Below are positions 1 to 64,000 of a stretch of 64,000 nucleotides of DNA, piece after piece. Location of the stretch: assembly GCA_965243135.1 (NCBI GenBank), contig OZ251539.1:1824001-1888000 (forward strand). Reading direction: 5' to 3'. Position numbers and translations under genes: made by a program. The notes under the pieces are model-generated. The model was given only the letters and a program-made list of their open reading frames with translations, ran no database searches and was not told where the DNA came from. Origin of the DNA: Alphaproteobacteria bacterium. Its GTDB lineage: Bacteria > Pseudomonadota > Alphaproteobacteria > MPNO01 > UBA830. Every line of letters starts with the position of its first letter. The first letter of the stretch is position 1.

Positions 1-201
1 CACGAAGTCGCCGGGGCTTCCGATCTCGGATTCGTGCCCGACGTAGATCCAGCTGCGATCGAACACCCGGGAACGCTCCATCGCGAGAATTTCCGGTTCC
101 ACGAGAGTTCGGCGGTCGAGCTTGAAATCGTGTCCTTCGTCAACGATGTAGGAACCGTTTTTCATCCCGGAATGATGAACCAGCGCTTCTTCCTTGTCCA
201 T
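1..201 (-). CDS. Rieske ring-hydroxylating oxygenase alpha subunit, N-terminal part (runs off window start)
   Basis: Not in ORF track. Manual translation from ATG 201: MDKEEALVHHSGMKNGSYIVDEGHDFKLDRRTLVEPEILAMERSRVFDRSWIYVGHESEIGSPGDFV; the 'E..RVF..W.YVGHESEI..PGDF' pattern is the typical alpha-subunit N-terminus. Confidence 0.8.
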   Translation of the reverse strand, partial: MDKEEALVHHSGMKNGSYIVDEGHDFKLDRRTLVEPEILAMERSRVFDRSWIYVGHESEIGSPGDFV

Positions 202-479
202 CTATCGTTTCCGGCGCCGGCGGGCCGCGGCTTCGACGTGGCCCGCCCGTTCGCGACGGAGGCCTTTTCGATCCAGATGCATGGAGCCATAGCACGGAAA
301 TTCGGAGCGCGGGACGTGCCGCGGCGCGGCGACCCGAGAGCTGCGATGCAAAGCGCCGTTTCCATCCATCGGCTCCCCGATGCTTTTATCTGCGGACATG
401 GCGAATATTGCCCGGAACGTAGCCGTTCCGGTAAGCTGTTCCAGCATGTAGGATCGGCATGCCGCACGGAGGCGCGACG

Positions 480-1214
480 ATGAGCGAAGCAGGAAAAGAA
501 TACCGGTTCGTAATCGAAGCATATAGTCCCGAAACCATGCCAATGTTGCGGCTAGCCGAATACATGACCGATCTGGCGCGAATATTCGGCGAGAACGAAT
601 ATGTGCATTTCGTGCGTCTGGAGCGCGGCAGCACCGTTCTGGTACAGGCCGTCGATCCCGATGTCGAGCCCAAAATGCGAGGCAGGCTCCGCGCCATTGC
701 GAGCGGGGAGCCTCCCGAAGACGCGGCCAGGGCGTTCGGATCGCTGAACGGACGTCTGGCTGCAGACGGTGCGACCGGCAGCCTGCAGGACGGCGACGGC
801 GCGGAGGTCATCCGGTTTCCCGGTCGCGAACGATCACGGAACGTGAACTATGGGCCGCACAATCAATCGGACACGCTCGATGGCACTCTGATCCGCATAG
901 GCAGTCGAGACGACACCGTGCCTGTACACCTGAAGGATGACGACACAATCCACATGTGCAATGCGACCCGTTCCATGGCTAAAGATCTGGCACCTTATCT
1001 TTACGGTCCGGTTTTACGAGTACACGGAGATGCACGCTGGGAAAGAAATAGCGATGGCCAATGGTTATTGGAGCGTTTCAATATCAAAAAATTCGAAGAA
1101 CTGGAAGATGTACCGGTTAGCGAAGTCGTAGATCGATTGCGCCGTATCGAAGGAAGCAATTGGAAAAACATTGAAGATCCTGCAGGCGAGATCCAGAGAT
1201 TGCGTAGCTCTTAA
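480..1214 (+). CDS. Conserved hypothetical protein (244 aa)
   Basis: GGAGG upstream of ATG 480; globular-looking protein (MSEAGKEYRFVIEAYSPETMPMLRLAEY...); GC lower than the core genes. Confidence 0.75.
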   Translation: MSEAGKEYRFVIEAYSPETMPMLRLAEYMTDLARIFGENEYVHFVRLERGSTVLVQAVDPDVEPKMRGRLRAIASGEPPEDAARAFGSLNGRLAADGATGSLQDGDGAEVIRFPGRERSRNVNYGPHNQSDTLDGTLIRIGSRDDTVPVHLKDDDTIHMCNATRSMAKDLAPYLYGPVLRVHGDARWERNSDGQWLLERFNIKKFEELEDVPVSEVVDRLRRIEGSNWKNIEDPAGEIQRLRSS

Positions 1215-1851
1215 TGCCAGTTATTGGTAGTGCAGTACCATAACTCTTACTTATTGTTACAGATTTTCAAAATAAAAACTCGAATTTGTTCGAACTGCCG
1301 CATTTTTCATAATCTTCAGTCATTTCTTCAAGAAATTTTTTACGCTCAACGCAAAATTTTCTCCTTGATGGCAGCATCATGGGACATGTGCGGCGACAAT
1401 TCCGTCAAGACTTCGACAAGGCACGCTTGCCGGGAAACAGCACAGCTCTGTCGTAGACACCGGCTGGCGGCCTCGTTATTGGCGAGCGGATTTTTTGATG
1501 GTATAAACCGTTCGCTTCATGTGCGAATGACTGGTCGCTGGGGAGTGACCGCGTGAGGTATCAGCTGGGGTCGTTGCGGTTCTGCGCGATGACCGTCCTG
1601 CTTTCCGCAGATTAGAGGTTTGGAAAGTGCCGCCGCCGCCAGAATCAGAACCTATTCCCGAGTCGGGGCATACGGTCAAAACGGCAGCATGTCCCCCGCG
1701 CCCTAGCCGGTTGCCGTCCGATTACTCGTGCCGTATCGCCCGCCTGGAGTCGCTCCCCGGTAACGCGTCCGGTTCGGACAAGACCTGGGTTCACCGGGCC
1801 CATGCCGAGGCTGTCCGGCATCTGAAATCGGCAATACGGCGTTGACCCGTT

Positions 1852-2367
1852 GTGGATCCGTTCGTCTCGCTCGTCCACGCCCTTTCGGCCGACAAGGTTC
1901 GTTTTCTAATCATCGGCGTGTGGGGAGCTAACTACTACGCGCCGACAGGCAGCGCGATGTTCACCACCCTCGATCGCGACCTCTTCATGCCGGCGGAGCC
2001 CGAAAGTTTGCTTGCCGCGTGGCGCGCATGCGAAGCGAACGGATTTGCGCTGTTCGCCGGCTCGGAGCCGCTCGACCTTCCACGCGATGACGCTCTCGCC
2101 AGCGCCGTGGTGGCGCGGCGCGCGCTCACTCGGGCATCCGATAACGCCGGCACCGATGTGGACCTTTCCTTGGTTATGGGCGATTTTGAATTCGAAACGG
2201 TCTGGAAAGAGCGCAGAATTTTCAAGGTCGACGGAGTTTCCATGCCGGTCGCCAGACTCGCTCACATCGTCCGATCAAAGGCGACGGCTAACCGCGAAAA
2301 GGATCGTCTCTTCCTCGCGACGCACCGGGAGGCGCTTCGACATCTTTTATCAGAAGATGCAATGTAG
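1852..2367 (+). CDS. Nucleotidyltransferase-fold protein (DUF6036/AbiEii-like)
   Basis: 'FLIIGVWGANYY...TTLDRDL' (G..G, DxD) and C-terminal 'IVRSKATANREKDRLFL' (K....R.KD). Confidence 0.7.
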   Translation: MDPFVSLVHALSADKVRFLIIGVWGANYYAPTGSAMFTTLDRDLFMPAEPESLLAAWRACEANGFALFAGSEPLDLPRDDALASAVVARRALTRASDNAGTDVDLSLVMGDFEFETVWKERRIFKVDGVSMPVARLAHIVRSKATANREKDRLFLATHREALRHLLSEDAM

Positions 2368-2518
2368 GCCGAAGCGGCAATAAGGTCGGCGTTCGCTAAG
2401 ACCCAAGAAAGCGCCGAGCGATGAAAGAAAACGGCTGGCCGATCACGAAACCGCCGGATGTCCGGAAGACGGCTCCATGCCGCCGCGACGTCGCGGCGTT
2501 TCCCGGCGGGACCGGGCG

Positions 2519-4087
2519 ATGACCGATCAGCGTTGCCAGGTTGCGATCGTCGGCGGCGGCCCGGTCGGGCTGGCTCTCGCAGTCGATCTTGGGCTGCGAG
2601 GCATCTCGTGCATTCTCGTCGAACGGCGGCGCGGCCTCCACAATATCCCGAAGGGACAGAATCTTACCCAGCGGACGCTTGAACATTTCCATTTTTGGGG
2701 GATCGCCGACGAACTGCGAGCCTCAAGGGTGATTCCCGCCGATTTTCCCGGAAATTTCATCGTCGCTTACGGCAGCCTCGCCAGCGAGCACTGGTACGTG
2801 CCAGCGGCCCGGGAAGACGTCGACCGTTATTTCTACCAACGCGGCGACCGCCTGCCCCAGTACCTCGCCGAGAGAGTGCTTCGGAGGAGGCTGGCGGATT
2901 GCGCCGGCGTCGAAACGATGTATGGATGGGAAGCGAAAGCCGTCAACGACGCGGACGAGGGCGTTCGGGTCGAAATCTCCGACGGAACCCGGCGCCGGAC
3001 GCTGATGGCGGATTACGCCGTCGGATGCGACGGCAACCGCTCCCTGGTCCGAACCCAGCTCGGCCTTTCCCGGAGCGGGACCGACTACGACCGGCCGATG
3101 GTGCTTGCGGTGTTCCGCTCGCGCGAACTGCACGAGCGACTAAAGCGCTTTCCCCCCGCATACATTTACCGAGTCGTTCACAAGGATTTGCGCGGCTACT
3201 GGCGATTCTTCGGCCGCGTCGACGACCGCAGCCGCTGGTTCTTTCACGCGCCTGCCCCCGCGGACCCGAAGGAACGCGCTGTGCGCCGGTTGCTCCACGA
3301 CGCGGCCGGGTTCGGTTTTTCCTGCAGTTTCGACCACATCGGATCTTGGAACCTGCATGTCTCGATTGCGGACGACTACCGCCGCCGAAGGATATTCATC
3401 GCCGGCGATGCCGCCCACAGCCATCCGCCTTACGGCGGATTTGGGTTGAACAGCGGTTTGGAGGACGCCGTCAATTTGGGATGGAAGCTTGCCGCCGTTC
3501 TCGAGGGTTGGGGCGGCGAAACGTTGTTGCAGTCCTATGCGGACGAGCGGCGACCCGTAATCCGGGAAACGACGAAACATTTTATCGAAGGCCGGATAAC
3601 CGAGGATCGCGTTTTCCTCGATCGCTTCGATCCCGAGAGGAATCCCGACGAGTTCGCCCGAGCCTGGCAGGAGCACCGAGCGGCGGGCGCGAGGCGCACG
3701 ATGGCCTACGTGCCCCATTACGAAGGTTCGCCCGTAATCGCCGGGCCGTCCGCCGGCGTCTGCGGAGCGATCGGCGAACATCGCCTGACCGCCCGCGCCG
3801 GCCATCATCTTGCGCCCTTGCGGCTTGCGTCCGGCATCAACGCGTTCGAGGTCCTGGGACGTCGCTTCACGCTGTTCGCCTTCGATGCCGAAGCCTCCGC
3901 GGTCGGGGAATTCGAACATGCGGCCCGGCGACTCGCCATACCGCTTCAGGTCGTTCGTGACAGGCTGGAGGGCGGCACCTACGGCGCCCGCATCGTTCTC
4001 GTGCGTCCCGATCAACACGTCGTCTGGACAGGAGATACGGCTCCGGCGGATGCGGCCGCCTTGATGTCGCAGGTCACGGGACGATAG
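2519..4087 (+). CDS. FAD-dependent aromatic monooxygenase (FAD_binding_3 family)
   Basis: GGGPVG dinucleotide motif, GCDG, 'GDAAHSHPPYGGFGLNSGLEDAVNLGWKLA', C-terminal 'LVRPDQHV'. Confidence 0.9.
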   Translation: MTDQRCQVAIVGGGPVGLALAVDLGLRGISCILVERRRGLHNIPKGQNLTQRTLEHFHFWGIADELRASRVIPADFPGNFIVAYGSLASEHWYVPAAREDVDRYFYQRGDRLPQYLAERVLRRRLADCAGVETMYGWEAKAVNDADEGVRVEISDGTRRRTLMADYAVGCDGNRSLVRTQLGLSRSGTDYDRPMVLAVFRSRELHERLKRFPPAYIYRVVHKDLRGYWRFFGRVDDRSRWFFHAPAPADPKERAVRRLLHDAAGFGFSCSFDHIGSWNLHVSIADDYRRRRIFIAGDAAHSHPPYGGFGLNSGLEDAVNLGWKLAAVLEGWGGETLLQSYADERRPVIRETTKHFIEGRITEDRVFLDRFDPERNPDEFARAWQEHRAAGARRTMAYVPHYEGSPVIAGPSAGVCGAIGEHRLTARAGHHLAPLRLASGINAFEVLGRRFTLFAFDAEASAVGEFEHAARRLAIPLQVVRDRLEGGTYGARIVLVRPDQHVVWTGDTAPADAAALMSQVTGR

Positions 4088-4263
4088 TCCTCGACGGTGC
4101 GGGCGCGCAAAGCGGAGAACCATTCGCACGCCTGTGCCTGGAGGCGGGGGAGACAAGCGCTCGGCCGGCGACCGGGATTCAGAGCCTTCAGAACCGGGGG
4201 CATCGGTAGCGGCAGCGCCCTTCGGCGCAGGTCGCTTGCGCCGCGCGACGGCGGAAGCGTCAA

Positions 4264-5505
4264 TTATCGATCCCACAACTCGCTCAGCGGCACGGCCAGC
4301 AGGCGCTCGTCGCGCATCGGCAGAACATCCCTTCCGTCGTAGAGCAGAATGCCTTGCTCGAAATCCGCGCCACACCGCTCCGCAAGTCGGGCGAGGCCCT
4401 GCCCGTCCTTCGAAGTCAGAGTGGCGCTGGCCTTGACTTCGATACCCCAAGTCCGCTCGCCCCGGGTCAAGACCACATCGACCTCTACCTGATCCTTGTC
4501 ACGATAATGCCACAACCGTACGTCGGGGTCGGTCCATGCGGCTTGGGCGGCGAGTTGCTGAACCACCCAAGCTTCCAACAGATGCCCCATGCGGTTCCGA
4601 TTATGAAGCCAGTCCTCGGCTTTCAAATCGGCAAGGACTGCCGCAACGCCGCTATCGATCAGGTACGCTTTCGGCGAACTGACGAGACGTTTGGCCGGAT
4701 TACGACGCCAAGCGGGCAGACGCCGCACCAGATACAGCCGTTCGAGCACGCCCAGATAGCGCTCCACCGTTTCCCTGCGCAACCCGAGGTCGCCGGCGGC
4801 ACGGCTTGCGTTAAAGATTTCACCATTCCGCAGAGCGAGGAGTTCCAACAGGCGAAGCAGTTCACGAGCATCTCTCACGCGGGCCACATCGCGCACGTCT
4901 CTTTCAATTATGCTTTGCAGATATTGCCGATGCCATTGCCTTGCACGGACGGGGCTTCGGGTGAGCGCCACGGGATAGCCGCCAGCCACCATGCGTTGCG
5001 CCAGCGTCGACCCGGCAGGCGAATCGCGGTTTCCGATACCCGGCTGGAAATCGCCTTTCAACAAGGCGCTTACGAACCCGCCGGCCCGCCCCTCTTTTTC
5101 GGCTTCCGTCAGAGGATGCAATTGCGTGATTTCCATGCGGCCCGCGAGAGATTCAGTCACACTGGGCAGAAGCAGCAAATTAGCCGAACCGGTGAGCAGG
5201 AAACGACCGGACTTGCGGTTCTGGTCGACCGCGAGCTTGATGGCTGGAAACAGGGTCGGAACCCGTTGTATCTCATCGAGAATCACGGCACCCGGCAGGT
5301 TGGCGACGAACCCGTTGGGATCCGACGAAGCGGTCCGGTAGTAGTTGTCCTCGTCCAGGCTGATGAAGGCGTGATCTGGCGCAATCTGCCGAACGAGCGT
5401 AGTTTTCCCGCATTGCCGCGGACCGAGAACGCAGACTACAGGCGTATCCGCCAGTGCTTCATGAATTACGGGCGTCAACAAACGGGGAAAAAAATTCGAA
5501 ATCAT
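4264..5505 (-). CDS. AAA_14 ATPase with winged-helix and DUF4143 (PD-(D/E)XK-like) C-terminus
   Basis: Walker A GPRQCGKT, Walker B ILDEIQ, 'LTGS', 'ESLAGR', 'GGYP', 'SPKAYLIDSG', 'EVDVVL...GIEVKAS'. Confidence 0.92.
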   Translation of the reverse strand: MISNFFPRLLTPVIHEALADTPVVCVLGPRQCGKTTLVRQIAPDHAFISLDEDNYYRTASSDPNGFVANLPGAVILDEIQRVPTLFPAIKLAVDQNRKSGRFLLTGSANLLLLPSVTESLAGRMEITQLHPLTEAEKEGRAGGFVSALLKGDFQPGIGNRDSPAGSTLAQRMVAGGYPVALTRSPVRARQWHRQYLQSIIERDVRDVARVRDARELLRLLELLALRNGEIFNASRAAGDLGLRRETVERYLGVLERLYLVRRLPAWRRNPAKRLVSSPKAYLIDSGVAAVLADLKAEDWLHNRNRMGHLLEAWVVQQLAAQAAWTDPDVRLWHYRDKDQVEVDVVLTRGERTWGIEVKASATLTSKDGQGLARLAERCGADFEQGILLYDGRDVLPMRDERLLAVPLSELWDR

Positions 5506-6480
5506 TTGCCTATTGCCCTAGCGTCCGTCTGCTTTCTTAGTCAGCGTTCATTTGCGGTTTACTATATCGTCCAATTGCCGCTTGACGTGGCGTCAAGTTG
5601 CCTATTGCCCTAGCGTTCGCCTGCTTTCTGCTCCAGCGTCTGTCTGCCGTTTATCATACCGTCTGATCATTGTCTGGTATCTCGTCCATTTGCCTACCGT
5701 CCCAGCGTCCATCCGCTTTCCTGATCAGTGTCCGTTTGCAGTTTACTATATTGTCCACTTGCTGTCTGATATGGCGTCAAGTTGCCTATTGCCATAGCGT
5801 CGACCTGCTTTCTTCTCCAGCGTCTATCTGCCGTTTATCATACCGTCTGATCATTGTCTGGTATAGCGTCCATTTGCCTATCGTTTCAGCGTCCATCCGC
5901 TTTCCTGATCAGCGTCTAATTGCGGGTTATTATACCGTCTAACTGCTGTCTGATATGGCGTCAAGTTGCCTATTGCCATAGCGTCGACCTGCTTTCTTCT
6001 TCAGCGTCTATCTGCCGTTTATCATACCGTCTGATCATTGTCTGGTATAGCGTCCATTTGCCTATCGTTTCAGCGTCCATCCGCTTTCCTGATCAGCGTC
6101 TAATTGCGGTTTGTTATAATGTCTAATTGCTGTCTGATATAGCGTCTATTTGCCTATTGCCATAGCGTTCTCCTGCTTTTTGCTCCAGCGTCTGTCTGGC
6201 GTTTATCATACCGTCTGATCATTGTCTGGTATCGCGTCCATTTGCCTACCGTCCCAGCGTCCATCCGCTTTCCCGATCAGTGTCCGTTTGCGGTTTTCTA
6301 TATTGTCCAGTTGCCGCTTGATATCGCGTCCATTTGCCTATCGTCTTAGCGTCCATCCGCTTTCCTGACCAGCATCTAATTGCTGTCTGATATGGCGTCT
6401 ATTTGCCTATTGCCATAGCGTTCGCCTGCTTTTTGCTCCAGCGTCTGCTTGCCGTTTATTGTAGATTGCTGGCTGGCATA
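5498..6480. repeat. Non-coding tandem array, 23-bp period, 41 full units (5521-6463) plus partial end units; higher-order 92-bp and 184-bp repeats
   Basis: Manually phased: units start at 5521+23n with no indel to 6463; consensus approximately gcGTC-N4-TGC-N10-a; four unit types cycle A-B-C-D. Confidence 0.95.
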
Positions 6481-6653
6481 GCGTCTGTTCAGCAAAAAAC
6501 TGGCATTGGTGCTGATTTCCTGTACAGAAACGATACGTTACCTATTGTTTTGAAAACCGACCTGCCTATCGCAGGTTCAAGACTTTCCTGCGGCAATCGC
6601 GGGCAGCAAGGCACTCGTTCACGGCATTCCCGGAAAAGCTGACGCGCGCCGCG

Positions 6654-7052
6654 CTACTCGGTGTCCGGGACCATCGCTGTCGTCTCGATCTCCACTCTGG
6701 CGCGATCCTCCATCAGCGCGACGACCTGGACCGCCGCCATTGCCGGGAAAACGAGGCCCATCACCTCGCGATAAGCTGTTCCGACTTCCCGCAGATTCGC
6801 CAGATATTCACGCTTGTCGACGAAATACATCGTCATGCGGCAAACGTGCTCCGGCGCCGCGCCGCCTTCGCGCAACACCGCCACCGTGTTGATCATCGCT
6901 TGACGGAACTGCGGAACGAATTCGTCGCTCTCGAACTTCTCCTCGGCGTTCCAACCGACCATTCCGGCGACGAACACCATTCGACCCTCGGCCGCGATCC
7001 CGTTCGAATACCCTTTCGGCCTGGACCAGCCAGGGGGATTGAGAACCCGCAT
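6654..7052 (-). CDS. RidA/YjgF family protein
   Basis: 'PKGYSNG', 'FPAMAAVQVVAL...VEIETTA'; usual member of abm-type clusters. Confidence 0.9.
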   Translation of the reverse strand: MRVLNPPGWSRPKGYSNGIAAEGRMVFVAGMVGWNAEEKFESDEFVPQFRQAMINTVAVLREGGAAPEHVCRMTMYFVDKREYLANLREVGTAYREVMGLVFPAMAAVQVVALMEDRARVEIETTAMVPDTE

Positions 7053-7212
7053 GGCAGCGTCTCCTTTCGACGGCGCCGACCCTCCTTGCAGGGGCGCAGC
7101 ATTTGTTTAGGCTTATCGCCATGCCGAAGCAAACTGGCGGGATCGATGCCGTGAACGGACGACAGCAGACGACGTGCGCGCCGTTCGGCGAGAGGCCCCT
7201 TTTTCCTGCGTT

Positions 7213-8022
7213 ATGACTGACCGCAATGCCGACAGAATGCAGGGTTCGCCGCTGAAGGATCGCCATGCGCTCGTCACCGGCGCGAGTCGCGGTATTGGAG
7301 CTGCGGTCGCCGAAGCGTTGGCGCGGCTGGGAGCGAACGTTACGCTTCTCGGACGCGACCGCGTCGCCCTGGAAGAACGCGCGGACGCCGTCGCCGCGGC
7401 ATATGAAATCAACGCCCGGCCGGAGGCGGCGGATGTCGGCGAAGCGGACCAGGTGGCCGCCGCCTTCAGGAACGCCGTTGCCGCCAATGGTCCGGTTTCG
7501 ATACTGGTCAACAACGCCGGAGCCGCGGAAAGCGCTCCCTTCCATCGAACGGAACCCGCTTTGTGGGAAACCATGCTCAGGGTCAATCTCACCGGAACGT
7601 TCGTCTGCACGCGAGCGGCACTGCCGGACATGCTCAAGGCCGGTTACGGCCGCATCGTGAACGTTGCGTCGACCGCCGGACTTCGAGGATATGCCTACGT
7701 TTCCGCCTACTGCGCCGCAAAGCACGGGGTTATCGGGCTGACGCGGGCGCTGGCCTTGGAAACGGCGATGAAGGGAATTACCGTCAACGCCGTCTGCCCG
7801 GGATATACGGACACGGACATGACCCGCGAGACGATCGACAATATCGTGGCGAAAACCGGACGCACGCCCGAAGAATCGACCGGCGAACTCGTAGCCTCCA
7901 ATCCGCAGCGACGCCTGATCCAGCCGTGGGAAGTGGCTGAAACCGTCGCATGGCTCGCCCTGCCCGCCTCGTCCTCCATTACCGGCCAAGCGGTTCCCGT
8001 GGCTGGCGGCGAAGTGATGTGA
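7213..8022 (+). CDS. SDR family oxidoreductase
   Basis: [17 protein letters not shown] (YxxxK). Start could be 7213 or 7237. Confidence 0.9.
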
Positions 8023-8243
8023 CGACAGGGTTGACGGGCGTTCGGCTCGCGTTCCGCTTGCGGCGCGCGTCCGTCTCGTCGGCGAACGGGGTCGCGAGTC
8101 CGCGACCCGGCGCTCCCGAACCCTCGGGGCTCGATCTCTGCCGCGCCGGACCGTATTCCAAAACTGCGCCGCAGGGCGTCGGAACGTCGCGGCAAGCGCG
8201 GCTCGCCCGACGCCGCTCCGGCTCGCACCATGGAGGGTACTGA

Positions 8244-9062
8244 ATGAAATCGGCAAACGGCGCGGCGCTCTCGCCGGAGCATTTCGACTGGGTCGTAGAC
8301 GGCAAGGTCGCGACGATCACTATCAACCGGCCCGAGCGGAAGAATCCGCTCACCTTCGAATCGTACGCGGAACTCAGGGATACCTTCGCCGCGCTGCGTC
8401 ACGCCGACGACGTCAAGGCGGTCGTGATCACCGGCGCCGGAGGCAACTTCTGCTCCGGCGGCGATGTCCACGAGATCATCCGCCCGCTGGTCGACATGGA
8501 CATGAAGGACCTTCTGCGGTTCACGGAAATGACAGGCGACGTCGTCAAGGCGATGCGCGCGTGTCCGCAGCCGGTCATAGCGGCGATCGAGGGCGTGTGC
8601 GCGGGCGCCGGCGCCATCCTCGCGATGGCGTCCGACATGCGTTACGGCACCGCGGACTCGAAAACGGCCTTTCTTTTCACCCGCGTCGGCCTTGCGGGCT
8701 GCGACATGGGCGCCTGCGCCATCCTGCCGCGCATCGTCGGCCAGGGCCGCGCCTCCGAACTGCTCTACACCGGCCGCTCGATGTCCGGGGAGGAAGCCTA
8801 TCGCTGGGGTTTCCTGAACGGCCTCTGCGCTCCGGGCGAGACCTTGACCCACGCCCGGGACCAGGCCCGCCGCCTTGCCGAAGGTCCCACTTTCGCGCAC
8901 GCTATCACGAAACGGCAACTCCATATGGAGTGGGACATGAGCGTCGAGGACGCGATCACGGCCGAAGCGGAAGCGCAAGCGATTTGCATGCAAACAGGAG
9001 ATTTCAAGAGAGCCTACGAAGCGTTCCGAGACAAGCGAAAGCCGGTTTTCGAAGGCGATTGA
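8244..9062 (+). CDS. Enoyl-CoA hydratase family protein (abm-cluster type)
   Basis: '[17 protein letters not shown]', 'FCSGGDV', '[19 protein letters not shown]'. Confidence 0.92.
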
Positions 9063-9065
9063 GCG

Positions 9066-10253
9066 ATGTCTGACCGGAGCTACCTGGACTGGCCGTTCCT
9101 CGAGGAGGCGCACCGCGAACTGGCGGACGCCATCCGCGACTGGGCGGATCGGGAAATCGTTCCGATCTCCGACGGCGAGCCCGGGGATCGCGCCGAACTC
9201 GATTCGCTGGCGCGGGAACTCGTGCAGAGGCTCGCCGCGGGCGGCTGGCTGCGATACGCCGTTCCCGCGCCTTGGGGCGGCTTGCGCGAAACCCTCGACG
9301 TCCGGTCCCTTTGTCTGATCCGGGAGACTCTCGCGCAATATTCGGGCATGGCGGATTTTTCGTTCGTCATGCAAGGGCTCGGCTCGGGGCCCATCTCGTT
9401 GTTCGGTTCGGAGGAACAGCGGCAGGCGTATCTGCCCGGCGTGGCGTCCGGCGACCGGATCGCGGCCTTCGCCCTTTCCGAACCGGATTCCGGATCGGAC
9501 GTCGCCGCGATGTCGACCTCGGCCAGACGCGACGGCGACTTCTACGTGATCGACGGCGAAAAGACGCTCATCTCCAACGGCGGCATCGCCGATCAATACG
9601 TCGTCTTCGCCCGGACGGAGGAAGCGACCGGCGCGAAAGGACTTTCCGCGTTCGTGGTCGAGGACGGCGCCCCCGGCTTCTCGATCGCCGAGCGCTTCGA
9701 CGTCATTGCGCCGCACCCGCTCGGCCGTCTCCGTTTCGACGGTTGCCGCGTGCCGGCAACGCAGATGTTGGGCAACCCGGGGGAAGGTTTCCGGATCGCC
9801 ATGTCCTCGCTGGACGTGTTTCGTTCGACGGTCGGGGCCGCCGCCCTCGGCTTCGCCCGGCGCGCTTACGACGAAGCAATCGGGCAGGCGCGGACGCGGA
9901 AAGCTTTTGGCAAGGCGATCGCGGAGCACCAGATGGTGCAAGCCAAGATCGCGGACATGGCCCTGAAGATCGACGCCGCGGCGCTGCTGGTCTACCGTTC
10001 CGCCTGGACGCGAGACGCCGCGGGCGGGCGCGTCACCAGGGAAGCCGCCATGGCGAAGCTGTACGCAACCGAAAGCGCGCAGGAAATCGTCGACGAGGCG
10101 GTGCAGATTTTCGGCGGCATGGGCGTCGTGACGGGTTCGACGGTGGAACGCCTGTACCGCGAGGTTCGGGCCTTGCGAATCTACGAGGGAACCAGCGAAA
10201 TCCAGAGACTGATCATCGCCGGCCAGGCTCTGGCAGAAAGCGCGACGAAGTGA
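9066..10253 (+). CDS. Acyl-CoA dehydrogenase
   Basis: '[14 protein letters not shown]', 'VQIFGGMG', '[11 protein letters not shown]'. Confidence 0.93.
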
Positions 10254-11920
10254 ACGTGACCGAAAGAGCGCCCTCCGGGCCGACGGCGCATATCGACACC
10301 TTCGCGGCCGACAACCTTCCGCCGAGGGAACGATGGCCCGCGTTCGAGTTCGATTCGCTGCCGACGCTCCGCGCTTATCCCGATCGGATCAACGCCGCCG
10401 TCGAGTTGTTGGACCGCATGTGCGACGCCGGATACGGCCACAGGCCCGTGCTGCACTACGAAGACGTCTCGTGGACCTATCGCGCGCTCCGGGATATTTC
10501 CGACCGCATAGCGCGAGCGCTCGTAGAGGATCAGGGCCTGGTCCCGGGAAACCGCGTCCTGCTGCGTTCCGCGAACAACCCGATGCTGGTCGCCTGCTGG
10601 TGCGCCGTCCTCAAGGCGGGCGGCATTTGCGTGACCACCATGCAGCTTCTGCGGGCGCGAGAGCTCGAATACATCGTGGAAAAGGCGGAAATCAGCCACG
10701 CGTTGTGCGATCTTTCCCTCGCCGAAGCGCTCGAGGAAACCCGCGTCCGCAAGCCGGAGCTTCGGCATGCGCTTTATTTTTCGGCGACGGGCAGCGAGCG
10801 CGCGGCCAGGGACGATTTCACCCTTGACTGCGCCCTTGACGACAAGCCGGCGGGCTTCTCGCCCTGCGACACCGCCGCCGACGATACCGCGCTGATCGCC
10901 TTTACGTCCGGCACCACGGGTCAGCCGAAGGCCACGATGCATTTCCACCGGGACGTTCTCGCCATGTGCGATTGCTTCCCCAGATCGTTCGCCATGTCGG
11001 AGCCGCGCGACGTTTTCATCGGCACGCCGCCGCTGGCGTTCACGTTCGGACTGGGCGGGCTGACGTGCTTTCCGATGCGCTTCGGCGCATCGACCCGTTT
11101 CTTTCCCGAACCGCTCGGCCCCGAAGAAATTCTGCAGGCCGTCGAGCGGCATCGCGTCACCGGCATTTACACGGCGCCGACGATGTACCGCCAACTCGCC
11201 GCGCTGGCCGGGAAGTACGACGTGTCGAGTCTCGAAAAGTGCGTCTCGGCGGGAGAGACGCTCCCGCGAGCGACATGGGAAGCCTTTCACGAAGCGACAG
11301 GCCTGAGGATCGTCGACGGATTGGGCTCGACCGAAATGATTCACATCTTCGTTTCCGCGAGCCGCGAAGACATGCGGCCGGGCTTCACCGGCAAGGCGAT
11401 CCCCGGCTACCGGGCGAAAATCGTCGACGAAGACGGAAGCGAACTCGGCCCCGGCCGGCCCGGGCTGCTCGCGGTGCGGGGGCCGACGGGATGCCGCTAT
11501 CTGTCGGATGACAGGCAATCCGCCTACGTGCGCGAAGGGTGGAACTATCCGGGCGACATCTACGAGGCCGACGAGGAAGGATACTTCCGGTACGTCTCGC
11601 GGGCGGACGACATGATCGTGTCGGCAGGCTACAACATCTCCGGCCCCGAGGTCGAAAACGCTCTGCTCGACCATGGCGCAGTCGCGGAATGCGCGGTCGT
11701 CGCCAAGCCCGATCCGGATCGGACCAATATCGTCAAGGCGTTCGTCGTATTGCGCGAAGGATTTGACGGCGACGAGGCGATGCGAACGAACCTCCAGGAG
11801 TTCGTGAAGGGAGAGATCGCGCCTTACAAGTATCCGCGGGAACTCGAGTTCGTCCGAGAACTGCCGAAAACGGAAACGGGCAAGCTGCAGCGCTTTCGCC
11901 TGCGCGAGGGAGGGAGCTGA
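10250..11920 (+). CDS. abmG: 2-aminobenzoate/benzoate-CoA ligase
   Basis: GTG overlapping upstream TGA; '[14 protein letters not shown]' N-terminus, '[10 protein letters not shown]', 'DGLGSTE', '[11 protein letters not shown]'. Confidence 0.85.
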
Positions 11921-11952
11921 CGCTACTCCGCAGGCGGGTTTCGCCGCCCGAA

Positions 11953-12654
11953 TCACTCAGCGACGTCGTAGGCGACCGTATCTCGAGCGTAACCGTCGAA
12001 AAGATCGAGCATGCGCTCGCGCCATCCGAACACCGGATCGTCGGCGCCGAGCAATTTGAACGGGCTGACGATTCGCGCCCATTGAAACTGGGAAAACACC
12101 GCGTAGTCGGCATATCCGGGAGCGTCGCCGCAAACGAAGTTCTGCCCTTTCCGAAACGACGTCCGTATCGGATCGAGCGTCCGGTAAAGCGCCTTGAGAC
12201 GATTTTCGCGCCCCTCCTGAACTTCTTCCAGGGTCCGCTTGTACATCTTTTCCATGGACTCGCGGAAATACGTCCTGTCGTCGGGGTGCGCGGCGTCGAG
12301 AACGTCGCGCGCGATCAGCGGGCCGAGCGCCGCGTTCACCGCCCTGTCGCACCAACTGTTGATCACCCGCGTCAACCCGAGGCCGATGCCGCCTCCGAAA
12401 AGCGACGAAGCACCGGGGTACTTCTCTTCAAGATACAGGGCGATGTCCCAGGAGTCGGCCAGCGCCGCATCGCCGTCGACCATGACCGGCACGCTGGTGG
12501 AATTGGCGAAGGCGATGGATTCCTTGTCCGTCAGCAAAATCGGCCTGGACTCGAAATCCAACCCCTTATGCTTCAGCGCCATTTTCGCGCGCCATGAAAA
12601 CTGGCTGTAGCGGCGTCCGTCCGCGCCGAGCAGTTCGTATAACGTGATGCTCAT
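11953..12654 (-). CDS. Glutathione S-transferase family protein (LigE/beta-etherase-like)
   Basis: 'LYEL...YSQFSWRAKMALKHKGL', 'VPVMVDG...DSWDIALYLE', 'PGYADYAVF'. Confidence 0.8.
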   Translation of the reverse strand: MSITLYELLGADGRRYSQFSWRAKMALKHKGLDFESRPILLTDKESIAFANSTSVPVMVDGDAALADSWDIALYLEEKYPGASSLFGGGIGLGLTRVINSWCDRAVNAALGPLIARDVLDAAHPDDRTYFRESMEKMYKRTLEEVQEGRENRLKALYRTLDPIRTSFRKGQNFVCGDAPGYADYAVFSQFQWARIVSPFKLLGADDPVFGWRERMLDLFDGYARDTVAYDVAE

Positions 12655-12740
12655 GCTGAAACCTCGTTGCGACGGCGGGAACGGTTAAATCCGCTGTCCC
12701 GCCCGGTCAAGGCCTGCCGCTGTTTCCCGAACGGAGCGCC

Positions 12741-15155
12741 TTACTCCGTCGGCTCGTCGCGCTGGCCGGCCGCCGCGCCGATGGCGGCGGTTTTCATCTC
12801 CCAGTCCGTGCCCCGCGTCTGGAGCATGGCCGGAATCGCCTCCACGGAATGCGGACGCGTCTGCTTTCGCAACTCTTCGACCTGTTGCCTTTCGCGTTCG
12901 AATTCGCGAAACGCCGCGAACTTCCCGGCCTGGTACTGATCCGGCCAGAGAAATTTCTCGACGCCGTAGTGCGCCGCGGCCTGTCTGGTGAAATACGGGT
13001 TGTATAAATGGGTGCGCGCCAACGCCACCAGGTCGGATCGTCCGGCGGCCACGATCGTGTTGACCTGATCCCAGGTGAATATGTTGCCGGCGACGATCGT
13101 AGGTATCTCCGCCTCGATCCGGATCTGCTCGGAGAAAGGCGCCTGAAACATGCGCCCGTAAACCGGCTTCTCGCTCGCGTCCGTCTGCCCGGTCGACACG
13201 TTGATCAGATCGCAACCTCGCTCCCTGAACGCTCGGGCGATGACCACCGCATCCCGGGCCGTGGTGCCCCCTTCGATCCAGTCGGTGGCCGAGATGCGCA
13301 CGGACATGGGCCGATCCTCGGGCCAGACCGCGCGGCACGCTTCGAAGACCTCGAGCGGATAGCGCAAGCGATTCGCCGGAGAGCCGCCGTATTCGTCGAC
13401 CCGCCGATTCGTCCAGGGCGACAGAAAGGAAGCCAGAAGATAGCCGTGCGCGCAGTGCAGTTCGAGATGATCGAAATCCGCGTCGCGCGCCCTTTCCGCC
13501 GCGGCGGAAAACTCGGCCGTGACCCTGTCCATGTCCTCGCGAGTCATTTCGCGGGGAACCTGGGACGTCTCGAAATAGGGAAGCGGCGACGCGGAGATCA
13601 GCTCCCAGTTTCCGCCGTCGAGCGGCTGGTCGATTCCCTCCCAGGCCAGCTTCGTCGACCCCTTGCGGCCCGCATGCCCGATCTGCATCGCCGCCTTCGC
13701 GTCGGTATGCGCATGGATGAAGTCGACGATCCGCCTCCACTCCGCCTCCTGCGCCTCGTTCCAGATGCCGGCGCATCCGGGAGTGATTCGCGCGTCGGGA
13801 CCGGTGCACGCCATCTCGGTAAAGACCAGCCCGGCGCCGCCCATCGCCCGGCTCGTCAGGTGAACGTAGTGCCATTCGTCCGGCATGCCGCCGATCGAGC
13901 TGTACTGGCACATGGGCGAAACCGCCACCCGGTTGGCAAGCCGCATTCCGCGCAGTTCCATGGGCGCGAACATCGGCGGCAGAGGCGTTTCCGCAAGCGC
14001 GGGCGCGTCGTAGCGGTCCGCGGCATCGGCGGAGAACCAGGCGTCGACCTCCTCGACGAAGGCGGGATCCCGCAAGCGCAAATTGTCGTAGGTGATGGCT
14101 TTCGAGCGCGACAGCAGGCTGAACGAGAACTGCACGGGATCCATCTTCCAGTAGCGCTCGACGTGCTCGAACCATGACAGCGACACGTCTGCGGCATGTT
14201 GAAGCCGTTCGACCTCGTCGCGGCGCGTTTCGTCGTAGGCCTCCAGGACTTTCGCGACCGGGTCCGGCGAACGGAAGCATTCGAACAGCGAAATCGCGTC
14301 CTCCATCGCAAGCTTCGTGCCGGAGCCGATGGAGAAATGCGCCGTATGGGCGCAGTCGCCCAGCAGAACGAGGTTGCCCATGGTCCACGTCGCGCAGCGA
14401 ATCATCGGAAAATTGCGCCAGATCGAACGGTTGCCGACGATCGGGTGGCCTTCGAGCAGATCTTCGTAGAGCGCGGAGACGTAGGCGACCGTGTCGGCTT
14501 CCGAGGCGTTCTCCAGACCGGCCTTCTTCAAAGCGTCTTCCGTCGTCTCCACGATCCACGTGCTCATTTCGGCGTCGTACTGGTAGGCGTGCAGGTTCCA
14601 GATCCCGGCGTCGTTCTCGCGGAAATCGAAGGTGAAGGCGTCGAGCGGCCTCGTCGCCCCGAGCCATACGAATTTGTTCGGCCGCCAGTCGAATTGCGGA
14701 CGGAAGTGATCGGCATGCCGGTCTCGAATCCACGAGTTGATGCCGTTGGCGGCGACCACCAGGTCGGCGTCGGGCGCGATCTGGTCGAGGGACGCGATTT
14801 CGCGCTGGAATTCGAGCTCCACCCCGAGCTCGCGGCAGCGCTCCTGAAGGAGGAGAAGCATGCTCTTGCGCGACATGCCGCAGAATCCGTGCCCGCCCGA
14901 CACGATCTTGCGGCCCTTGCAATAGGTGTGAATGTCGTCCCAATACGCGAAGCCTTCGCGGATGCGGTCGTAGGAGATCTGGTCGTAGTCCCGGAAATGC
15001 CCGAGGGTCTCCGCCGAGAACACGACCCCGAACCCGAAGGTGTCGTCCGGACGGTTCTGCTCGTAGATCCGGATTTCATGGTTCGGATCGGCCTTCTTCA
15101 TCAACAGGGCGAAGTAGAGGCCGGCCGGTCCGCCCCCGACAATCTCGATTTTCAT
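12741..15155 (-). CDS. abmA: 2-aminobenzoyl-CoA monooxygenase/reductase (bifunctional salicylyl-CoA 5-hydroxylase/oxidoreductase)
   Basis: N-terminal FAD monooxygenase ([33 protein letters not shown]) fused to an Old Yellow Enzyme domain ([15 protein letters not shown]). Confidence 0.92.
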
Positions 15156-15305
15156 CCGCTCTCGCCTTTCCATGATAGGTCGTCGAACCGTACATAGACC
15201 ATTCTGGGTTCCCGAACGCCTGGTTCAAGCGAAACGCCCGCGTCCGCCTTCCGCAGCCCGGTCCCCGGTGTCGCAAACAGAATACGGATTTCATAAACTG
15301 CCGCC

Positions 15306-16397
15306 ATGACCCAACCGGACGCCGATGTCGCGGGGATTTTTCCGTCGCAGACGCTCAGATCGCTGATCGCCCGAGGCGTCATCGTCGGCAATCCCCCCGA
15401 GGAACTCATCCAGCCGGCGAGCCTCGACCTGAGGCTCGGCCCATTCGCCTGGCGCGTCAACGCCAGTTTCCTTCCCGGCCCCGACGTCGCCGTCGACGTC
15501 AAGGTTCGGAATTTCGAGATGCACCGGATCGACCTGACCGGCGGCGCGGTGCTCGAAAAGGGCTGCGTCTACGTCGCGCCTCTGCTTGAAAGCCTTCGGC
15601 TGCCGAACGGCATATCCGCGTTCGCGAACCCGAAGAGCTCCACCGGCCGCCTCGACGTGCTGACGCGGGTGATCTCCGATCGCGGTGCGCATTTCGATTT
15701 GATTCCCGCCGGCTACGAGGGGCCGCTCTATGCGGAAATCTCCCCGAGGACCTTTTCGGTGCTGGCGCGCACCGGCTCCCGCCTGACGCAGCTGCGGCTG
15801 CGCCGCGAAGGCGAAAGCGGCGGCCCGGCGAGGGAGTCTCGCCCTACCCTGCCCGATCTGCCGGGAATGCCGCAGGACGGAAATCTCGGCCTGCGGGTCG
15901 ACCTCGCCGGAGCGGGCAACGTGGTCGGCTGGCGCGCCCGCCGGCACGCCGGCGTCGTCGATATCGATCGGCGGGGCGCTTACGATCCCGCGGATTTCTG
16001 GGAACCCGTGACGGTCCGCAGAGGCGGGCTGGTCCTGAATCCCGACGATTTCCACATCCTGGCGACGCGCGAGGCCGTGGTCGTGCCGCCGGAATTCGCG
16101 GCGGAAATGGTCGCCTACGATACGTTGCTCGGCGAATTCCGGGTGCACTACGCCGGCTTCTTCGATCCCGGTTTCGGATGGAACCGCGACGGAAGCGGCG
16201 ACGGCTCCCGCGGCGTGCTGGAGGTGCGCTCGCACGACGTCCCGTTCCTGCTGGAACACGGCCAGTTGATCGGCCGGTTGAGGTACGAACGGATGGCGGC
16301 GCGGCCGGACAGCGTATACGGGCGCGGTATCGGCTCGCATTACCAGGGACAGGCGCTGAAGCTCGCCAAACAGTTCGCCGAACCCGAGGCCGGGTGA
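15306..16397 (+). CDS. dcd: 2'-deoxycytidine 5'-triphosphate deaminase (long alphaproteobacterial type)
   Basis: 'IQPASLDLRLG', 'ANPKSSTGRLD', 'HYAGFFDPGFG', 'YQGQALKLAK'. Confidence 0.88.
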   Translation: MTQPDADVAGIFPSQTLRSLIARGVIVGNPPEELIQPASLDLRLGPFAWRVNASFLPGPDVAVDVKVRNFEMHRIDLTGGAVLEKGCVYVAPLLESLRLPNGISAFANPKSSTGRLDVLTRVISDRGAHFDLIPAGYEGPLYAEISPRTFSVLARTGSRLTQLRLRREGESGGPARESRPTLPDLPGMPQDGNLGLRVDLAGAGNVVGWRARRHAGVVDIDRRGAYDPADFWEPVTVRRGGLVLNPDDFHILATREAVVVPPEFAAEMVAYDTLLGEFRVHYAGFFDPGFGWNRDGSGDGSRGVLEVRSHDVPFLLEHGQLIGRLRYERMAARPDSVYGRGIGSHYQGQALKLAKQFAEPEAG

Positions 16398-16412
16398 CGG
16401 CCGGGCACGCCC

Positions 16413-17333
16413 TTAGCGAGCGTCCGCTACGTGCAAGATCGTCCGAATCAGCGTCTCGGGATTCGCGGAGCCCTTCCCGGCAATGTCGAGCGCGCTTCCG
16501 TGGGCGACGGACGAAAACAGAATCGGCGCGCCGATAGCGAAGGCGGCGGCGCCTCCGGCCAGTTTCGCCGGTATATGGCCCTGATCGTGAAGCATCACGA
16601 GATAGGCGTCGTAACTGTCGTCGAGGTACATCGTGTCGGCGCCGAACGGTCCGCGGGCATCGATTCCGCCGCGCCGGGCTTCCTCGACCGCCGGCGACAC
16701 GATTTCGATTTCCTCTCTCCCGAACAGGCCGCCCTCTCCCGCATGAGGATTGACTCCCGAGACCGCGATGCGCGGCGACGTCGCTCCGATCCGCCCGAGC
16801 GCGAACGCCGTCGCCCGAAGGGCGCGGAGGATGCGCGGCCCGTCGATCATCTCCAGCGCGGCGCGTACGCCCACATGCAGCGTGACGTGAGCGATTCGCA
16901 GCCGGTCGAAGACCAGCATCAGGAAAACGTCGTCGGGATCGGTGCCTGTTTCTCGCGCAAGGAAGGACGGGTAGCCGTCGAACGCGATCCCGGCCGCGGC
17001 GATCGAGGACTGGGTATGCGGACAGGCGACGACCGCAGCGGCCTCTCCCGCTTCCGCCATCCCGATCGCCCGCGCGGCATACGCCAGAGCGGCGCGGCCG
17101 CACGCGGGGGCGCTCGCGCCCGGCTCCGCCGCGTCCAGGAAACCGACGTCGACCGGATTTCCGGGAAGGGGCAATCCGAGTCGCGACGCGTACACGGACA
17201 GGATTGCGGCGTCTCCGACCAGCACCGGATCGCATGCTCGCCGCACGCGGTCGTCGGCCGCGGCCTTCAGAGCGATTTCCGGACCGATTCCGGCCGGGTC
17301 CCCGACAGGCACGGCGATTCGCGGCTTCGTCAC
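16413..17333 (-). CDS. PdxA-family dehydrogenase, TphB-like (cis-dihydrodiol dehydrogenase)
   Basis: GDPAGIGPE, NPHAGE, HDQGH; 'ACPH..GYPS.LA..VFLMLV' and 'SSVAHGSALDIAG' resemble TphB more than canonical PdxA (RTSPDHGTA); lies directly after dioxygenase alpha/beta genes. Confidence 0.8.
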   Translation of the reverse strand: MTKPRIAVPVGDPAGIGPEIALKAAADDRVRRACDPVLVGDAAILSVYASRLGLPLPGNPVDVGFLDAAEPGASAPACGRAALAYAARAIGMAEAGEAAAVVACPHTQSSIAAAGIAFDGYPSFLARETGTDPDDVFLMLVFDRLRIAHVTLHVGVRAALEMIDGPRILRALRATAFALGRIGATSPRIAVSGVNPHAGEGGLFGREEIEIVSPAVEEARRGGIDARGPFGADTMYLDDSYDAYLVMLHDQGHIPAKLAGGAAAFAIGAPILFSSVAHGSALDIAGKGSANPETLIRTILHVADAR

Positions 17334-17379
17334 GCCGCGCGAATCCCGACGAACGCGACTCGCGCGCGGGCGACGGCCA

Positions 17380-17865
17380 TCAGATCGGGATGACGACGAG
17401 CGTATCTATCCGAGTGGAATCGGTGACCACGACGCGGGAACGGAATCGCGGCCGGCCGTCCTCGAAAACGATCTCGTCGACGTACTTGCCGGAACTGAAC
17501 ACGGAAACGTCCCCCTCCTGCATGGTGCGGATCACCGCATAGGATGTCTCGACGCGCCAGGCGCCGCCGCTGCGGTCCCGGACGCGCGGCGCCGACAGCA
17601 GATGGCGATAGAAGTGAGGTTCGTAGACGTTCGCTTCCCGAAGCGCCTTGACGCGATCCTGCAGCATGCCCCGGCTGCGGCATTCGATCACGCCGACGGG
17701 GCGTCCCAGCGCGTAGTTTTCGCGATTGACGATCCGGTAGACGCAGGGATCGGTGAAGCGCTCCGGCCATTCCTCAAGGCGGTCGTCGTCGATCGCGTGG
17801 GCGCAGTCCGCGATGAAGTCCTCGATCTCGCGCCGGACGCCGGCCTCGGGGACCTCCGCCGTCAT
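17380..17865 (-). CDS. Ring-hydroxylating dioxygenase beta subunit (TphA3/NagH-like)
   Basis: 'AIDDDRLEEWP..F', 'MLQDRV', C-terminal 'IDTLVVIPI'; ATG overlaps alpha stop. Confidence 0.9.
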   Translation of the reverse strand: MTAEVPEAGVRREIEDFIADCAHAIDDDRLEEWPERFTDPCVYRIVNRENYALGRPVGVIECRSRGMLQDRVKALREANVYEPHFYRHLLSAPRVRDRSGGAWRVETSYAVIRTMQEGDVSVFSSGKYVDEIVFEDGRPRFRSRVVVTDSTRIDTLVVIPI

Positions 17866-19103
17866 ACGCCCATCACGTCGCGGTATCCCTGCCAGAAGCC
17901 TCGAATCGACACCTCGGTGGCGCGCCCCTCCTCGCTCGGCGCGACGTCGCGGCCGCCCATTTCCAGAATCGTCGTCATGTCGGGATCGCGCTTCGATCCG
18001 CGCTGCACCCATCCGCCGACCACGCCGTCCTCCATGGAAATCAGCCCCCCGGGGCCGACGAGATTGGACTGCCGCACGCGGGCGTCGCGCTGCGCGTCCG
18101 AATCGTCGGCGCAACCAAGCACCCACCACAGAAGTTCGCATTCCTCGGGGCCTCGGGGCAGGCACAGCCGCAGCGCTATCGAATTGTATATCTGCTGCAG
18201 AACGAAGTTCGGATAGACGGACTGGATCGCCAGCGTCGTTCCGCAGTCGAACTCGCGCCAGCCCTCGACCAGTCCCGGATCCGCGAGAAGGTATCCGTCC
18301 TTGACGGACAGCAGTCGCTTCGAGTCGTACTGCCGCTCTTCCCGGTCGGTTTCCGCCACGGAATAGCTGATGTGATGCCAGCCGCGCTCGGAAAGCTTGA
18401 TGCCGCCCTTCATCGAAAGGCGGTTCATCCGAAACGTCGCCTGGAACATGTGCAGGATGCTGGCGTGATAGGAGTCGCGCACGTTCTCCATATACAGTTT
18501 CCAGTTGTTGGGCATGTACTGGCTGTAGGTGCCGAGCGGAACCATGTCCCGGCCGAGAAGCCGCTCCATGTTCTCCAGCATTTCCGGGCCGAGATAGTCG
18601 GCGAGGGACGGCGCGTCCTCCGCGAAGGTCGCGAAAACCAGGCCAAGAACGCATTCCGCGCGCAAGCGCTGCAGACCGTGTTCGGCGACGTCGAAATCGT
18701 CCGGCATGCCGCCCTTGTTGCCGATGCCGCGGCCGAAAGCGACGCTCTCGAGATTGCCGTCGAGATCGTAGCGCCAGTTGTGATAGACGCAGGTCAAATG
18801 CTTCGCGCTGCCGGACTTCGCGATGCAGACGAGATTCCCTCGATGCGAGCAACGGTTGACGAGAACCCGGATGTCGCCGTCCGGGTTGCGCAGGACGATG
18901 ACCGGCGTGTCGCCGACATAGGCGGTGCGATAATCGCCGGGAGCGGGGATCTCCCGGGCCATGCCGACGAAGTTCCAGACAGGTCCGCGAAAGAGGCGCC
19001 GCTGTTCCTCCTCGTAGACGTCCGGGTCGGTGTAGATGCCGTAGGGAACGCGGCTGACGCCGTCGCCGGGCCACCGCAACGCCCCTGTATCGCCTGCCTT
19101 CAT
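17862..19103 (-). CDS. Rieske dioxygenase alpha subunit, terephthalate 1,2-dioxygenase (TphA2)-like
   Basis: Rieske CSHRG...CVYH; mononuclear Fe site ENVRDSYHASILH and SMEDG; 'NNWKLY', 'NSIALR', 'EGRATE'. Confidence 0.88.
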   Translation of the reverse strand: MKAGDTGALRWPGDGVSRVPYGIYTDPDVYEEEQRRLFRGPVWNFVGMAREIPAPGDYRTAYVGDTPVIVLRNPDGDIRVLVNRCSHRGNLVCIAKSGSAKHLTCVYHNWRYDLDGNLESVAFGRGIGNKGGMPDDFDVAEHGLQRLRAECVLGLVFATFAEDAPSLADYLGPEMLENMERLLGRDMVPLGTYSQYMPNNWKLYMENVRDSYHASILHMFQATFRMNRLSMKGGIKLSERGWHHISYSVAETDREERQYDSKRLLSVKDGYLLADPGLVEGWREFDCGTTLAIQSVYPNFVLQQIYNSIALRLCLPRGPEECELLWWVLGCADDSDAQRDARVRQSNLVGPGGLISMEDGVVGGWVQRGSKRDPDMTTILEMGGRDVAPSEEGRATEVSIRGFWQGYRDVMGV

Positions 19104-19153
19104 GCGCGTAATATACCCTCCCGAGGATACGACGTCAGCCGCGGAGACGGACC

Positions 19154-19537
19154 ATGACACGCCGCAAGAGCATAGATATCGAAGGTTTCCGGCACGCCAA
19201 TCCGATCCCGAACGCTTCGCGGGTCGGCAACCTGTTGATGACCGGCCTCATTGTCGGCCGGGACTCGGCGGCGGACGCCATGCCGGATACGCTGGAAGAT
19301 CAATGCGCGCTGATGTTCCGGCACGTTCGGAGCATCGTCGAGACCGCCGGCGGCACCACCGACGACATCGTCAAAATGAACGTCTGGCTCCGGGATCCCG
19401 GAAACCGCGAAGCGCTGAACGCGGAATGGACGCGCATGTTTCCCGACCCTGAATCCCGGCCCGCGCGCCATACCAATCCGGAAGTCCATGAGCGCCCCTG
19501 GCTCGTCAGCTGCGATTTCGTCGCCGTCCTGCCCTGA
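19154..19537 (+). CDS. RidA family protein
   Basis: 'NPIPNASRVGN', 'DDIVKMNVW', 'FPDPESRPARH'. Confidence 0.82.
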   Translation: MTRRKSIDIEGFRHANPIPNASRVGNLLMTGLIVGRDSAADAMPDTLEDQCALMFRHVRSIVETAGGTTDDIVKMNVWLRDPGNREALNAEWTRMFPDPESRPARHTNPEVHERPWLVSCDFVAVLP

Positions 19538-19545
19538 CGGGCGCC

Positions 19546-20718
19546 TCAGAACAGCTCGACCGTCGCGCCGGAAGCGTCCCTGCCCTGCGCACGGTAGTGG
19601 CCAAGCTTCTCGACGACCGGAGCGTCGGTGTAACTGTAGAGAATGGCGTCGCCGCCGCCCGTGTTGACCAGGCGCCGCCAACGGTGGCTCGGCACGACGA
19701 AGAAATCGTTCCGGTTCCACTCGTAGCGTTCGCCGTCGATCTCCGCGTATCCCGAACCTTCTAGCGCGAAGTACACGGTCGATGCCGTATGGCGCTTTTC
19801 CAGAGTCTTCTCGCCCGGCCTCAGCATCTGCGCCCGATAGCTCAGCGTCGAAAAGACGGGTTCGCCGTCCATCGGGTTGACGCATTCGACGATGATGCCC
19901 TCGTGCGCGTCGCCGTCGTGGTGCCGCAGGTCGCGGAGCGCATCCCGGATATCGGCGTTCCTGTAAAGGAACATGGGCGTCACCTTCCGTCCCTCGCCCC
20001 GGCGGTGGGCTTCGAACATCGGCCGGATGCCGCCGCGACCGTAGAACTTGGCCGAAAAGTCGGCCTCCGGCCTGCGGTTGCCGCCGACCGCATCGTCGTC
20101 GTTGCGCGCCCAGGCGAGTCCGAGGAAGTCCGCGAGCGGCCAGTCCAGCGTGTCCGCCCAGATCACGGGAGATTCGTCGTCGTTCCCGTGGCCGTGCCAC
20201 GTGCCGTTCGGCGTGAAGACGAGATCGCCGCGTCTGGGAAAAATCTTCTCGCCTTCGACCATCGTATAGCCGCCCGAATCGGAGATGATCGTGCGGCTCG
20301 CGTTGGGCGTGTGCATGTGCGATTCCGCCACGTCGCCTTTCTTGTAGATCGAGATCGCGATGCGCATGGTGTTCGTGACCTTGACGCCCTTGGTTCCGAA
20401 CGCGGGGTTGGTCAACAGCACCGACTGGCGTTCCGTCAGTTCCAAGGGGCATAATTCGACGAGCTGAAACAGATATTTCTCGATGTCCGGCCATTTCCAC
20501 ACATGGGGCTCGGCTGCCGGGTATTCCACCCCCAGCGTATAGGGTCCCGGAGCGGGGCGCCGGGACGCGCCGAGATGCCAGGGGGTCTGGTTGGGCAAGT
20601 TCCAGCGCGTCCGGATCCAGAGGCCGCGCTCCGCAGCCTCCGCGTTGAGCTCTTCGAGCTCGTTGATGATCAGCTCGAGCTCCGTTTCGCGCTCGGATCG
20701 AATCGCCGTCGTGGCCAT
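19546..20718 (-). CDS. Bicupin ring-cleavage dioxygenase (gentisate 1,2-dioxygenase-like)
   Basis: 'SHMHTPNA', 'TPNGTWHGHGN', 'LDWPL', second cupin 'RHTASTVY'; RBS GAGG upstream of ATG 20718. Confidence 0.82.
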   Translation of the reverse strand: MATTAIRSERETELELIINELEELNAEAAERGLWIRTRWNLPNQTPWHLGASRRPAPGPYTLGVEYPAAEPHVWKWPDIEKYLFQLVELCPLELTERQSVLLTNPAFGTKGVKVTNTMRIAISIYKKGDVAESHMHTPNASRTIISDSGGYTMVEGEKIFPRRGDLVFTPNGTWHGHGNDDESPVIWADTLDWPLADFLGLAWARNDDDAVGGNRRPEADFSAKFYGRGGIRPMFEAHRRGEGRKVTPMFLYRNADIRDALRDLRHHDGDAHEGIIVECVNPMDGEPVFSTLSYRAQMLRPGEKTLEKRHTASTVYFALEGSGYAEIDGERYEWNRNDFFVVPSHRWRRLVNTGGGDAILYSYTDAPVVEKLGHYRAQGRDASGATVELF

Positions 20719-20868
20719 GATTTCACCCTCCGGATCCTGTGCGGGAATTCTACCACACGGCGCCGGATTCCCAACGCGCCGCAACGCCGCTTGAGGATTC
20801 ATGGATCTCCGGGGTAGACTCCGCCGCCCGTTGCGGCCAAATCCCTTCACGAAACAGCGGAATCGATC

Positions 20869-21192
20869 ATGAGCGAAGTCACCTTTCACAAAGTCGCCAC
20901 CACCTCGGACCTCGACGAAGACGAGGCGATGCAGGTTGTCGTCGAGGGCAAGGAGCTCGCTCTCATCAATCTCGGCGGCGAATTGTTCGCTCTGGACGAC
21001 ATCTGTACCCATGCCTACGCGTCCATGTCGGACGGATACATCGAGGGCAACTGCATCGAATGCCCGCTCCACGGAGCGCAATTCGACGTCAGGACCGGCA
21101 AGGCGGAAACTCCGCCCGCCACGGAGGACCTCGTCAGCTACCAGGTAAAGGTTGAAGACGGGGACGTTTTCATCGGACTGCCGGACGCCTGA
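20869..21192 (+). CDS. Rieske [2Fe-2S] ferredoxin
   Basis: CTH...CPLHG motif. Confidence 0.93.
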   Translation: MSEVTFHKVATTSDLDEDEAMQVVVEGKELALINLGGELFALDDICTHAYASMSDGYIEGNCIECPLHGAQFDVRTGKAETPPATEDLVSYQVKVEDGDVFIGLPDA

Positions 21193-21208
21193 GCGGCCGG
21201 ACCGCCGC

Positions 21209-22429
21209 GTGGACCCGACCTTCGTCATCGTCGGCGCCGGACAGGCCGGCGGCTGGACCGCAAGAACCCTGCGCGACGAGGGTTTCGCGGGACGGGTCGC
21301 GGTAGTGGGGGACGAGAGTTTTCCGCCCTATGAACGGCCGCCCCTGTCGAAGGAAGTTCTGCTCGGCGAGGCCGAAAAGGAATCCTGCTTTTTGTGGTCC
21401 GAGGAGGCCCTGTCGGAATCGGGAATCGAACTGATTCCGGGTCGCCGGGTCGAAGCGATCCATCCGGACGCTCACAGGCTGACGCTCGACAGCGGCGAAT
21501 CCTTCGACTGGACAAAGCTCGTGCTCGCCACCGGCGGACGCGCCCGGACTCTCGACGTTCCCGGCGCGAACCTGGATGGCGTCTTCACCCTGCGAACGAT
21601 CAACGATACGGAAGCGATTCGGCCGCGCCTCGCCGAAGGCGCTTCGGTCGTCGTCGTCGGCGCGGGCTGGATCGGCCTCGAGGTGGCGGCGGCGGCCCGC
21701 AAGCGGGGAGCGAACGTCACGGTTCTGGAGGCCGAAGACCGGGTGTGCGCCCGCGCGTTGACGCCGGGCATGTCCGAATGGGTTCTCGGACTCCATCGGC
21801 GGCATGGCGTCGAAATTCTCCTGAACGCCCGGTTCCGGGAGTTCGGCGGCGAGGACAGGCTCGAGCGCGCGGTGCTGCAGGACGGGAGCGAGATCGCATG
21901 CGACCTCGCCGTCGTCGGCATCGGCATCGTCCCGAACGTGGAACTCGCCGAAGCGGCCGGTCTCGACGTCGACAACGGCATCGTCGTCGACGAGACCGGC
22001 AGAACCTCCCATCCGGACATCTACGCGGCCGGCGACGCGGCCAACCACCCCAATCCGCTGCTCGGACGACGGGTCCGCCTGGAATCTTGGGAAAACGCCC
22101 AGAACCAGGCGATCGCCGTGGCGAAGGCCATGCTCGGCGGCGGGGCGCCCTATGCCGAGATCCCATGGTTCTGGTCGGATCAGTACGACGCGAACATCCA
22201 GCTGATGGGCATGCCGGAGACATGGGACCGGACCGTGGTTCGGGGCGACCGCTCGTCCGGCGAGTTCATCGAATTCCACCTCAAGGAGGGGCGCCTCCAG
22301 GGAGCCGCCGCCGTCAACAATCCGCGCGACCTGCGCCTTACCCGGCGCATGATGACGGCCGGCAGAACCTGGGATCCGGAGGCGCTCGCGGATCCGGCGG
22401 TCAAGCTGCAGAGACTTCTGAAAGCCTGA
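21209..22429 (+). CDS. Ferredoxin-NAD(+) reductase (glutathione-reductase type)
   Basis: GAGQAG, PYERPPLSK, GAGWIGLE, 'RLESWENA', 'PWFWSDQYD'. Confidence 0.92.
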   Translation: MDPTFVIVGAGQAGGWTARTLRDEGFAGRVAVVGDESFPPYERPPLSKEVLLGEAEKESCFLWSEEALSESGIELIPGRRVEAIHPDAHRLTLDSGESFDWTKLVLATGGRARTLDVPGANLDGVFTLRTINDTEAIRPRLAEGASVVVVGAGWIGLEVAAAARKRGANVTVLEAEDRVCARALTPGMSEWVLGLHRRHGVEILLNARFREFGGEDRLERAVLQDGSEIACDLAVVGIGIVPNVELAEAAGLDVDNGIVVDETGRTSHPDIYAAGDAANHPNPLLGRRVRLESWENAQNQAIAVAKAMLGGGAPYAEIPWFWSDQYDANIQLMGMPETWDRTVVRGDRSSGEFIEFHLKEGRLQGAAAVNNPRDLRLTRRMMTAGRTWDPEALADPAVKLQRLLKA

Positions 22430-22487
22430 CCCGTCAACGGCGGGACGGCGCGAGGACGACCGGTCCCGGTCCGAAAGCGCCGGCCGG

Positions 22488-23066
22488 CTACGTCCCGGAA
22501 ACGCCGGCCGTGAAGGTCAGGCCCGTCTTCTCGAATTCTTCGACCAGTCCCGGTCCCAAGGCTTCGATCCGCGCCGCGGCCTTCGGCGAGAAATCGATAT
22601 CGTTCAAATCGTGGATCCCTCCCGAAATGATCACCTGCAGAATCCCTTCCTCGCCGGAAACGTTGGTGAAGCCGCGACATACCCCCGGAGGGACCGAGAT
22701 GGTATCGAAGCGGCTCAATTCGACTCGTTCGCCGCCGTCGTCGTTCCAGTAGACCTCGAACCGCCCCTGGAGCACGGTGAAGGTTTCATAGGTCGCCTGA
22801 TGAGCGTGCAGCGACGGTCCCGTTCCCGGAGGGCAGACTGCGAGGGTCACCGTAATTCCGCCCGCGCCCCGGATGGGGGCGGCGGAGTTGATGGGCGTAT
22901 CGAGGCCTTCTTCCAAACCGATGACCGACAGCAGCTTCCGCGACCATACGATATCCGCAGCCTCGACCGGAATGCCGGAGTTTTTCTGGGCCTCCAGAGC
23001 TTGCAACCGCTCGAATCTCGCAACTCGCCCCTGCATCTCCGCATCCGAAATTCGAATGGTCCTCAT
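22488..23066 (-). CDS. Cupin domain protein
   Basis: 'PGTGPSLHAHQATYETF', 'DTISVPPGVCRGF'. Confidence 0.8.
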   Translation of the reverse strand: MRTIRISDAEMQGRVARFERLQALEAQKNSGIPVEAADIVWSRKLLSVIGLEEGLDTPINSAAPIRGAGGITVTLAVCPPGTGPSLHAHQATYETFTVLQGRFEVYWNDDGGERVELSRFDTISVPPGVCRGFTNVSGEEGILQVIISGGIHDLNDIDFSPKAAARIEALGPGLVEEFEKTGLTFTAGVSGT

Positions 23067-23945
23067 GGCTCGCCTCCCTTCGGTTGCGTAACGCGCCATC
23101 GTGATGGACGCGGACGGAACCTGCAAGCCGCTCGTCAGGGCGCCGCCTTCGCCGAATTCTTGAGAATCTCGGCATTGCGTTGCGGTTCCGCAGGTAGCAG
23201 CCGGCAAGGGCGCGCGGCGAGGGAGGCGGCGGAAGCTGCGGCAAGCCGGTTCCCGCTGCGATGCACGAGCTTCGTCGTCGGGAAAACGAAAGCGCTGATT
23301 GTATTCTCGGACGAGCGCCGGTTCGGACATGGGCGGCTACGCTTGGGGACCAACCGTTGAACAAGTTCCCCAATGGCGCCCGCAGTTCCGCCGGGTCGTC
23401 GGTTCGAACTGCGGGCAAGCGCCGCGAGCGCGCGAACCGGGCAGTAGCCGCGCGCCCGGCATTCACAGTCCCGAACGTGGCGCCGCTTCCTGGCGCGCGC
23501 GCAAATCGGAATTCCGCACCGCGGCAACGCGGGCGCCGCGACGAGAAATGATCCGGGACCTCGGGCGGCGCGTCCCGCCTCGAAGGAGCGAAGGGGGGCG
23601 CAAGCAGCGGCAGCGTCAAGCGAAGGAAACGAAGCGGTGCATGAAGGGAGGCGGGAAGTCCGAGGCGGGGCGATGCCGGGGACCCGCCCGTAAGCGCTGA
23701 GTTGTTTGGCGAATTGGAGTCGGGCGGCGCCGAATTACCCGTTCGTTGGCCACGCGCTTGATGGAAAGGCGGGAGATGCCGTTGGTCCAACCGTCTCGCC
23801 CGTTTCCGTTGCGGAAGAGCCTTGGAATGCGGAGAACCAGTTAGCGGAGGAGTCGCGCCCACCGGAAGAAAGCGCCTTTCCACGGCAACATGCGGGCCGG
23901 CGGACCGAGAAGGCCTGTCGCGCAGGCAGCAGCGTCGGAGAACGG

Positions 23946-23960
23946 TGCTATATTGAAACC
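23946..23960 (+). promoter_or_regulatory. Extended -10 (TG-c-TATATT) 6 nt before degQ ATG; probable leaderless transcript
   Basis: tgcTATATTgaaaccATG; no Shine-Dalgarno seen. Confidence 0.45.
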
Positions 23961-25367
23961 ATGACTGGAAAATCGATCGTCGCCGCATTGATCGCGCTCG
24001 TCGCGTTCGCGGGCGCGCCCTGCGCGCAGCAGGCGCGCGTGCCGTCCGACGCGGCGGAACTGAAGCTTTCCTTCGCGCCGCTGGTGAAATCCGTCGCGCC
24101 TTCGGTCGTCAACATCTACACGAAGCGCATGGTGCGCGCGCGCCGCATCTCGCCGCTGTTCGACGATCCGTTCTTCCGGCGGTTCTTCGGCGGACGCTTT
24201 CCCTTCGACGAGCGGCCGCCCGAGAAAGTGCAGAATTCTCTGGGATCGGGCGTGATCGTAAGGCCGGAAGGCCTGATCGTCACCAATCATCACGTCATCG
24301 AGAACGCCGACGAGATCACCGTCGTGCTCGCGGACCGCCGGGAGTTCGAGGCGGAAGTCGTCACTCGGGACGAAAGGACGGACCTCGCCGTTCTGCGCGT
24401 GGACGCCGGATCCCTCCCCTACCTCCCCTTGCGCGATTCCGACACTCTCGAGGTGGGCGACCTCGTGCTCGCCATCGGCAACCCCTTCGGAGTCGGCCAG
24501 ACGGTGACCAGCGGCATCGTCTCCGCGCTCGCGAGAACCGCTGAAGGCGTGGCGGATTTCGGCTTCTTCATTCAGACGGACGCCGCGATCAATCCCGGCA
24601 ATTCCGGCGGCGCGCTCGTCGGCGTCGACGGCAAGCTCGCGGGCATCAACACCGCCATCTATTCGAGGAGCGGCGGGTCGAACGGCATCGGATTCGCGAT
24701 TCCTTCCAACATGGTGGCGACGGTGATCGGGGGCGCCGTCGCAGGCGGAGAAATCGTCCGTCCGTGGCTCGGCGCCCGCGGACAGCGCGTCGACCACGAG
24801 CTGGCGCGCAGCCTGGGCCTGCCGCGGCCTACCGGCGTCCTCGTCAACTCCATCCATCCCGAAAGTCCCGCCCGCCGCGCAGGGTTGCGCGTCGGCGACG
24901 TGATCGTGTCGGTGGAAGGCAAGGAGATCGCGGACGAGCACGCGCTCGGCTTTCGCGTCGCGACGCTCGAAATCGACGGCACGGCCGTTCTCGATATCGT
25001 CCGCGACGGCGCGAGGCTGACGCTGGAGATCTCGTTGCGGCAGGCGCCGGAAGTCCCGCCCAGGGACGTCACGAAGATCACCGGCGAAAATCCTTATTCC
25101 GGCGCCGAAATCGCCAATCTCTCTCCGGCTCTCGCGGAAGAGCTCTCGATGGACACGCATGCGACCGGCGTGATCGTACTGCGGATCCTGCGCGGTTCTC
25201 CGGCGGACCGAATCGGGCTGGAGCCGGGAGATATCCTGCTTCGCTTGAACGGAAGGCGAATCGAAAGGGTCGCGGATCTCCGCGAACGCCTGGAGCGCCG
25301 CGGGCGCGGCTGGCGAATCGCGGTCGGACGCGACGGACGGGTCCTGCAGCTCGTCATCCCGGGTTAG
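23961..25367 (+). CDS. degQ: DegP/DegQ (HtrA) serine endoprotease
   Basis: Signal peptide, SLGSGVIV, TNHHV, DLAVL, INPGNSGG, two PDZ domains. Confidence 0.93.
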   Translation: MTGKSIVAALIALVAFAGAPCAQQARVPSDAAELKLSFAPLVKSVAPSVVNIYTKRMVRARRISPLFDDPFFRRFFGGRFPFDERPPEKVQNSLGSGVIVRPEGLIVTNHHVIENADEITVVLADRREFEAEVVTRDERTDLAVLRVDAGSLPYLPLRDSDTLEVGDLVLAIGNPFGVGQTVTSGIVSALARTAEGVADFGFFIQTDAAINPGNSGGALVGVDGKLAGINTAIYSRSGGSNGIGFAIPSNMVATVIGGAVAGGEIVRPWLGARGQRVDHELARSLGLPRPTGVLVNSIHPESPARRAGLRVGDVIVSVEGKEIADEHALGFRVATLEIDGTAVLDIVRDGARLTLEISLRQAPEVPPRDVTKITGENPYSGAEIANLSPALAEELSMDTHATGVIVLRILRGSPADRIGLEPGDILLRLNGRRIERVADLRERLERRGRGWRIAVGRDGRVLQLVIPG

Positions 25368-25371
25368 ATCG

Positions 25372-26661
25372 TTGGCGACGGCGGGCTTGTTCGAAAGCGA
25401 GGCGCCGAGGCCTCTGGCGGATCGGCTGCGCCCCGAATCGCTGGAGGAGGTGCTGGGACAGGATCACCTTCTCGCTTCCGATGCGCCGATCGGTCGCATG
25501 GCGTCTTCGGGCCTGCTCGGTTCGATGATCCTGTGGGGACCGCCCGGCTCGGGGAAAACCACGATCGCCCGGCTGCTCGCCCGGTCGACCGACATGCATT
25601 TCGCGCTTCTTTCCGCGGTTTTCTCCGGCGTCGCGGACCTTCGCAAGGTCTTCGCGAACGCGCGCGATCACCGCGCGGCGGGCCGCGGCACGTTGCTGTT
25701 CGTCGACGAGATTCACCGCTTCAACCGGGCGCAGCAGGACGGCTTCCTGCCTTACGTGGAGGACGGCACGGTCATTCTCGTCGGCGCAACCACGGAGAAC
25801 CCTTCCTTCGAGTTGAACGGCGCCCTCCTGTCCCGCTGCCAGGTCTTCGTGCTCCATCGGCTCGACGACGCGACGCTGGAAGCGTTGCTGACGCGCGCCG
25901 AAACGAAACTCGGAAAGCCCCTGCCCCTTTCTCCCGGCGCGCGAGAAGCGCTCCGTTCAATGGCGGACGGCGACGGGCGCTACCTGCTCAATCTGGCCGA
26001 AGAGCTTTCGCGAATCGAGGTTCCCCTCGATACGGAGGACCTCGCCCGCACGGTTCAGAAACGCGTGCCCCTCTACGACAAGGCGCAGGACGCCCACTAC
26101 AACCTGATCAGCGCCCTGCACAAATCTCTGCGCGGCTCCGATCCCGACGCGGCGCTATACTGGCTCGCGCGCATGCTGACGGCGGGCGAGGACCCCCGCT
26201 ACATCGCGAGAAGACTCGTGCGTTTCGCCGTCGAAGACGTGGGACTGGCCGACCCCGCGGCGTTGCCTCAGGCCATAGCGGCGTGGCAGGCGTTCGAACG
26301 CATCGGCTCCCCCGAAGGCGAACTGGCGCTTGCCCAATGCGTCGTCTATCTCGGCGCCGCGCCGAAATCGAACGCGGTGCACAAGGCGTTCGGCGCCGCC
26401 GCGCGCGCCGCGAACGAAACCGGATCCCTGGCGCCGCCGCCGCACATTCTCAACGCGCCCACTACGCTCATGAAGGATCTGGGCTACGGAAAGGACTACG
26501 TCTACGATCACGATGCCGAAGGGGGTTTTTCGGGGCAGAACTACTTTCCGGACGGCATGGAGCGGCGCACTTTCTACCGCGCGGGCGACAGCGGTTTCGA
26601 GCGCGAGCTTCGCGAGCGCCTCGAAGACTGGAACCGGCGCCGCGCGCGGGGAACCAGGTGA
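25372..26661 (+). CDS. rarA: Replication-associated recombination protein A
   Basis: PLADRLRP, WGPPGSGKTT, DEIHRFN, GATTENP, ISALHKS. Confidence 0.95.
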   Translation: MATAGLFESEAPRPLADRLRPESLEEVLGQDHLLASDAPIGRMASSGLLGSMILWGPPGSGKTTIARLLARSTDMHFALLSAVFSGVADLRKVFANARDHRAAGRGTLLFVDEIHRFNRAQQDGFLPYVEDGTVILVGATTENPSFELNGALLSRCQVFVLHRLDDATLEALLTRAETKLGKPLPLSPGAREALRSMADGDGRYLLNLAEELSRIEVPLDTEDLARTVQKRVPLYDKAQDAHYNLISALHKSLRGSDPDAALYWLARMLTAGEDPRYIARRLVRFAVEDVGLADPAALPQAIAAWQAFERIGSPEGELALAQCVVYLGAAPKSNAVHKAFGAAARAANETGSLAPPPHILNAPTTLMKDLGYGKDYVYDHDAEGGFSGQNYFPDGMERRTFYRAGDSGFERELRERLEDWNRRRARGTR

Positions 26662-27032
26662 GCACGCTGTTCGCAGTGGCGGCCGGAGGCGCGGTGGGCG
26701 CGACCGCCCGGTTTCTCGTGGGAACCGTGGCGGAGCCGCTCGGCCCCTATCCGTGGGGCACTTTCGCCGTCAACGTGGTCGGCTCGTTTATCCTCGGCCT
26801 GTTCGCGGGGCTGATGGCCCTCTCCTGGAACCCGGCCCCCGAGCTCCGCGCGTTTCTCACCGTGGGGCTGCTCGGAGGGTTCACCACGTTTTCGGCGTTT
26901 TCGCTGGATATCGTTCTTCTTGCCGAACGCGGACGCCTCGAACTCGCGGCCGCGTATTTGGCTTCGACGGTAATTTGCTCGGTCGGCGGTCTGATCGGGG
27001 GCCTCCGCCTGGCCCGCGCGCTCCTCGCATGA
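26658..27032 (+). CDS. crcB: Fluoride efflux transporter CrcB/FluC
   Basis: GGAVGA..R, 'PWGTFAVN', 'GGFTTFSAF'. Confidence 0.93.
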   Translation: MSTLFAVAAGGAVGATARFLVGTVAEPLGPYPWGTFAVNVVGSFILGLFAGLMALSWNPAPELRAFLTVGLLGGFTTFSAFSLDIVLLAERGRLELAAAYLASTVICSVGGLIGGLRLARALLA

Positions 27033-27973
27033 GCCGGACCCGCCATGTCCGCGTCGCGGAGGACGACTCCGGGATTCGTCTGGATCGCTGGTTTCGACGG
27101 CATTTTCCCGGCTTGGGACATGCGCGCCTCGAAAAACTGCTTCGCACCGGTCAGGTGCGCGTGAACGGCGGCCGGGTCCGCGCCTCCGTCCGCATCGAGG
27201 CCGGACAGACGATTCGGGTGCCCCCTTCGGCTGACGGCGAGGGGCGGAAGTTGGAGCGCGCCTCGCGGGAAGACGCCGTCTGGATGCGGTCGCTCGTCAT
27301 TCACAGCGACCGCCATTTGATCGTGCTCAACAAGCCGCAGGGAGTCGCCGTGCAAGGCGGCAGGAAGGTGGCGCGGCATCTCGACGGCTTGCTCGGCGCG
27401 CTCGCCGAGCCCGGAGACGGCCCCCCCCCCCGGCTCGTTCATCGCCTCGACCGCGACACGAGCGGCGTCCTCGTGGTCGCGCGGCGCGCTTCCGCCGCCT
27501 CCGCTTTGGCCGAAGCGTTCCGCGGCCGGCACGCGGAAAAAGTCTATTGGGCGCTGGCGGCGGGCGTCCCCGAACCCCGCACGGGCGTCGTCGATTCGCC
27601 GCTTCTCAAGAAGGCCGGCCAGGACGGCAACGAGAGGGTCGTCGTCGACCGCGAAGCCGGCAGGCAGGCCGTCACCGAATACGAAGTCGCCGACGCGGCG
27701 GACCGAAGGGTTTCATGGCTGGTTCTGAAGCCGCGCACGGGCCGAACGCACCAGCTGCGCGTCCATTGCGCGGCGCTCGGCGCGCCGGTCGTGGGCGACC
27801 GCAAGTACGGCGTCGAACCTCCGTCGGCGGAGGTTCCCGGCCTCCTGCATCTTCATGCCCGTTCGATCGCGCTTCCGCATCCGGGCGGCGGAGTTCTGCG
27901 GGTGGCGGCCCCGTTGCCCGATGCGCTCGCCGAAACGTGGCGGCGCTTCGGCTTCGATACGGAAACGCGATGA
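27029..27973 (+). CDS. RluA-family pseudouridine synthase
   Basis: S4 domain 'RLDRW', HRLDRDTSG, TGRTHQLRVH. Confidence 0.93.
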   Translation: MSRTRHVRVAEDDSGIRLDRWFRRHFPGLGHARLEKLLRTGQVRVNGGRVRASVRIEAGQTIRVPPSADGEGRKLERASREDAVWMRSLVIHSDRHLIVLNKPQGVAVQGGRKVARHLDGLLGALAEPGDGPPPRLVHRLDRDTSGVLVVARRASAASALAEAFRGRHAEKVYWALAAGVPEPRTGVVDSPLLKKAGQDGNERVVVDREAGRQAVTEYEVADAADRRVSWLVLKPRTGRTHQLRVHCAALGAPVVGDRKYGVEPPSAEVPGLLHLHARSIALPHPGGGVLRVAAPLPDALAETWRRFGFDTETR

Positions 27974-28647
27974 CCGACCGGCTGAAACTCGTCGCGTTCG
28001 ATCTCGACGGAACGCTTCTCGACAGCGTTTCTTCGATCGTCGAGGGCGTGCGCGCCTGTTGGGACGCGCTGGGATTTCCGGAAGCCGAGCCGGAGCGGAT
28101 CAGGCGAATCATCGGACTGCCGTGGGAACGCGGCGTAGAGATTCTCCTGCCCGGCGCCGGCGAACGCGAAGTCGCCATGGTGAAGGAATATCACGCCGAA
28201 ATCGCCCGCGGCGAACGCGCGCCGCCCGAACGCCCTCCCGAGAAGACGTTTCCCGGAACCAGCGCCCTCCTCGATTCCCTGGAAGCCGGAGGTTACCTCC
28301 TGGCGCTCGTGACAAGCCGCTCCAACAGGCGAATCCACCAACTGGTCGAGGGCCTGGACGGCCGGTTCGTTTCGGTTCAGACCGCCGACCGCGGTCCGGG
28401 CAAGCCGAATCCCTTCCTCCTGAACAGCGCGATGAAGGAAGCCGGCGTCGATGCGGGAGACACGGTCATGGTCGGCGACACGATTTACGACGTGCAGACC
28501 GCAACGAATGCGGGGACGGGAGCGATCGGCGTGACTTGGGGCGCGCATCCCGCCGAAGACCTGCGCTCGGCCGGAGCGCATCGCGTCGCGGACAGTTTCG
28601 AGCAGTTGCGGGGCGACGTCGACCATCTCCTTCGAGGCGGCGAATGA
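27970..28647 (+). CDS. HAD-family hydrolase (phosphoglycolate phosphatase-like)
   Basis: FDLDGTLLDS, KPNP, MVGDTIYD. Confidence 0.9.
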   Translation: MTDRLKLVAFDLDGTLLDSVSSIVEGVRACWDALGFPEAEPERIRRIIGLPWERGVEILLPGAGEREVAMVKEYHAEIARGERAPPERPPEKTFPGTSALLDSLEAGGYLLALVTSRSNRRIHQLVEGLDGRFVSVQTADRGPGKPNPFLLNSAMKEAGVDAGDTVMVGDTIYDVQTATNAGTGAIGVTWGAHPAEDLRSAGAHRVADSFEQLRGDVDHLLRGGE

Positions 28648-29345
28648 AGCGGTTTTACGAGAGCGCAACCAGCGTCGCCGCGAAGGAAGGCTTCGAGATC
28701 CACCTCGACGGGCGTCCCGTCAAAACGCCGGCCAAGCGCAAGCTTGCATTGCCAAGCGAACGGCTGGCGCAAGCGATATCCCGCGAATGGTCGGATCAGG
28801 GCGAGAAGATCGACACGCACCGCATGCGGCTGACCCGGCTCGCGAACAGCGCGGTCGACCGGGTCGCCGGTCGCCGCGACGCGGTCGTCTCCGAGATCGC
28901 CGGCTACGCGGAAACCGACCTCGTTTGTTACCGCGCCGCGGAGCCGGAAGCCCTCCGCCGGCGGCAGGAAGCGGGCTGGACGCCGCTCGTCGACTGGATC
29001 GCGAAGCGTCACGAAATCGTTCTGACCGTTACGGCCGGGCTTCTGCCCTGCCCTCAACCGCCGGCTTCGCTGTCGAACGTTCGGAAAATCGTCGAGGGCC
29101 GGAACGATTTTTCCCTGACCGGCCTGCAACTCGCGGCTGCGGCCAGCGGATCGGTCGTGATCGCGCTGGCGCTGGCGGACGGCGAAATCGACGCTGGCGA
29201 GGCATGGAAACGGTCGCTCGTCGACGAGACGTGGCAGATCGAGAACTGGGGCGATGACCCGGAGGCGGCGAAGCGCCGCGCCGGCCTGCTCGCGGATATC
29301 GGCGCGGCGGAGACGTTCATAAAGCTGAGCGGGGAAACGGCGTGA
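28644..29345 (+). CDS. ATP12 family chaperone
   Basis: MKRFY, 'LDGRPVKTP', 'TDLVCYRA', 'DETWQIENWGDD'. Confidence 0.92.
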   Translation: MKRFYESATSVAAKEGFEIHLDGRPVKTPAKRKLALPSERLAQAISREWSDQGEKIDTHRMRLTRLANSAVDRVAGRRDAVVSEIAGYAETDLVCYRAAEPEALRRRQEAGWTPLVDWIAKRHEIVLTVTAGLLPCPQPPASLSNVRKIVEGRNDFSLTGLQLAAAASGSVVIALALADGEIDAGEAWKRSLVDETWQIENWGDDPEAAKRRAGLLADIGAAETFIKLSGETA

Positions 29346-29611
29346 AATCCGCGAGACTCGTCGTCACGGGCCGCGTGCAGGGCGTCGGATTCCGGGCGTG
29401 GGCGGCCGGCGAGGCCGCGCGGCTTCGCGTTTCAGGTTGGGTGCGGAACCGGATCGACGGAAGCGTGGAGGCCGCGATTTCCGGTTCGCCGGAAGCGGTC
29501 GAGGAGATGACGCGCGCCTGCCGGAAAGGACCGCGGTTCGCGCGGGTCGACGACGTCGCGGTTTTCGAATGCCCGCCGCCGGACGGCGAAGGTTTCGTCA
29601 TACTGGCGTGA
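29342..29611 (+). CDS. acyP: Acylphosphatase
   Basis: [14 protein letters not shown]. Confidence 0.93.
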
Positions 29612-30260
29612 GAATTTCGACGGCGAAGATCCTGCGGAAAGTCTCTTTCAGCACGGCGTCGACCTCCTGCATGGTGGCCGCCACCCCCAGTTTCGCGAGC
29701 GACGTGACCCCATGCTCGGCAATGCCGCAGGGCACGATGCCGTCATAGTGACGGAGATCGGGATCGACGTTCAACGACACGCCGTGAAACGTGATCCATC
29801 GCCGTACGCGCACGCCGACGGCCCCGATCTTGTCTTCCCGCCCTTTCCTGCCGCCGCGCGGCGCCACCCAGATGCCGACCCGGCCCGGACGGCGTTCTCC
29901 GGCCACGCCGAACTCGGCGAGGGCGGCGATGATCCACTCTTCCAGGTCGCGCACGAAGCGGCGCACGTCCCGCCCTCTGCCGGCCAGGTCGAGCATCACG
30001 TATCCGACGCGCTGCCCCGGCCCGTGGTAGGTGTACTGGCCCCCGCGTCCCGTCCTGAACACGGGAAACCGTCCGGCGTCGAGCAAATCTTCCGAACGCG
30101 CGCTGGTGCCGGCGGTGTATATCGGCGGATGCTCCACCAGCCAGACCCTTTCGGGCGCCGCCCCGTCCGCGATCGCGGCGACCGCGCGCTCCATCGCGGC
30201 CACTGCGCCGGGGTAGTCGACAAGACCGGCATCCGCGCGCCAATCGACGGCCTGATTCAT
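29598..30260 (-). CDS. lipB: Lipoyl(octanoyl) transferase
   Basis: [27 protein letters not shown]. Confidence 0.95.
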
Positions 30261-30342
30261 GGAAAAGCAGCCCTTGCGGTCGGCATTGCGATCTGGTATG
30301 TCACGCTCCGCCCTGAAAAATCAAGGAATCAGGAGTCTCCGA

Positions 30343-30429
30343 GCGGTCGTGGCGGAATTGGTAGACGCGCAGCGTTGAGGTCGCTGTGGGAGAAATCCCG
30401 TGGAAGTTCGAGTCTTCTCGACCGCACCA
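30343..30429 (+). tRNA. tRNA-Leu(GAG)
   Basis: GCGGTCG/CGACCGC acceptor stem, D-loop GGAATTGGTAGAC, anticodon arm CAGCG-TT-GAG-GT-CGCTG, long variable arm, TTCGAG T-loop, encoded CCA. Confidence 0.96.
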
Positions 30430-30437
30430 TTCATGCT

Positions 30438-30464
30438 CCAGGCCCGCAGACGCGGGCCTGGTTT
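30438..30464 (+). terminator. Hairpin after tRNA-Leu
   Basis: CCAGGCCCGC-agac-GCGGGCCTGG followed by TTT. Confidence 0.5.
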
Positions 30465-30502
30465 CGTATGCGACGAACGTCCGAGTACGGAGAGACGGCT
30501 TC

Positions 30503-31894
30503 ATGGCGAACGCCGCGGCGAACCCCGACCGGGACGTGCAGGCCGTGCAGGCGGAGGACCTGCTTGACCTCGACCCCGACGTCATCCGCGACGTCATCGT
30601 AAGGCTGGACGACGGCCAGGCGATCGAAAGAATTATCGCCCCTCTGCATCCCGCTCAGACCGCCGATCTCATCGAAGTCCTGCGCGGACATCTGCGCACG
30701 CAACTGATCGATCGACTGCGGGATGGTTTCGATCCTCTCGTCCTTGCCGAACTCGACGAAACCGTGCGCGACGAAGTCGCGGAACGGCTCGGCATCGAAG
30801 CGATCGCGAAAGCGATCGCCGCCCTCGATTCCGACGACGCCCTGAACCTCATCGTCACTCTTGAAGAGACCAAGCAGAGACGCGTTCTGCACGCGATTCC
30901 GTCGGCCTTGCGGGCCATGCTGGAACAAGGCATCGCCTTCCCGGAGGACAGCGCCGGGCGCCTGATGCAGCGGGAACTCGTCGCCGCGCCCGCATTCTGG
31001 ACGGTCGGCGAAGTGATCGACTTTCTCCGCGAAAGCGACGGCCTGCCCGACGACTTCTACGATATTTTCGTCGTCGATCCCCGGCATCGCCTGATCGGAG
31101 CGATCCCCCTGAACAGGGTCCTGCGCGCCAAGCGCCCCGTTCCGGTTCGGGACATCATGATTCCGGATCTCGTGACCATTCCCCTCGGCATGGACCAGGA
31201 AGAGGTCGCGTACGTTTTCGCGCAGCAGGATCTGGTTTCCGCGCCGGTCATCGACGACACGGGTCGCCTGATAGGCGTGATCACGGTCGACGATATCGTC
31301 GACGTCATTCACGAGGAGGCCGAAGAGGACCTCATGCGGCTCGGCGGCGTCCAGGAGGACGATCTCTACCACGCGGTCATCGATACCGGCAAGTCGCGAT
31401 TCGCCTGGCTGTTCGTGAATCTCGCAACGGCCATCGTCGCTTCGATCGTGATCGGCCTGTTCCAGGGCACGATCGAACAGATCGTGATGCTCGCGGTGCT
31501 GATGCCCATAGCGGCCTCGATGGGAGGCAATGCGGGAACCCAGACCCTGACCGTCGCGGTGCGCGCGCTCGCCATGCGCGAGCTCTCCCCGGCCAATGCG
31601 CTTCGGGTGCTGTCGAAGGAGGTTCTGGTCGGAGTTTTCAACGGGCTTCTTTTCGCCGCGATCGTCGGGACGATCGCGTGGGTATGGTCAGGCAGCGTCG
31701 GAATCGGGATCGTCATGGCCGTGGCGATGGCGATCACCATGGTCATCGCAGGTCTAGCCGGCGCGGCGATTCCGCTCGGATTGTCCCGGACCCGTTTCGA
31801 TCCGGCGATCGCGTCCGGGGTGTTTCTTACGACCGTAACCGACGTCGTGGCGTTTTTGGCGTTTCTCGGCTTGGGCGCATGGCTCCTGCTGTAG
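30503..31894 (+). CDS. mgtE: Magnesium transporter MgtE
   Basis: 'EDSAGRLM', CBS pair, 'MGGNAGTQ', 'DPAIASGVFLTTVTD'. Confidence 0.95.
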   Translation: MANAAANPDRDVQAVQAEDLLDLDPDVIRDVIVRLDDGQAIERIIAPLHPAQTADLIEVLRGHLRTQLIDRLRDGFDPLVLAELDETVRDEVAERLGIEAIAKAIAALDSDDALNLIVTLEETKQRRVLHAIPSALRAMLEQGIAFPEDSAGRLMQRELVAAPAFWTVGEVIDFLRESDGLPDDFYDIFVVDPRHRLIGAIPLNRVLRAKRPVPVRDIMIPDLVTIPLGMDQEEVAYVFAQQDLVSAPVIDDTGRLIGVITVDDIVDVIHEEAEEDLMRLGGVQEDDLYHAVIDTGKSRFAWLFVNLATAIVASIVIGLFQGTIEQIVMLAVLMPIAASMGGNAGTQTLTVAVRALAMRELSPANALRVLSKEVLVGVFNGLLFAAIVGTIAWVWSGSVGIGIVMAVAMAITMVIAGLAGAAIPLGLSRTRFDPAIASGVFLTTVTDVVAFLAFLGLGAWLLL

Positions 31895-32061
31895 CGTCTC
31901 GACGCGATTCTCCGACGCATCCTTTGGCTCGTTACTCGTCGATTCCTGCGCAGACCATTGCGATCAAGATTCGCCGCGCCTGCTTCACCGACGGAACGCT
32001 GAACGCCGCAAGGTCATTGCCTCCCGGCGGACGGTCGACAGCCCTCCCGGTCCGCGAAACG

Positions 32062-32205
32062 TCAGGTCACGGAGTGAAATTTCACTTGTCGTTGTACCCG
32101 TTGACGCTCTTCAAGGTCCCGCCCCAGCCGTCCGCTAATGGCCGAAACGAAGCGGAAAAATTCGTCGAGCGGTCTCGGGACGGCTTCGTCATCGAGCGGT
32201 GTCAT
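32062..32205 (-). pseudogene. Possible remnant of DUF5615 PIN-like toxin
   Basis: ATG overlaps DUF433 3' end; MTPLDDEAVPRPL resembles the M.LLDE.VP..L start of DUF5615, but similarity is lost and the frame stops after 47 aa. Confidence 0.4.
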
Positions 32206-32413
32206 CCGGAGCTTCGGCGAGCATTGTCTTTGCCAATCCGAGCACGCTGATTGCATGGCTCCGCGACACTGTGGGAAAGTTGTCGAGAAACACCTCAAGC
32301 GGATCGCCCGCCTCCAGATACTCGATTAGAATGCGCACGGGAACCCGGGTGCCGGCGAACACCGGCGTTCCGCCGAGGATATTCGGGTTTCGATCAATGA
32401 GAGCGTCGGTCAT
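32189..32413 (-). CDS. DUF433 domain antitoxin-like protein
   Basis: 'NILGGTPVFAGTRVPV', 'FLDNFPTVS'; GGAGAG RBS. Confidence 0.88.
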   Translation of the reverse strand: MTDALIDRNPNILGGTPVFAGTRVPVRILIEYLEAGDPLEVFLDNFPTVSRSHAISVLGLAKTMLAEAPDDTAR

Positions 32414-32917
32414 TGCTCTCTCCAAGGTTGCGCACCGGAGTCTGCGCTTCCGAAGCCGTCGAGTTTCTACCGCATCGTCTTCCAAATCTGAAGAACGGCA
32501 TAGGCGTCGCGCATCAGCACCTTGGAGTCATTGACCGCCCAGTTTCGACATACAATAGTTCACAAGTAGAGCCTTGAATATGCGCAGACGAGAGTTTTCA
32601 CTCAATCGACCGGCGGGGCGTCGTAAACGGAGAAGCGGGCTAATGGGATTGAAGCGGCGGTACATGGTTGGCTATAGAATCCCCAACCGTGCGCCGCGCA
32701 GGAAGCGGCACCTATGGCGAGATGAGTTGGCCGGCGAGTGCCGCGGCGGGAGCCGTGCGCGCCGAATCGCGTCGCAAGGATGCCGAGAAATTTCGGAGAG
32801 GTCCTGGTCGTCGCCACGGCGCATGCCTCAGGCGCAAGAGGAGTCCGCCGGGCGCGAAACCGAGGCGGTTCCGCCACGCCCAATTCGCCGCTGTTATTCG
32901 GGAGCTTGAAGACGAAG

Positions 32918-33736
32918 ATGGTTAAACTCGACGCGCAGGAAACAAGTGCGCCTTTGCTTGATTTGCTGGAGCTCGATGAACTCACCGAAAGGGCCAAAGC
33001 GAAAGGGGGCGACCCTAACGCGCAATTCTGCTTGGGCTTCAAATATTATCAAGGAAGCGGCTGCGCCCGGGATTTCTCGAAGGCTTCGCACTGGTTTCGC
33101 AAGGCCTCCGAACAGGGTCACGCCGAGGCGCAGGAAAAGCTCGCCGAAATGCTCGATCGCGGCAAAGGGCTATCCTGCAACCTGGAAGAAGCGGCCGTGT
33201 GGTACAGTAAGGCGGCCGAACAAGGGCGAGCGAAAGCGCAAGCGCGACTAGCGGTGATGCTCGACCGAGGCGAAGGGATTCCCTGCGATCTGGAAGCGGC
33301 GGCGGCCCTGTATTGCAAGGCTGCAAGGCAGGGGGACGAAGAGGCGCAACTGCGATTGGCCGAGATGCTCGACAAGGGCGAGGGGGTGCCCCGAAATCGA
33401 GAAAAAGCCGAGAAGCTGTACCGCCCGCTTGCCGGACGGGGGAATCGTACCGCAAAGGCGTGGATCGATGCCTTCGATGCGGAAGAGGCGGAAAAACTCC
33501 GCGAAGCGGCGAATCAAGGGAATGCGATGGCGCAGTTCGGCCTTGCGGAAGCCTACGAAGAAGGACGCGGCGTGCAGAAGGACTTCGTGCTGGCCTATAT
33601 GTGGGGACGGCTTGCCGCCGATGGCGGCCACGAGGACGCAGGCAAATTTCTCCGATCGCTGGAAAGGGAGATGACGCAGGCGGAGGTCATGAGGGCGCAA
33701 CGCAAGGTTCAGGAATGGAAACTGACGCACTCATGA
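32918..33736 (+). CDS. Sel1-repeat protein
   Basis: About five Sel1 repeats (AQ..L...Y..G.G...D...A..W..KAA.QG). Start uncertain. Confidence 0.85.
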   Translation: MVKLDAQETSAPLLDLLELDELTERAKAKGGDPNAQFCLGFKYYQGSGCARDFSKASHWFRKASEQGHAEAQEKLAEMLDRGKGLSCNLEEAAVWYSKAAEQGRAKAQARLAVMLDRGEGIPCDLEAAAALYCKAARQGDEEAQLRLAEMLDKGEGVPRNREKAEKLYRPLAGRGNRTAKAWIDAFDAEEAEKLREAANQGNAMAQFGLAEAYEEGRGVQKDFVLAYMWGRLAADGGHEDAGKFLRSLEREMTQAEVMRAQRKVQEWKLTHS

Positions 33737-33904
33737 TCCCGGCCTGCGGAAAAAGACCTGTCGGGCGGCAAGCGCGTCGTTTGCCCGCGTCCTTCTTTGG
33801 CGATTCGCGAAAATCTCTGGCGAAAGCTTGTTTCATCTGATATATGAAGGTCGGCTTTTTCGCGCCAGAAGAATCTCGGAGATTGATTTCTTGACGCAGT
33901 GGTT

Positions 33905-35272
33905 ATGAGTTTTTCCGAACTGGGACTGAGCGAGCAAGTCCTCGATGCGGTCGCCGATGCCGGTTACGCGGATCCGACCCCGATCCAGAAGGAAGCCATC
34001 CCCCATATCCTGACGGGACGGGACGTGCTCGGCTGCGCGCAGACCGGCACGGGCAAGACGGCGTCTTTCACGCTTCCGATGATCGACATCCTGTCGAGCG
34101 GGAGGGCGCGGGCGCGCATGCCCCGTTCCCTCGTCCTGACCCCGACCCGCGAACTCGCGAGCCAGATCGCCGAGAACTTCGAAATCTACGGCAAATACAA
34201 CAAACTCAGCATGGCGTTGCTGATCGGCGGCGTCTCGATGGAAGATCAGGTTCGCCTTCTCGACCGCGGCGTCGACGTTCTGATCGCGACGCCGGGCAGG
34301 CTGCTGGACCATTTCGAACGGGGCAGGATCCTGCTCACCGGCATTAAGATACTGGTCATCGACGAAGCCGACCGAATGCTCGACATGGGCTTCATTCCCG
34401 ATGTGGAGCGCATCGTGTCGCTGCTTCCCGCAATCCGCCAGACCCTTTTCTTCTCCGCGACCATCCCGCCTGAAATCAGGCGCCTGTCCGACAACTTCCT
34501 CAGCAATCCAAAGGAAATCACGGTCGCGCCGCCGTCCCGTCCCGCGGCCGAAACCGTGAAGCAGAGCCTCTCCGTGGTCGCGGCGCGCGACAAGCGCGAA
34601 ATGCTGCGGCGCCTCATCCGCCAGGAGAATGTCGAGACGGCGCTAATTTTCTGCAACAGGAAGCGCGACGTGGACATTCTGTTCCGCTCCCTGAAGAAAT
34701 ACGGATTCGACGCCGCGGCCCTGCATGGCGACATAGATCAGGCGACCCGGTTGGCTACCCTCGAGCGCTTCAAGAACGGCGAAATCGCCTTGCTGGTCGC
34801 GAGCGACGTGGCCGCGCGCGGTCTCGATATCGACGACTTGCCGACCGTCATCAATTTCGACGTTCCGGTCAGCTCCGAAAGCTACGTTCACCGGATCGGC
34901 CGAACCGGGCGGGCCGGTCGCGACGGCCGCGCCTACACGCTCGCCACGCCCGACGACCATCCCTACGTGGAGGCGATCGAGAAGCTGCTGGGAAACCGGA
35001 TCCCGCGGCTGGACGCGGGCGATCTCGCATGCGGCGACGCTCCCAAAGAGCGCGGCGGCAAATCCAGGCGGCGGCCTCGCGCGGCCGGCGCCCCTTCGCC
35101 GCGGCCGGCGCGGCGAGGAGCCGAAAAATCCGTCTCGAGGGAGGCGAACGGCGCGGCTTCGTCCAAGGGCGGCCGCCAGCGGACCAAAAGCAAGGAAGAA
35201 GCGGTGGTCGGAATGGGCGAACACGTTCCCGCGTTCCTGCTTCGCCCCGGCCGGCCGTCCGAACAAGGCTGA
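33905..35272 (+). CDS. DEAD-box RNA helicase
   Basis: AQTGTGKT, PTRELA, DEAD, SAT, ARGLD, HRIGRTGRAG. Confidence 0.95.
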   Translation: MSFSELGLSEQVLDAVADAGYADPTPIQKEAIPHILTGRDVLGCAQTGTGKTASFTLPMIDILSSGRARARMPRSLVLTPTRELASQIAENFEIYGKYNKLSMALLIGGVSMEDQVRLLDRGVDVLIATPGRLLDHFERGRILLTGIKILVIDEADRMLDMGFIPDVERIVSLLPAIRQTLFFSATIPPEIRRLSDNFLSNPKEITVAPPSRPAAETVKQSLSVVAARDKREMLRRLIRQENVETALIFCNRKRDVDILFRSLKKYGFDAAALHGDIDQATRLATLERFKNGEIALLVASDVAARGLDIDDLPTVINFDVPVSSESYVHRIGRTGRAGRDGRAYTLATPDDHPYVEAIEKLLGNRIPRLDAGDLACGDAPKERGGKSRRRPRAAGAPSPRPARRGAEKSVSREANGAASSKGGRQRTKSKEEAVVGMGEHVPAFLLRPGRPSEQG

Positions 35273-35283
35273 GGATACAGGCG

Positions 35284-35526
35284 ATGCAGACCATATTCGT
35301 GATGGTGAAATGCGAACTCGGCAAGGCTTACGAGGTGGCGGCGGCCGCCGCGGACGACATCGAGAACGTCTCGGAGGTCTACTCGATTTCCGGCCAGTAC
35401 GACCTGCTGCTGAAATGCGCGCTCGAAAACGATATGGACATCGGACACTTCGTCACGCGGGAACTGCAAATGATCGAGGGAGTGAAGGACACCTTCACGC
35501 TGATCACGTTCAACGCCTTCACCTGA
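35284..35526 (+). CDS. Lrp/AsnC ligand-binding domain protein
   Basis: 'MQTIFVMVKCELG', 'SISGQYDLL', 'TFTLITFNAF'. Confidence 0.85.
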   Translation: MQTIFVMVKCELGKAYEVAAAAADDIENVSEVYSISGQYDLLLKCALENDMDIGHFVTRELQMIEGVKDTFTLITFNAFT

Positions 35527-35545
35527 ACGTTCGCCGGACGGGAGC

Positions 35546-36163
35546 TCAACGAGGCAGCCCCTCTCTCCGGGTCATGTAGAGGGGCATCGAACCGTCGACG
35601 CGAAGCCGCGGCTCTTTCGAAGGAAGTTCGGTAAGCGCTTCGGTCTTCTCGAGACTTTCGCGGCAGCGGACGGCAAGATTCAGGTAGTCCCCGTTGCCTT
35701 CTTCTTTCCACCGTTTCTCCCCCTCGTTCAACTCCCGCCGAACCTTCGCCGGGATGCCCGCCAACACGACGTTGGAGGGAACCTTCATCGCCGCCGGAAC
35801 GAAGGCGAGCGCCGCGACGAGCGTATCGTCGCCGATTTCCGCTCCGTCCATCACGACGGAGTTCATGCCGACGAGAACTCCGTCGCCCAACGCGCACCCG
35901 TGCAAAACCGCGCCGTGGCCGACGTTGCAACGCTCGCCGATCAAAGTGCTGCCGCCGGCGAAGGCATGAACGGTGCAGTTGTCCTGTACGTTGCTGCCGT
36001 TCCCCACCACGATCTGTCCGAAATCTGCGCGAAGCGAAGCCGAAGGCCCGATATAGCAATCCGCGCCCACGACGACATCGCCAATCAGCACGGCGGTCGG
36101 ATGCACGAAGGCCGCCGGATCGACGACGGGAACCACCCCGTCGATCGCGTATACCGTCGGCAT
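35546..36163 (-). CDS. paaY: PaaY/CaiE-like hexapeptide-repeat (gamma-carbonic anhydrase family) protein
   Basis: 'YAIDGVVPVV', 'SLRADFG', 'NVQDNC', 'GHGAVLHGC'. Confidence 0.8.
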   Translation of the reverse strand: MPTVYAIDGVVPVVDPAAFVHPTAVLIGDVVVGADCYIGPSASLRADFGQIVVGNGSNVQDNCTVHAFAGGSTLIGERCNVGHGAVLHGCALGDGVLVGMNSVVMDGAEIGDDTLVAALAFVPAAMKVPSNVVLAGIPAKVRRELNEGEKRWKEEGNGDYLNLAVRCRESLEKTEALTELPSKEPRLRVDGSMPLYMTRREGLPR

Positions 36164-36196
36164 GGCCTTCAGACGCGGCGCTCGACGGCCGCCGCT

Positions 36197-36532
36197 TCAG
36201 ACATGGAACGATTCGCCGCAGCCGCAGCGCCCTTTCTCGTTCGGATTGTTGAACACGAAACCCGACTGCAGCTTGTCTTCGACGTAATCCATTTCGGTGC
36301 CTATCAAGAACATCAGCGCCTTGGAATCGACGAACAGCTTGACGCCTTTCTCTTCGACGACTTCGTCGAGAGGCTGCTTTTGCTCGGCGAATTCCATTTC
36401 GTAGGCCATGCCGGAGCACCCGCCGGTGCGGATTCCGATTCTGAGCCCTTCGGCCGCCGTCGGCCGGCTCGACATCAGATGCTTGACCCGCGCCGCCGCG
36501 CCGTCGGTCAGCGTCATCACCGATGTAGCCAT
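36197..36532 (-). CDS. sufA: A-type Fe-S carrier (SufA/IscA)
   Basis: GGCSG, CGCGESF. Confidence 0.9.
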   Translation of the reverse strand: MATSVMTLTDGAAARVKHLMSSRPTAAEGLRIGIRTGGCSGMAYEMEFAEQKQPLDEVVEEKGVKLFVDSKALMFLIGTEMDYVEDKLQSGFVFNNPNEKGRCGCGESFHV

Positions 36533-36570
36533 CAAGCTTCTCCTCGCTTTCGAAAGACCGTTTCCGGATC

Positions 36571-36906
36571 CTAGAAGAATCCCAGTTCGAGCTTCGCCGC
36601 CTCGGACATCATTTCCGGATTCCACGGCGGATCCCATGTCAGTTCCAGTTCCACTTCGTCGACTCCGTCCACCTGCTCCACGCGGGTCCGAACCTGTTCG
36701 GGCAGGATTTCCGCCACGGGGCAATGAGGCGACGTCAGCGTCATGACCAGCCCTACTTTTCCCCCGTCCGATACTTCGACGTCGTATATCAGGCCGAGTT
36801 CGTAAATGTTGACGGGGATTTCCGGGTCGTAGCACTCGCTGATCGCCGCCACGACCTCCGCTTTGAGCGCATCCGCCGGCGAAACGGCTTCCTGGGTCGT
36901 TTCCAT
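36571..36906 (-). CDS. sufT: SufT/DUF59 Fe-S maturation protein
   Basis: DPEIPVNIYELGLIY, MTLTSPHCP, WDPPW. Confidence 0.9.
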   Translation of the reverse strand: METTQEAVSPADALKAEVVAAISECYDPEIPVNIYELGLIYDVEVSDGGKVGLVMTLTSPHCPVAEILPEQVRTRVEQVDGVDEVELELTWDPPWNPEMMSEAAKLELGFF

Positions 36907-36910
36907 GGAT

Positions 36911-37351
36911 CTACTCGGTCGTTATTTCGCCGCCGCCCTGAAGCGCGGCGTCGAAGGTGTGCCAGGGAAGGGTCGCGCATTTTACGCGCGCAGGGAATTT
37001 GCGCACGCCCATGAGGGCGGACAATTCGTCCGTTCCGTCGTCGTCGCCGCTGCCCGTGACGCGGGCGATGAAGTCCTCGAAGACCTTTCTCGCTTCGGTC
37101 ACGTCCTTGCCCTTGAGCAGTTCCGTCATCATCGAGGCCGACGCCACCGAAATCGCGCAGCCGCGCGCCTCGAAACGAACGTTCGCGACGCGCTCGCCCT
37201 GCACTTCCACCTGAACCGTTATTCGATCGCCGCACAACGGGTTGTTGCCGTGGGCTTCGCCGGAAGGCCGTTCGAGCCGTCCCGAATTGCGGGGCGACCG
37301 GCTGTGGTCCAGAATGATTTCCTGGTAGAGGTCGCGAAGATCGACTCTCAT
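36911..37351 (-). CDS. sufU: SufU (NifU-like) protein
   Basis: LYQEIILDH, NPLCGD, GCAIS, RVKCATLPW. Confidence 0.92.
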   Translation of the reverse strand: MRVDLRDLYQEIILDHSRSPRNSGRLERPSGEAHGNNPLCGDRITVQVEVQGERVANVRFEARGCAISVASASMMTELLKGKDVTEARKVFEDFIARVTGSGDDDGTDELSALMGVRKFPARVKCATLPWHTFDAALQGGGEITTE

Positions 37352-38571
37352 CCGAAAATCTCCCTCACTCGCCCGATGCCTTCGACCAGGGCGTCCACTT
37401 CCGTCGCCGTGTTGTACAGGCCGAATGAAGCGCGAACCGTCGCCGCCATGTCGAAACGGTCCATGACCGGTTGCGCGCAATGATGTCCGGTCCGCACCGC
37501 GATCCCTTCATGGTCGAGGATCGTTCCGACATCGTGCGGGTGCACGTCCCGGACGTTGAACGACAGGATCGCCGCTTTCTCGTCGGCCATGCCGACGATA
37601 TCGACGGCGTTCAGGGCGGAAAGCCGCTCGGTCGCGTATGCGAGCAGATTTCGCTCGTGCGTTCCGATGGCGTCGAAACCGAGATCGTCCAGATATTCGA
37701 TCGCCGATCCGAGCGCGATCGCGCCGGCGATATGAGGGGTTCCCGCCTCGAACTTGAAGGGAAGATCGGCGTAGGTCGTCTTTTCGAACGTAACCCGGTC
37801 GATCATCTCCCCGCCGCTCTGATACGGCGGCATTTCTTCGAGCAGAGATTCCCTTCCGTAAAGAACGCCGATGCCGCTCGGGCCATATAGCTTGTGACCT
37901 GAAAAAACGTAGAAATCCGCGTCCAGCGCCCGCACGTCGACGGGCATGTGGGGCGCCGCCTGGCAACCGTCGACAAGAACCAGAGCCCCGACGCCGCGCG
38001 CGGCCCGGACCGCCTCCGCGATCGGCACGACCGTTCCCAGCGCGTTCGATACGTGCGTCAAGGCCACCATCTTCGTCCGCGGCGAAAGCAGCTTCGCGTA
38101 TTCGTCGAACAAAAAGTTGCCGAGGTCGTCGACGGGAGCCACCTTGATGACCGCGCCGGTCCGCTGGGCGACGATCTGCCAGGGAACGATATTGGAATGA
38201 TGCTCCATGACCGACAGGACGATTTCGTCGCCTTCGGAGAGGTTCGCGCCGCCCCACGACGACGCGACGAGGTTGATTCCTTCGGTCGCGCCCCGAACGA
38301 AGATCGTTTCCCGTTCCGACGCCGCGTTGAGAAACCTCCGCGCCAGTCCGCGGCTCTTCTCCATTGCCTCCGTCGCCCTCTGACTCAGATGATGAACGCC
38401 GCGATGAACGTTCGCGTATTCCGTCTCGTAGGCGCGTTGCATCCGGGCGACGACGGCGGACGGCTTCTGGGCGCTCGCGCCGTTGTCGAGATAGACCAAC
38501 GGCTTGCCGTGGACGCGCTCCGACAGAATCGGGAAATCTTCGCGGATTCTATCGACTGGATACGGAGCCAT
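37348..38571 (-). CDS. sufS: Cysteine desulfurase SufS
   Basis: YLDNGASAQKP, ANVHRG, SGHK, RTGHHCA. Confidence 0.95.
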   Translation of the reverse strand: MAPYPVDRIREDFPILSERVHGKPLVYLDNGASAQKPSAVVARMQRAYETEYANVHRGVHHLSQRATEAMEKSRGLARRFLNAASERETIFVRGATEGINLVASSWGGANLSEGDEIVLSVMEHHSNIVPWQIVAQRTGAVIKVAPVDDLGNFLFDEYAKLLSPRTKMVALTHVSNALGTVVPIAEAVRAARGVGALVLVDGCQAAPHMPVDVRALDADFYVFSGHKLYGPSGIGVLYGRESLLEEMPPYQSGGEMIDRVTFEKTTYADLPFKFEAGTPHIAGAIALGSAIEYLDDLGFDAIGTHERNLLAYATERLSALNAVDIVGMADEKAAILSFNVRDVHPHDVGTILDHEGIAVRTGHHCAQPVMDRFDMAATVRASFGLYNTATEVDALVEGIGRVREIFG

Positions 38572-38573
38572 CT

Positions 38574-39842
38574 TCACCCCTTCATCCAGGCGGACACGGC
38601 GTCGGCGAGATGGTCTCGGACTGCGCCCTCCGGCGCCCCCTCGACGATTTCGGCGACGAACGCCTCGATCAACAGCGCGCGGGCTTCCGTCGGCGCGATT
38701 CCGCGGCTCTGAAGATAGAAAAGCGCGTTCCGGTCGAGATCGCCCACCGTCGCGCCGTGGGCGCACTTGACGTCGTCGGCAAAGATTCTCAGTTCCGGCT
38801 TGGCGTCGGCGCGCGTTCCCGGCGACAGAAGCAAACTGCGGCTGGACTGGCTCGAATCCGTTTTCTGCGCCTCCTTGCGCACGACGACTCCGCCCTGAAA
38901 GACCGCCCGCGCCGCGTCGTCGAGCGCATTGCGGAAAACCTGGCGACTCAAGGTATGCGGTACGCGGTGAACGGCTTCCGTCGTGTTGTCTCCGTGCTGG
39001 CGGCCGCGCAGCAACAGGCCGCCGCGCAGATTGCACTCGCCTCCGGTTCCGTCGAACGAGACGCGCGTTTCGTTGCGCGACAGGGCCGCGCCGACGCCGA
39101 GCGCCGTGCTGTCGTAACCGGAATCGCGCCCCAACCCGACCCGCGTCGAGGCGGTATGGTAGGCGGACGCCGCCTCGGCCTGGAGCTTGACGTGAGCCAC
39201 GCGCGCCCCGGCGGCTATGCGCAGTTCCGTTACGGCGTTCGTCCAGTAGCTTTCGGAACAGCTGCCGACGAACGTTTCGACCACGGTCGCCCGGCTCCCG
39301 GCTTCGGCGATCACCAACGTGCGGGGATGTGTGGAAATTCCGCCCGTGCCCGCAACGTGGAGCACCTGAACCGGTCGCTCCAGCGCGGCGCCCCGCGACA
39401 GCTTCAGAACGAGCCCGTCGCGCATGAAGGCGGTATTGAGCGCGACCAGCGAGGCGCCGTCTCCATGGGACGACAACTCGTCCTCCACGTCGTCGATGGA
39501 AGCCGAAAGCGGCGCGAGAAAAACGCCGGCCGGCGGATTGCCGACCGCGGACAGCTTCGGATCGAAGCGTCCGTCCACGATCGCGATCCGAAAGGCGCCC
39601 TCCAGACAATGCTTCTCGGAGAACGACCCGGCGGCAGCTGCCGGAATCGGGTCGAAATCGGCCCGGGCGAGCCGGTCGAGGTTGGTGTATTTCCATGACT
39701 CCATCCGGGGAGTCGGGAATCCCCGATTCGCGAACGCTTCGAGCGCCCTGCTCCGCCTTCCTGACAGATCGGCGCCGGGCAGTTCCGAGCCTCTTTTCTC
39801 GAAACGTTCCAGAATTGGAGCGATGTTCCGGGGGCGCGCCAT
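38574..39842 (-). CDS. sufD: Fe-S assembly protein SufD
   Basis: ESWKYT, KPELRIFADDVKCAHG, FYLQSRGI. Confidence 0.93.
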   Translation of the reverse strand: MARPRNIAPILERFEKRGSELPGADLSGRRSRALEAFANRGFPTPRMESWKYTNLDRLARADFDPIPAAAAGSFSEKHCLEGAFRIAIVDGRFDPKLSAVGNPPAGVFLAPLSASIDDVEDELSSHGDGASLVALNTAFMRDGLVLKLSRGAALERPVQVLHVAGTGGISTHPRTLVIAEAGSRATVVETFVGSCSESYWTNAVTELRIAAGARVAHVKLQAEAASAYHTASTRVGLGRDSGYDSTALGVGAALSRNETRVSFDGTGGECNLRGGLLLRGRQHGDNTTEAVHRVPHTLSRQVFRNALDDAARAVFQGGVVVRKEAQKTDSSQSSRSLLLSPGTRADAKPELRIFADDVKCAHGATVGDLDRNALFYLQSRGIAPTEARALLIEAFVAEIVEGAPEGAVRDHLADAVSAWMKG

Positions 39843-39843
39843 C

Positions 39844-40608
39844 TCAAGCCGCGGCCGGCGTCTCGTCGCCGTATCGTGCGTAGCCTTCCCTCTCGAGTTC
39901 GAGCGCGAGTTCCTTGCCGCCGCTTTCGGCAAGCCGGCCCTCCGCCATCACATGAACGAAATCGGGGACGACATGATTGAGCAGCCGCTGATAGTGCGTG
40001 ATGACGATCATGGATCGGTCCGGCGAGCGCAACCGGTTGACGCCGCTCGCGACGACGCCGAGCGCATCGATGTCGAGGCCCGAATCCGTTTCGTCCAGGA
40101 TCGCGAAAACGGGTTCGAGCATGGCCATCTGGAAGATTTCGTTGCGTTTCTTCTCGCCGCCCGAAAACCCGACGTTCACCGGCCGCTTGAGAAGGTCGTC
40201 CTTCATTTCGAGCCATTCGCCCTTTTCGCGGGCGAGCCGGAGAAAGCCGATGGCGTCGAGCTCCCGTTCGCCCCGCGCCTTGCGCACGGCGTTCACGGCC
40301 GTCTTCAGAAACGTCAGGTTCGAGACGCCGGGAATTTCGACGGGATACTGAAACGCGAGATACAGGCCAGCCGCGGCGCGTTCGTGCGGTTCCATCGCAA
40401 GCAGGTCGACGCCGCCCAACAGCGCCTCTCCGGCGGTCACCTCGTATCCTTCGCGTCCGGTCAGCACGTGGGACAACGTGCTCTTGCCCGAGCCGTTCGG
40501 CCCCATGACGGCGTGGACTTCGCCCTTGCCGATCTCGAGATCGATTCCCTTCAGGATGGGCTTGCCGGCCGCCGAAGCGTGCAGCCCTCTGATCGACAAG
40601 AGACTCAT
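39844..40608 (-). CDS. sufC: Fe-S assembly ATPase SufC
   Basis: GPNGSGKST, FQYPVEIPG, FSGGEKKRNE, LDETDSGLDIDAL. Confidence 0.96.
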   Translation of the reverse strand: MSLLSIRGLHASAAGKPILKGIDLEIGKGEVHAVMGPNGSGKSTLSHVLTGREGYEVTAGEALLGGVDLLAMEPHERAAAGLYLAFQYPVEIPGVSNLTFLKTAVNAVRKARGERELDAIGFLRLAREKGEWLEMKDDLLKRPVNVGFSGGEKKRNEIFQMAMLEPVFAILDETDSGLDIDALGVVASGVNRLRSPDRSMIVITHYQRLLNHVVPDFVHVMAEGRLAESGGKELALELEREGYARYGDETPAAA

Positions 40609-40618
40609 GAGGCTTTCC

Positions 40619-42064
<1,446 letters not shown>

Positions 42065-42078
42065 GCGCCGTTCCTCTT

Positions 42079-42540
42079 TCAGGCCGCTGCGCCGGCTGCC
42101 GAGGCGCCGCCGGCGTCCGCAGCGAGGCGCGACAGCGCGGGCCGCGCCATCTCCTCCAGCGAAACGCCTTCGAGGGCTTCGACCAGCGCATCGTTGATCC
42201 GGCGCCAGTTGGTCCGCGTCGGGCACAACGCCTCGATCTCGCAGATCGCGCCGTCGGAGGTCATGCATTCGGTGAGCGCGATGGGTCCGTCGAGCGCGGC
42301 CACGATTTCCGCGACGGATATGTCGGCCGAATCGCGCGCGAGGCGGTAACCTCCGTCGGCGCCGCGGCGAGACGCGAGGAGCTTCGCGGCGGCGAGCTGC
42401 TTCAGCAATTTGCTTACGGTCGGCGCGGGCAGAACGGCGGCGCGCGCCAACTCGCCGGCCGTGGTGCGCCGCGCGCCCGCTCGCGCCAGTTGCACCATCA
42501 GCACGACCCCGTAATCCGCCATTCGGCTCAGCTTGATCAT
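42079..42540 (-). CDS. Rrf2-family SUF system regulator
   Basis: '[11 protein letters not shown]', 'RGADGGY', Cys motif C..C..C ('[12 protein letters not shown]'). Confidence 0.92.
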
Positions 42541-42552
42541 CAAGCGCACCCC

Positions 42553-42601
42553 AATCCGCACCGGATCGGTACTAATTTAGGCTGACGCCGAAGAATGTCA
42601 A
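42553..42601 (-). promoter_or_regulatory. Putative suf promoter with overlapping palindromic operator
   Basis: Minus strand TTGACA-N16-TAAATT; imperfect palindrome AATTAGTACC-GATCC-GGTGCGGATT overlaps the -10. Confidence 0.5.
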
Positions 42602-42628
42602 GGCGGCGCGGAACTCCCCCGCCGGGCG

Positions 42629-43924
42629 CTATCCGCCCATCAGGCTCGGCAGGTAGAGAGCCAGTCCCGGGATGAATATGACCAGCAGCAGGCGAACGAT
42701 GTCCGCCAGAAAGAAAGGACCGATGCCGCTGAATATTCCCCACAGCGACATTTCCGGGAGGAGCGTCTTGAGCACGAACACGTTCATGCCGATAGGAGGC
42801 GTAATCAAGCTGATCTCGGTTACCATGATCACGACGATGCCGAACCAGATGAGGTCGAATCCCAAGCTGTCGACCACGGGAAAGAAGATCGGCACGGTCA
42901 ACAGAATCATGCCGATCCCTTCGAAAATGCAGCCAAGCACGACGTAGATGAGGCAGATCACCAGGATGACGGTGATCGGCGGAATGTCGAGCGAGTCCAC
43001 CCAATCCACGATCTGGACCGGCATCCCCGAAATGTTCATGAAATTGGAAAGGATGATCGCGCCGAAGGCGACGCTGAACACCATCGTCGTGGTCTGGCCG
43101 GCCTCGACCAGCCCGCCGAAGAACTCCCGCCACCCCATCTTGCGGCGCATGACGGCAAAGGCCGCCGCGCCGACGGCTCCGATCCCGCCGGCCTCCGTCG
43201 GCGTGAACACGCCGAGATAAATGCCGCCCAGCACAAGGACGAACAGGGCGAGGATGCCCCATACGCCCTTCAACGCCCTGAACCTGTCCGGCCACGAGGT
43301 CCACGGACCGGGCGGTCCGAGTTCGGGACGGAAAGTGATCAGCGCCTTGATCACGAAGATATAGAGAAGAATGGTTATAATTCCCGGAACGATCCCGGCG
43401 ATGAAGAGTTTGCCGACATCCTCTTCGACAATGATGCCGTAAATCACCAGCGCGATGCTCGGCGGGATGAGAATGCCCATCGTCCCGCCGGCCGCGATGG
43501 TTCCGGCGGCGAGATTTTCGTTGTAGCGATACCGCCGCATCGACGGCATGGCGACTTTGGCCATCGTCGCGGCGGTGGCGACCGAACTTCCGGACACGGC
43601 GCTGAAGCCGCCGCACGCCGCGACCGTCGCCATCGCGAGCCCGCCCTTGTGATGGCCGAGCCAGGCGTTCGACGCGTCGTACAGGTCCTCCGACAGCGCG
43701 GCGCGGTACACGAACGCCCCCATCAGCACGAACAGCGGCAGCACCGAAAACGAATAACTCATCGCGAAGTCGAGAATCAGCTGCCCCACGGTCTCCAGGG
43801 CCGGCTCCCAGCCGCGCACGAGTCCGAACCCGACGAAGCCGACCGCCACCATGGCGAATCCAAGCGGAAAACCCAGAAACACCATCAGCAGCAGTATCGC
43901 GAAACCGGCGAGCGATTCGATCAT
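42629..43924 (-). CDS. dctM: TRAP transporter large permease
   Basis: 'LPLFVLMG', 'GSSVATAA', 'GILIPPSI', 'FTPTEA', 'ITPPIGMN'. Confidence 0.93.
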   Translation of the reverse strand: MIESLAGFAILLLMVFLGFPLGFAMVAVGFVGFGLVRGWEPALETVGQLILDFAMSYSFSVLPLFVLMGAFVYRAALSEDLYDASNAWLGHHKGGLAMATVAACGGFSAVSGSSVATAATMAKVAMPSMRRYRYNENLAAGTIAAGGTMGILIPPSIALVIYGIIVEEDVGKLFIAGIVPGIITILLYIFVIKALITFRPELGPPGPWTSWPDRFRALKGVWGILALFVLVLGGIYLGVFTPTEAGGIGAVGAAAFAVMRRKMGWREFFGGLVEAGQTTTMVFSVAFGAIILSNFMNISGMPVQIVDWVDSLDIPPITVILVICLIYVVLGCIFEGIGMILLTVPIFFPVVDSLGFDLIWFGIVVIMVTEISLITPPIGMNVFVLKTLLPEMSLWGIFSGIGPFFLADIVRLLLVIFIPGLALYLPSLMGG

Positions 43925-44442
43925 TGGGCGGCTCTCCCGCCGACGAGCGCCTTCAGATCCTCGACGAGCATGAGCAGGAGGACGACGCAAGTGACGACGC
44001 TGAGAAAACTGATGGCATAGGCGGCCGGCGCCACAGGCCACTCCAGATACCCGGATTCGATCCTAGCCTCGGCCAGCCCCTTTCCCTGACTCCACATCCG
44101 TTCGGCGATGAAGGCGACCACGACCAGCGAACCAGCATCGACGACGAGCCGCCGAATGCCGCCGGCCGCGCCGCGAAACCATCTGTCGAGAATGCTGACG
44201 ACGATGTGCGTGCGCCGTCGGGTGATGATCGGAAGGCCCGCGAAGATCGACAGCGGCATCAGGAATTCGATCAGTTCGAATCCGCCGGGGATCGGGGCGC
44301 TGAAGCCGTAACGCCCGACCACGTCGACAAAGGTGATCGCCATCATGAGAAAGATCGTCACGCCGACGATCGTCATGAGGCATGCCTCGAACCGGCCGTC
44401 GGGCCGGACGTCGGCGCTCGACCCGTCTCCTTCGGACGGCAT
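43921..44442 (-). CDS. dctQ: TRAP transporter small permease
   Basis: 'DVVGRY.F..PI.G..EL', four TM helices; lies between dctP and dctM. Confidence 0.88.
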   Translation of the reverse strand: MPSEGDGSSADVRPDGRFEACLMTIVGVTIFLMMAITFVDVVGRYGFSAPIPGGFELIEFLMPLSIFAGLPIITRRRTHIVVSILDRWFRGAAGGIRRLVVDAGSLVVVAFIAERMWSQGKGLAEARIESGYLEWPVAPAAYAISFLSVVTCVVLLLMLVEDLKALVGGRAAQ

Positions 44443-44450
44443 GGAAGGCG

Positions 44451-45470
44451 CTATTTCCCGCGGGCGATGCGCTTCGCCTCCTCGCGGTAAAAGGCCAGCG
44501 CGGCCTTGCCGTCGACGCCCGCCTTGTTCGCCCTTTCGATCCACTCGGCGTCCTGGTAGGCCCACAATTTCTTCAGGTCGGCGGCGAAACCGGCGCTCGC
44601 TTCCATGATGCCGATGCCGCGCTTGCGGTAGAGTTCTTCGGCTTCCGTGTCCACGTCGCCCCAGTTCTTCGAGTCGGCGGCGATCTTCTCTCCCGACGAG
44701 GCGAGCACGGCCGCCTTGTCCGCCTTCGAAAGGCGGTCCCATACCTTCTGGTTCATGTAGAGCGAGAAAACGGACCCGTAGACCTTGCCCGGCACCTTGG
44801 TGAGGTGCTTGACGTAGGGCATCATCTTCAGTTTCCAGACATCGCCGATCGGAAACACCATGCCGTCGACGATCCCCTTGGAGACCACGTCGAACGCCTT
44901 GACGCCCGGCGTCGGCACCACGGCCGCGCCGGTCTTGCTCAGCGCCTTGGCGACGTCGCCCGGAGGCACCCGCATCTTCATCTTCGCGAGATCGGCGACG
45001 GAAGCGATCGGGCCCTTGAGGCTGAAGAACTCGCCGCCGCCGTGCATGATGAAACCAAGCAGCTTCACGCCCTTGTACTGATTCTTCGATTCGAAGAATT
45101 TCTTGTGGGTTCGCCACAGGGCGACCGCGGTCGATCCGGCGTCGGTAATGCTGAAGGGCAGCGTGCCGATTTGATCCAGGGTCAGGCGGTTGCGTTCGAA
45201 ATTGTTGAACATGACGGTCGCGTCCGCGATGCCGGACGTGACCATCTTCCACTGGCGGGGCGCCGGGGCCAGCGTTTTCGCCGGATAGCTCACCTTGATC
45301 CGGCCCTCGCTTTCCTTGGCCACGCGGGCCGACCAGTGATCGATGATGCCGATTTTCAGCGGATGCTTCGGCGGCACGAAATAGTTGAACAGGATTTTGG
45401 TTTCGGCATGCGCAGGCGCGGCCGCAAGAATGCAGGCGGCGCCGACGGCGATTCCGACAGTCTTCATCAT
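44451..45470 (-). CDS. dctP: TRAP transporter substrate-binding protein
   Basis: Signal peptide AHA, 'ESEGRI', 'KMRV', 'GIVDG'. Confidence 0.9.
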   Translation of the reverse strand: MMKTVGIAVGAACILAAAPAHAETKILFNYFVPPKHPLKIGIIDHWSARVAKESEGRIKVSYPAKTLAPAPRQWKMVTSGIADATVMFNNFERNRLTLDQIGTLPFSITDAGSTAVALWRTHKKFFESKNQYKGVKLLGFIMHGGGEFFSLKGPIASVADLAKMKMRVPPGDVAKALSKTGAAVVPTPGVKAFDVVSKGIVDGMVFPIGDVWKLKMMPYVKHLTKVPGKVYGSVFSLYMNQKVWDRLSKADKAAVLASSGEKIAADSKNWGDVDTEAEELYRKRGIGIMEASAGFAADLKKLWAYQDAEWIERANKAGVDGKAALAFYREEAKRIARGK

Positions 45471-45528
45471 CTCTTTCCTCCCAACGGCAACGTTCCGTCG
45501 GCATCCGTCGCCGACGCGCGCGCCGAAG

Positions 45529-45557
45529 ATTATAGCCCAATCGCCGACTGCCGCCAA
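45529..45557 (-). promoter_or_regulatory. Putative sigma70 promoter of dctPQM
   Basis: Minus strand TTGGCG-N17-TATAAT. Confidence 0.5.
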
Positions 45558-46119
45558 AACCGCTTCCCGGCGAGGCATGCGCTGCGCCGTTTTCCGCCGG
45601 CTCGCCGTCCGGCGGCGGGTCCGCACGGGCGCCCGGAGAACGAAAGGCATGGTTGCCGCGACGGCGCGCCGCAAACCCGGAGCGACACGGCCTGAACGCG
45701 GACGGCCGGTTGCAAGGGCGGCAACGTCCGGCCGACCTTGGGGCGGAATCCTGGAAAACGGCGGTCGCGGCGCAGAGAATTCGCCGTTTTCCGCACCCGG
45801 GCAGAAGAAATTCCGTACCCTTGAAAGCCAGGCGTCACGAACGGCGCACGCGGCTCAAGCGCTGGCGTTCCCGGCGTTGGAGCCCGTGCCTCGTCAAGCG
45901 TTCGCGACGAGCCCGGCCTGCTTGTCCGCCAGGCTTCGGCGAGCGAGTTCGCCCGCCGACGACGCGAGAGCGGCTTCGCGAAGTTCGGGAGGCGTTGCGC
46001 CGAACGTTCGCCTCGAAGTTGCGAGGCGCGTTCGAAAAGAGGGCTTTCCAGGAGACGCCGACGGCTCGAAAGCAGGGAACCGGCGACGCGCCGGAAGGGA
46101 ACGCCTCGAAAAATCCGGT

Positions 46120-46623
46120 TCAGTGCAAGGCGAAGGAACCCCGGCCCCGGGCGATGCCGGCGTATTCGGGACGCAACTCGAAATCGAAGCCGACCGACCG
46201 CATTTTCGACGCAAGCGCCTGCGCCAGCGGCAATGCGGCCCGGCGAACGTCGTTCGCGAACCAGGCCGCGAGCCGGGCGGCGGCGAGATGTCCGCGACCC
46301 TGCTGTACGCAGGCGACGACTGCCAGCAGATCGATTTCGGCGTTGCAGACGCCGCCGCAGGCCGGTCGGCGGAGGGCCAGAGGCCGCTTGGCTGCGGTCG
46401 CCGCGAGGGTCAACAGCGCATGGAGGTCGATCAGCGCCGCCGACAGGCCGGCCTCGGCGAACGCGTTGACCAACGCCGGCGTGGGGCAGACGCCCTTGCA
46501 TGCGCCGTCCGCCCACTCTCGCGCCGCGAAAACCAGAAACCGTTCGGAAGCGGTGAGTTCCATGACCGACATCAGGTCGCCGGGATGCGGCAACGCATCG
46601 GCTCTCATGGGCCGAAATTCCAT
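46120..46623 (-). CDS. Hypothetical protein, candidate iron-regulated
   Basis: AAGGAG RBS; Cys-containing 'RRPACGGVCNAEIDLL'; Fur-like box upstream. Confidence 0.65.
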   Translation of the reverse strand: MEFRPMRADALPHPGDLMSVMELTASERFLVFAAREWADGACKGVCPTPALVNAFAEAGLSAALIDLHALLTLAATAAKRPLALRRPACGGVCNAEIDLLAVVACVQQGRGHLAAARLAAWFANDVRRAALPLAQALASKMRSVGFDFELRPEYAGIARGRGSFALH

Positions 46624-46642
46624 CTTGCGCTCCTTACTTGCA

Positions 46643-46700
46643 AATGCGAATTAGTCGCATATTGATGCCGAATCAATGCGAATGCAAGTCATTCTTAACT
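46643..46700. promoter_or_regulatory. Fur-like boxes
   Basis: Palindrome ATGCGA-ATTAG-TCGCAT (46644-46660) and a second degenerate copy AATGCAAGTCATTCTTAA, in an AT-rich patch. Confidence 0.6.
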
Positions 46701-47078
46701 AATGCCGCCGCCCGCATGGAGCGCCCCGGCGACCGGAGGTTCCCCTTCTCCGCGCATTCCGCCGACGCCCCGCGAACTTCGGGCGGCCGCGCCAGGGAGT
46801 CCCGCGAAAAACCCGTTCCGAAACGGCGACGGAAAACGAAAGGCCGGAAGGCGGCGCGCGCGGAAAACTTCCCGTCGGCGTCGCGGAGAAAAGCCGGAAC
46901 GCCCCGGCCGACCGCCTTGCCCGGCGGCCGCGTCCGCCGCGGGGGAGGCGAGACGCCCCCGGCTGCGGGCCGCAGAAGGTTCGCGGCCGCGAGACCGGGC
47001 CGACGAAGAACGGACGTCTATCGGGAACCGCTCCAGGCCGAATCGCCGGCCTGCAGCCGGCTCGGCCTCTCGCGCCGC

Positions 47079-48083
47079 TTAACTGGCGACGAATTTCTCG
47101 GCGTGAACGCGGGCGGAATCCACGCCGAAACCGTCCAACGCCGCTTCCGCCGCCTCGATCATCGGCGGCGGACCGCAGAGATATACTTCGCAATCGCCGG
47201 AATTCAGGATTTCCGGACGCAAAAGACCGGTGACGTGCCCTGTCTCGCCGTCCCAGCCGTCGGAAGGATCGACGACGCAAAACTCGGTTTCAAGGTCGAG
47301 TCCCGTCTCCCGATACCGGCGAAGCCGGTCGAGCGCGAACATCTCTTCTCGGATGTTGACGCCGTAAAGCAATCTGACGGGATGGCCGCAGCCTTCCGCC
47401 GCCAGCGCGTCCAGCATGGCGAGCATCGGCGCCAGTCCGGTTCCGCCCGCCACCATCACGATCGGCCGGGTCGCGGGCCGGAGGTAGAACCGCCCGAACG
47501 GACCGGTCATCACGATCTCGTCTCCGGGCGCGGCGCGCTCCGATATATAGTCGCTCATCGCGCCCCGCTCGAGCACCTTGACGTAGAACGTCGCGCGGCC
47601 GTCGACGGGATTCGCGAAGGAATAGGAACGTTTCCGGTCGGTGCCGGGAACGGACAGATGAACGTACTGCCCGGGGATGAAGGACATCGGGGAATCCGCG
47701 TCGATCGCCAGTCTGGCCACCGCCGACGCCACGGTTTCCACCGCCGCGACCCGGCCGGTTCGGCTGTCGGGGGCCGTTTTCAGCGCCATCCGGGAAGCGT
47801 AGGGATATTCGATCACGCAATCGGACAGGACGTGCATCCGGCAGGTGAGCACCTCCCTGCGGTCGCGCTCGGTTTCGGTCAGCGCTTCGCCGGAATATTC
47901 CTCGAGGCGGTATTCTCCCGAAGTGCAGAGGCCCTTGCAAGTCGCGCAGGCGCCTTCGAGGCAGTCCGTCAGAATGCGCACCCGATTCTTGAGCGCCGAC
48001 AGGTAGATGGTGTCGTCCTCGTCCGCGGAGAATTTCGCGACCCGCCCGTCCTCGAAGACGAGCGTCACCTGATGGACGGCCAT
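47079..48083 (-). CDS. Dioxygenase reductase (BenC/AntC-like; 2Fe-2S, FAD, NAD domains)
   Basis: DCLEGACATCK, RSYS, AGGTGLAP, YLCGPPPM, EKF. Confidence 0.92.
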   Translation of the reverse strand: MAVHQVTLVFEDGRVAKFSADEDDTIYLSALKNRVRILTDCLEGACATCKGLCTSGEYRLEEYSGEALTETERDRREVLTCRMHVLSDCVIEYPYASRMALKTAPDSRTGRVAAVETVASAVARLAIDADSPMSFIPGQYVHLSVPGTDRKRSYSFANPVDGRATFYVKVLERGAMSDYISERAAPGDEIVMTGPFGRFYLRPATRPIVMVAGGTGLAPMLAMLDALAAEGCGHPVRLLYGVNIREEMFALDRLRRYRETGLDLETEFCVVDPSDGWDGETGHVTGLLRPEILNSGDCEVYLCGPPPMIEAAEAALDGFGVDSARVHAEKFVAS

Positions 48084-48086
48084 CCC

Positions 48087-49118
48087 CTACGCGCCCGGGA
48101 TCAGAAGGGGCTTGACCGCTTCGCCGCGCCGGATCAGGTCGAAGCCTTCGGTCGCTTCCGACAGGGGCAGGACGTGGCTGCGGACGGGACCGAGATCCAC
48201 GGCGTCGATCAACTCGGCGGCCCGCTGCCAGGTGTCCCATATGCGGCGCCCGTGAATGTTGATCATGCGCGGGCATTTCAGCAGCCACCAGGTGAAATCG
48301 ACCGGTATCGCCGCCGGCGGCGCGCCGACCAGACGAAAATCCCCGCCCTTGCACAGGCTGTCGAAGACCGTTCCGAAGCCTGCTTCCGATCCGGAAAACT
48401 CGATGCCGACATCCGCCCCTTCGCCGCCGGTCACGTCGCGAACCGCTTCCGCAACGTCTTCCCCGCCGGCGTCGACCGTCCTGTCGGCGCCCATGATTCC
48501 CGCGGCCTTCAGGCGCAGGGGATTGAGGTCGGCGGCGATCACCCGCCGCGCGCCGAGGGTCCGCGCGACCGCCGCCGCCATAAGCCCGATGGGGCCGCAG
48601 CCGTTCACAAGCACGTTCTGCCCGGCGACGCCGGAGCCTTCGAGGCAGGCATGGACGGCGATCCCGAAAGGTTCGAGCATTGCGGCCGTCTCGTCCGGCA
48701 GATCCGGCGGGTTGCGCCATGCGATCCTTGCCGGCACCGTCGCGTATTCGGCGAAAACGCCGTCGATGTCGATGCCCGGATACGTCGTCGCGTTGCATAG
48801 ATGCGCGCGACCGAGGCGGCAGGGCCTGCAGGTTCCGCAATAGATGTGGCTTTCGAGGCTGACGCGGTCGCCGGGAGCGATGCCGGCGACGCCTTCCCCT
48901 ATCTGGTCGACGACGCCGCTGGCTTCATGGCCGAGGATTCGCGGCAGCTTCATCCTGCGCGCCATCCGCGGCGCCCAGTTGTAGATCTGCATGTCCGTCC
49001 CGCAAATGCCGGCCGCCCCGACCTTGAGCCGGATTTCGCCCGGACCCGCGTCGCGCGGCTCCCGTCGCCGCAGCGCGATGCCGTTTTCTCCGGCTTCGAT
49101 CTTGCAGAGGGCGAGCAT
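48087..49118 (-). CDS. Zn-dependent medium-chain dehydrogenase (threonine dehydrogenase-like)
   Basis: GICGTD, GHE, CGTCRPC..C, GCGPIG. Confidence 0.9.
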   Translation of the reverse strand: MLALCKIEAGENGIALRRREPRDAGPGEIRLKVGAAGICGTDMQIYNWAPRMARRMKLPRILGHEASGVVDQIGEGVAGIAPGDRVSLESHIYCGTCRPCRLGRAHLCNATTYPGIDIDGVFAEYATVPARIAWRNPPDLPDETAAMLEPFGIAVHACLEGSGVAGQNVLVNGCGPIGLMAAAVARTLGARRVIAADLNPLRLKAAGIMGADRTVDAGGEDVAEAVRDVTGGEGADVGIEFSGSEAGFGTVFDSLCKGGDFRLVGAPPAAIPVDFTWWLLKCPRMINIHGRRIWDTWQRAAELIDAVDLGPVRSHVLPLSEATEGFDLIRRGEAVKPLLIPGA

Positions 49119-49606
49119 CACAGGTGATAGATGTCGATCGGCCCTTCGAGCCGGTCGTCGATGAAGGTGATCTTCTTTCGCGAGATCCTGAGTTCGCCGT
49201 TCACGCGCCGCAGCGCGTAGTCGTACAGGCTGCCGCGCGTCAGGCTGCCTTTCTTGCCGTAGGAATGAACCAGGCAATTCGCCGTGGCCTCGATCGCGTC
49301 GCCGCCGGCGTCGTTCACCAGAACGTTGCCCACGAGATGAACGGTGCGATCGAGAGGCACCGAAGCGTAGGAATCGCGGGACTCGATCCGGAACACGCGA
49401 TCCTCGAGGCCGCCGCGGTTGCGCAGATAAATCAGGTTGAGCTGGAGTTCCGGGTCGTCGGTGGTCTCCTCCTCGCTGGCCCAGGACGGCACCCAGTAGA
49501 CGGCGTCTTCCGTGTAGAGGTCGATCCAGTCGTACCACTCGCGACGGTCCAGCAGCGTCGCTTCCCGGTAGATCAGGTTGGCCACCTCGGTCTGCAAGTC
49601 GGTCAT
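49118..49606 (-). CDS. Ring-hydroxylating dioxygenase beta subunit (BenB/AntB-like)
   Basis: 'YREATLLD..W..W', 'GLEDRVFRI', 'IDIYHL'. Confidence 0.92.
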   Translation of the reverse strand: MTDLQTEVANLIYREATLLDRREWYDWIDLYTEDAVYWVPSWASEEETTDDPELQLNLIYLRNRGGLEDRVFRIESRDSYASVPLDRTVHLVGNVLVNDAGGDAIEATANCLVHSYGKKGSLTRGSLYDYALRRVNGELRISRKKITFIDDRLEGPIDIYHL

Positions 49607-50916
49607 GCGCGACGCTCCCCGCTCATGAGCCGAAGCCACTGCCGATAGAAGCCGTGATAAATGATCTCGTGATCCCAGTTGCCGCTGCATGCCGCCGGCT
49701 CGAAGCCGAGAGCGCGCGCGTCTTCGTCCGCTCCGTGAACGATCTGGTCGATTCCCCGATGGAACTCCGTCCAGTCCGCGACCAGAGATCCTTCGTGAAC
49801 GTCCTCCAGCGCCGCGATGTCGTCCGACGTCGCCATGCCCGCCGTCAGATAGAAATCTTCGAATTTCCGCAACCTCCCGGCCCGCGCCGCGTCGCTCTCG
49901 CCCTTCGGCGCGATGCAGTACACGCTCACGTCCACGCGGTCCGCCGACAGAGGCTTCATGATCCGTATCTGCGTAGACGGATTGTCCATCAGCATGACGT
50001 TGGGAAACAAATAAAGGTTCCGGCCCCTGTTGAGGATCCAGTCGACCTGCGCCGGCGTCAGTTCCCGCTCCAGCCGATCCTTCGCCTCCCATACCGGCCG
50101 CACTTCCGGCGTCGTGTGCTGCGCCCATATCGCCATGTGCCCGTTGCCGAGGTCGTAGCCCGCGGACGGCACGCGGGCTCCCATCCGCCCGGCCTCGGTC
50201 TTTCGCATGCCGGTGTATTCGCCCTTGCTCTCGCGGGCCGCGATGGTGTTGGCGAACACGCGATGAACGGTGGAAACGTGGTAGCCGTCGACCGCGTTCT
50301 CGGCCTGCAATTTCCAGTTGCCGTCGATCGCGTAGGTGGAACTGCCCGGCACGACCTCGAGTCCGTCCGCCGACTGAACGGTCATCAGATCGATCCACGG
50401 CGCCGCCGGCCCCAGCCAGTCTTCAAGCGGCTGCGCGTTCGCGTCGAGGCTGCCGAATACGAATCCCCGATAACTCTCCAGCCGCGCAATCTCGCGGAGA
50501 TCGTATTTCGAGCGGTCGGCCCCCTCTTCCGCGTTCTTGATCGCCCGGCACGCGCCGTCCGCGCCGTAGGTCCAGCCGTGGAAGCGGCACGTGATGGATC
50601 GGGCGTTGCCCCGCCGGAAAGGCGTGAGAATCGCGGCCCGATGCGAGCAGGCGTTGACGAAGCATTTCAGCGAACCGTCCTCCTGACGGTTGACGAAGAC
50701 CGGCTGACGGCCGATCTCGGTCCAGCAATAGTCGCCGTGTTCCGGTATCTGACTCTCGTGACAGAGGAACGTCCAGCATCGCTCGAATATCCTCTCCATC
50801 TCGAGTTCGAATATCCGCCGGTCGGTATAGGCCGCCCGGCGCACCCGGAACACGCCTTGCTCGACCCGGTCGTCGACAAGGGCGCGCAGGCCGTCCGTAG
50901 CGAATCCGCCATCCAT
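49603..50916 (-). CDS. Rieske dioxygenase alpha subunit (BenA/AntA-like), copy 2
   Basis: CSH...CRFHGW; ENAVDGYHVSTVH; GMATSDD. Confidence 0.92.
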   Translation of the reverse strand: MDGGFATDGLRALVDDRVEQGVFRVRRAAYTDRRIFELEMERIFERCWTFLCHESQIPEHGDYCWTEIGRQPVFVNRQEDGSLKCFVNACSHRAAILTPFRRGNARSITCRFHGWTYGADGACRAIKNAEEGADRSKYDLREIARLESYRGFVFGSLDANAQPLEDWLGPAAPWIDLMTVQSADGLEVVPGSSTYAIDGNWKLQAENAVDGYHVSTVHRVFANTIAARESKGEYTGMRKTEAGRMGARVPSAGYDLGNGHMAIWAQHTTPEVRPVWEAKDRLERELTPAQVDWILNRGRNLYLFPNVMLMDNPSTQIRIMKPLSADRVDVSVYCIAPKGESDAARAGRLRKFEDFYLTAGMATSDDIAALEDVHEGSLVADWTEFHRGIDQIVHGADEDARALGFEPAACSGNWDHEIIYHGFYRQWLRLMSGERRA

Positions 50917-50927
50917 TTCGCCGCTCC

Positions 50928-52229
50928 TCAGGTCCGTTCGACGTGTTTTCGCCACGTCCGGTAGAAGCTGTAGTACAGCGTTTCGTGGTCCCAGCTCGAA
51001 TTGCTGGTCTCGGGCGCGAAGCCTCCTTCCGCGGCGACGTCGTCCGGTCCGTTCGTCATCGTGGGAAGCCCGCGGTGAAAATCGCCCCATTTCGCCAGGC
51101 GTCCGCGGCTTCCCTCGTGCGCCGCCTCCAGCGCCGAGACGTCGTCGGACGTCGCCATGCCGCTGGCCATGAAGAAGTCCTCGAACTTGCGCAGCCGCGC
51201 GTAACGCGCTTCCCGACTCTCTTCCGACGGCGCGAGACAGTAGATCGTCACCTCCGTGCGGTCGACGGCGACGGGCCGGAAAATCCGTATCTGGGTCGCG
51301 GCGAAATCGTTGATCATGAGGGACGGGAACACGATCAGATTGCGTCCCCGGCGCAGCATCCAGTTCACCTTGCCCCCGGAATGGTCGCGTTCCAACCTCT
51401 TCTCCGCCTCCGACAGGGGCGAGGTTTCCACGGGTTCGCGGTCCGCCCAGATGACCATGTGTCCGCCGCCGAGATCGTAACAGCCGTTGCGCACCTTTCG
51501 GGCGAGCCGTCCGACTTCGGTCTTCATCATGCCGGAATAACCTTCCCGCGCTTCCCGCCGGCGAACCGTATTCGCGAAAACGCGGTGAACGGTGCTGGTG
51601 TGGTAACCGTCGACGGCATTCTCGACCGACATCTTCCAGTTCCCGCCGACCACGTAGGTCTGCGAACCGGGCAGCACTTCCATGCCCTGCGCCGACTGGT
51701 CCGCGACGAAGTCGATGAAGGCGCGGGACTCGCCCAGAAACTCTCCAAGCGGCGGCGCCTCCGGAGAAAGGCTGCCGAACACGAAACCCCTGTAGCTGTC
51801 GACCGCGCCGATTCGCCGAAGGTTGTAGACGCCGCGATCGAAGCCCTCGCCGTAACCGCCCGCTTCATCCTTGATGCGAATGCAGGTTCCTTCGCAGTTA
51901 TAGGTCCAGCCGTGGAAACGGCAGGTTATGGTCCGGGCGTTGCCCTGTCGCAACGGGGTCAGGATCGCGCCGCGATGCGAACAGACGTTGAAAAAGCAGG
52001 CGAGGCCGCCGTTCTCGCGGCGCTGAACGAAAACCGGTTGCCTCCCGACGCGGGTCGCGAAGTAATCCCCGGGTTCCTTCACCTGGCTCTCGTGACACAG
52101 ATACTGCCATGTCCCTTCGAAAATGGACTCCATCTCGGCTTCGAAGATTTCTTCGTCGAGATAGATGCCGCGATCGACCCGGAAGGCATTCTCTCCGACC
52201 CGATCGTCGAGCCGATCACTCACGAACAC
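50928..52229 (-). CDS. Rieske dioxygenase alpha subunit (BenA/AntA-like), copy 1
   Basis: CSHRG...CRFHGW; ENAVDGYHTSTVH; GMATSDD. Confidence 0.92.
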   Translation of the reverse strand: MFVSDRLDDRVGENAFRVDRGIYLDEEIFEAEMESIFEGTWQYLCHESQVKEPGDYFATRVGRQPVFVQRRENGGLACFFNVCSHRGAILTPLRQGNARTITCRFHGWTYNCEGTCIRIKDEAGGYGEGFDRGVYNLRRIGAVDSYRGFVFGSLSPEAPPLGEFLGESRAFIDFVADQSAQGMEVLPGSQTYVVGGNWKMSVENAVDGYHTSTVHRVFANTVRRREAREGYSGMMKTEVGRLARKVRNGCYDLGGGHMVIWADREPVETSPLSEAEKRLERDHSGGKVNWMLRRGRNLIVFPSLMINDFAATQIRIFRPVAVDRTEVTIYCLAPSEESREARYARLRKFEDFFMASGMATSDDVSALEAAHEGSRGRLAKWGDFHRGLPTMTNGPDDVAAEGGFAPETSNSSWDHETLYYSFYRTWRKHVERT

Positions 52230-52357
52230 CCGCGGCGCCTCCTCTCTTGTCGCGGCCGACGCGAAGCCCGCCGCCGACGGAGGATATCCGGCCTTGCGCG
52301 AGTGTCAAACGGCCTCGCCCGGCCAGCGCCGTTCCGGCTCCGGCGGCGAAGCGGCGA

Positions 52358-53569
52358 TCAAACGGTATGGCGCCCGGGTCCGAACTCCTGCATGATCTTG
52401 TTCCGGGCGATGCGCACGCGCCGCATCGATGGCGGCGTGTTGCGAGAGCGGCCGACGAAACGCGGCGCGCCGTCGGTGAACGCCGCGGGAATCGCGGGAT
52501 AATCCCCATGCTTGATGGCGTCGAGCGCAGCCGTCTTGCTGCCGCCGAGCGGCGCGTCGACGAGTATCACGTCCGCCGCCTTGCCCGGTTTCAGAAAACC
52601 GGTGTCGAGCTTGTAAACGGCAGCGTTGTTGCCGGTCGCGGCCGCGACGATCATCTCCGCAGGGTACTTCGTAAGGCACGAAAGTTCGCAGACCGTCTTG
52701 ATCATGCCGAGCGGCATGACGCCGGTTCCTGTCGGCGTGTCCGTCGCGAGGATCAGCCGGTCGTATGCGCCGGCGTCCACCGCAAGTCCGAGGCACATCA
52801 AGGACGTCCGGATGTTCCCGGCCTGACAGAGCTGAAGCGCGATGTCGCTCTCGTTGACGATGCGCGGGAAATCCTCGTCCGGCATCGCCACCGGCCCTCC
52901 GTTGACGTGGAAGGAAACGTCCGGCTTCATGTCGAGCAAGTGGTCTCCGGTGATCGGCGACGAATCCGGTATCGAGGCGCCGCCGGTGTGCACGTTCACG
53001 ATCATGCCGGCCTTCTGCGCCATCCGCACGTAGGGCGTGTATTCGAAGGGCGATTCGAATTTCCCGAATCCGGCCTTGGCGAGCCAGACGCCCTGCCGCG
53101 CGGCCGCGTCGAAATGCCCCTGCTCGAGACCGGGTTCGATGATGATCGCGCCCGCGTGCACGTGCATTCCGCCCGGCGAATAGTTGTCGAAGCTCTTCTT
53201 GGCGGCGACCGCGAGGGCGACCACTCCGTCGGGGTCGCTCGGCCGCCCGGGCACGTGCACCTCGCTCGCCGAAATCGACGTCGTCACGCCGCCGTGAAGA
53301 TAGCTTTCGAGGAACCCGATGGTTCTCTGCCGCGGCGTATAGTCGGCGAACGCCACATGAACCTGCGAATCGATCAGACCCGGCATCGCGGTCGTCCCGT
53401 CCGCATCGAGAACGAAATCGCACGAGTCGATTTCCGCGGCCGAGAGCGTGCCGATCTTCGAGATGCGGCCGCGCTCCATCAGGATGGAATCGCCCTGCCC
53501 CAAGGGATCCCGCCAGTCGCCGGTGACCAAGCACCCGATGTTGACGATCGCAGTCTTCATTCGCGCCAC
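52358..53569 (-). CDS. Enamidase-like amidohydrolase
   Basis: 'PGLIDSQVH...DYTPRQ', 'SASEVHVPGRP', 'HTGGAS', 'HVNGGP', 'ATDTPTG'. Confidence 0.85.
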   Translation of the reverse strand: MARMKTAIVNIGCLVTGDWRDPLGQGDSILMERGRISKIGTLSAAEIDSCDFVLDADGTTAMPGLIDSQVHVAFADYTPRQRTIGFLESYLHGGVTTSISASEVHVPGRPSDPDGVVALAVAAKKSFDNYSPGGMHVHAGAIIIEPGLEQGHFDAAARQGVWLAKAGFGKFESPFEYTPYVRMAQKAGMIVNVHTGGASIPDSSPITGDHLLDMKPDVSFHVNGGPVAMPDEDFPRIVNESDIALQLCQAGNIRTSLMCLGLAVDAGAYDRLILATDTPTGTGVMPLGMIKTVCELSCLTKYPAEMIVAAATGNNAAVYKLDTGFLKPGKAADVILVDAPLGGSKTAALDAIKHGDYPAIPAAFTDGAPRFVGRSRNTPPSMRRVRIARNKIMQEFGPGRHTV

Positions 53570-54145
53570 CTATCTCAACCCGTCCTCGCCGACGATGTCT
53601 TCCTTGCGCGGTCCCCCGATCCGATGGTTCAGCCGTCCGCGATTGGCGAAGCAGCAGACGATGCAAATTTCGTCGGGCAACGGCGCGTCGGGCACCATGA
53701 TCGTCATTCCGTCGTAATGCGAGCGCACGAACAGCGCGTCCTTGTGAGCGAGCGGAACGTCGAGCGTCTCGCCGGGCGCGGCGCGCTTGGTGAACGACGA
53801 TATCCAGGCCTTGCCGCCGCCCGCCGCGGCCCGGAGAGCGTCGCCGTAAACGGTCGTAAGGCACGCGACCCCGTGTTCCTGCTCGCCGGCCATCCCGACC
53901 AGCGCGGCCTTGCCGTAGGAGTCCACCGCATAGGGTTTCATCCGTTCGACGCCCATTGCCGCGATCCTTTCGCCGAGAGCGCCGCTGGCGTCGATCAGGC
54001 CGCTCAAATCGCCGACATAGCCCCTGCCCGCGTACGGATTGGCGACGACGGCGACGACCGCGACCTTCCGCAACGGTTCGTCGGACGTCCGGCCCATTTC
54101 GGAAAACGTTTCCTCGATGACGGTGTACAGGCGCCTCGTTTCCAT
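53570..54145 (-). CDS. 'Amino acid synthesis' family protein (DUF1185)
   Basis: 'VVANPYAG', 'YGKAALVG..GEQEHG', 'DVPLAHK...RSHYD', 'DAPLPDEI'. Confidence 0.85.
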   Translation of the reverse strand: METRRLYTVIEETFSEMGRTSDEPLRKVAVVAVVANPYAGRGYVGDLSGLIDASGALGERIAAMGVERMKPYAVDSYGKAALVGMAGEQEHGVACLTTVYGDALRAAAGGGKAWISSFTKRAAPGETLDVPLAHKDALFVRSHYDGMTIMVPDAPLPDEICIVCCFANRGRLNHRIGGPRKEDIVGEDGLR

Positions 54146-54307
54146 CCAGGCCGTTCTCCCCGCAACATGTCCGCGGCGTCGTCCGACGGGCGGCGCGCCT
54201 CGACCCGACAATAGCGGCTGGCGGCGAAGGCGCAAACCGTTCTCGACAACTGTTGTCGCGGACGGCGTTGGCTGGCAGGATCCGCCGCGGACGAAAAGGA
54301 ATGCGAG

Positions 54308-55438
54308 ATGCAGCAACGGCCGGTCCTGGACAACCCGCTCTACAACGACAACAGGATGAAGATCGGCATCATCGCCATGAACTGCAGCCATGGCTCCACG
54401 ATCACGACAGCGGAAAACACTTGGGAAATGAACTGGCCGGACACGCGCGACGTCGCCGTCATGGCCGATCGCGCCGGTTTCGAAGTGCTGCTGCCGGTTG
54501 CCCGCTGGCGCGGCTACGGCGGCGAGACCAACTTCAACAACCGCACTTTCGAGACTTACAACTGGGCCGCCGCGGTAGCCGCCGTGACCGGCCATTCGTG
54601 CATTTTCTCCACGTCGCACGTGCCGCTCACCCATCCCGTAGCCGCCGCCAAGCAGTGCGCGACGATCGACCATATTTCCGGCGGACGTTTCGCCCTGAAC
54701 GTCGTCTGCGGCTGGTTCAAGAACGAATTCGAAATGTTCGGCGCCGAATGGCGGGAACACGACGCGCGCTACGAGTACGCTACGGAGTGGCTGGAATTCG
54801 TGCGGCGCATCTGGACGGAGGACGGAGAGTTCGATTTCGAGGGACGCTGGTTCAATTCCAGAAACGTCTGGAGCGAACCCAAGCCGATCCAGCGTCCGAC
54901 GCCGCCCGTGATGAACGCCGGCGGTTCCCCGGCCGGTCAGAAATTCGCCGCGACCCAGGCCGACATGAACTTCGTAATTCTGAAGCAACGGGATCTCGAG
55001 GGCGGCAAGGCGCAGATCGGCCATCTGAAGGGAATGGCGCGCGAAGCGGGCAGAAGCGTTCAAAGCTGGATCCATGTCTACGTCGTCTGCCGCGACACGG
55101 AAAAGGAAGCGCAGGACTATCTCCACTACTACGTCGTCGAGAAGGGCGACCGGCAGGCCGTCGACAACCTGCTCGAAATCTTCGGCATGCAGTCGGAGAC
55201 CCTCCCGCCGGAGGCGCTCGACGAATTCCGGTTTCATTTCATCGCGGGTCACGGCGGCTATCCGCTCGTGGGCACCGCCGAACGGATCGTCGACGAAATC
55301 GGCAAGCTGATCGAGATCGGCGTCGACGGCATCCTCGTTTCGTGGGTGGATTACAAGAGCGAATGTCGGCAATGGATCGACGAAGTGATGCCGCTGATGG
55401 TCCAGGCCGGACAGCGCAAGGCCTTCGTCGGCGCATGA
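54308..55438 (+). CDS. Luciferase-like (LLM) flavin-dependent monooxygenase
   Basis: 'LPVARWRGYGG', 'TIDHISGGRFALNVVCGW', 'MNAGGSPAG'. Confidence 0.9.
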   Translation: MQQRPVLDNPLYNDNRMKIGIIAMNCSHGSTITTAENTWEMNWPDTRDVAVMADRAGFEVLLPVARWRGYGGETNFNNRTFETYNWAAAVAAVTGHSCIFSTSHVPLTHPVAAAKQCATIDHISGGRFALNVVCGWFKNEFEMFGAEWREHDARYEYATEWLEFVRRIWTEDGEFDFEGRWFNSRNVWSEPKPIQRPTPPVMNAGGSPAGQKFAATQADMNFVILKQRDLEGGKAQIGHLKGMAREAGRSVQSWIHVYVVCRDTEKEAQDYLHYYVVEKGDRQAVDNLLEIFGMQSETLPPEALDEFRFHFIAGHGGYPLVGTAERIVDEIGKLIEIGVDGILVSWVDYKSECRQWIDEVMPLMVQAGQRKAFVGA

Positions 55439-55511
55439 GCCGCCGCGTATTTCGGGATCTCGCCGGCGCGGCGCGGCGTCCGCCTCGCGCGGGACGGCGG
55501 TGAGTCCGCGA

Positions 55512-57131
55512 ATGTCCCGGCAGTACGATTACGTCGTCGTCGGCGCCGGTTCGGCCGGGTGCGTCCTCGCCAACCGGCTGACGGCCGATCCCGAACGTTC
55601 CGTCCTGCTCCTCGAAGCAGGCGGCAAGGATCGCAATCCGCTGGTCAGATTGCCGATGCTGATGGGAAAGCTGTTCCTCTCCGGCCTCTATAACTGGAGC
55701 TACCATACCGAGCCGGTTCCGGCCCTGGGCGGCAGGTCGTTGTACTGGCCGCGCGGCAAAGTGCTGGGCGGCTCTTCGACCATCAACGGCATGGTCTACG
55801 TGCGCGGCAATCGCCATGACTACGACCGTTGGGCGCAGTCCGGCCTGCCGGAATGGTCTTACGACGAAGTGTTGCCCGCGTTTCGCCGTTCCGAAGGACA
55901 CGTTCAACGCGCGGACGATTATCACGGAACGGAAGGCGAGTTGACCGTGTGCCGGGCGCGCGGTTCGAATCCGTTGTTCGACGTTTTCGTGGAAGCCGGC
56001 CGCCAAGCCGGCTATCCGGTCAACGACGACTTCAACGGCGCGGAACAGGAAGGTTTCGGGCGTTACGACTTCACCATCAGGAACGGAAAGCGCTGGTCGA
56101 CTTCGTTCGCCTTCCTCCGCCCGATCCGGCGGCGCCGCAACCTTTCGATTCTCACCGGAGCGCTCGTCCGGAAAGTGGTCGTCGAGAACGGTCGGGCGAC
56201 CGGCGTCGAGATCTCGCAAGGCGGGCGCCGCCGGACGATTCGCGCCGCTCGCGAAATCGTCCTTTGCGCCGGCACGGTCAACTCGCCCCAGATCCTCATG
56301 CTGTCGGGCGTCGGGCCCGCCGACGAGATGAAGCGGCACGGGATCGAAGTCGTCCGCGAGCTGCCGGGCGTCGGCCGGAATCTCCAGGACCACGTCGATT
56401 GCGTGATTTCCTACGAATGCACGCAACCCGTCACGCTCTACAGGGATCTCCGGGTCGACCGGCTGATATTCTCGGTCGCCCAGGGCCTGTTCTTCGGCCG
56501 GGGCGTCGTCACCACGTTTCCCTACGAGGGAGGGGCGTTTCTGAAAACGCGTCCCGAACTGCTCGCGCCCGACATACAATTGCACTTCATGCCGACGCTC
56601 GAAAAGACGGCGAACCTGCACTTCTCGAATCCCTTCCGGAGCGAGCCGGCCGAAGCCCATCACGGATTTACGCTCCGGGTCGGGCCGATCAATCCGGAAA
56701 GCCGCGGATTCATCGCGCTCCGCTCGGCCGACCCCGCCGACGCCCCGAAAATTCAGCCCAACTACCTCGAGGACGAAGCCGACTGCAGGACGACGATCGC
56801 CGGGATTCGAATAATCAGGAAGGTAATCGGCCAGCCCGCGTTCGCCCCCTACAGAGGGCGGGAACTCGCGCCCGGCGAAGCGCTGCGCAGCGACGGCGAA
56901 CTCGCCGAATGGCTCCGCGCGAACGCGATGACCACGTTCCACCCCGTGGGCACGTGCAGAATGGGAAACGACCCGATGTCGGTGGTGAACTCCCGGCTTG
57001 CCGTTCACGGCGTCGCCGGACTTCGGGTGGCGGACGCTTCCGTCATGCCGATCATTTCCAGCGGAAACACCAACGCGCCGGCGATCATGATCGGCGAGAA
57101 AGCGGCCGAGTTCATTCACGAAGAAACGTGA
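55512..57131 (+). CDS. GMC oxidoreductase (choline dehydrogenase-like)
   Basis: GAGSAG, RGKVLGGSSTINGM, NLQDH, HPVGTCRMG, GNTNAP. Confidence 0.93.
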   Translation: MSRQYDYVVVGAGSAGCVLANRLTADPERSVLLLEAGGKDRNPLVRLPMLMGKLFLSGLYNWSYHTEPVPALGGRSLYWPRGKVLGGSSTINGMVYVRGNRHDYDRWAQSGLPEWSYDEVLPAFRRSEGHVQRADDYHGTEGELTVCRARGSNPLFDVFVEAGRQAGYPVNDDFNGAEQEGFGRYDFTIRNGKRWSTSFAFLRPIRRRRNLSILTGALVRKVVVENGRATGVEISQGGRRRTIRAAREIVLCAGTVNSPQILMLSGVGPADEMKRHGIEVVRELPGVGRNLQDHVDCVISYECTQPVTLYRDLRVDRLIFSVAQGLFFGRGVVTTFPYEGGAFLKTRPELLAPDIQLHFMPTLEKTANLHFSNPFRSEPAEAHHGFTLRVGPINPESRGFIALRSADPADAPKIQPNYLEDEADCRTTIAGIRIIRKVIGQPAFAPYRGRELAPGEALRSDGELAEWLRANAMTTFHPVGTCRMGNDPMSVVNSRLAVHGVAGLRVADASVMPIISSGNTNAPAIMIGEKAAEFIHEET

Positions 57132-57466
57132 GTTCGTTTCCTTCGAGGCTTTGCGACCGGGTTTTGCGGGAAATCAATCGACGAAGACCGCGAATCGTCG
57201 GCCGACGCGGCGCGATGAACTGCAGGCCCTTTGGCTTCTACCGTCGACGCGGCTCGGGAAGCTTTGCGCAGCGGTCGCGGTTCGCTTCCGCAAGCCGCCG
57301 CCGGACGATGACTCGAGCATCGGAAAGTTCGCCGCCGTCTGCCGAACCGCGCGAGGCGGGACTCCGACGATCCGAGAAGATTTCGCGAAGCAGGAAAGCG
57401 ATACGCCAAGATACCCGCGCCCCTTCGGTCTCCGCGATCCAGATTCCGACGCGAAAGCTGCCGCGG

Positions 57467-59003
57467 TCAGGCGGTCTCGAACTCGAACCCGACGATGTTG
57501 CGCTCTTCCCGTCCGAACTCCATGCCGATCAACCGGCACGCCGAGATGCCGGTACTTGTCCGCGTAGCCGCGCTCCCGCATCTGCGCCAGCGCTTGGCCT
57601 TCGTGCTGTTGGTCCACGACCTTGAACTCGTACAGATGCACGCATCCCGGACTCAGCACCGCCATGTCCAGGCGTCCGCGGGCGGTCGCTTCCTCGACCC
57701 GAACGTCCAGACCCGCCGCCGCGAAGTGCGAGTAGACGAGGGCCGCCCAATAGCCCTCGTAGAGCTCGTTCTTCCGGTGCCAGTCGTGAGGAACGCTCGC
57801 GAAGAACGCCTCGAACAGCGTCCTCACCTTCTCCGGATCGTCCTCCGCCGTCAGCCTGGCCAGCTCCGCCTGCCGCGTCGCCTCCTGCCCCGTCGCCGGC
57901 GCCATGACGCGCAGCAGCCTCTTGTTCAGGCTGAGTTTCACCTCGTAGTTCGGGTAGTCCAGCCGGTAGCGGCTGCCGCCGGCGGCGGCCTCCTCGCCGA
58001 CGATGGTCAGATAGCCGGTCTGGAACAAAAGCGCTTCGGTCGAGATGTCGTCGACGTCGAAGGTCGACAGCAGTTCGTCGTCCGCGACAAGCCCCTCAAG
58101 GGCCGGAGGCGCAACCCGGCGCCGCGACAGAAGGTCGACGAGAAAGCGCGGCGTCCCGGTCTCGAACCAGTGCGCCTTGAATTCGCGCGTTTCGAAAAGA
58201 AGCAGGATGTCGAACGGGTTGTAGACCTTGTCCGCGCCGCGCCAGTTGTAGCCGTTGTACCAGCGCCGGATTTCTTCCCGGTCCAGGCCCTCGAGTTCCG
58301 GAGCGAAGACCGCGTCCAGCTCCGCGTCCGTGTAGCCGCAGATGGCGCTGAAACGCGGATCGAGGGTGATGTCGCGCAGGTTGTTCAGGCCCGAGAAAAT
58401 GCCCGCCTGCGAGAACTTGCTCACTCCCGTCAGGAAAACGAAACGCAGCTGCTCGTCGCAGGCCTTGAGCACCCCGTACAGGCTGCGCAGAAAGTCGCGG
58501 TTGGCCCGCGCCAGTTCCCGGTCGCCGAGCGCGTCCAGAATCGGCTTGTCGTATTCGTCCACCAGAATGACCGCCTGCTGCCCGGTGCGCTCGCGCAGGG
58601 CCGCGATCAGTTCCCGGAAGCGGATCGAAACTCTGGCGCTGCCCGGCTCGATGCCGGCCAGCCTCTCCGCCGCCTTCAGTTGCGATTCCGTTTCTTCCCG
58701 AACCCCGTCCGGGTCGCCGAAATCGCCCCCGCCGAAATCCAGCCGCACGACCGGACGGCGCGCCGACCAGTCCCACCCGTCGTGAACGGCGAGGCCCCGG
58801 AACAGCTCCTCGTTTCCCTCGAACAGCTTCTGCAGCGTGTCCACCAGCAGGGTCTTGCCGAACCGGCGCGGACGCGACAGGAAATAGTACTTGCCCCCTT
58901 CGACGAGGCGGCGCACATGGTCCGTCTTGTCGACGTAGTAGCAGTCCATCCCCCGGATCTCGCGCAGGGAGGAAATGCCGGTCGGAAGCATGCGTCTCGC
59001 CAT
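57467..59003 (-). pseudogene. AAA-ATPase/PD-(D/E)XK nuclease, copy 1, with a C-terminal frameshift
   Basis: SRPRRFGKT, DEYDKP, GRLD..YEFK; lacks 5 nt at ~57536 (aaccggcacg vs aaccggatcggcacg in the other copies), so the frame reads on to 57174. Confidence 0.8.
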
Positions 59004-59009
59004 CCGGGC

Positions 59010-59038
59010 AGTTTACGCCCATGGACGGCGGCGTTCAA
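59010..59038 (-). promoter_or_regulatory. Sigma70-like promoter, leaderless, copy 1
   Basis: TTGAAC-N17-TAAACT-N6-ATG. Confidence 0.6.
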
Positions 59039-59329
59039 AGCCGCCAGCCGTCCGGACGATCAACGCGGGCCGTGCCGAAACGCTCCCGAAACCGGGCTTT
59101 CTCGCGCGCAATGAAGCCGTTCCCGTAGACATGCGGGCGGCCACCGAACGCTCCTTGCCATCGTTCGCTCCAGACCGCCGCCGCGACGCTGTCCGGCGAC
59201 CCCAACGCTCGCCGGGAAGCCAATTCCCGTGCCATCGTCGGCTGCCGCCTCTCGTTCCGTTGCCGCGCTCTGAAGTCGCCCTCCAGTCGCTGCGACCCGG
59301 ATTCCGAGAGGCGGCAAGAGCTGCCGCGG

Positions 59330-60868
59330 TCAAGCGGTCTCGAACTCGACGATGTTGCGCTCTTCCCGGCCGAACTCCATGCCGATCAACCGGATCGGCA
59401 CGCCGAGATGCCGGTACTTGTCCGCGTAGCCGCGCTCCCGAATTTGCGCCAGCGCCCGGCCTTCCGGCCCCCCGTCCACGACCTTGAACTCGTACAGATG
59501 CACGCATCCCGGACTCAGCACAGCCATGTCCAGGCGCCCGTGGGCGGTCGCTTCCTCGACCCGAACGTCCAGACCCGCCGCCGCGAAATGCGAGTAGACG
59601 AGGGCCGCCCAATAGCCCTCGTAGAGCTCGTTCTTCCGGTGCCGGTCGTGAGGAACGCTCGCGAAAAACGCCTCGAACAGCGTCCTCACCTTCTCCGGAT
59701 TGTCCTCCGCCGTCAGCCTGGCCAGTTCCGCCTGCCGCGTCGCCTCCTGCCCCGTTGCCGGCGACATGGCGCGCAACAGCCTCTTGTTCAGGCTGAGCTT
59801 CACCTCGTAGTTCGGGTAGTCCAGCCGGTAGAGGCTCCCGCCGTCGGCGGCCTCCTCGCCGACGATGGTCAGGTAGCCGGTCTGGAACAAAAGCGCTTCG
59901 GTCGAGATGTCGTCGACGTCGAAGGTCGACAGCAAGTCGTCGTCCGCGACCATGCTCTCCAGGGCCGGGGGCGCGATCCGACGCCGCGACAGAAGGTCGA
60001 CGAGGAAGGTCGGCGTGCCGCTCCGGAACCAGTGCGCCTCGAACTGGCGACGCCGGAAAAGCAGCAGGACATCGTACGGGTTGTAGACCTTGTCCGCGCC
60101 GCGCCAGTTGTAGCCGTTGTACCAGCGGCGGACCTCCTCCCGGTCCAAGCCCTCGAGTTCCGGGGCGAAAACCGCGTCCAGCTCCGCATCCGTGTAACCG
60201 CAAATGTCCGAGAACTCCGGCTCCAGCGTGATGTCGATCAGGTTGTTCAGGCCCGAGAAAATGCCCGCCTGCGAGAATTTGCTCACCCCCGTCAGGAAAA
60301 CGAAACGCAGCTGCCTGTCGCAGGCCTTGATCGCCCCGTACAGGCTGCGCAGGAAGTCCCGATTGGCCCGCGCCAGTTCCCGGTCGCCGAGCGCGTCCAG
60401 AATAGGCTTGTCGTATTCGTCGACCAGAACGACCGCCTGCCGCCCGGTACGCTCGTGCAGGGCCTCGATCAATTCCCAGAAACGAACCGACGCCTCGACG
60501 GAGCCCGGTTCAAGGCCGGCGCGCCTCTCCGCCGCCGCCAACTGCGCTTCCACGGTTACGCGAACCCCGTCCGGGGCGCAGAAATCGCCCCCTCTGCTGA
60601 AATCCAGCCGCACGACAGGATGGCGCGCCGACCAGTCCCATTCGTCGTGTATGGCGAGACCCCGGAACGGCACCTCGCTTCCCTCGAACAGCTCCTGCAG
60701 CGTGTCCACAAACAGGGTCTTGCCGAACCGGCGCGGACGCGACAGGAAATAGTGCTTGCCGCCCTCCACGAGGCGGCGCACATGGTCCGTCTTGTCGACG
60801 TAGTAGCAATCCCTCGTCCGGATTTCCCGGAAGGAGGATATGCCGATCGGTAGCATGCGTCTCGCCAT
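59330..60868 (-). CDS. AAA-ATPase (PF09820-like) with PD-(D/E)XK nuclease (PDDEXK_9-like), copy 2
   Basis: YYVDKT, SRPRRFGKT, DEYDKP, LTGVSKF, YNP, GRLD..YEFK, RGYADKY. Confidence 0.93.
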   Translation of the reverse strand: MARRMLPIGISSFREIRTRDCYYVDKTDHVRRLVEGGKHYFLSRPRRFGKTLFVDTLQELFEGSEVPFRGLAIHDEWDWSARHPVVRLDFSRGGDFCAPDGVRVTVEAQLAAAERRAGLEPGSVEASVRFWELIEALHERTGRQAVVLVDEYDKPILDALGDRELARANRDFLRSLYGAIKACDRQLRFVFLTGVSKFSQAGIFSGLNNLIDITLEPEFSDICGYTDAELDAVFAPELEGLDREEVRRWYNGYNWRGADKVYNPYDVLLLFRRRQFEAHWFRSGTPTFLVDLLSRRRIAPPALESMVADDDLLSTFDVDDISTEALLFQTGYLTIVGEEAADGGSLYRLDYPNYEVKLSLNKRLLRAMSPATGQEATRQAELARLTAEDNPEKVRTLFEAFFASVPHDRHRKNELYEGYWAALVYSHFAAAGLDVRVEEATAHGRLDMAVLSPGCVHLYEFKVVDGGPEGRALAQIRERGYADKYRHLGVPIRLIGMEFGREERNIVEFETA

Positions 60869-60874
60869 CCGGGC

Positions 60875-60903
60875 AGTTTACGCCCATGGACGGCGGCGTT
60901 CAA
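60875..60903 (-). promoter_or_regulatory. Sigma70-like promoter, leaderless, copy 2
   Basis: TTGAAC-N17-TAAACT-N6-ATG. Confidence 0.6.
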
Positions 60904-61191
60904 AGCCGCCAGACGTCCGGACGATCAACGCGGGCCGTGCCGAAACGCTCCGAAACCGGGCTTTCTCGCGCGCAATGAAGCCGTTCCCGTAGACATGCGG
61001 GCGGCCACCGAACGCTCCTTGCCATCGTTCGCTCCAGACCGCCGCCGCGACGCTGTCCGGCGACCGACGCTCGCCGGGAAGCCAATTCCCGTGCCATCGT
61101 CGGCTGCCGCCTCTCGTTCCGTTGCCGCGCTCTGAAGTCGCCCTCCAGTCGCTGCGACCCGGATTCCGAGAGGCGGCAAGAGCTGCCGCGA

Positions 61192-62739
61192 TCAAGCGGT
61201 CTCGAACTCGAACCCGACGATGTTGCGCTCTTCCCGGCCGAACTCCATGCCGATCAACCGGATCGGCACGCCGAGATGCCGGTACTTGTCCGCGTAGCCG
61301 CGCTCCCGCATTTGCGCCAGCGCCCGGCCTTCCGGCCCCCCGTCCACGACCTTGAACTCGTACAGATGCACGCACCCCGGGCTGAGCACAGCCATGTCCA
61401 GGCGTCCGCGGGCGGTCGATTCCTCGACCCGAACGTCCAGACCCGCCGCCGCGAAGTGCGAGTAGACGAGGGCCGCCCAATAGCCTTCATAATTCGCGAG
61501 CTCGTTCTTCCGGTGCCAGTCGTGAGGAATGCTCGCGAAGAACGCCTCGAACAGAGCCCTCACTTTCTCCGGATCGTCCTCCGCCGTCAACCTGGCCAGC
61601 TCCGCCTGCCGCGTCGCGTCCTGCCTCGTTGCCGGCGCCATGGCGCGCAACAGCCTCTTGTTCAGGCTGAGCTTCACCTCGTAGTTCGGGTAGTCCAGCC
61701 GGTAGAGGCTGCCGCCATCGGCGGATTCCTCGCCGACGATGGTCAGATAGCCGGTCTGGAACAAAAGCGCTTCGGTCGAGATGTCGTCGACGTCGAAGGC
61801 CGACAGCAACTCGTCGTCCGCGACAAGCCCCTCAAGGGCCGGCGCCGCGACCCGGCGCCGCGACAGAAGGTCGACGAGGAAGGTCGGCGTGCCGGTCCGG
61901 AACCAGTGCGCCTCGAACCTGCGCGTTTCGAAGAGAAGGAGGACGTCGAACGGGTTGTAGACCTTCTCCGCGCCGCACCAGTTGTAGCCGTTGTACCAGC
62001 GCCGGACTTCTTCCCGGTCCAGGCCCTCGAGTTCCGGGGCGAAGACCGCGTCCAGTTCTTCGTCCGTGTAACCGCAAAGGGCGCCGAAACGCGGATCGAG
62101 GGTGATGTCGCGCAGGTTGTTCAGGCCCGAGAAAATGCCCGCCTGCGAGAACTTGCTCACGCCCGTCAGAAAAACGAAACGCAGTTGCTCGTCGCAAGCC
62201 TTGATCACCCCGTACAGGCTGCGCAGGAAGTCGCGGTTGGCCCGCGCCAGTTCCCGGTCGCCGAGCGCGTCCAGAATCGGCTTGTCGTATTCGTCCACCA
62301 GCACGACCGCCCGCTGCCCGGTGCGCTCGTGCAGGGCCGCGATCAGTTCCCGGAAGCGGATCGAAACTCTGGCGCTGCCCGGCTCGATGCCGGCCAGCCT
62401 CTCCGCCGCCTTCAGTTGCGATTCCGTTTCTTCCCGAACCCCGTCCGGGTCGCCGAAATCGCCCCCGCCGAAATCCAGCCGCACGACCGGATGGCGCGCC
62501 GACCAGTCCCACATGCCGTGCACGGCGAGGCCCCGGAACAACTCCTCGCTGCCCTCGAACAACTTCTGCAGCGTGTCCACCAGGAGGGTCTTGCCGAACC
62601 GGCGCGGACGCGACAGAAAATAGTAATCGCCCCCTTCGACGAGTCGGCGCACATGCTCCGTCTTGTCGACGTAGTAGCAATCCCTCGTCCGGATTTTCCG
62701 GAGGGAAGAAATGCCGATCGGAAGCATGCGTCTCGCCAT
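61192..62739 (-). CDS. AAA-ATPase with PD-(D/E)XK nuclease, copy 3
   Basis: Same motifs as copy 2; intact, 515 aa. Confidence 0.93.
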   Translation of the reverse strand: MARRMLPIGISSLRKIRTRDCYYVDKTEHVRRLVEGGDYYFLSRPRRFGKTLLVDTLQKLFEGSEELFRGLAVHGMWDWSARHPVVRLDFGGGDFGDPDGVREETESQLKAAERLAGIEPGSARVSIRFRELIAALHERTGQRAVVLVDEYDKPILDALGDRELARANRDFLRSLYGVIKACDEQLRFVFLTGVSKFSQAGIFSGLNNLRDITLDPRFGALCGYTDEELDAVFAPELEGLDREEVRRWYNGYNWCGAEKVYNPFDVLLLFETRRFEAHWFRTGTPTFLVDLLSRRRVAAPALEGLVADDELLSAFDVDDISTEALLFQTGYLTIVGEESADGGSLYRLDYPNYEVKLSLNKRLLRAMAPATRQDATRQAELARLTAEDDPEKVRALFEAFFASIPHDWHRKNELANYEGYWAALVYSHFAAAGLDVRVEESTARGRLDMAVLSPGCVHLYEFKVVDGGPEGRALAQMRERGYADKYRHLGVPIRLIGMEFGREERNIVGFEFETA

Positions 62740-62745
62740 CCGGGC

Positions 62746-62774
62746 AGTTTACGCCCATGGACGGCGGCGTTCAA
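62746..62774 (-). promoter_or_regulatory. Sigma70-like promoter, leaderless, copy 3
   Basis: TTGAAC-N17-TAAACT-N6-ATG. Confidence 0.6.
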
Positions 62775-63057
62775 AGCCGACAGCCGTCCGGACGATCAAC
62801 GCGGGCCGTGCCGAAACGCTCCCGAAACCGGGCTTTCTCGCGCGCAATGAAGCCGTTCCCGTGACATGCGGGCGGCCACGGAACGCTCCTTGCCATCGTT
62901 CGCTCCAGACCGCCGCCGCGACGCTGTCCGGCGACCAACGCTCGCCGGGAAGCCAATTCCCGCGCTATCGTCGGCTGCCGCCTCTCGTTCCGTTGCCGTG
63001 AAGTCGCCCTCCAGTCGCTGCGATCCGGATTCCGGGATGCGGCAAGAGCTGCCGCGG

Positions 63058-64000
63058 TCAAGCGGTCTCGAACTCGAACCCGACGATGTTGCGCTCTTCC
63101 CGGCCGAACTCCATGCCGATCAACCGGATCGGCACGCCGAGATGCCGGTACTTGTCCGCGTAGCCGCGCTCCCGCATTTGCGCCAGCGCCCGGCCTTCCG
63201 GCCCCCCGTCCACGACCTTGAACTCGTACAAATGCACGCATCCCGGACTCAGCACGGCCATGTCCAGGCGTCCGTGGGCGGTCGCTTCCTCGACCCGAAC
63301 GTCCAGACCCGCCGCCGCGAAATGCGAGTAGACGAGGGCCGCCCAATAGCCCTCGTAATTCGCGAGCTCGTTCTTCCGGTGCCAGTCGTGAGGAACGCTC
63401 GCGAAGAACGCCTCGAACAGCGCCCTCACCTTCTCCGGATCGTCCTCCGCCGTCAGCCTGGCCAGTTCCGCCTGCCGCGTCGCCTCCCGTCCCGTCGTCG
63501 GCGCCATCGCGCGCAGCAGCCGTCTGTTCAGACTGAACTTCACCTCGTGGTTCGGGTAATCCAGCCGGTACAGGCTCTCGCCGTCGGCGGCCTCTTCGCC
63601 GACGATGGTCAGGTAGCCGGTCTGGAACAAAAGCGTCTCGATCGATATGTCGTCGACGTCGAAGGTCGACAGCAAGTCGTCGTCCGCGACCATGCTCTCC
63701 AGGGCCGGAGGCGTGACCCGGCACCGCGACAGAAGGTCGACGAGGAAGGTCGGCGTGCCGCTCCGGAACCAGTGCGCCTTGAACTCGCGCGTTTCGAAGA
63801 GAAGGAGGATATCGAACGGGTTGTAGACCCTCTCCGGACCGCGCCAGTTGTAGCCGTTGTACCAGCGCTGGACTTTCTTCCGGTCCAGGCCCTCGAGTTC
63901 CGGGGAGAAGACCGCGTCCAGATCGGCGTCCGTGTAGCCGCAGATGGCGCCGAAATGCGGATCGAGGGTGATGTCGCGCAGGTTGTTCAGGCCCGAGAAG
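63058..64000 (-). CDS. AAA-ATPase with PD-(D/E)XK nuclease, copy 4 (5' part outside window)
   Basis: Frame is open to the window edge (FSGLNNLRDITLDPHFGAICG...); the ORF-track start at 63693 is internal. Confidence 0.9.
   Translation of the reverse strand, partial: FSGLNNLRDITLDPHFGAICGYTDADLDAVFSPELEGLDRKKVQRWYNGYNWRGPERVYNPFDILLLFETREFKAHWFRSGTPTFLVDLLSRCRVTPPALESMVADDDLLSTFDVDDISIETLLFQTGYLTIVGEEAADGESLYRLDYPNHEVKFSLNRRLLRAMAPTTGREATRQAELARLTAEDDPEKVRALFEAFFASVPHDWHRKNELANYEGYWAALVYSHFAAAGLDVRVEEATAHGRLDMAVLSPGCVHLYEFKVVDGGPEGRALAQMRERGYADKYRHLGVPIRLIGMEFGREERNIVGFEFETA

Follow-up and report, generated by a model that had tools for sequence, protein, structure and literature searches.

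An amplified array of predicted self-operators upstream of a PDC-S01 ATPase-nuclease gene

In the window analysed here (the whole stretch of DNA, 64,000 nt in length), 23-bp units run into the start codon of an AAA_14-DUF4143 gene and make up what appears from its sequence to be a real, amplified array of self-operators belonging to a known, uncharacterised family. The 41 sites arose from a promoter block of four units, which was duplicated and diverged into a block of eight, of which about five copies were then made. The array is linked to the gene, its boxes are interleaved with the promoter and the start codon, its period is specific to the clade, and two-box sites of the same kind are enriched in phage sequences. 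It is quite likely that the protein represses its own gene through head-to-tail binding of its winged helix to these operators, with cooperative stacking. The initial annotation had proposed a candidate “new system,” which overstates the case because the length of 41 units is a local amplification and not the norm of the family, which is 3–5 units.

The gene, its insertion and the array

The features on which the argument draws are listed below by position, strand and content.

152..6640, no strand assigned: insertion of ~6.5 kb (approximate extent) with the gene and the array, missing here in genomes of the same genus
4264..5505, minus strand: intact AAA_14-DUF4143 gene of the PDC-S01 family, 413 aa, with P-loop ATPase, winged helix and PD-(D/E)xK-type domain
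4657..4869, minus strand: predicted winged helix-turn-helix, residues ~213–283, placed by the structural model, a weak 2fbh match and covariation
5498..5520, minus strand: last unit, truncated, with the start codon inside; degenerate -10 position (TAGGGC) and GACG half of the box lost
5503..6463, minus strand: array of 41 full 23-bp units and the partial start-codon unit; 8-nt spacer and 15-bp box, higher-order periods of 92 and 184 bp
5537..5566, minus strand: nearest good -10 (TATAGT, 5561–5566) and homologue-like ATG box, with a 4-codon frame at 5551–5537
6464..6491, minus strand: degenerate distal unit, 6 bp short, the point where the phase breaks

The protein carries the ATPase motifs GPRQCGKT, ILDE and LAGR and the PD-(D/E)xK-type residues E311, D343 and E356-x-K358. 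Pfam assigns AAA_14 (5.6e-26, 91.5 bits, cut-off 27) and DUF4143 (1.6e-46, 158.4 bits, cut-off 28.1), and the PADLOC model of PDC-S01 (PDLC04790) matches over its full length (5e-154); Pfam and PADLOC found these two domains only, with no Nop or Cas domain, NCBIfam gave no model above cut-off, and a sequence search returned no close solved structure. Among 39 aligned sequences, K34, D77, E78, R123 and E311 are invariant, and D343, E356 and K358 are conserved in at least 90%. The predicted structure (pLDDT 89) has three helices and a wing at residues ~213–283, and residues 226–295 match the transcriptional regulator 2fbh weakly (E 0.023). Residue 243 (4777–4779) is the first in the presumed recognition helix RRETVERY, in which R244 is invariant. 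A fold search with the model, whose rows cover residues 1–294 only, placed the archaeal ATPases 2qen (Z 15.5, rmsd 4.5, 255 aligned) and 2fna (Z 14.2, rmsd 4.0, 248 aligned) closest, followed by NLR/Avs5 STAND proteins and DNA-bound Orc1/Cdc6 (Z 10.3, rmsd 7.5, 217 aligned). Seven of the eight strain differences listed for the gene are synonymous, and the stretch has 15 further differences outside that list.

The gene looks horizontally acquired, the best protein identity being 46% across 78 genomes of the order, whereas it is 70–72% in other phyla. In three genomes of the same genus that lack the insertion at this place (G001, G002 and G004), sequence matching positions 2–152 of the window lies ~45–100 bp from a RidA-family gene. 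No transposase, integrase or Rep gene was recognised in the insertion, and this genome holds 18 scattered loci of the family.

The array is as regular as the initial annotation described it: 41 consecutive units of exactly 23 bp, from 5521+23n to 6463, keep their phase without an indel (TRF at period 184 gives 0% indels), and identity at lag 23 is 0.53, compared with 0.28 ± 0.015 (maximum 0.32) in 200 shuffles. No long ORF spans it, as had been stated, since the internal ORFs are 68–90 aa and none crosses the whole array; its richness in AT is likewise borne out by a GC content of 48.6% against 64.2% for the window. The two conserved boxes that had been described, GTC and TGC, are present in 36 and 31 of the 41 units respectively (both in 26), but they are the two ends of a single 15-bp box, which on the gene strand reads approximately CCGRCAAWYRGACGC. 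The units had been thought to drift independently, whereas identity rises to 0.67 for positions 92 bp apart and to 0.82 for those 184 bp apart. There are eight unit types, each recurring about five times in a 184-bp block, and thus the variable segments are copies, not unique spacers. Nor does the array fill the whole upstream region as supposed, because the gap of ~190 bp between it and the RidA-family gene (6464–6653) is non-array sequence except for one degenerate unit.

Pieces of the array were found in the contigs of four runs from three studies, one of these contig sets representing a strain that is ~1% diverged and comes from another study. Each contig covers part of the array and none contains the whole, the middle being uncovered in two shallow runs; in view of the pieces in contigs of independent runs, an assembly artefact was rejected as its origin. 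A search for other copies in the 6.1-Mb genome gave four single matches to the window's units (at most 4 mismatches in 23) and no phased pair of its box.

Linkage to the gene, the promoter and the start codon

A box profile built only from the window's units was applied to the best 80 of 304 confirmed loci, 75 of which had a P-loop and 150 nt upstream. Of the 75 loci, 66 have at least two boxes no farther than 150 bp from the start, compared with 1 and 0 in the upstream and downstream control windows (equal control windows existed for 72 of the 75). The boxes sit at -13, -36, -59, -82 and -105; 61 of the 75 loci have 3–5 units and the longest have 15 and 11, in counts that may be too low for long arrays in short-read assemblies, and two homologues (L013 and L078) show near-identical recent array expansions. 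Box and period persist across phyla at 44–72% protein identity and in unrelated neighbourhoods. The upstream neighbours of 58 loci fall into 44 groups, and thus the array follows the gene, not the site. An array-first search of metagenomes with the two-box pattern returned at least 121 stretches, 79 with long flanks and 76 of these 79 with room downstream. Among the matches listed, the gene stands behind 47 of 56 arrays of at least three units and 5 of 20 two-unit matches, and no gene stands behind the other 9 long arrays and 15 two-unit matches.

The spacer preceding the last box, compiled over 61 non-redundant loci, reads T (89%), A (82%), three free positions and T (89%), which is a -10 element, and the spacer one earlier reads T (66%), T (72%) and T or G, which is a -35 element; earlier spacers are free. 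The pattern TAnnnT precedes the last box in 46 of these 61 loci, the earlier spacers having it in 3, 2 and 0, and TT[GT] precedes the second-last box in 41, the other spacers having it in 1, 9 and 6. The 23-bp period is the sum of 6 and 17, the -35/-10 geometry of sigma-70. An in-frame ATG lies inside the last box in 64 of the 75 loci, with TTG there in four more, and the start codon follows the -10 by 9 nt in homologues; a Shine-Dalgarno-like match (at least 4 of 5) occurs in 3 of 61 loci. Judging from this conservation, the mRNA of homologues would be nearly leaderless. All boxes but the last would then lie upstream of the predicted transcription start, which suggests that the array is a DNA element and argues for DNA operators and against guide RNAs.

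In the window itself, the ATG of the ATPase gene (5503–5505) falls inside the last partial unit, as had been noticed, and in the same phase as in homologues. The position of the canonical -10 reads TAGGGC; no consensus sigma-70 site was called inside the array, and no good -35 precedes any of the eight TAnnnT spacers. A -10-like hexamer recurs in every fourth unit, eight of them matching TAnnnT, and thus the amplified block is the old four-unit promoter. The 4-codon frame at 5551–5537 opens 46 nt upstream of the real start, and the N-termini of homologues read MDAD or MDAN; the element at 5537..5566 is probably the ancestral gene start left behind by duplication. The real start now lies two units beyond the last good -10.

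Recognition of the box and its occurrence in viral contigs

Covariation was examined in 93 non-redundant proteins, 72 with a 23-bp array, 6 with a 22-bp array and 13 with none by the test used, a set enriched by the array-first search. Comparison of 205 variable residues with the box bases by tree contrasts at the 72 loci gave residue 243 in all of the top three tree-corrected correlations (r 0.67; next residue 0.51; 95th percentile 0.42). Histidine or arginine at this residue goes with G at b3 (76%), D or E with C (46%), and S, T, A or G with T at b2 (60%), pairings that agree with common amino acid-base preferences. A test of independent pairs never ran in the opposite direction, but its ~3 informative pairs per trait were too few to carry weight (median p 0.25), and the G at b3 expected for R243 is found in only 17 of the 41 window units. 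A role of residue 245 (E) in selecting CC was considered and rejected, as the unbiased scan put residue 243 first instead.

Paralogues in the same genome carry private motifs, namely 22-bp and 32-bp repeats or palindromes, which exceed the 95th percentile in 8 of 16 cases, compared with 7.6% of 250 control genes; the remaining 8 have no strong repeat or palindrome by the same test. One paralogue is preceded by at least 8 units at 22 bp. Within the window's array, the changes that followed amplification number 8 in the 7 core columns of the box and 20 in the 6 spacer columns (p 0.006), or 5 and 13 (p 0.023) when possible conversion alleles are removed. The smaller change in the core columns points, if only modestly, to continued use of the extra boxes.

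The likely mechanism is that the array units serve as DNA operators for the adjacent gene's own protein. Phased protein-binding sites for autoregulation or titration were among the options of the initial annotation, and this option is strengthened by the travelling of the array with the gene, its interleaving with promoter and start codon, and the covariation of the box with the recognition helix. The normal form in the family is 3–5 direct-repeat boxes at a 23-bp period, with the sigma-70 -35 and -10 in the spacers between the last three boxes and the start codon inside the last. Each protomer would read one box via its winged helix, residue 243 facing the 5′ bases as the covariation suggests, and protomers would probably stack head-to-tail via their AAA+/STAND-type domains. 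Because occupancy of the boxes would cover the -35, the -10 and the start site, the protein is predicted to repress its own gene, and repression would hold a potentially toxic nuclease low and DNA-bound. The extra sites in the window most likely form a sink that raises the amount of bound protein, or are possibly a tolerated by-product. The physiological job of the protein is probably that of an anti-phage or anti-mobile-element nuclease, as its candidate status in PADLOC, the sole basis for this view, would suggest.

The two-box pattern of the 23-bp box matches 22 viral loci, which form 13 distinct groups. The gene is missing from the vicinity of all these loci and from all 14 viral records searched whole (4 at least 90% complete); one of the further scans found all 22 loci again. 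When the gap was left free, the matches listed comprised 13 groups at 23 bp (9 once tandem duplications are removed) and a mean of 0.78 groups (0.5 non-tandem) at the other 18 spacings not divisible by three; the scrambled box and the reversed box each gave one group at 23 bp among the matches listed. Single spacings can peak by chance, since at 22 bp the matches listed for the reversed box comprised 6 groups (3 of them non-tandem). Some of the 13 groups lie in coding sequence. When the search was repeated with the 22-bp sister clade's longer box, 13 loci in 9 groups matched. Seven of the groups have a spacing of exactly 22 bp; the gene accompanies one of these seven and is missing from the other six, of which one is a tandem duplication. 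Of 12 records, 11 lack DUF4143, three of these being near complete. The chance of such a two-box pair is ~2e-13 per position. This enrichment of two-box sites in viral contigs that lack the gene is new here.

Each orphan site consists of exactly two boxes. One of them belongs to the lytic Roseovarius podoviruses FR719956 and FR682616, where it is flanked by a stop codon and a terminator-like hairpin; the -35 of the host lies in its spacer, and the 22-bp clade occurs with the same box on roseobacter plasmids. The spacing in these two roseophages is 22 bp, and the 22-bp clade is present in their host family. Nine related roseophages lack the site at the corresponding position. A pair with one mismatch lies within the virion RNA polymerase gene of Dinoroseobacter phage R7L, and no close annotated phage was found for the viral sites of two further regions (L516 and L119). 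Five sites occur across the 401 genomes examined from the class, of which three precede the gene, one is a four-box relic and one is a two-box orphan in this bacterium's own chromosome; the relic and the orphan argue against a phage-only reading. The viral pairs, at the clade-specific spacing of 23 or 22 bp, hint at DNA decoys, and they may be decoys, captured relics or sites of regulatory use. It is tempting, if rather doubtful, to see PDC-S01 as a one-gene system restrained by a DNA array, with a sink that some hosts enlarge up to tenfold and with phages that carry minimal two-box copies, spaced exactly as in the clade that they encounter, as cis-acting decoys.

Alternative readings, known systems and significance

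In a stronger version of restraint by DNA, the array would be a DNA “antitoxin” that holds the nuclease until loss or displacement of host DNA on infection frees it for abortive infection; repression would keep the protein below the number of sites, and phages would respond with two-box decoys. Repeated amplification (41 units here, 15 and 11 in two of the 75 loci, at least 8 at a paralogue), conservation of the core boxes after amplification and the presence, in viral contigs that lack the gene, of two-box sites with the cognate spacing are in keeping with this account. It is nevertheless unlikely, given the one negative phage test in print, the rarity of the phage sites, their inconstant place among the 9 related roseophages and the two-box orphan in this bacterium's chromosome. 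Very unlikely is the proposal that the gene is a selfish single-gene cassette, Orc1/Cdc6- or Tn7-like, which uses the boxes as iteron-like loading sites to replicate, mobilise or home, the orphan two-box sites being its targets or scars. Orc1/Cdc6, DnaA and MuB are among the fold neighbours, the gene is patchy and horizontally acquired by the identities given above, and its relatives occupy 18 scattered loci; however, no transposase, integrase or Rep gene was recognised in the insertion, it is promoter elements that shape the spacers, and the 3′ end of the gene lacks a box (score of at least 8 in 2 of 58 cases and in 3 of 58 controls), for which reason a box-bounded mobile cassette was rejected.

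Scarcely probable, too, is that the array is a neutral satellite or that its boxes are read by another, trans-acting regulator. Amplification comes easily to direct repeats, recent near-identical expansions are seen in two homologues and orphan sites exist, but a satellite or foreign operator fits poorly with a box and period that persist across phyla in unrelated neighbourhoods, with a box sequence that tracks the protein's own recognition helix and with the finding that nowhere else in the 6.1-Mb genome does the window's box form a phased pair. Least probable of all is the other option of the initial annotation, a transcribed leader cut into small guide RNAs for the ATPase-nuclease, as in TIGR or CRISPR systems. 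Short conserved motifs with variable segments beside a nuclease gene do recall such systems, and several -10-like hexamers could transcribe part of the window's array; yet the segments are copies within the 184-bp block, those of homologues are promoter hexamers upstream of the predicted start, and the protein has neither a Nop nor a Cas domain. An Rfam search found no family for the array and no CRISPR repeat, its one match being at chance level (E 3.4) and inside the gene, and folding z-scores of -0.9 to +1.6 on both strands gave no RNA structure. CRISPR arrays combine near-identical repeats with unique spacers, whereas this array has a degenerate 15-bp box and repeated 8-nt spacers. Autorepression on self-operators is the preferred reading, and the repeats have the properties of a direct-repeat operator in that they travel with the gene and overlap its own promoter, which is degenerate in the window copy.

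The nearest counterparts are plasmid iterons (P1 RepA, pPS10 RepA), which are phased repeats of about two helical turns that are read by a winged helix and overlap the Rep promoter, and extra copies of which can titrate the Rep protein. The present array shares with them phased direct repeats, a predicted winged helix as their reader and the overlap with the promoter of the putative binding protein's own gene. By contrast, ATPase and nuclease are fused in the protein here, the last repeat contains the start codon, and no origin, unwinding element or plasmid context is shown, the array being located in a chromosomal insertion without a recognised Rep or integrase. Orc1/Cdc6 with its origin repeats, PAB2304 (2qen), SSO1545 (2fna) and the STAND NTPases have the same order of AAA+ and winged helix and are the closest folds, but they have only 12–18% identity, and the protein here has a C-terminal PD-(D/E)xK domain and sites on its own promoter. 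AbiE-type abortive-infection and toxin-antitoxin modules are self-repressing. As in these, a defence-type gene would here be kept low by a winged-helix protein on repeats of its own promoter; unlike in these, there is a single gene, with repressor and putative effector in one chain, and the repeats of this clade are direct, not inverted. TIGR arrays are built of 36-nt units in which two repeats alternate; they have box C/D motifs, stand with a Nop-domain protein and are processed to RNAs (PMC12045711). The present array resembles TIGR-Tas in its length, its short conserved motifs with variable segments and its place beside a nuclease gene, but differs in its 23-bp period, its single box in place of two alternating repeats with two variable spacers, the absence of a Nop domain and spacers that are promoter parts.

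In the accessible parts of the literature, the AAA_14 and DUF4143 family is COG1373, and PDC-S01, an ATPase fused to a PD-(D/E)xK domain, is called the fourth most common defence across prokaryotes, with validation pending (PMC12988326; PMC3424549). One PDC-S01 member that was challenged with T7, T5 and T4 in E. coli B is not listed with the systems that gave protection, and thus a defence role is unsupported by experiment. The available text of PMC12988326, PMC13356809, PMC3424549 and PMC4406477 makes no mention of upstream repeats, promoter, autoregulation or phage-borne sites, nor do such repeats appear in the accessible parts of 10.1101/2024.09.26.614923, 10.1101/2024.01.29.577857, 10.64898/2026.10.19.760177, PMC12045711, PMC12839542 and 10.64898/2026.09.09.750476. 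An array or a phage DNA decoy connected with DUF4143, COG1373, AAA_14 or PDC-S01 is undescribed in the literature searched, which took in few subscription journals and lay outside the PADLOC preprint supplements.

The array supplies PDC-S01 with a likely DNA site, a promoter, a start codon and a candidate specificity residue, so that binding, regulation and activation become directly testable, and cloning with or without the native array may decide the outcome of phage tests. From the residue-243 code, a small set of mutually orthogonal repressor-operator pairs may be surmised. No earlier sign in sequence that phages interact with the PDC-S01 family was found than the two-box sites carried by phages, and these sites name a phage-host pair, the Roseovarius podoviruses and the roseobacters. 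If the decoy reading is true, the sites would represent an anti-defence built of genomic DNA sites, not of protein or RNA.

The insertion that holds the gene and its array

The ATPase gene lies, together with a FAD monooxygenase gene, in an insertion between convergent genes, the contents of which are as follows (window coordinates).

152-6640, insertion between convergent genes
459-1214, gene for a conserved hypothetical protein of 251 aa, falling in unnamed Atlas clusters at 0.97
1000-1550, AT-rich stretch
1852-2367, gene for a protein of 171 aa, nucleotidyltransferase-like by eye
within 152-6640, FAD monooxygenase gene
within 152-6640, ATPase gene

The 251-aa protein had no Pfam or NCBIfam match, and no family match was obtained for the 171-aa protein. 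Elsewhere in the window, one short 15-bp tandem repeat occurs at two sites separated by 1.9 kb (57869-57897 and 59731-59759).

Arrays and two-box sites at other loci

Five relic arrays (L147, L155, L174, L177, and L638) retain promoter elements but no gene; the surroundings of some of them are defence-like, and a Fic gene adjoins L155. In a single case, the homologue at L074, the nuclease residues are altered, with no equivalent of D343 or K358, and the array is decayed as well. A second array follows the stop codon of the gene at L001, and a gene-length stretch at L154 is flanked by an array on either side; these double arrays probably represent tandem paralogues.

Box pairs of the 23-bp type adjoin core phage genes at L118, L119, L130, L135, and L137 (late sigma factor, small terminase, thioredoxin, primase, and ribonucleotide reductase), directly preceded in three of the five by sigma-70-like promoters. 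Two-box 22-bp sites are present in two N4-like roseophages (FR719956, L619:2066-2100; MZ773648, L630:1497-1532), one adjoining a terminator-like hairpin and the other lying within the virion RNA polymerase gene. On two roseobacter plasmids (L632 and L633), a gene of the 22-bp sister clade overlaps a downstream restriction endonuclease gene.

Putative paralogue operators in the source chromosome

Perfect 13-bp tandem arrays of ~1 kb in the source chromosome (G000:C1:239031-240453 and 5220060-5221516) are unrelated to the 23-bp array. The two-box site at 558709-558743, which belongs to the 22-bp clade and immediately follows a stop codon, is an orphan: its neighbourhood lacks a DUF4143 gene, and the cognate paralogue is at 3828220. 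A second amplified array, with a 22-bp period, is located upstream of another DUF4143 paralogue (1119700-1119930), its units alternating between A and B forms (A+B, 44 bp); a frameshifted DUF4143 paralogue lies divergent to it at 1118772. Five further paralogues (3904390, 5388852, 5835330, 3692331, and 3896915) carry AT-rich palindromes directly 5′ of the start, one with an additional 32-bp direct repeat. Because these palindromes stand in place of 22-23-bp direct repeats, the family uses two putative operator geometries.
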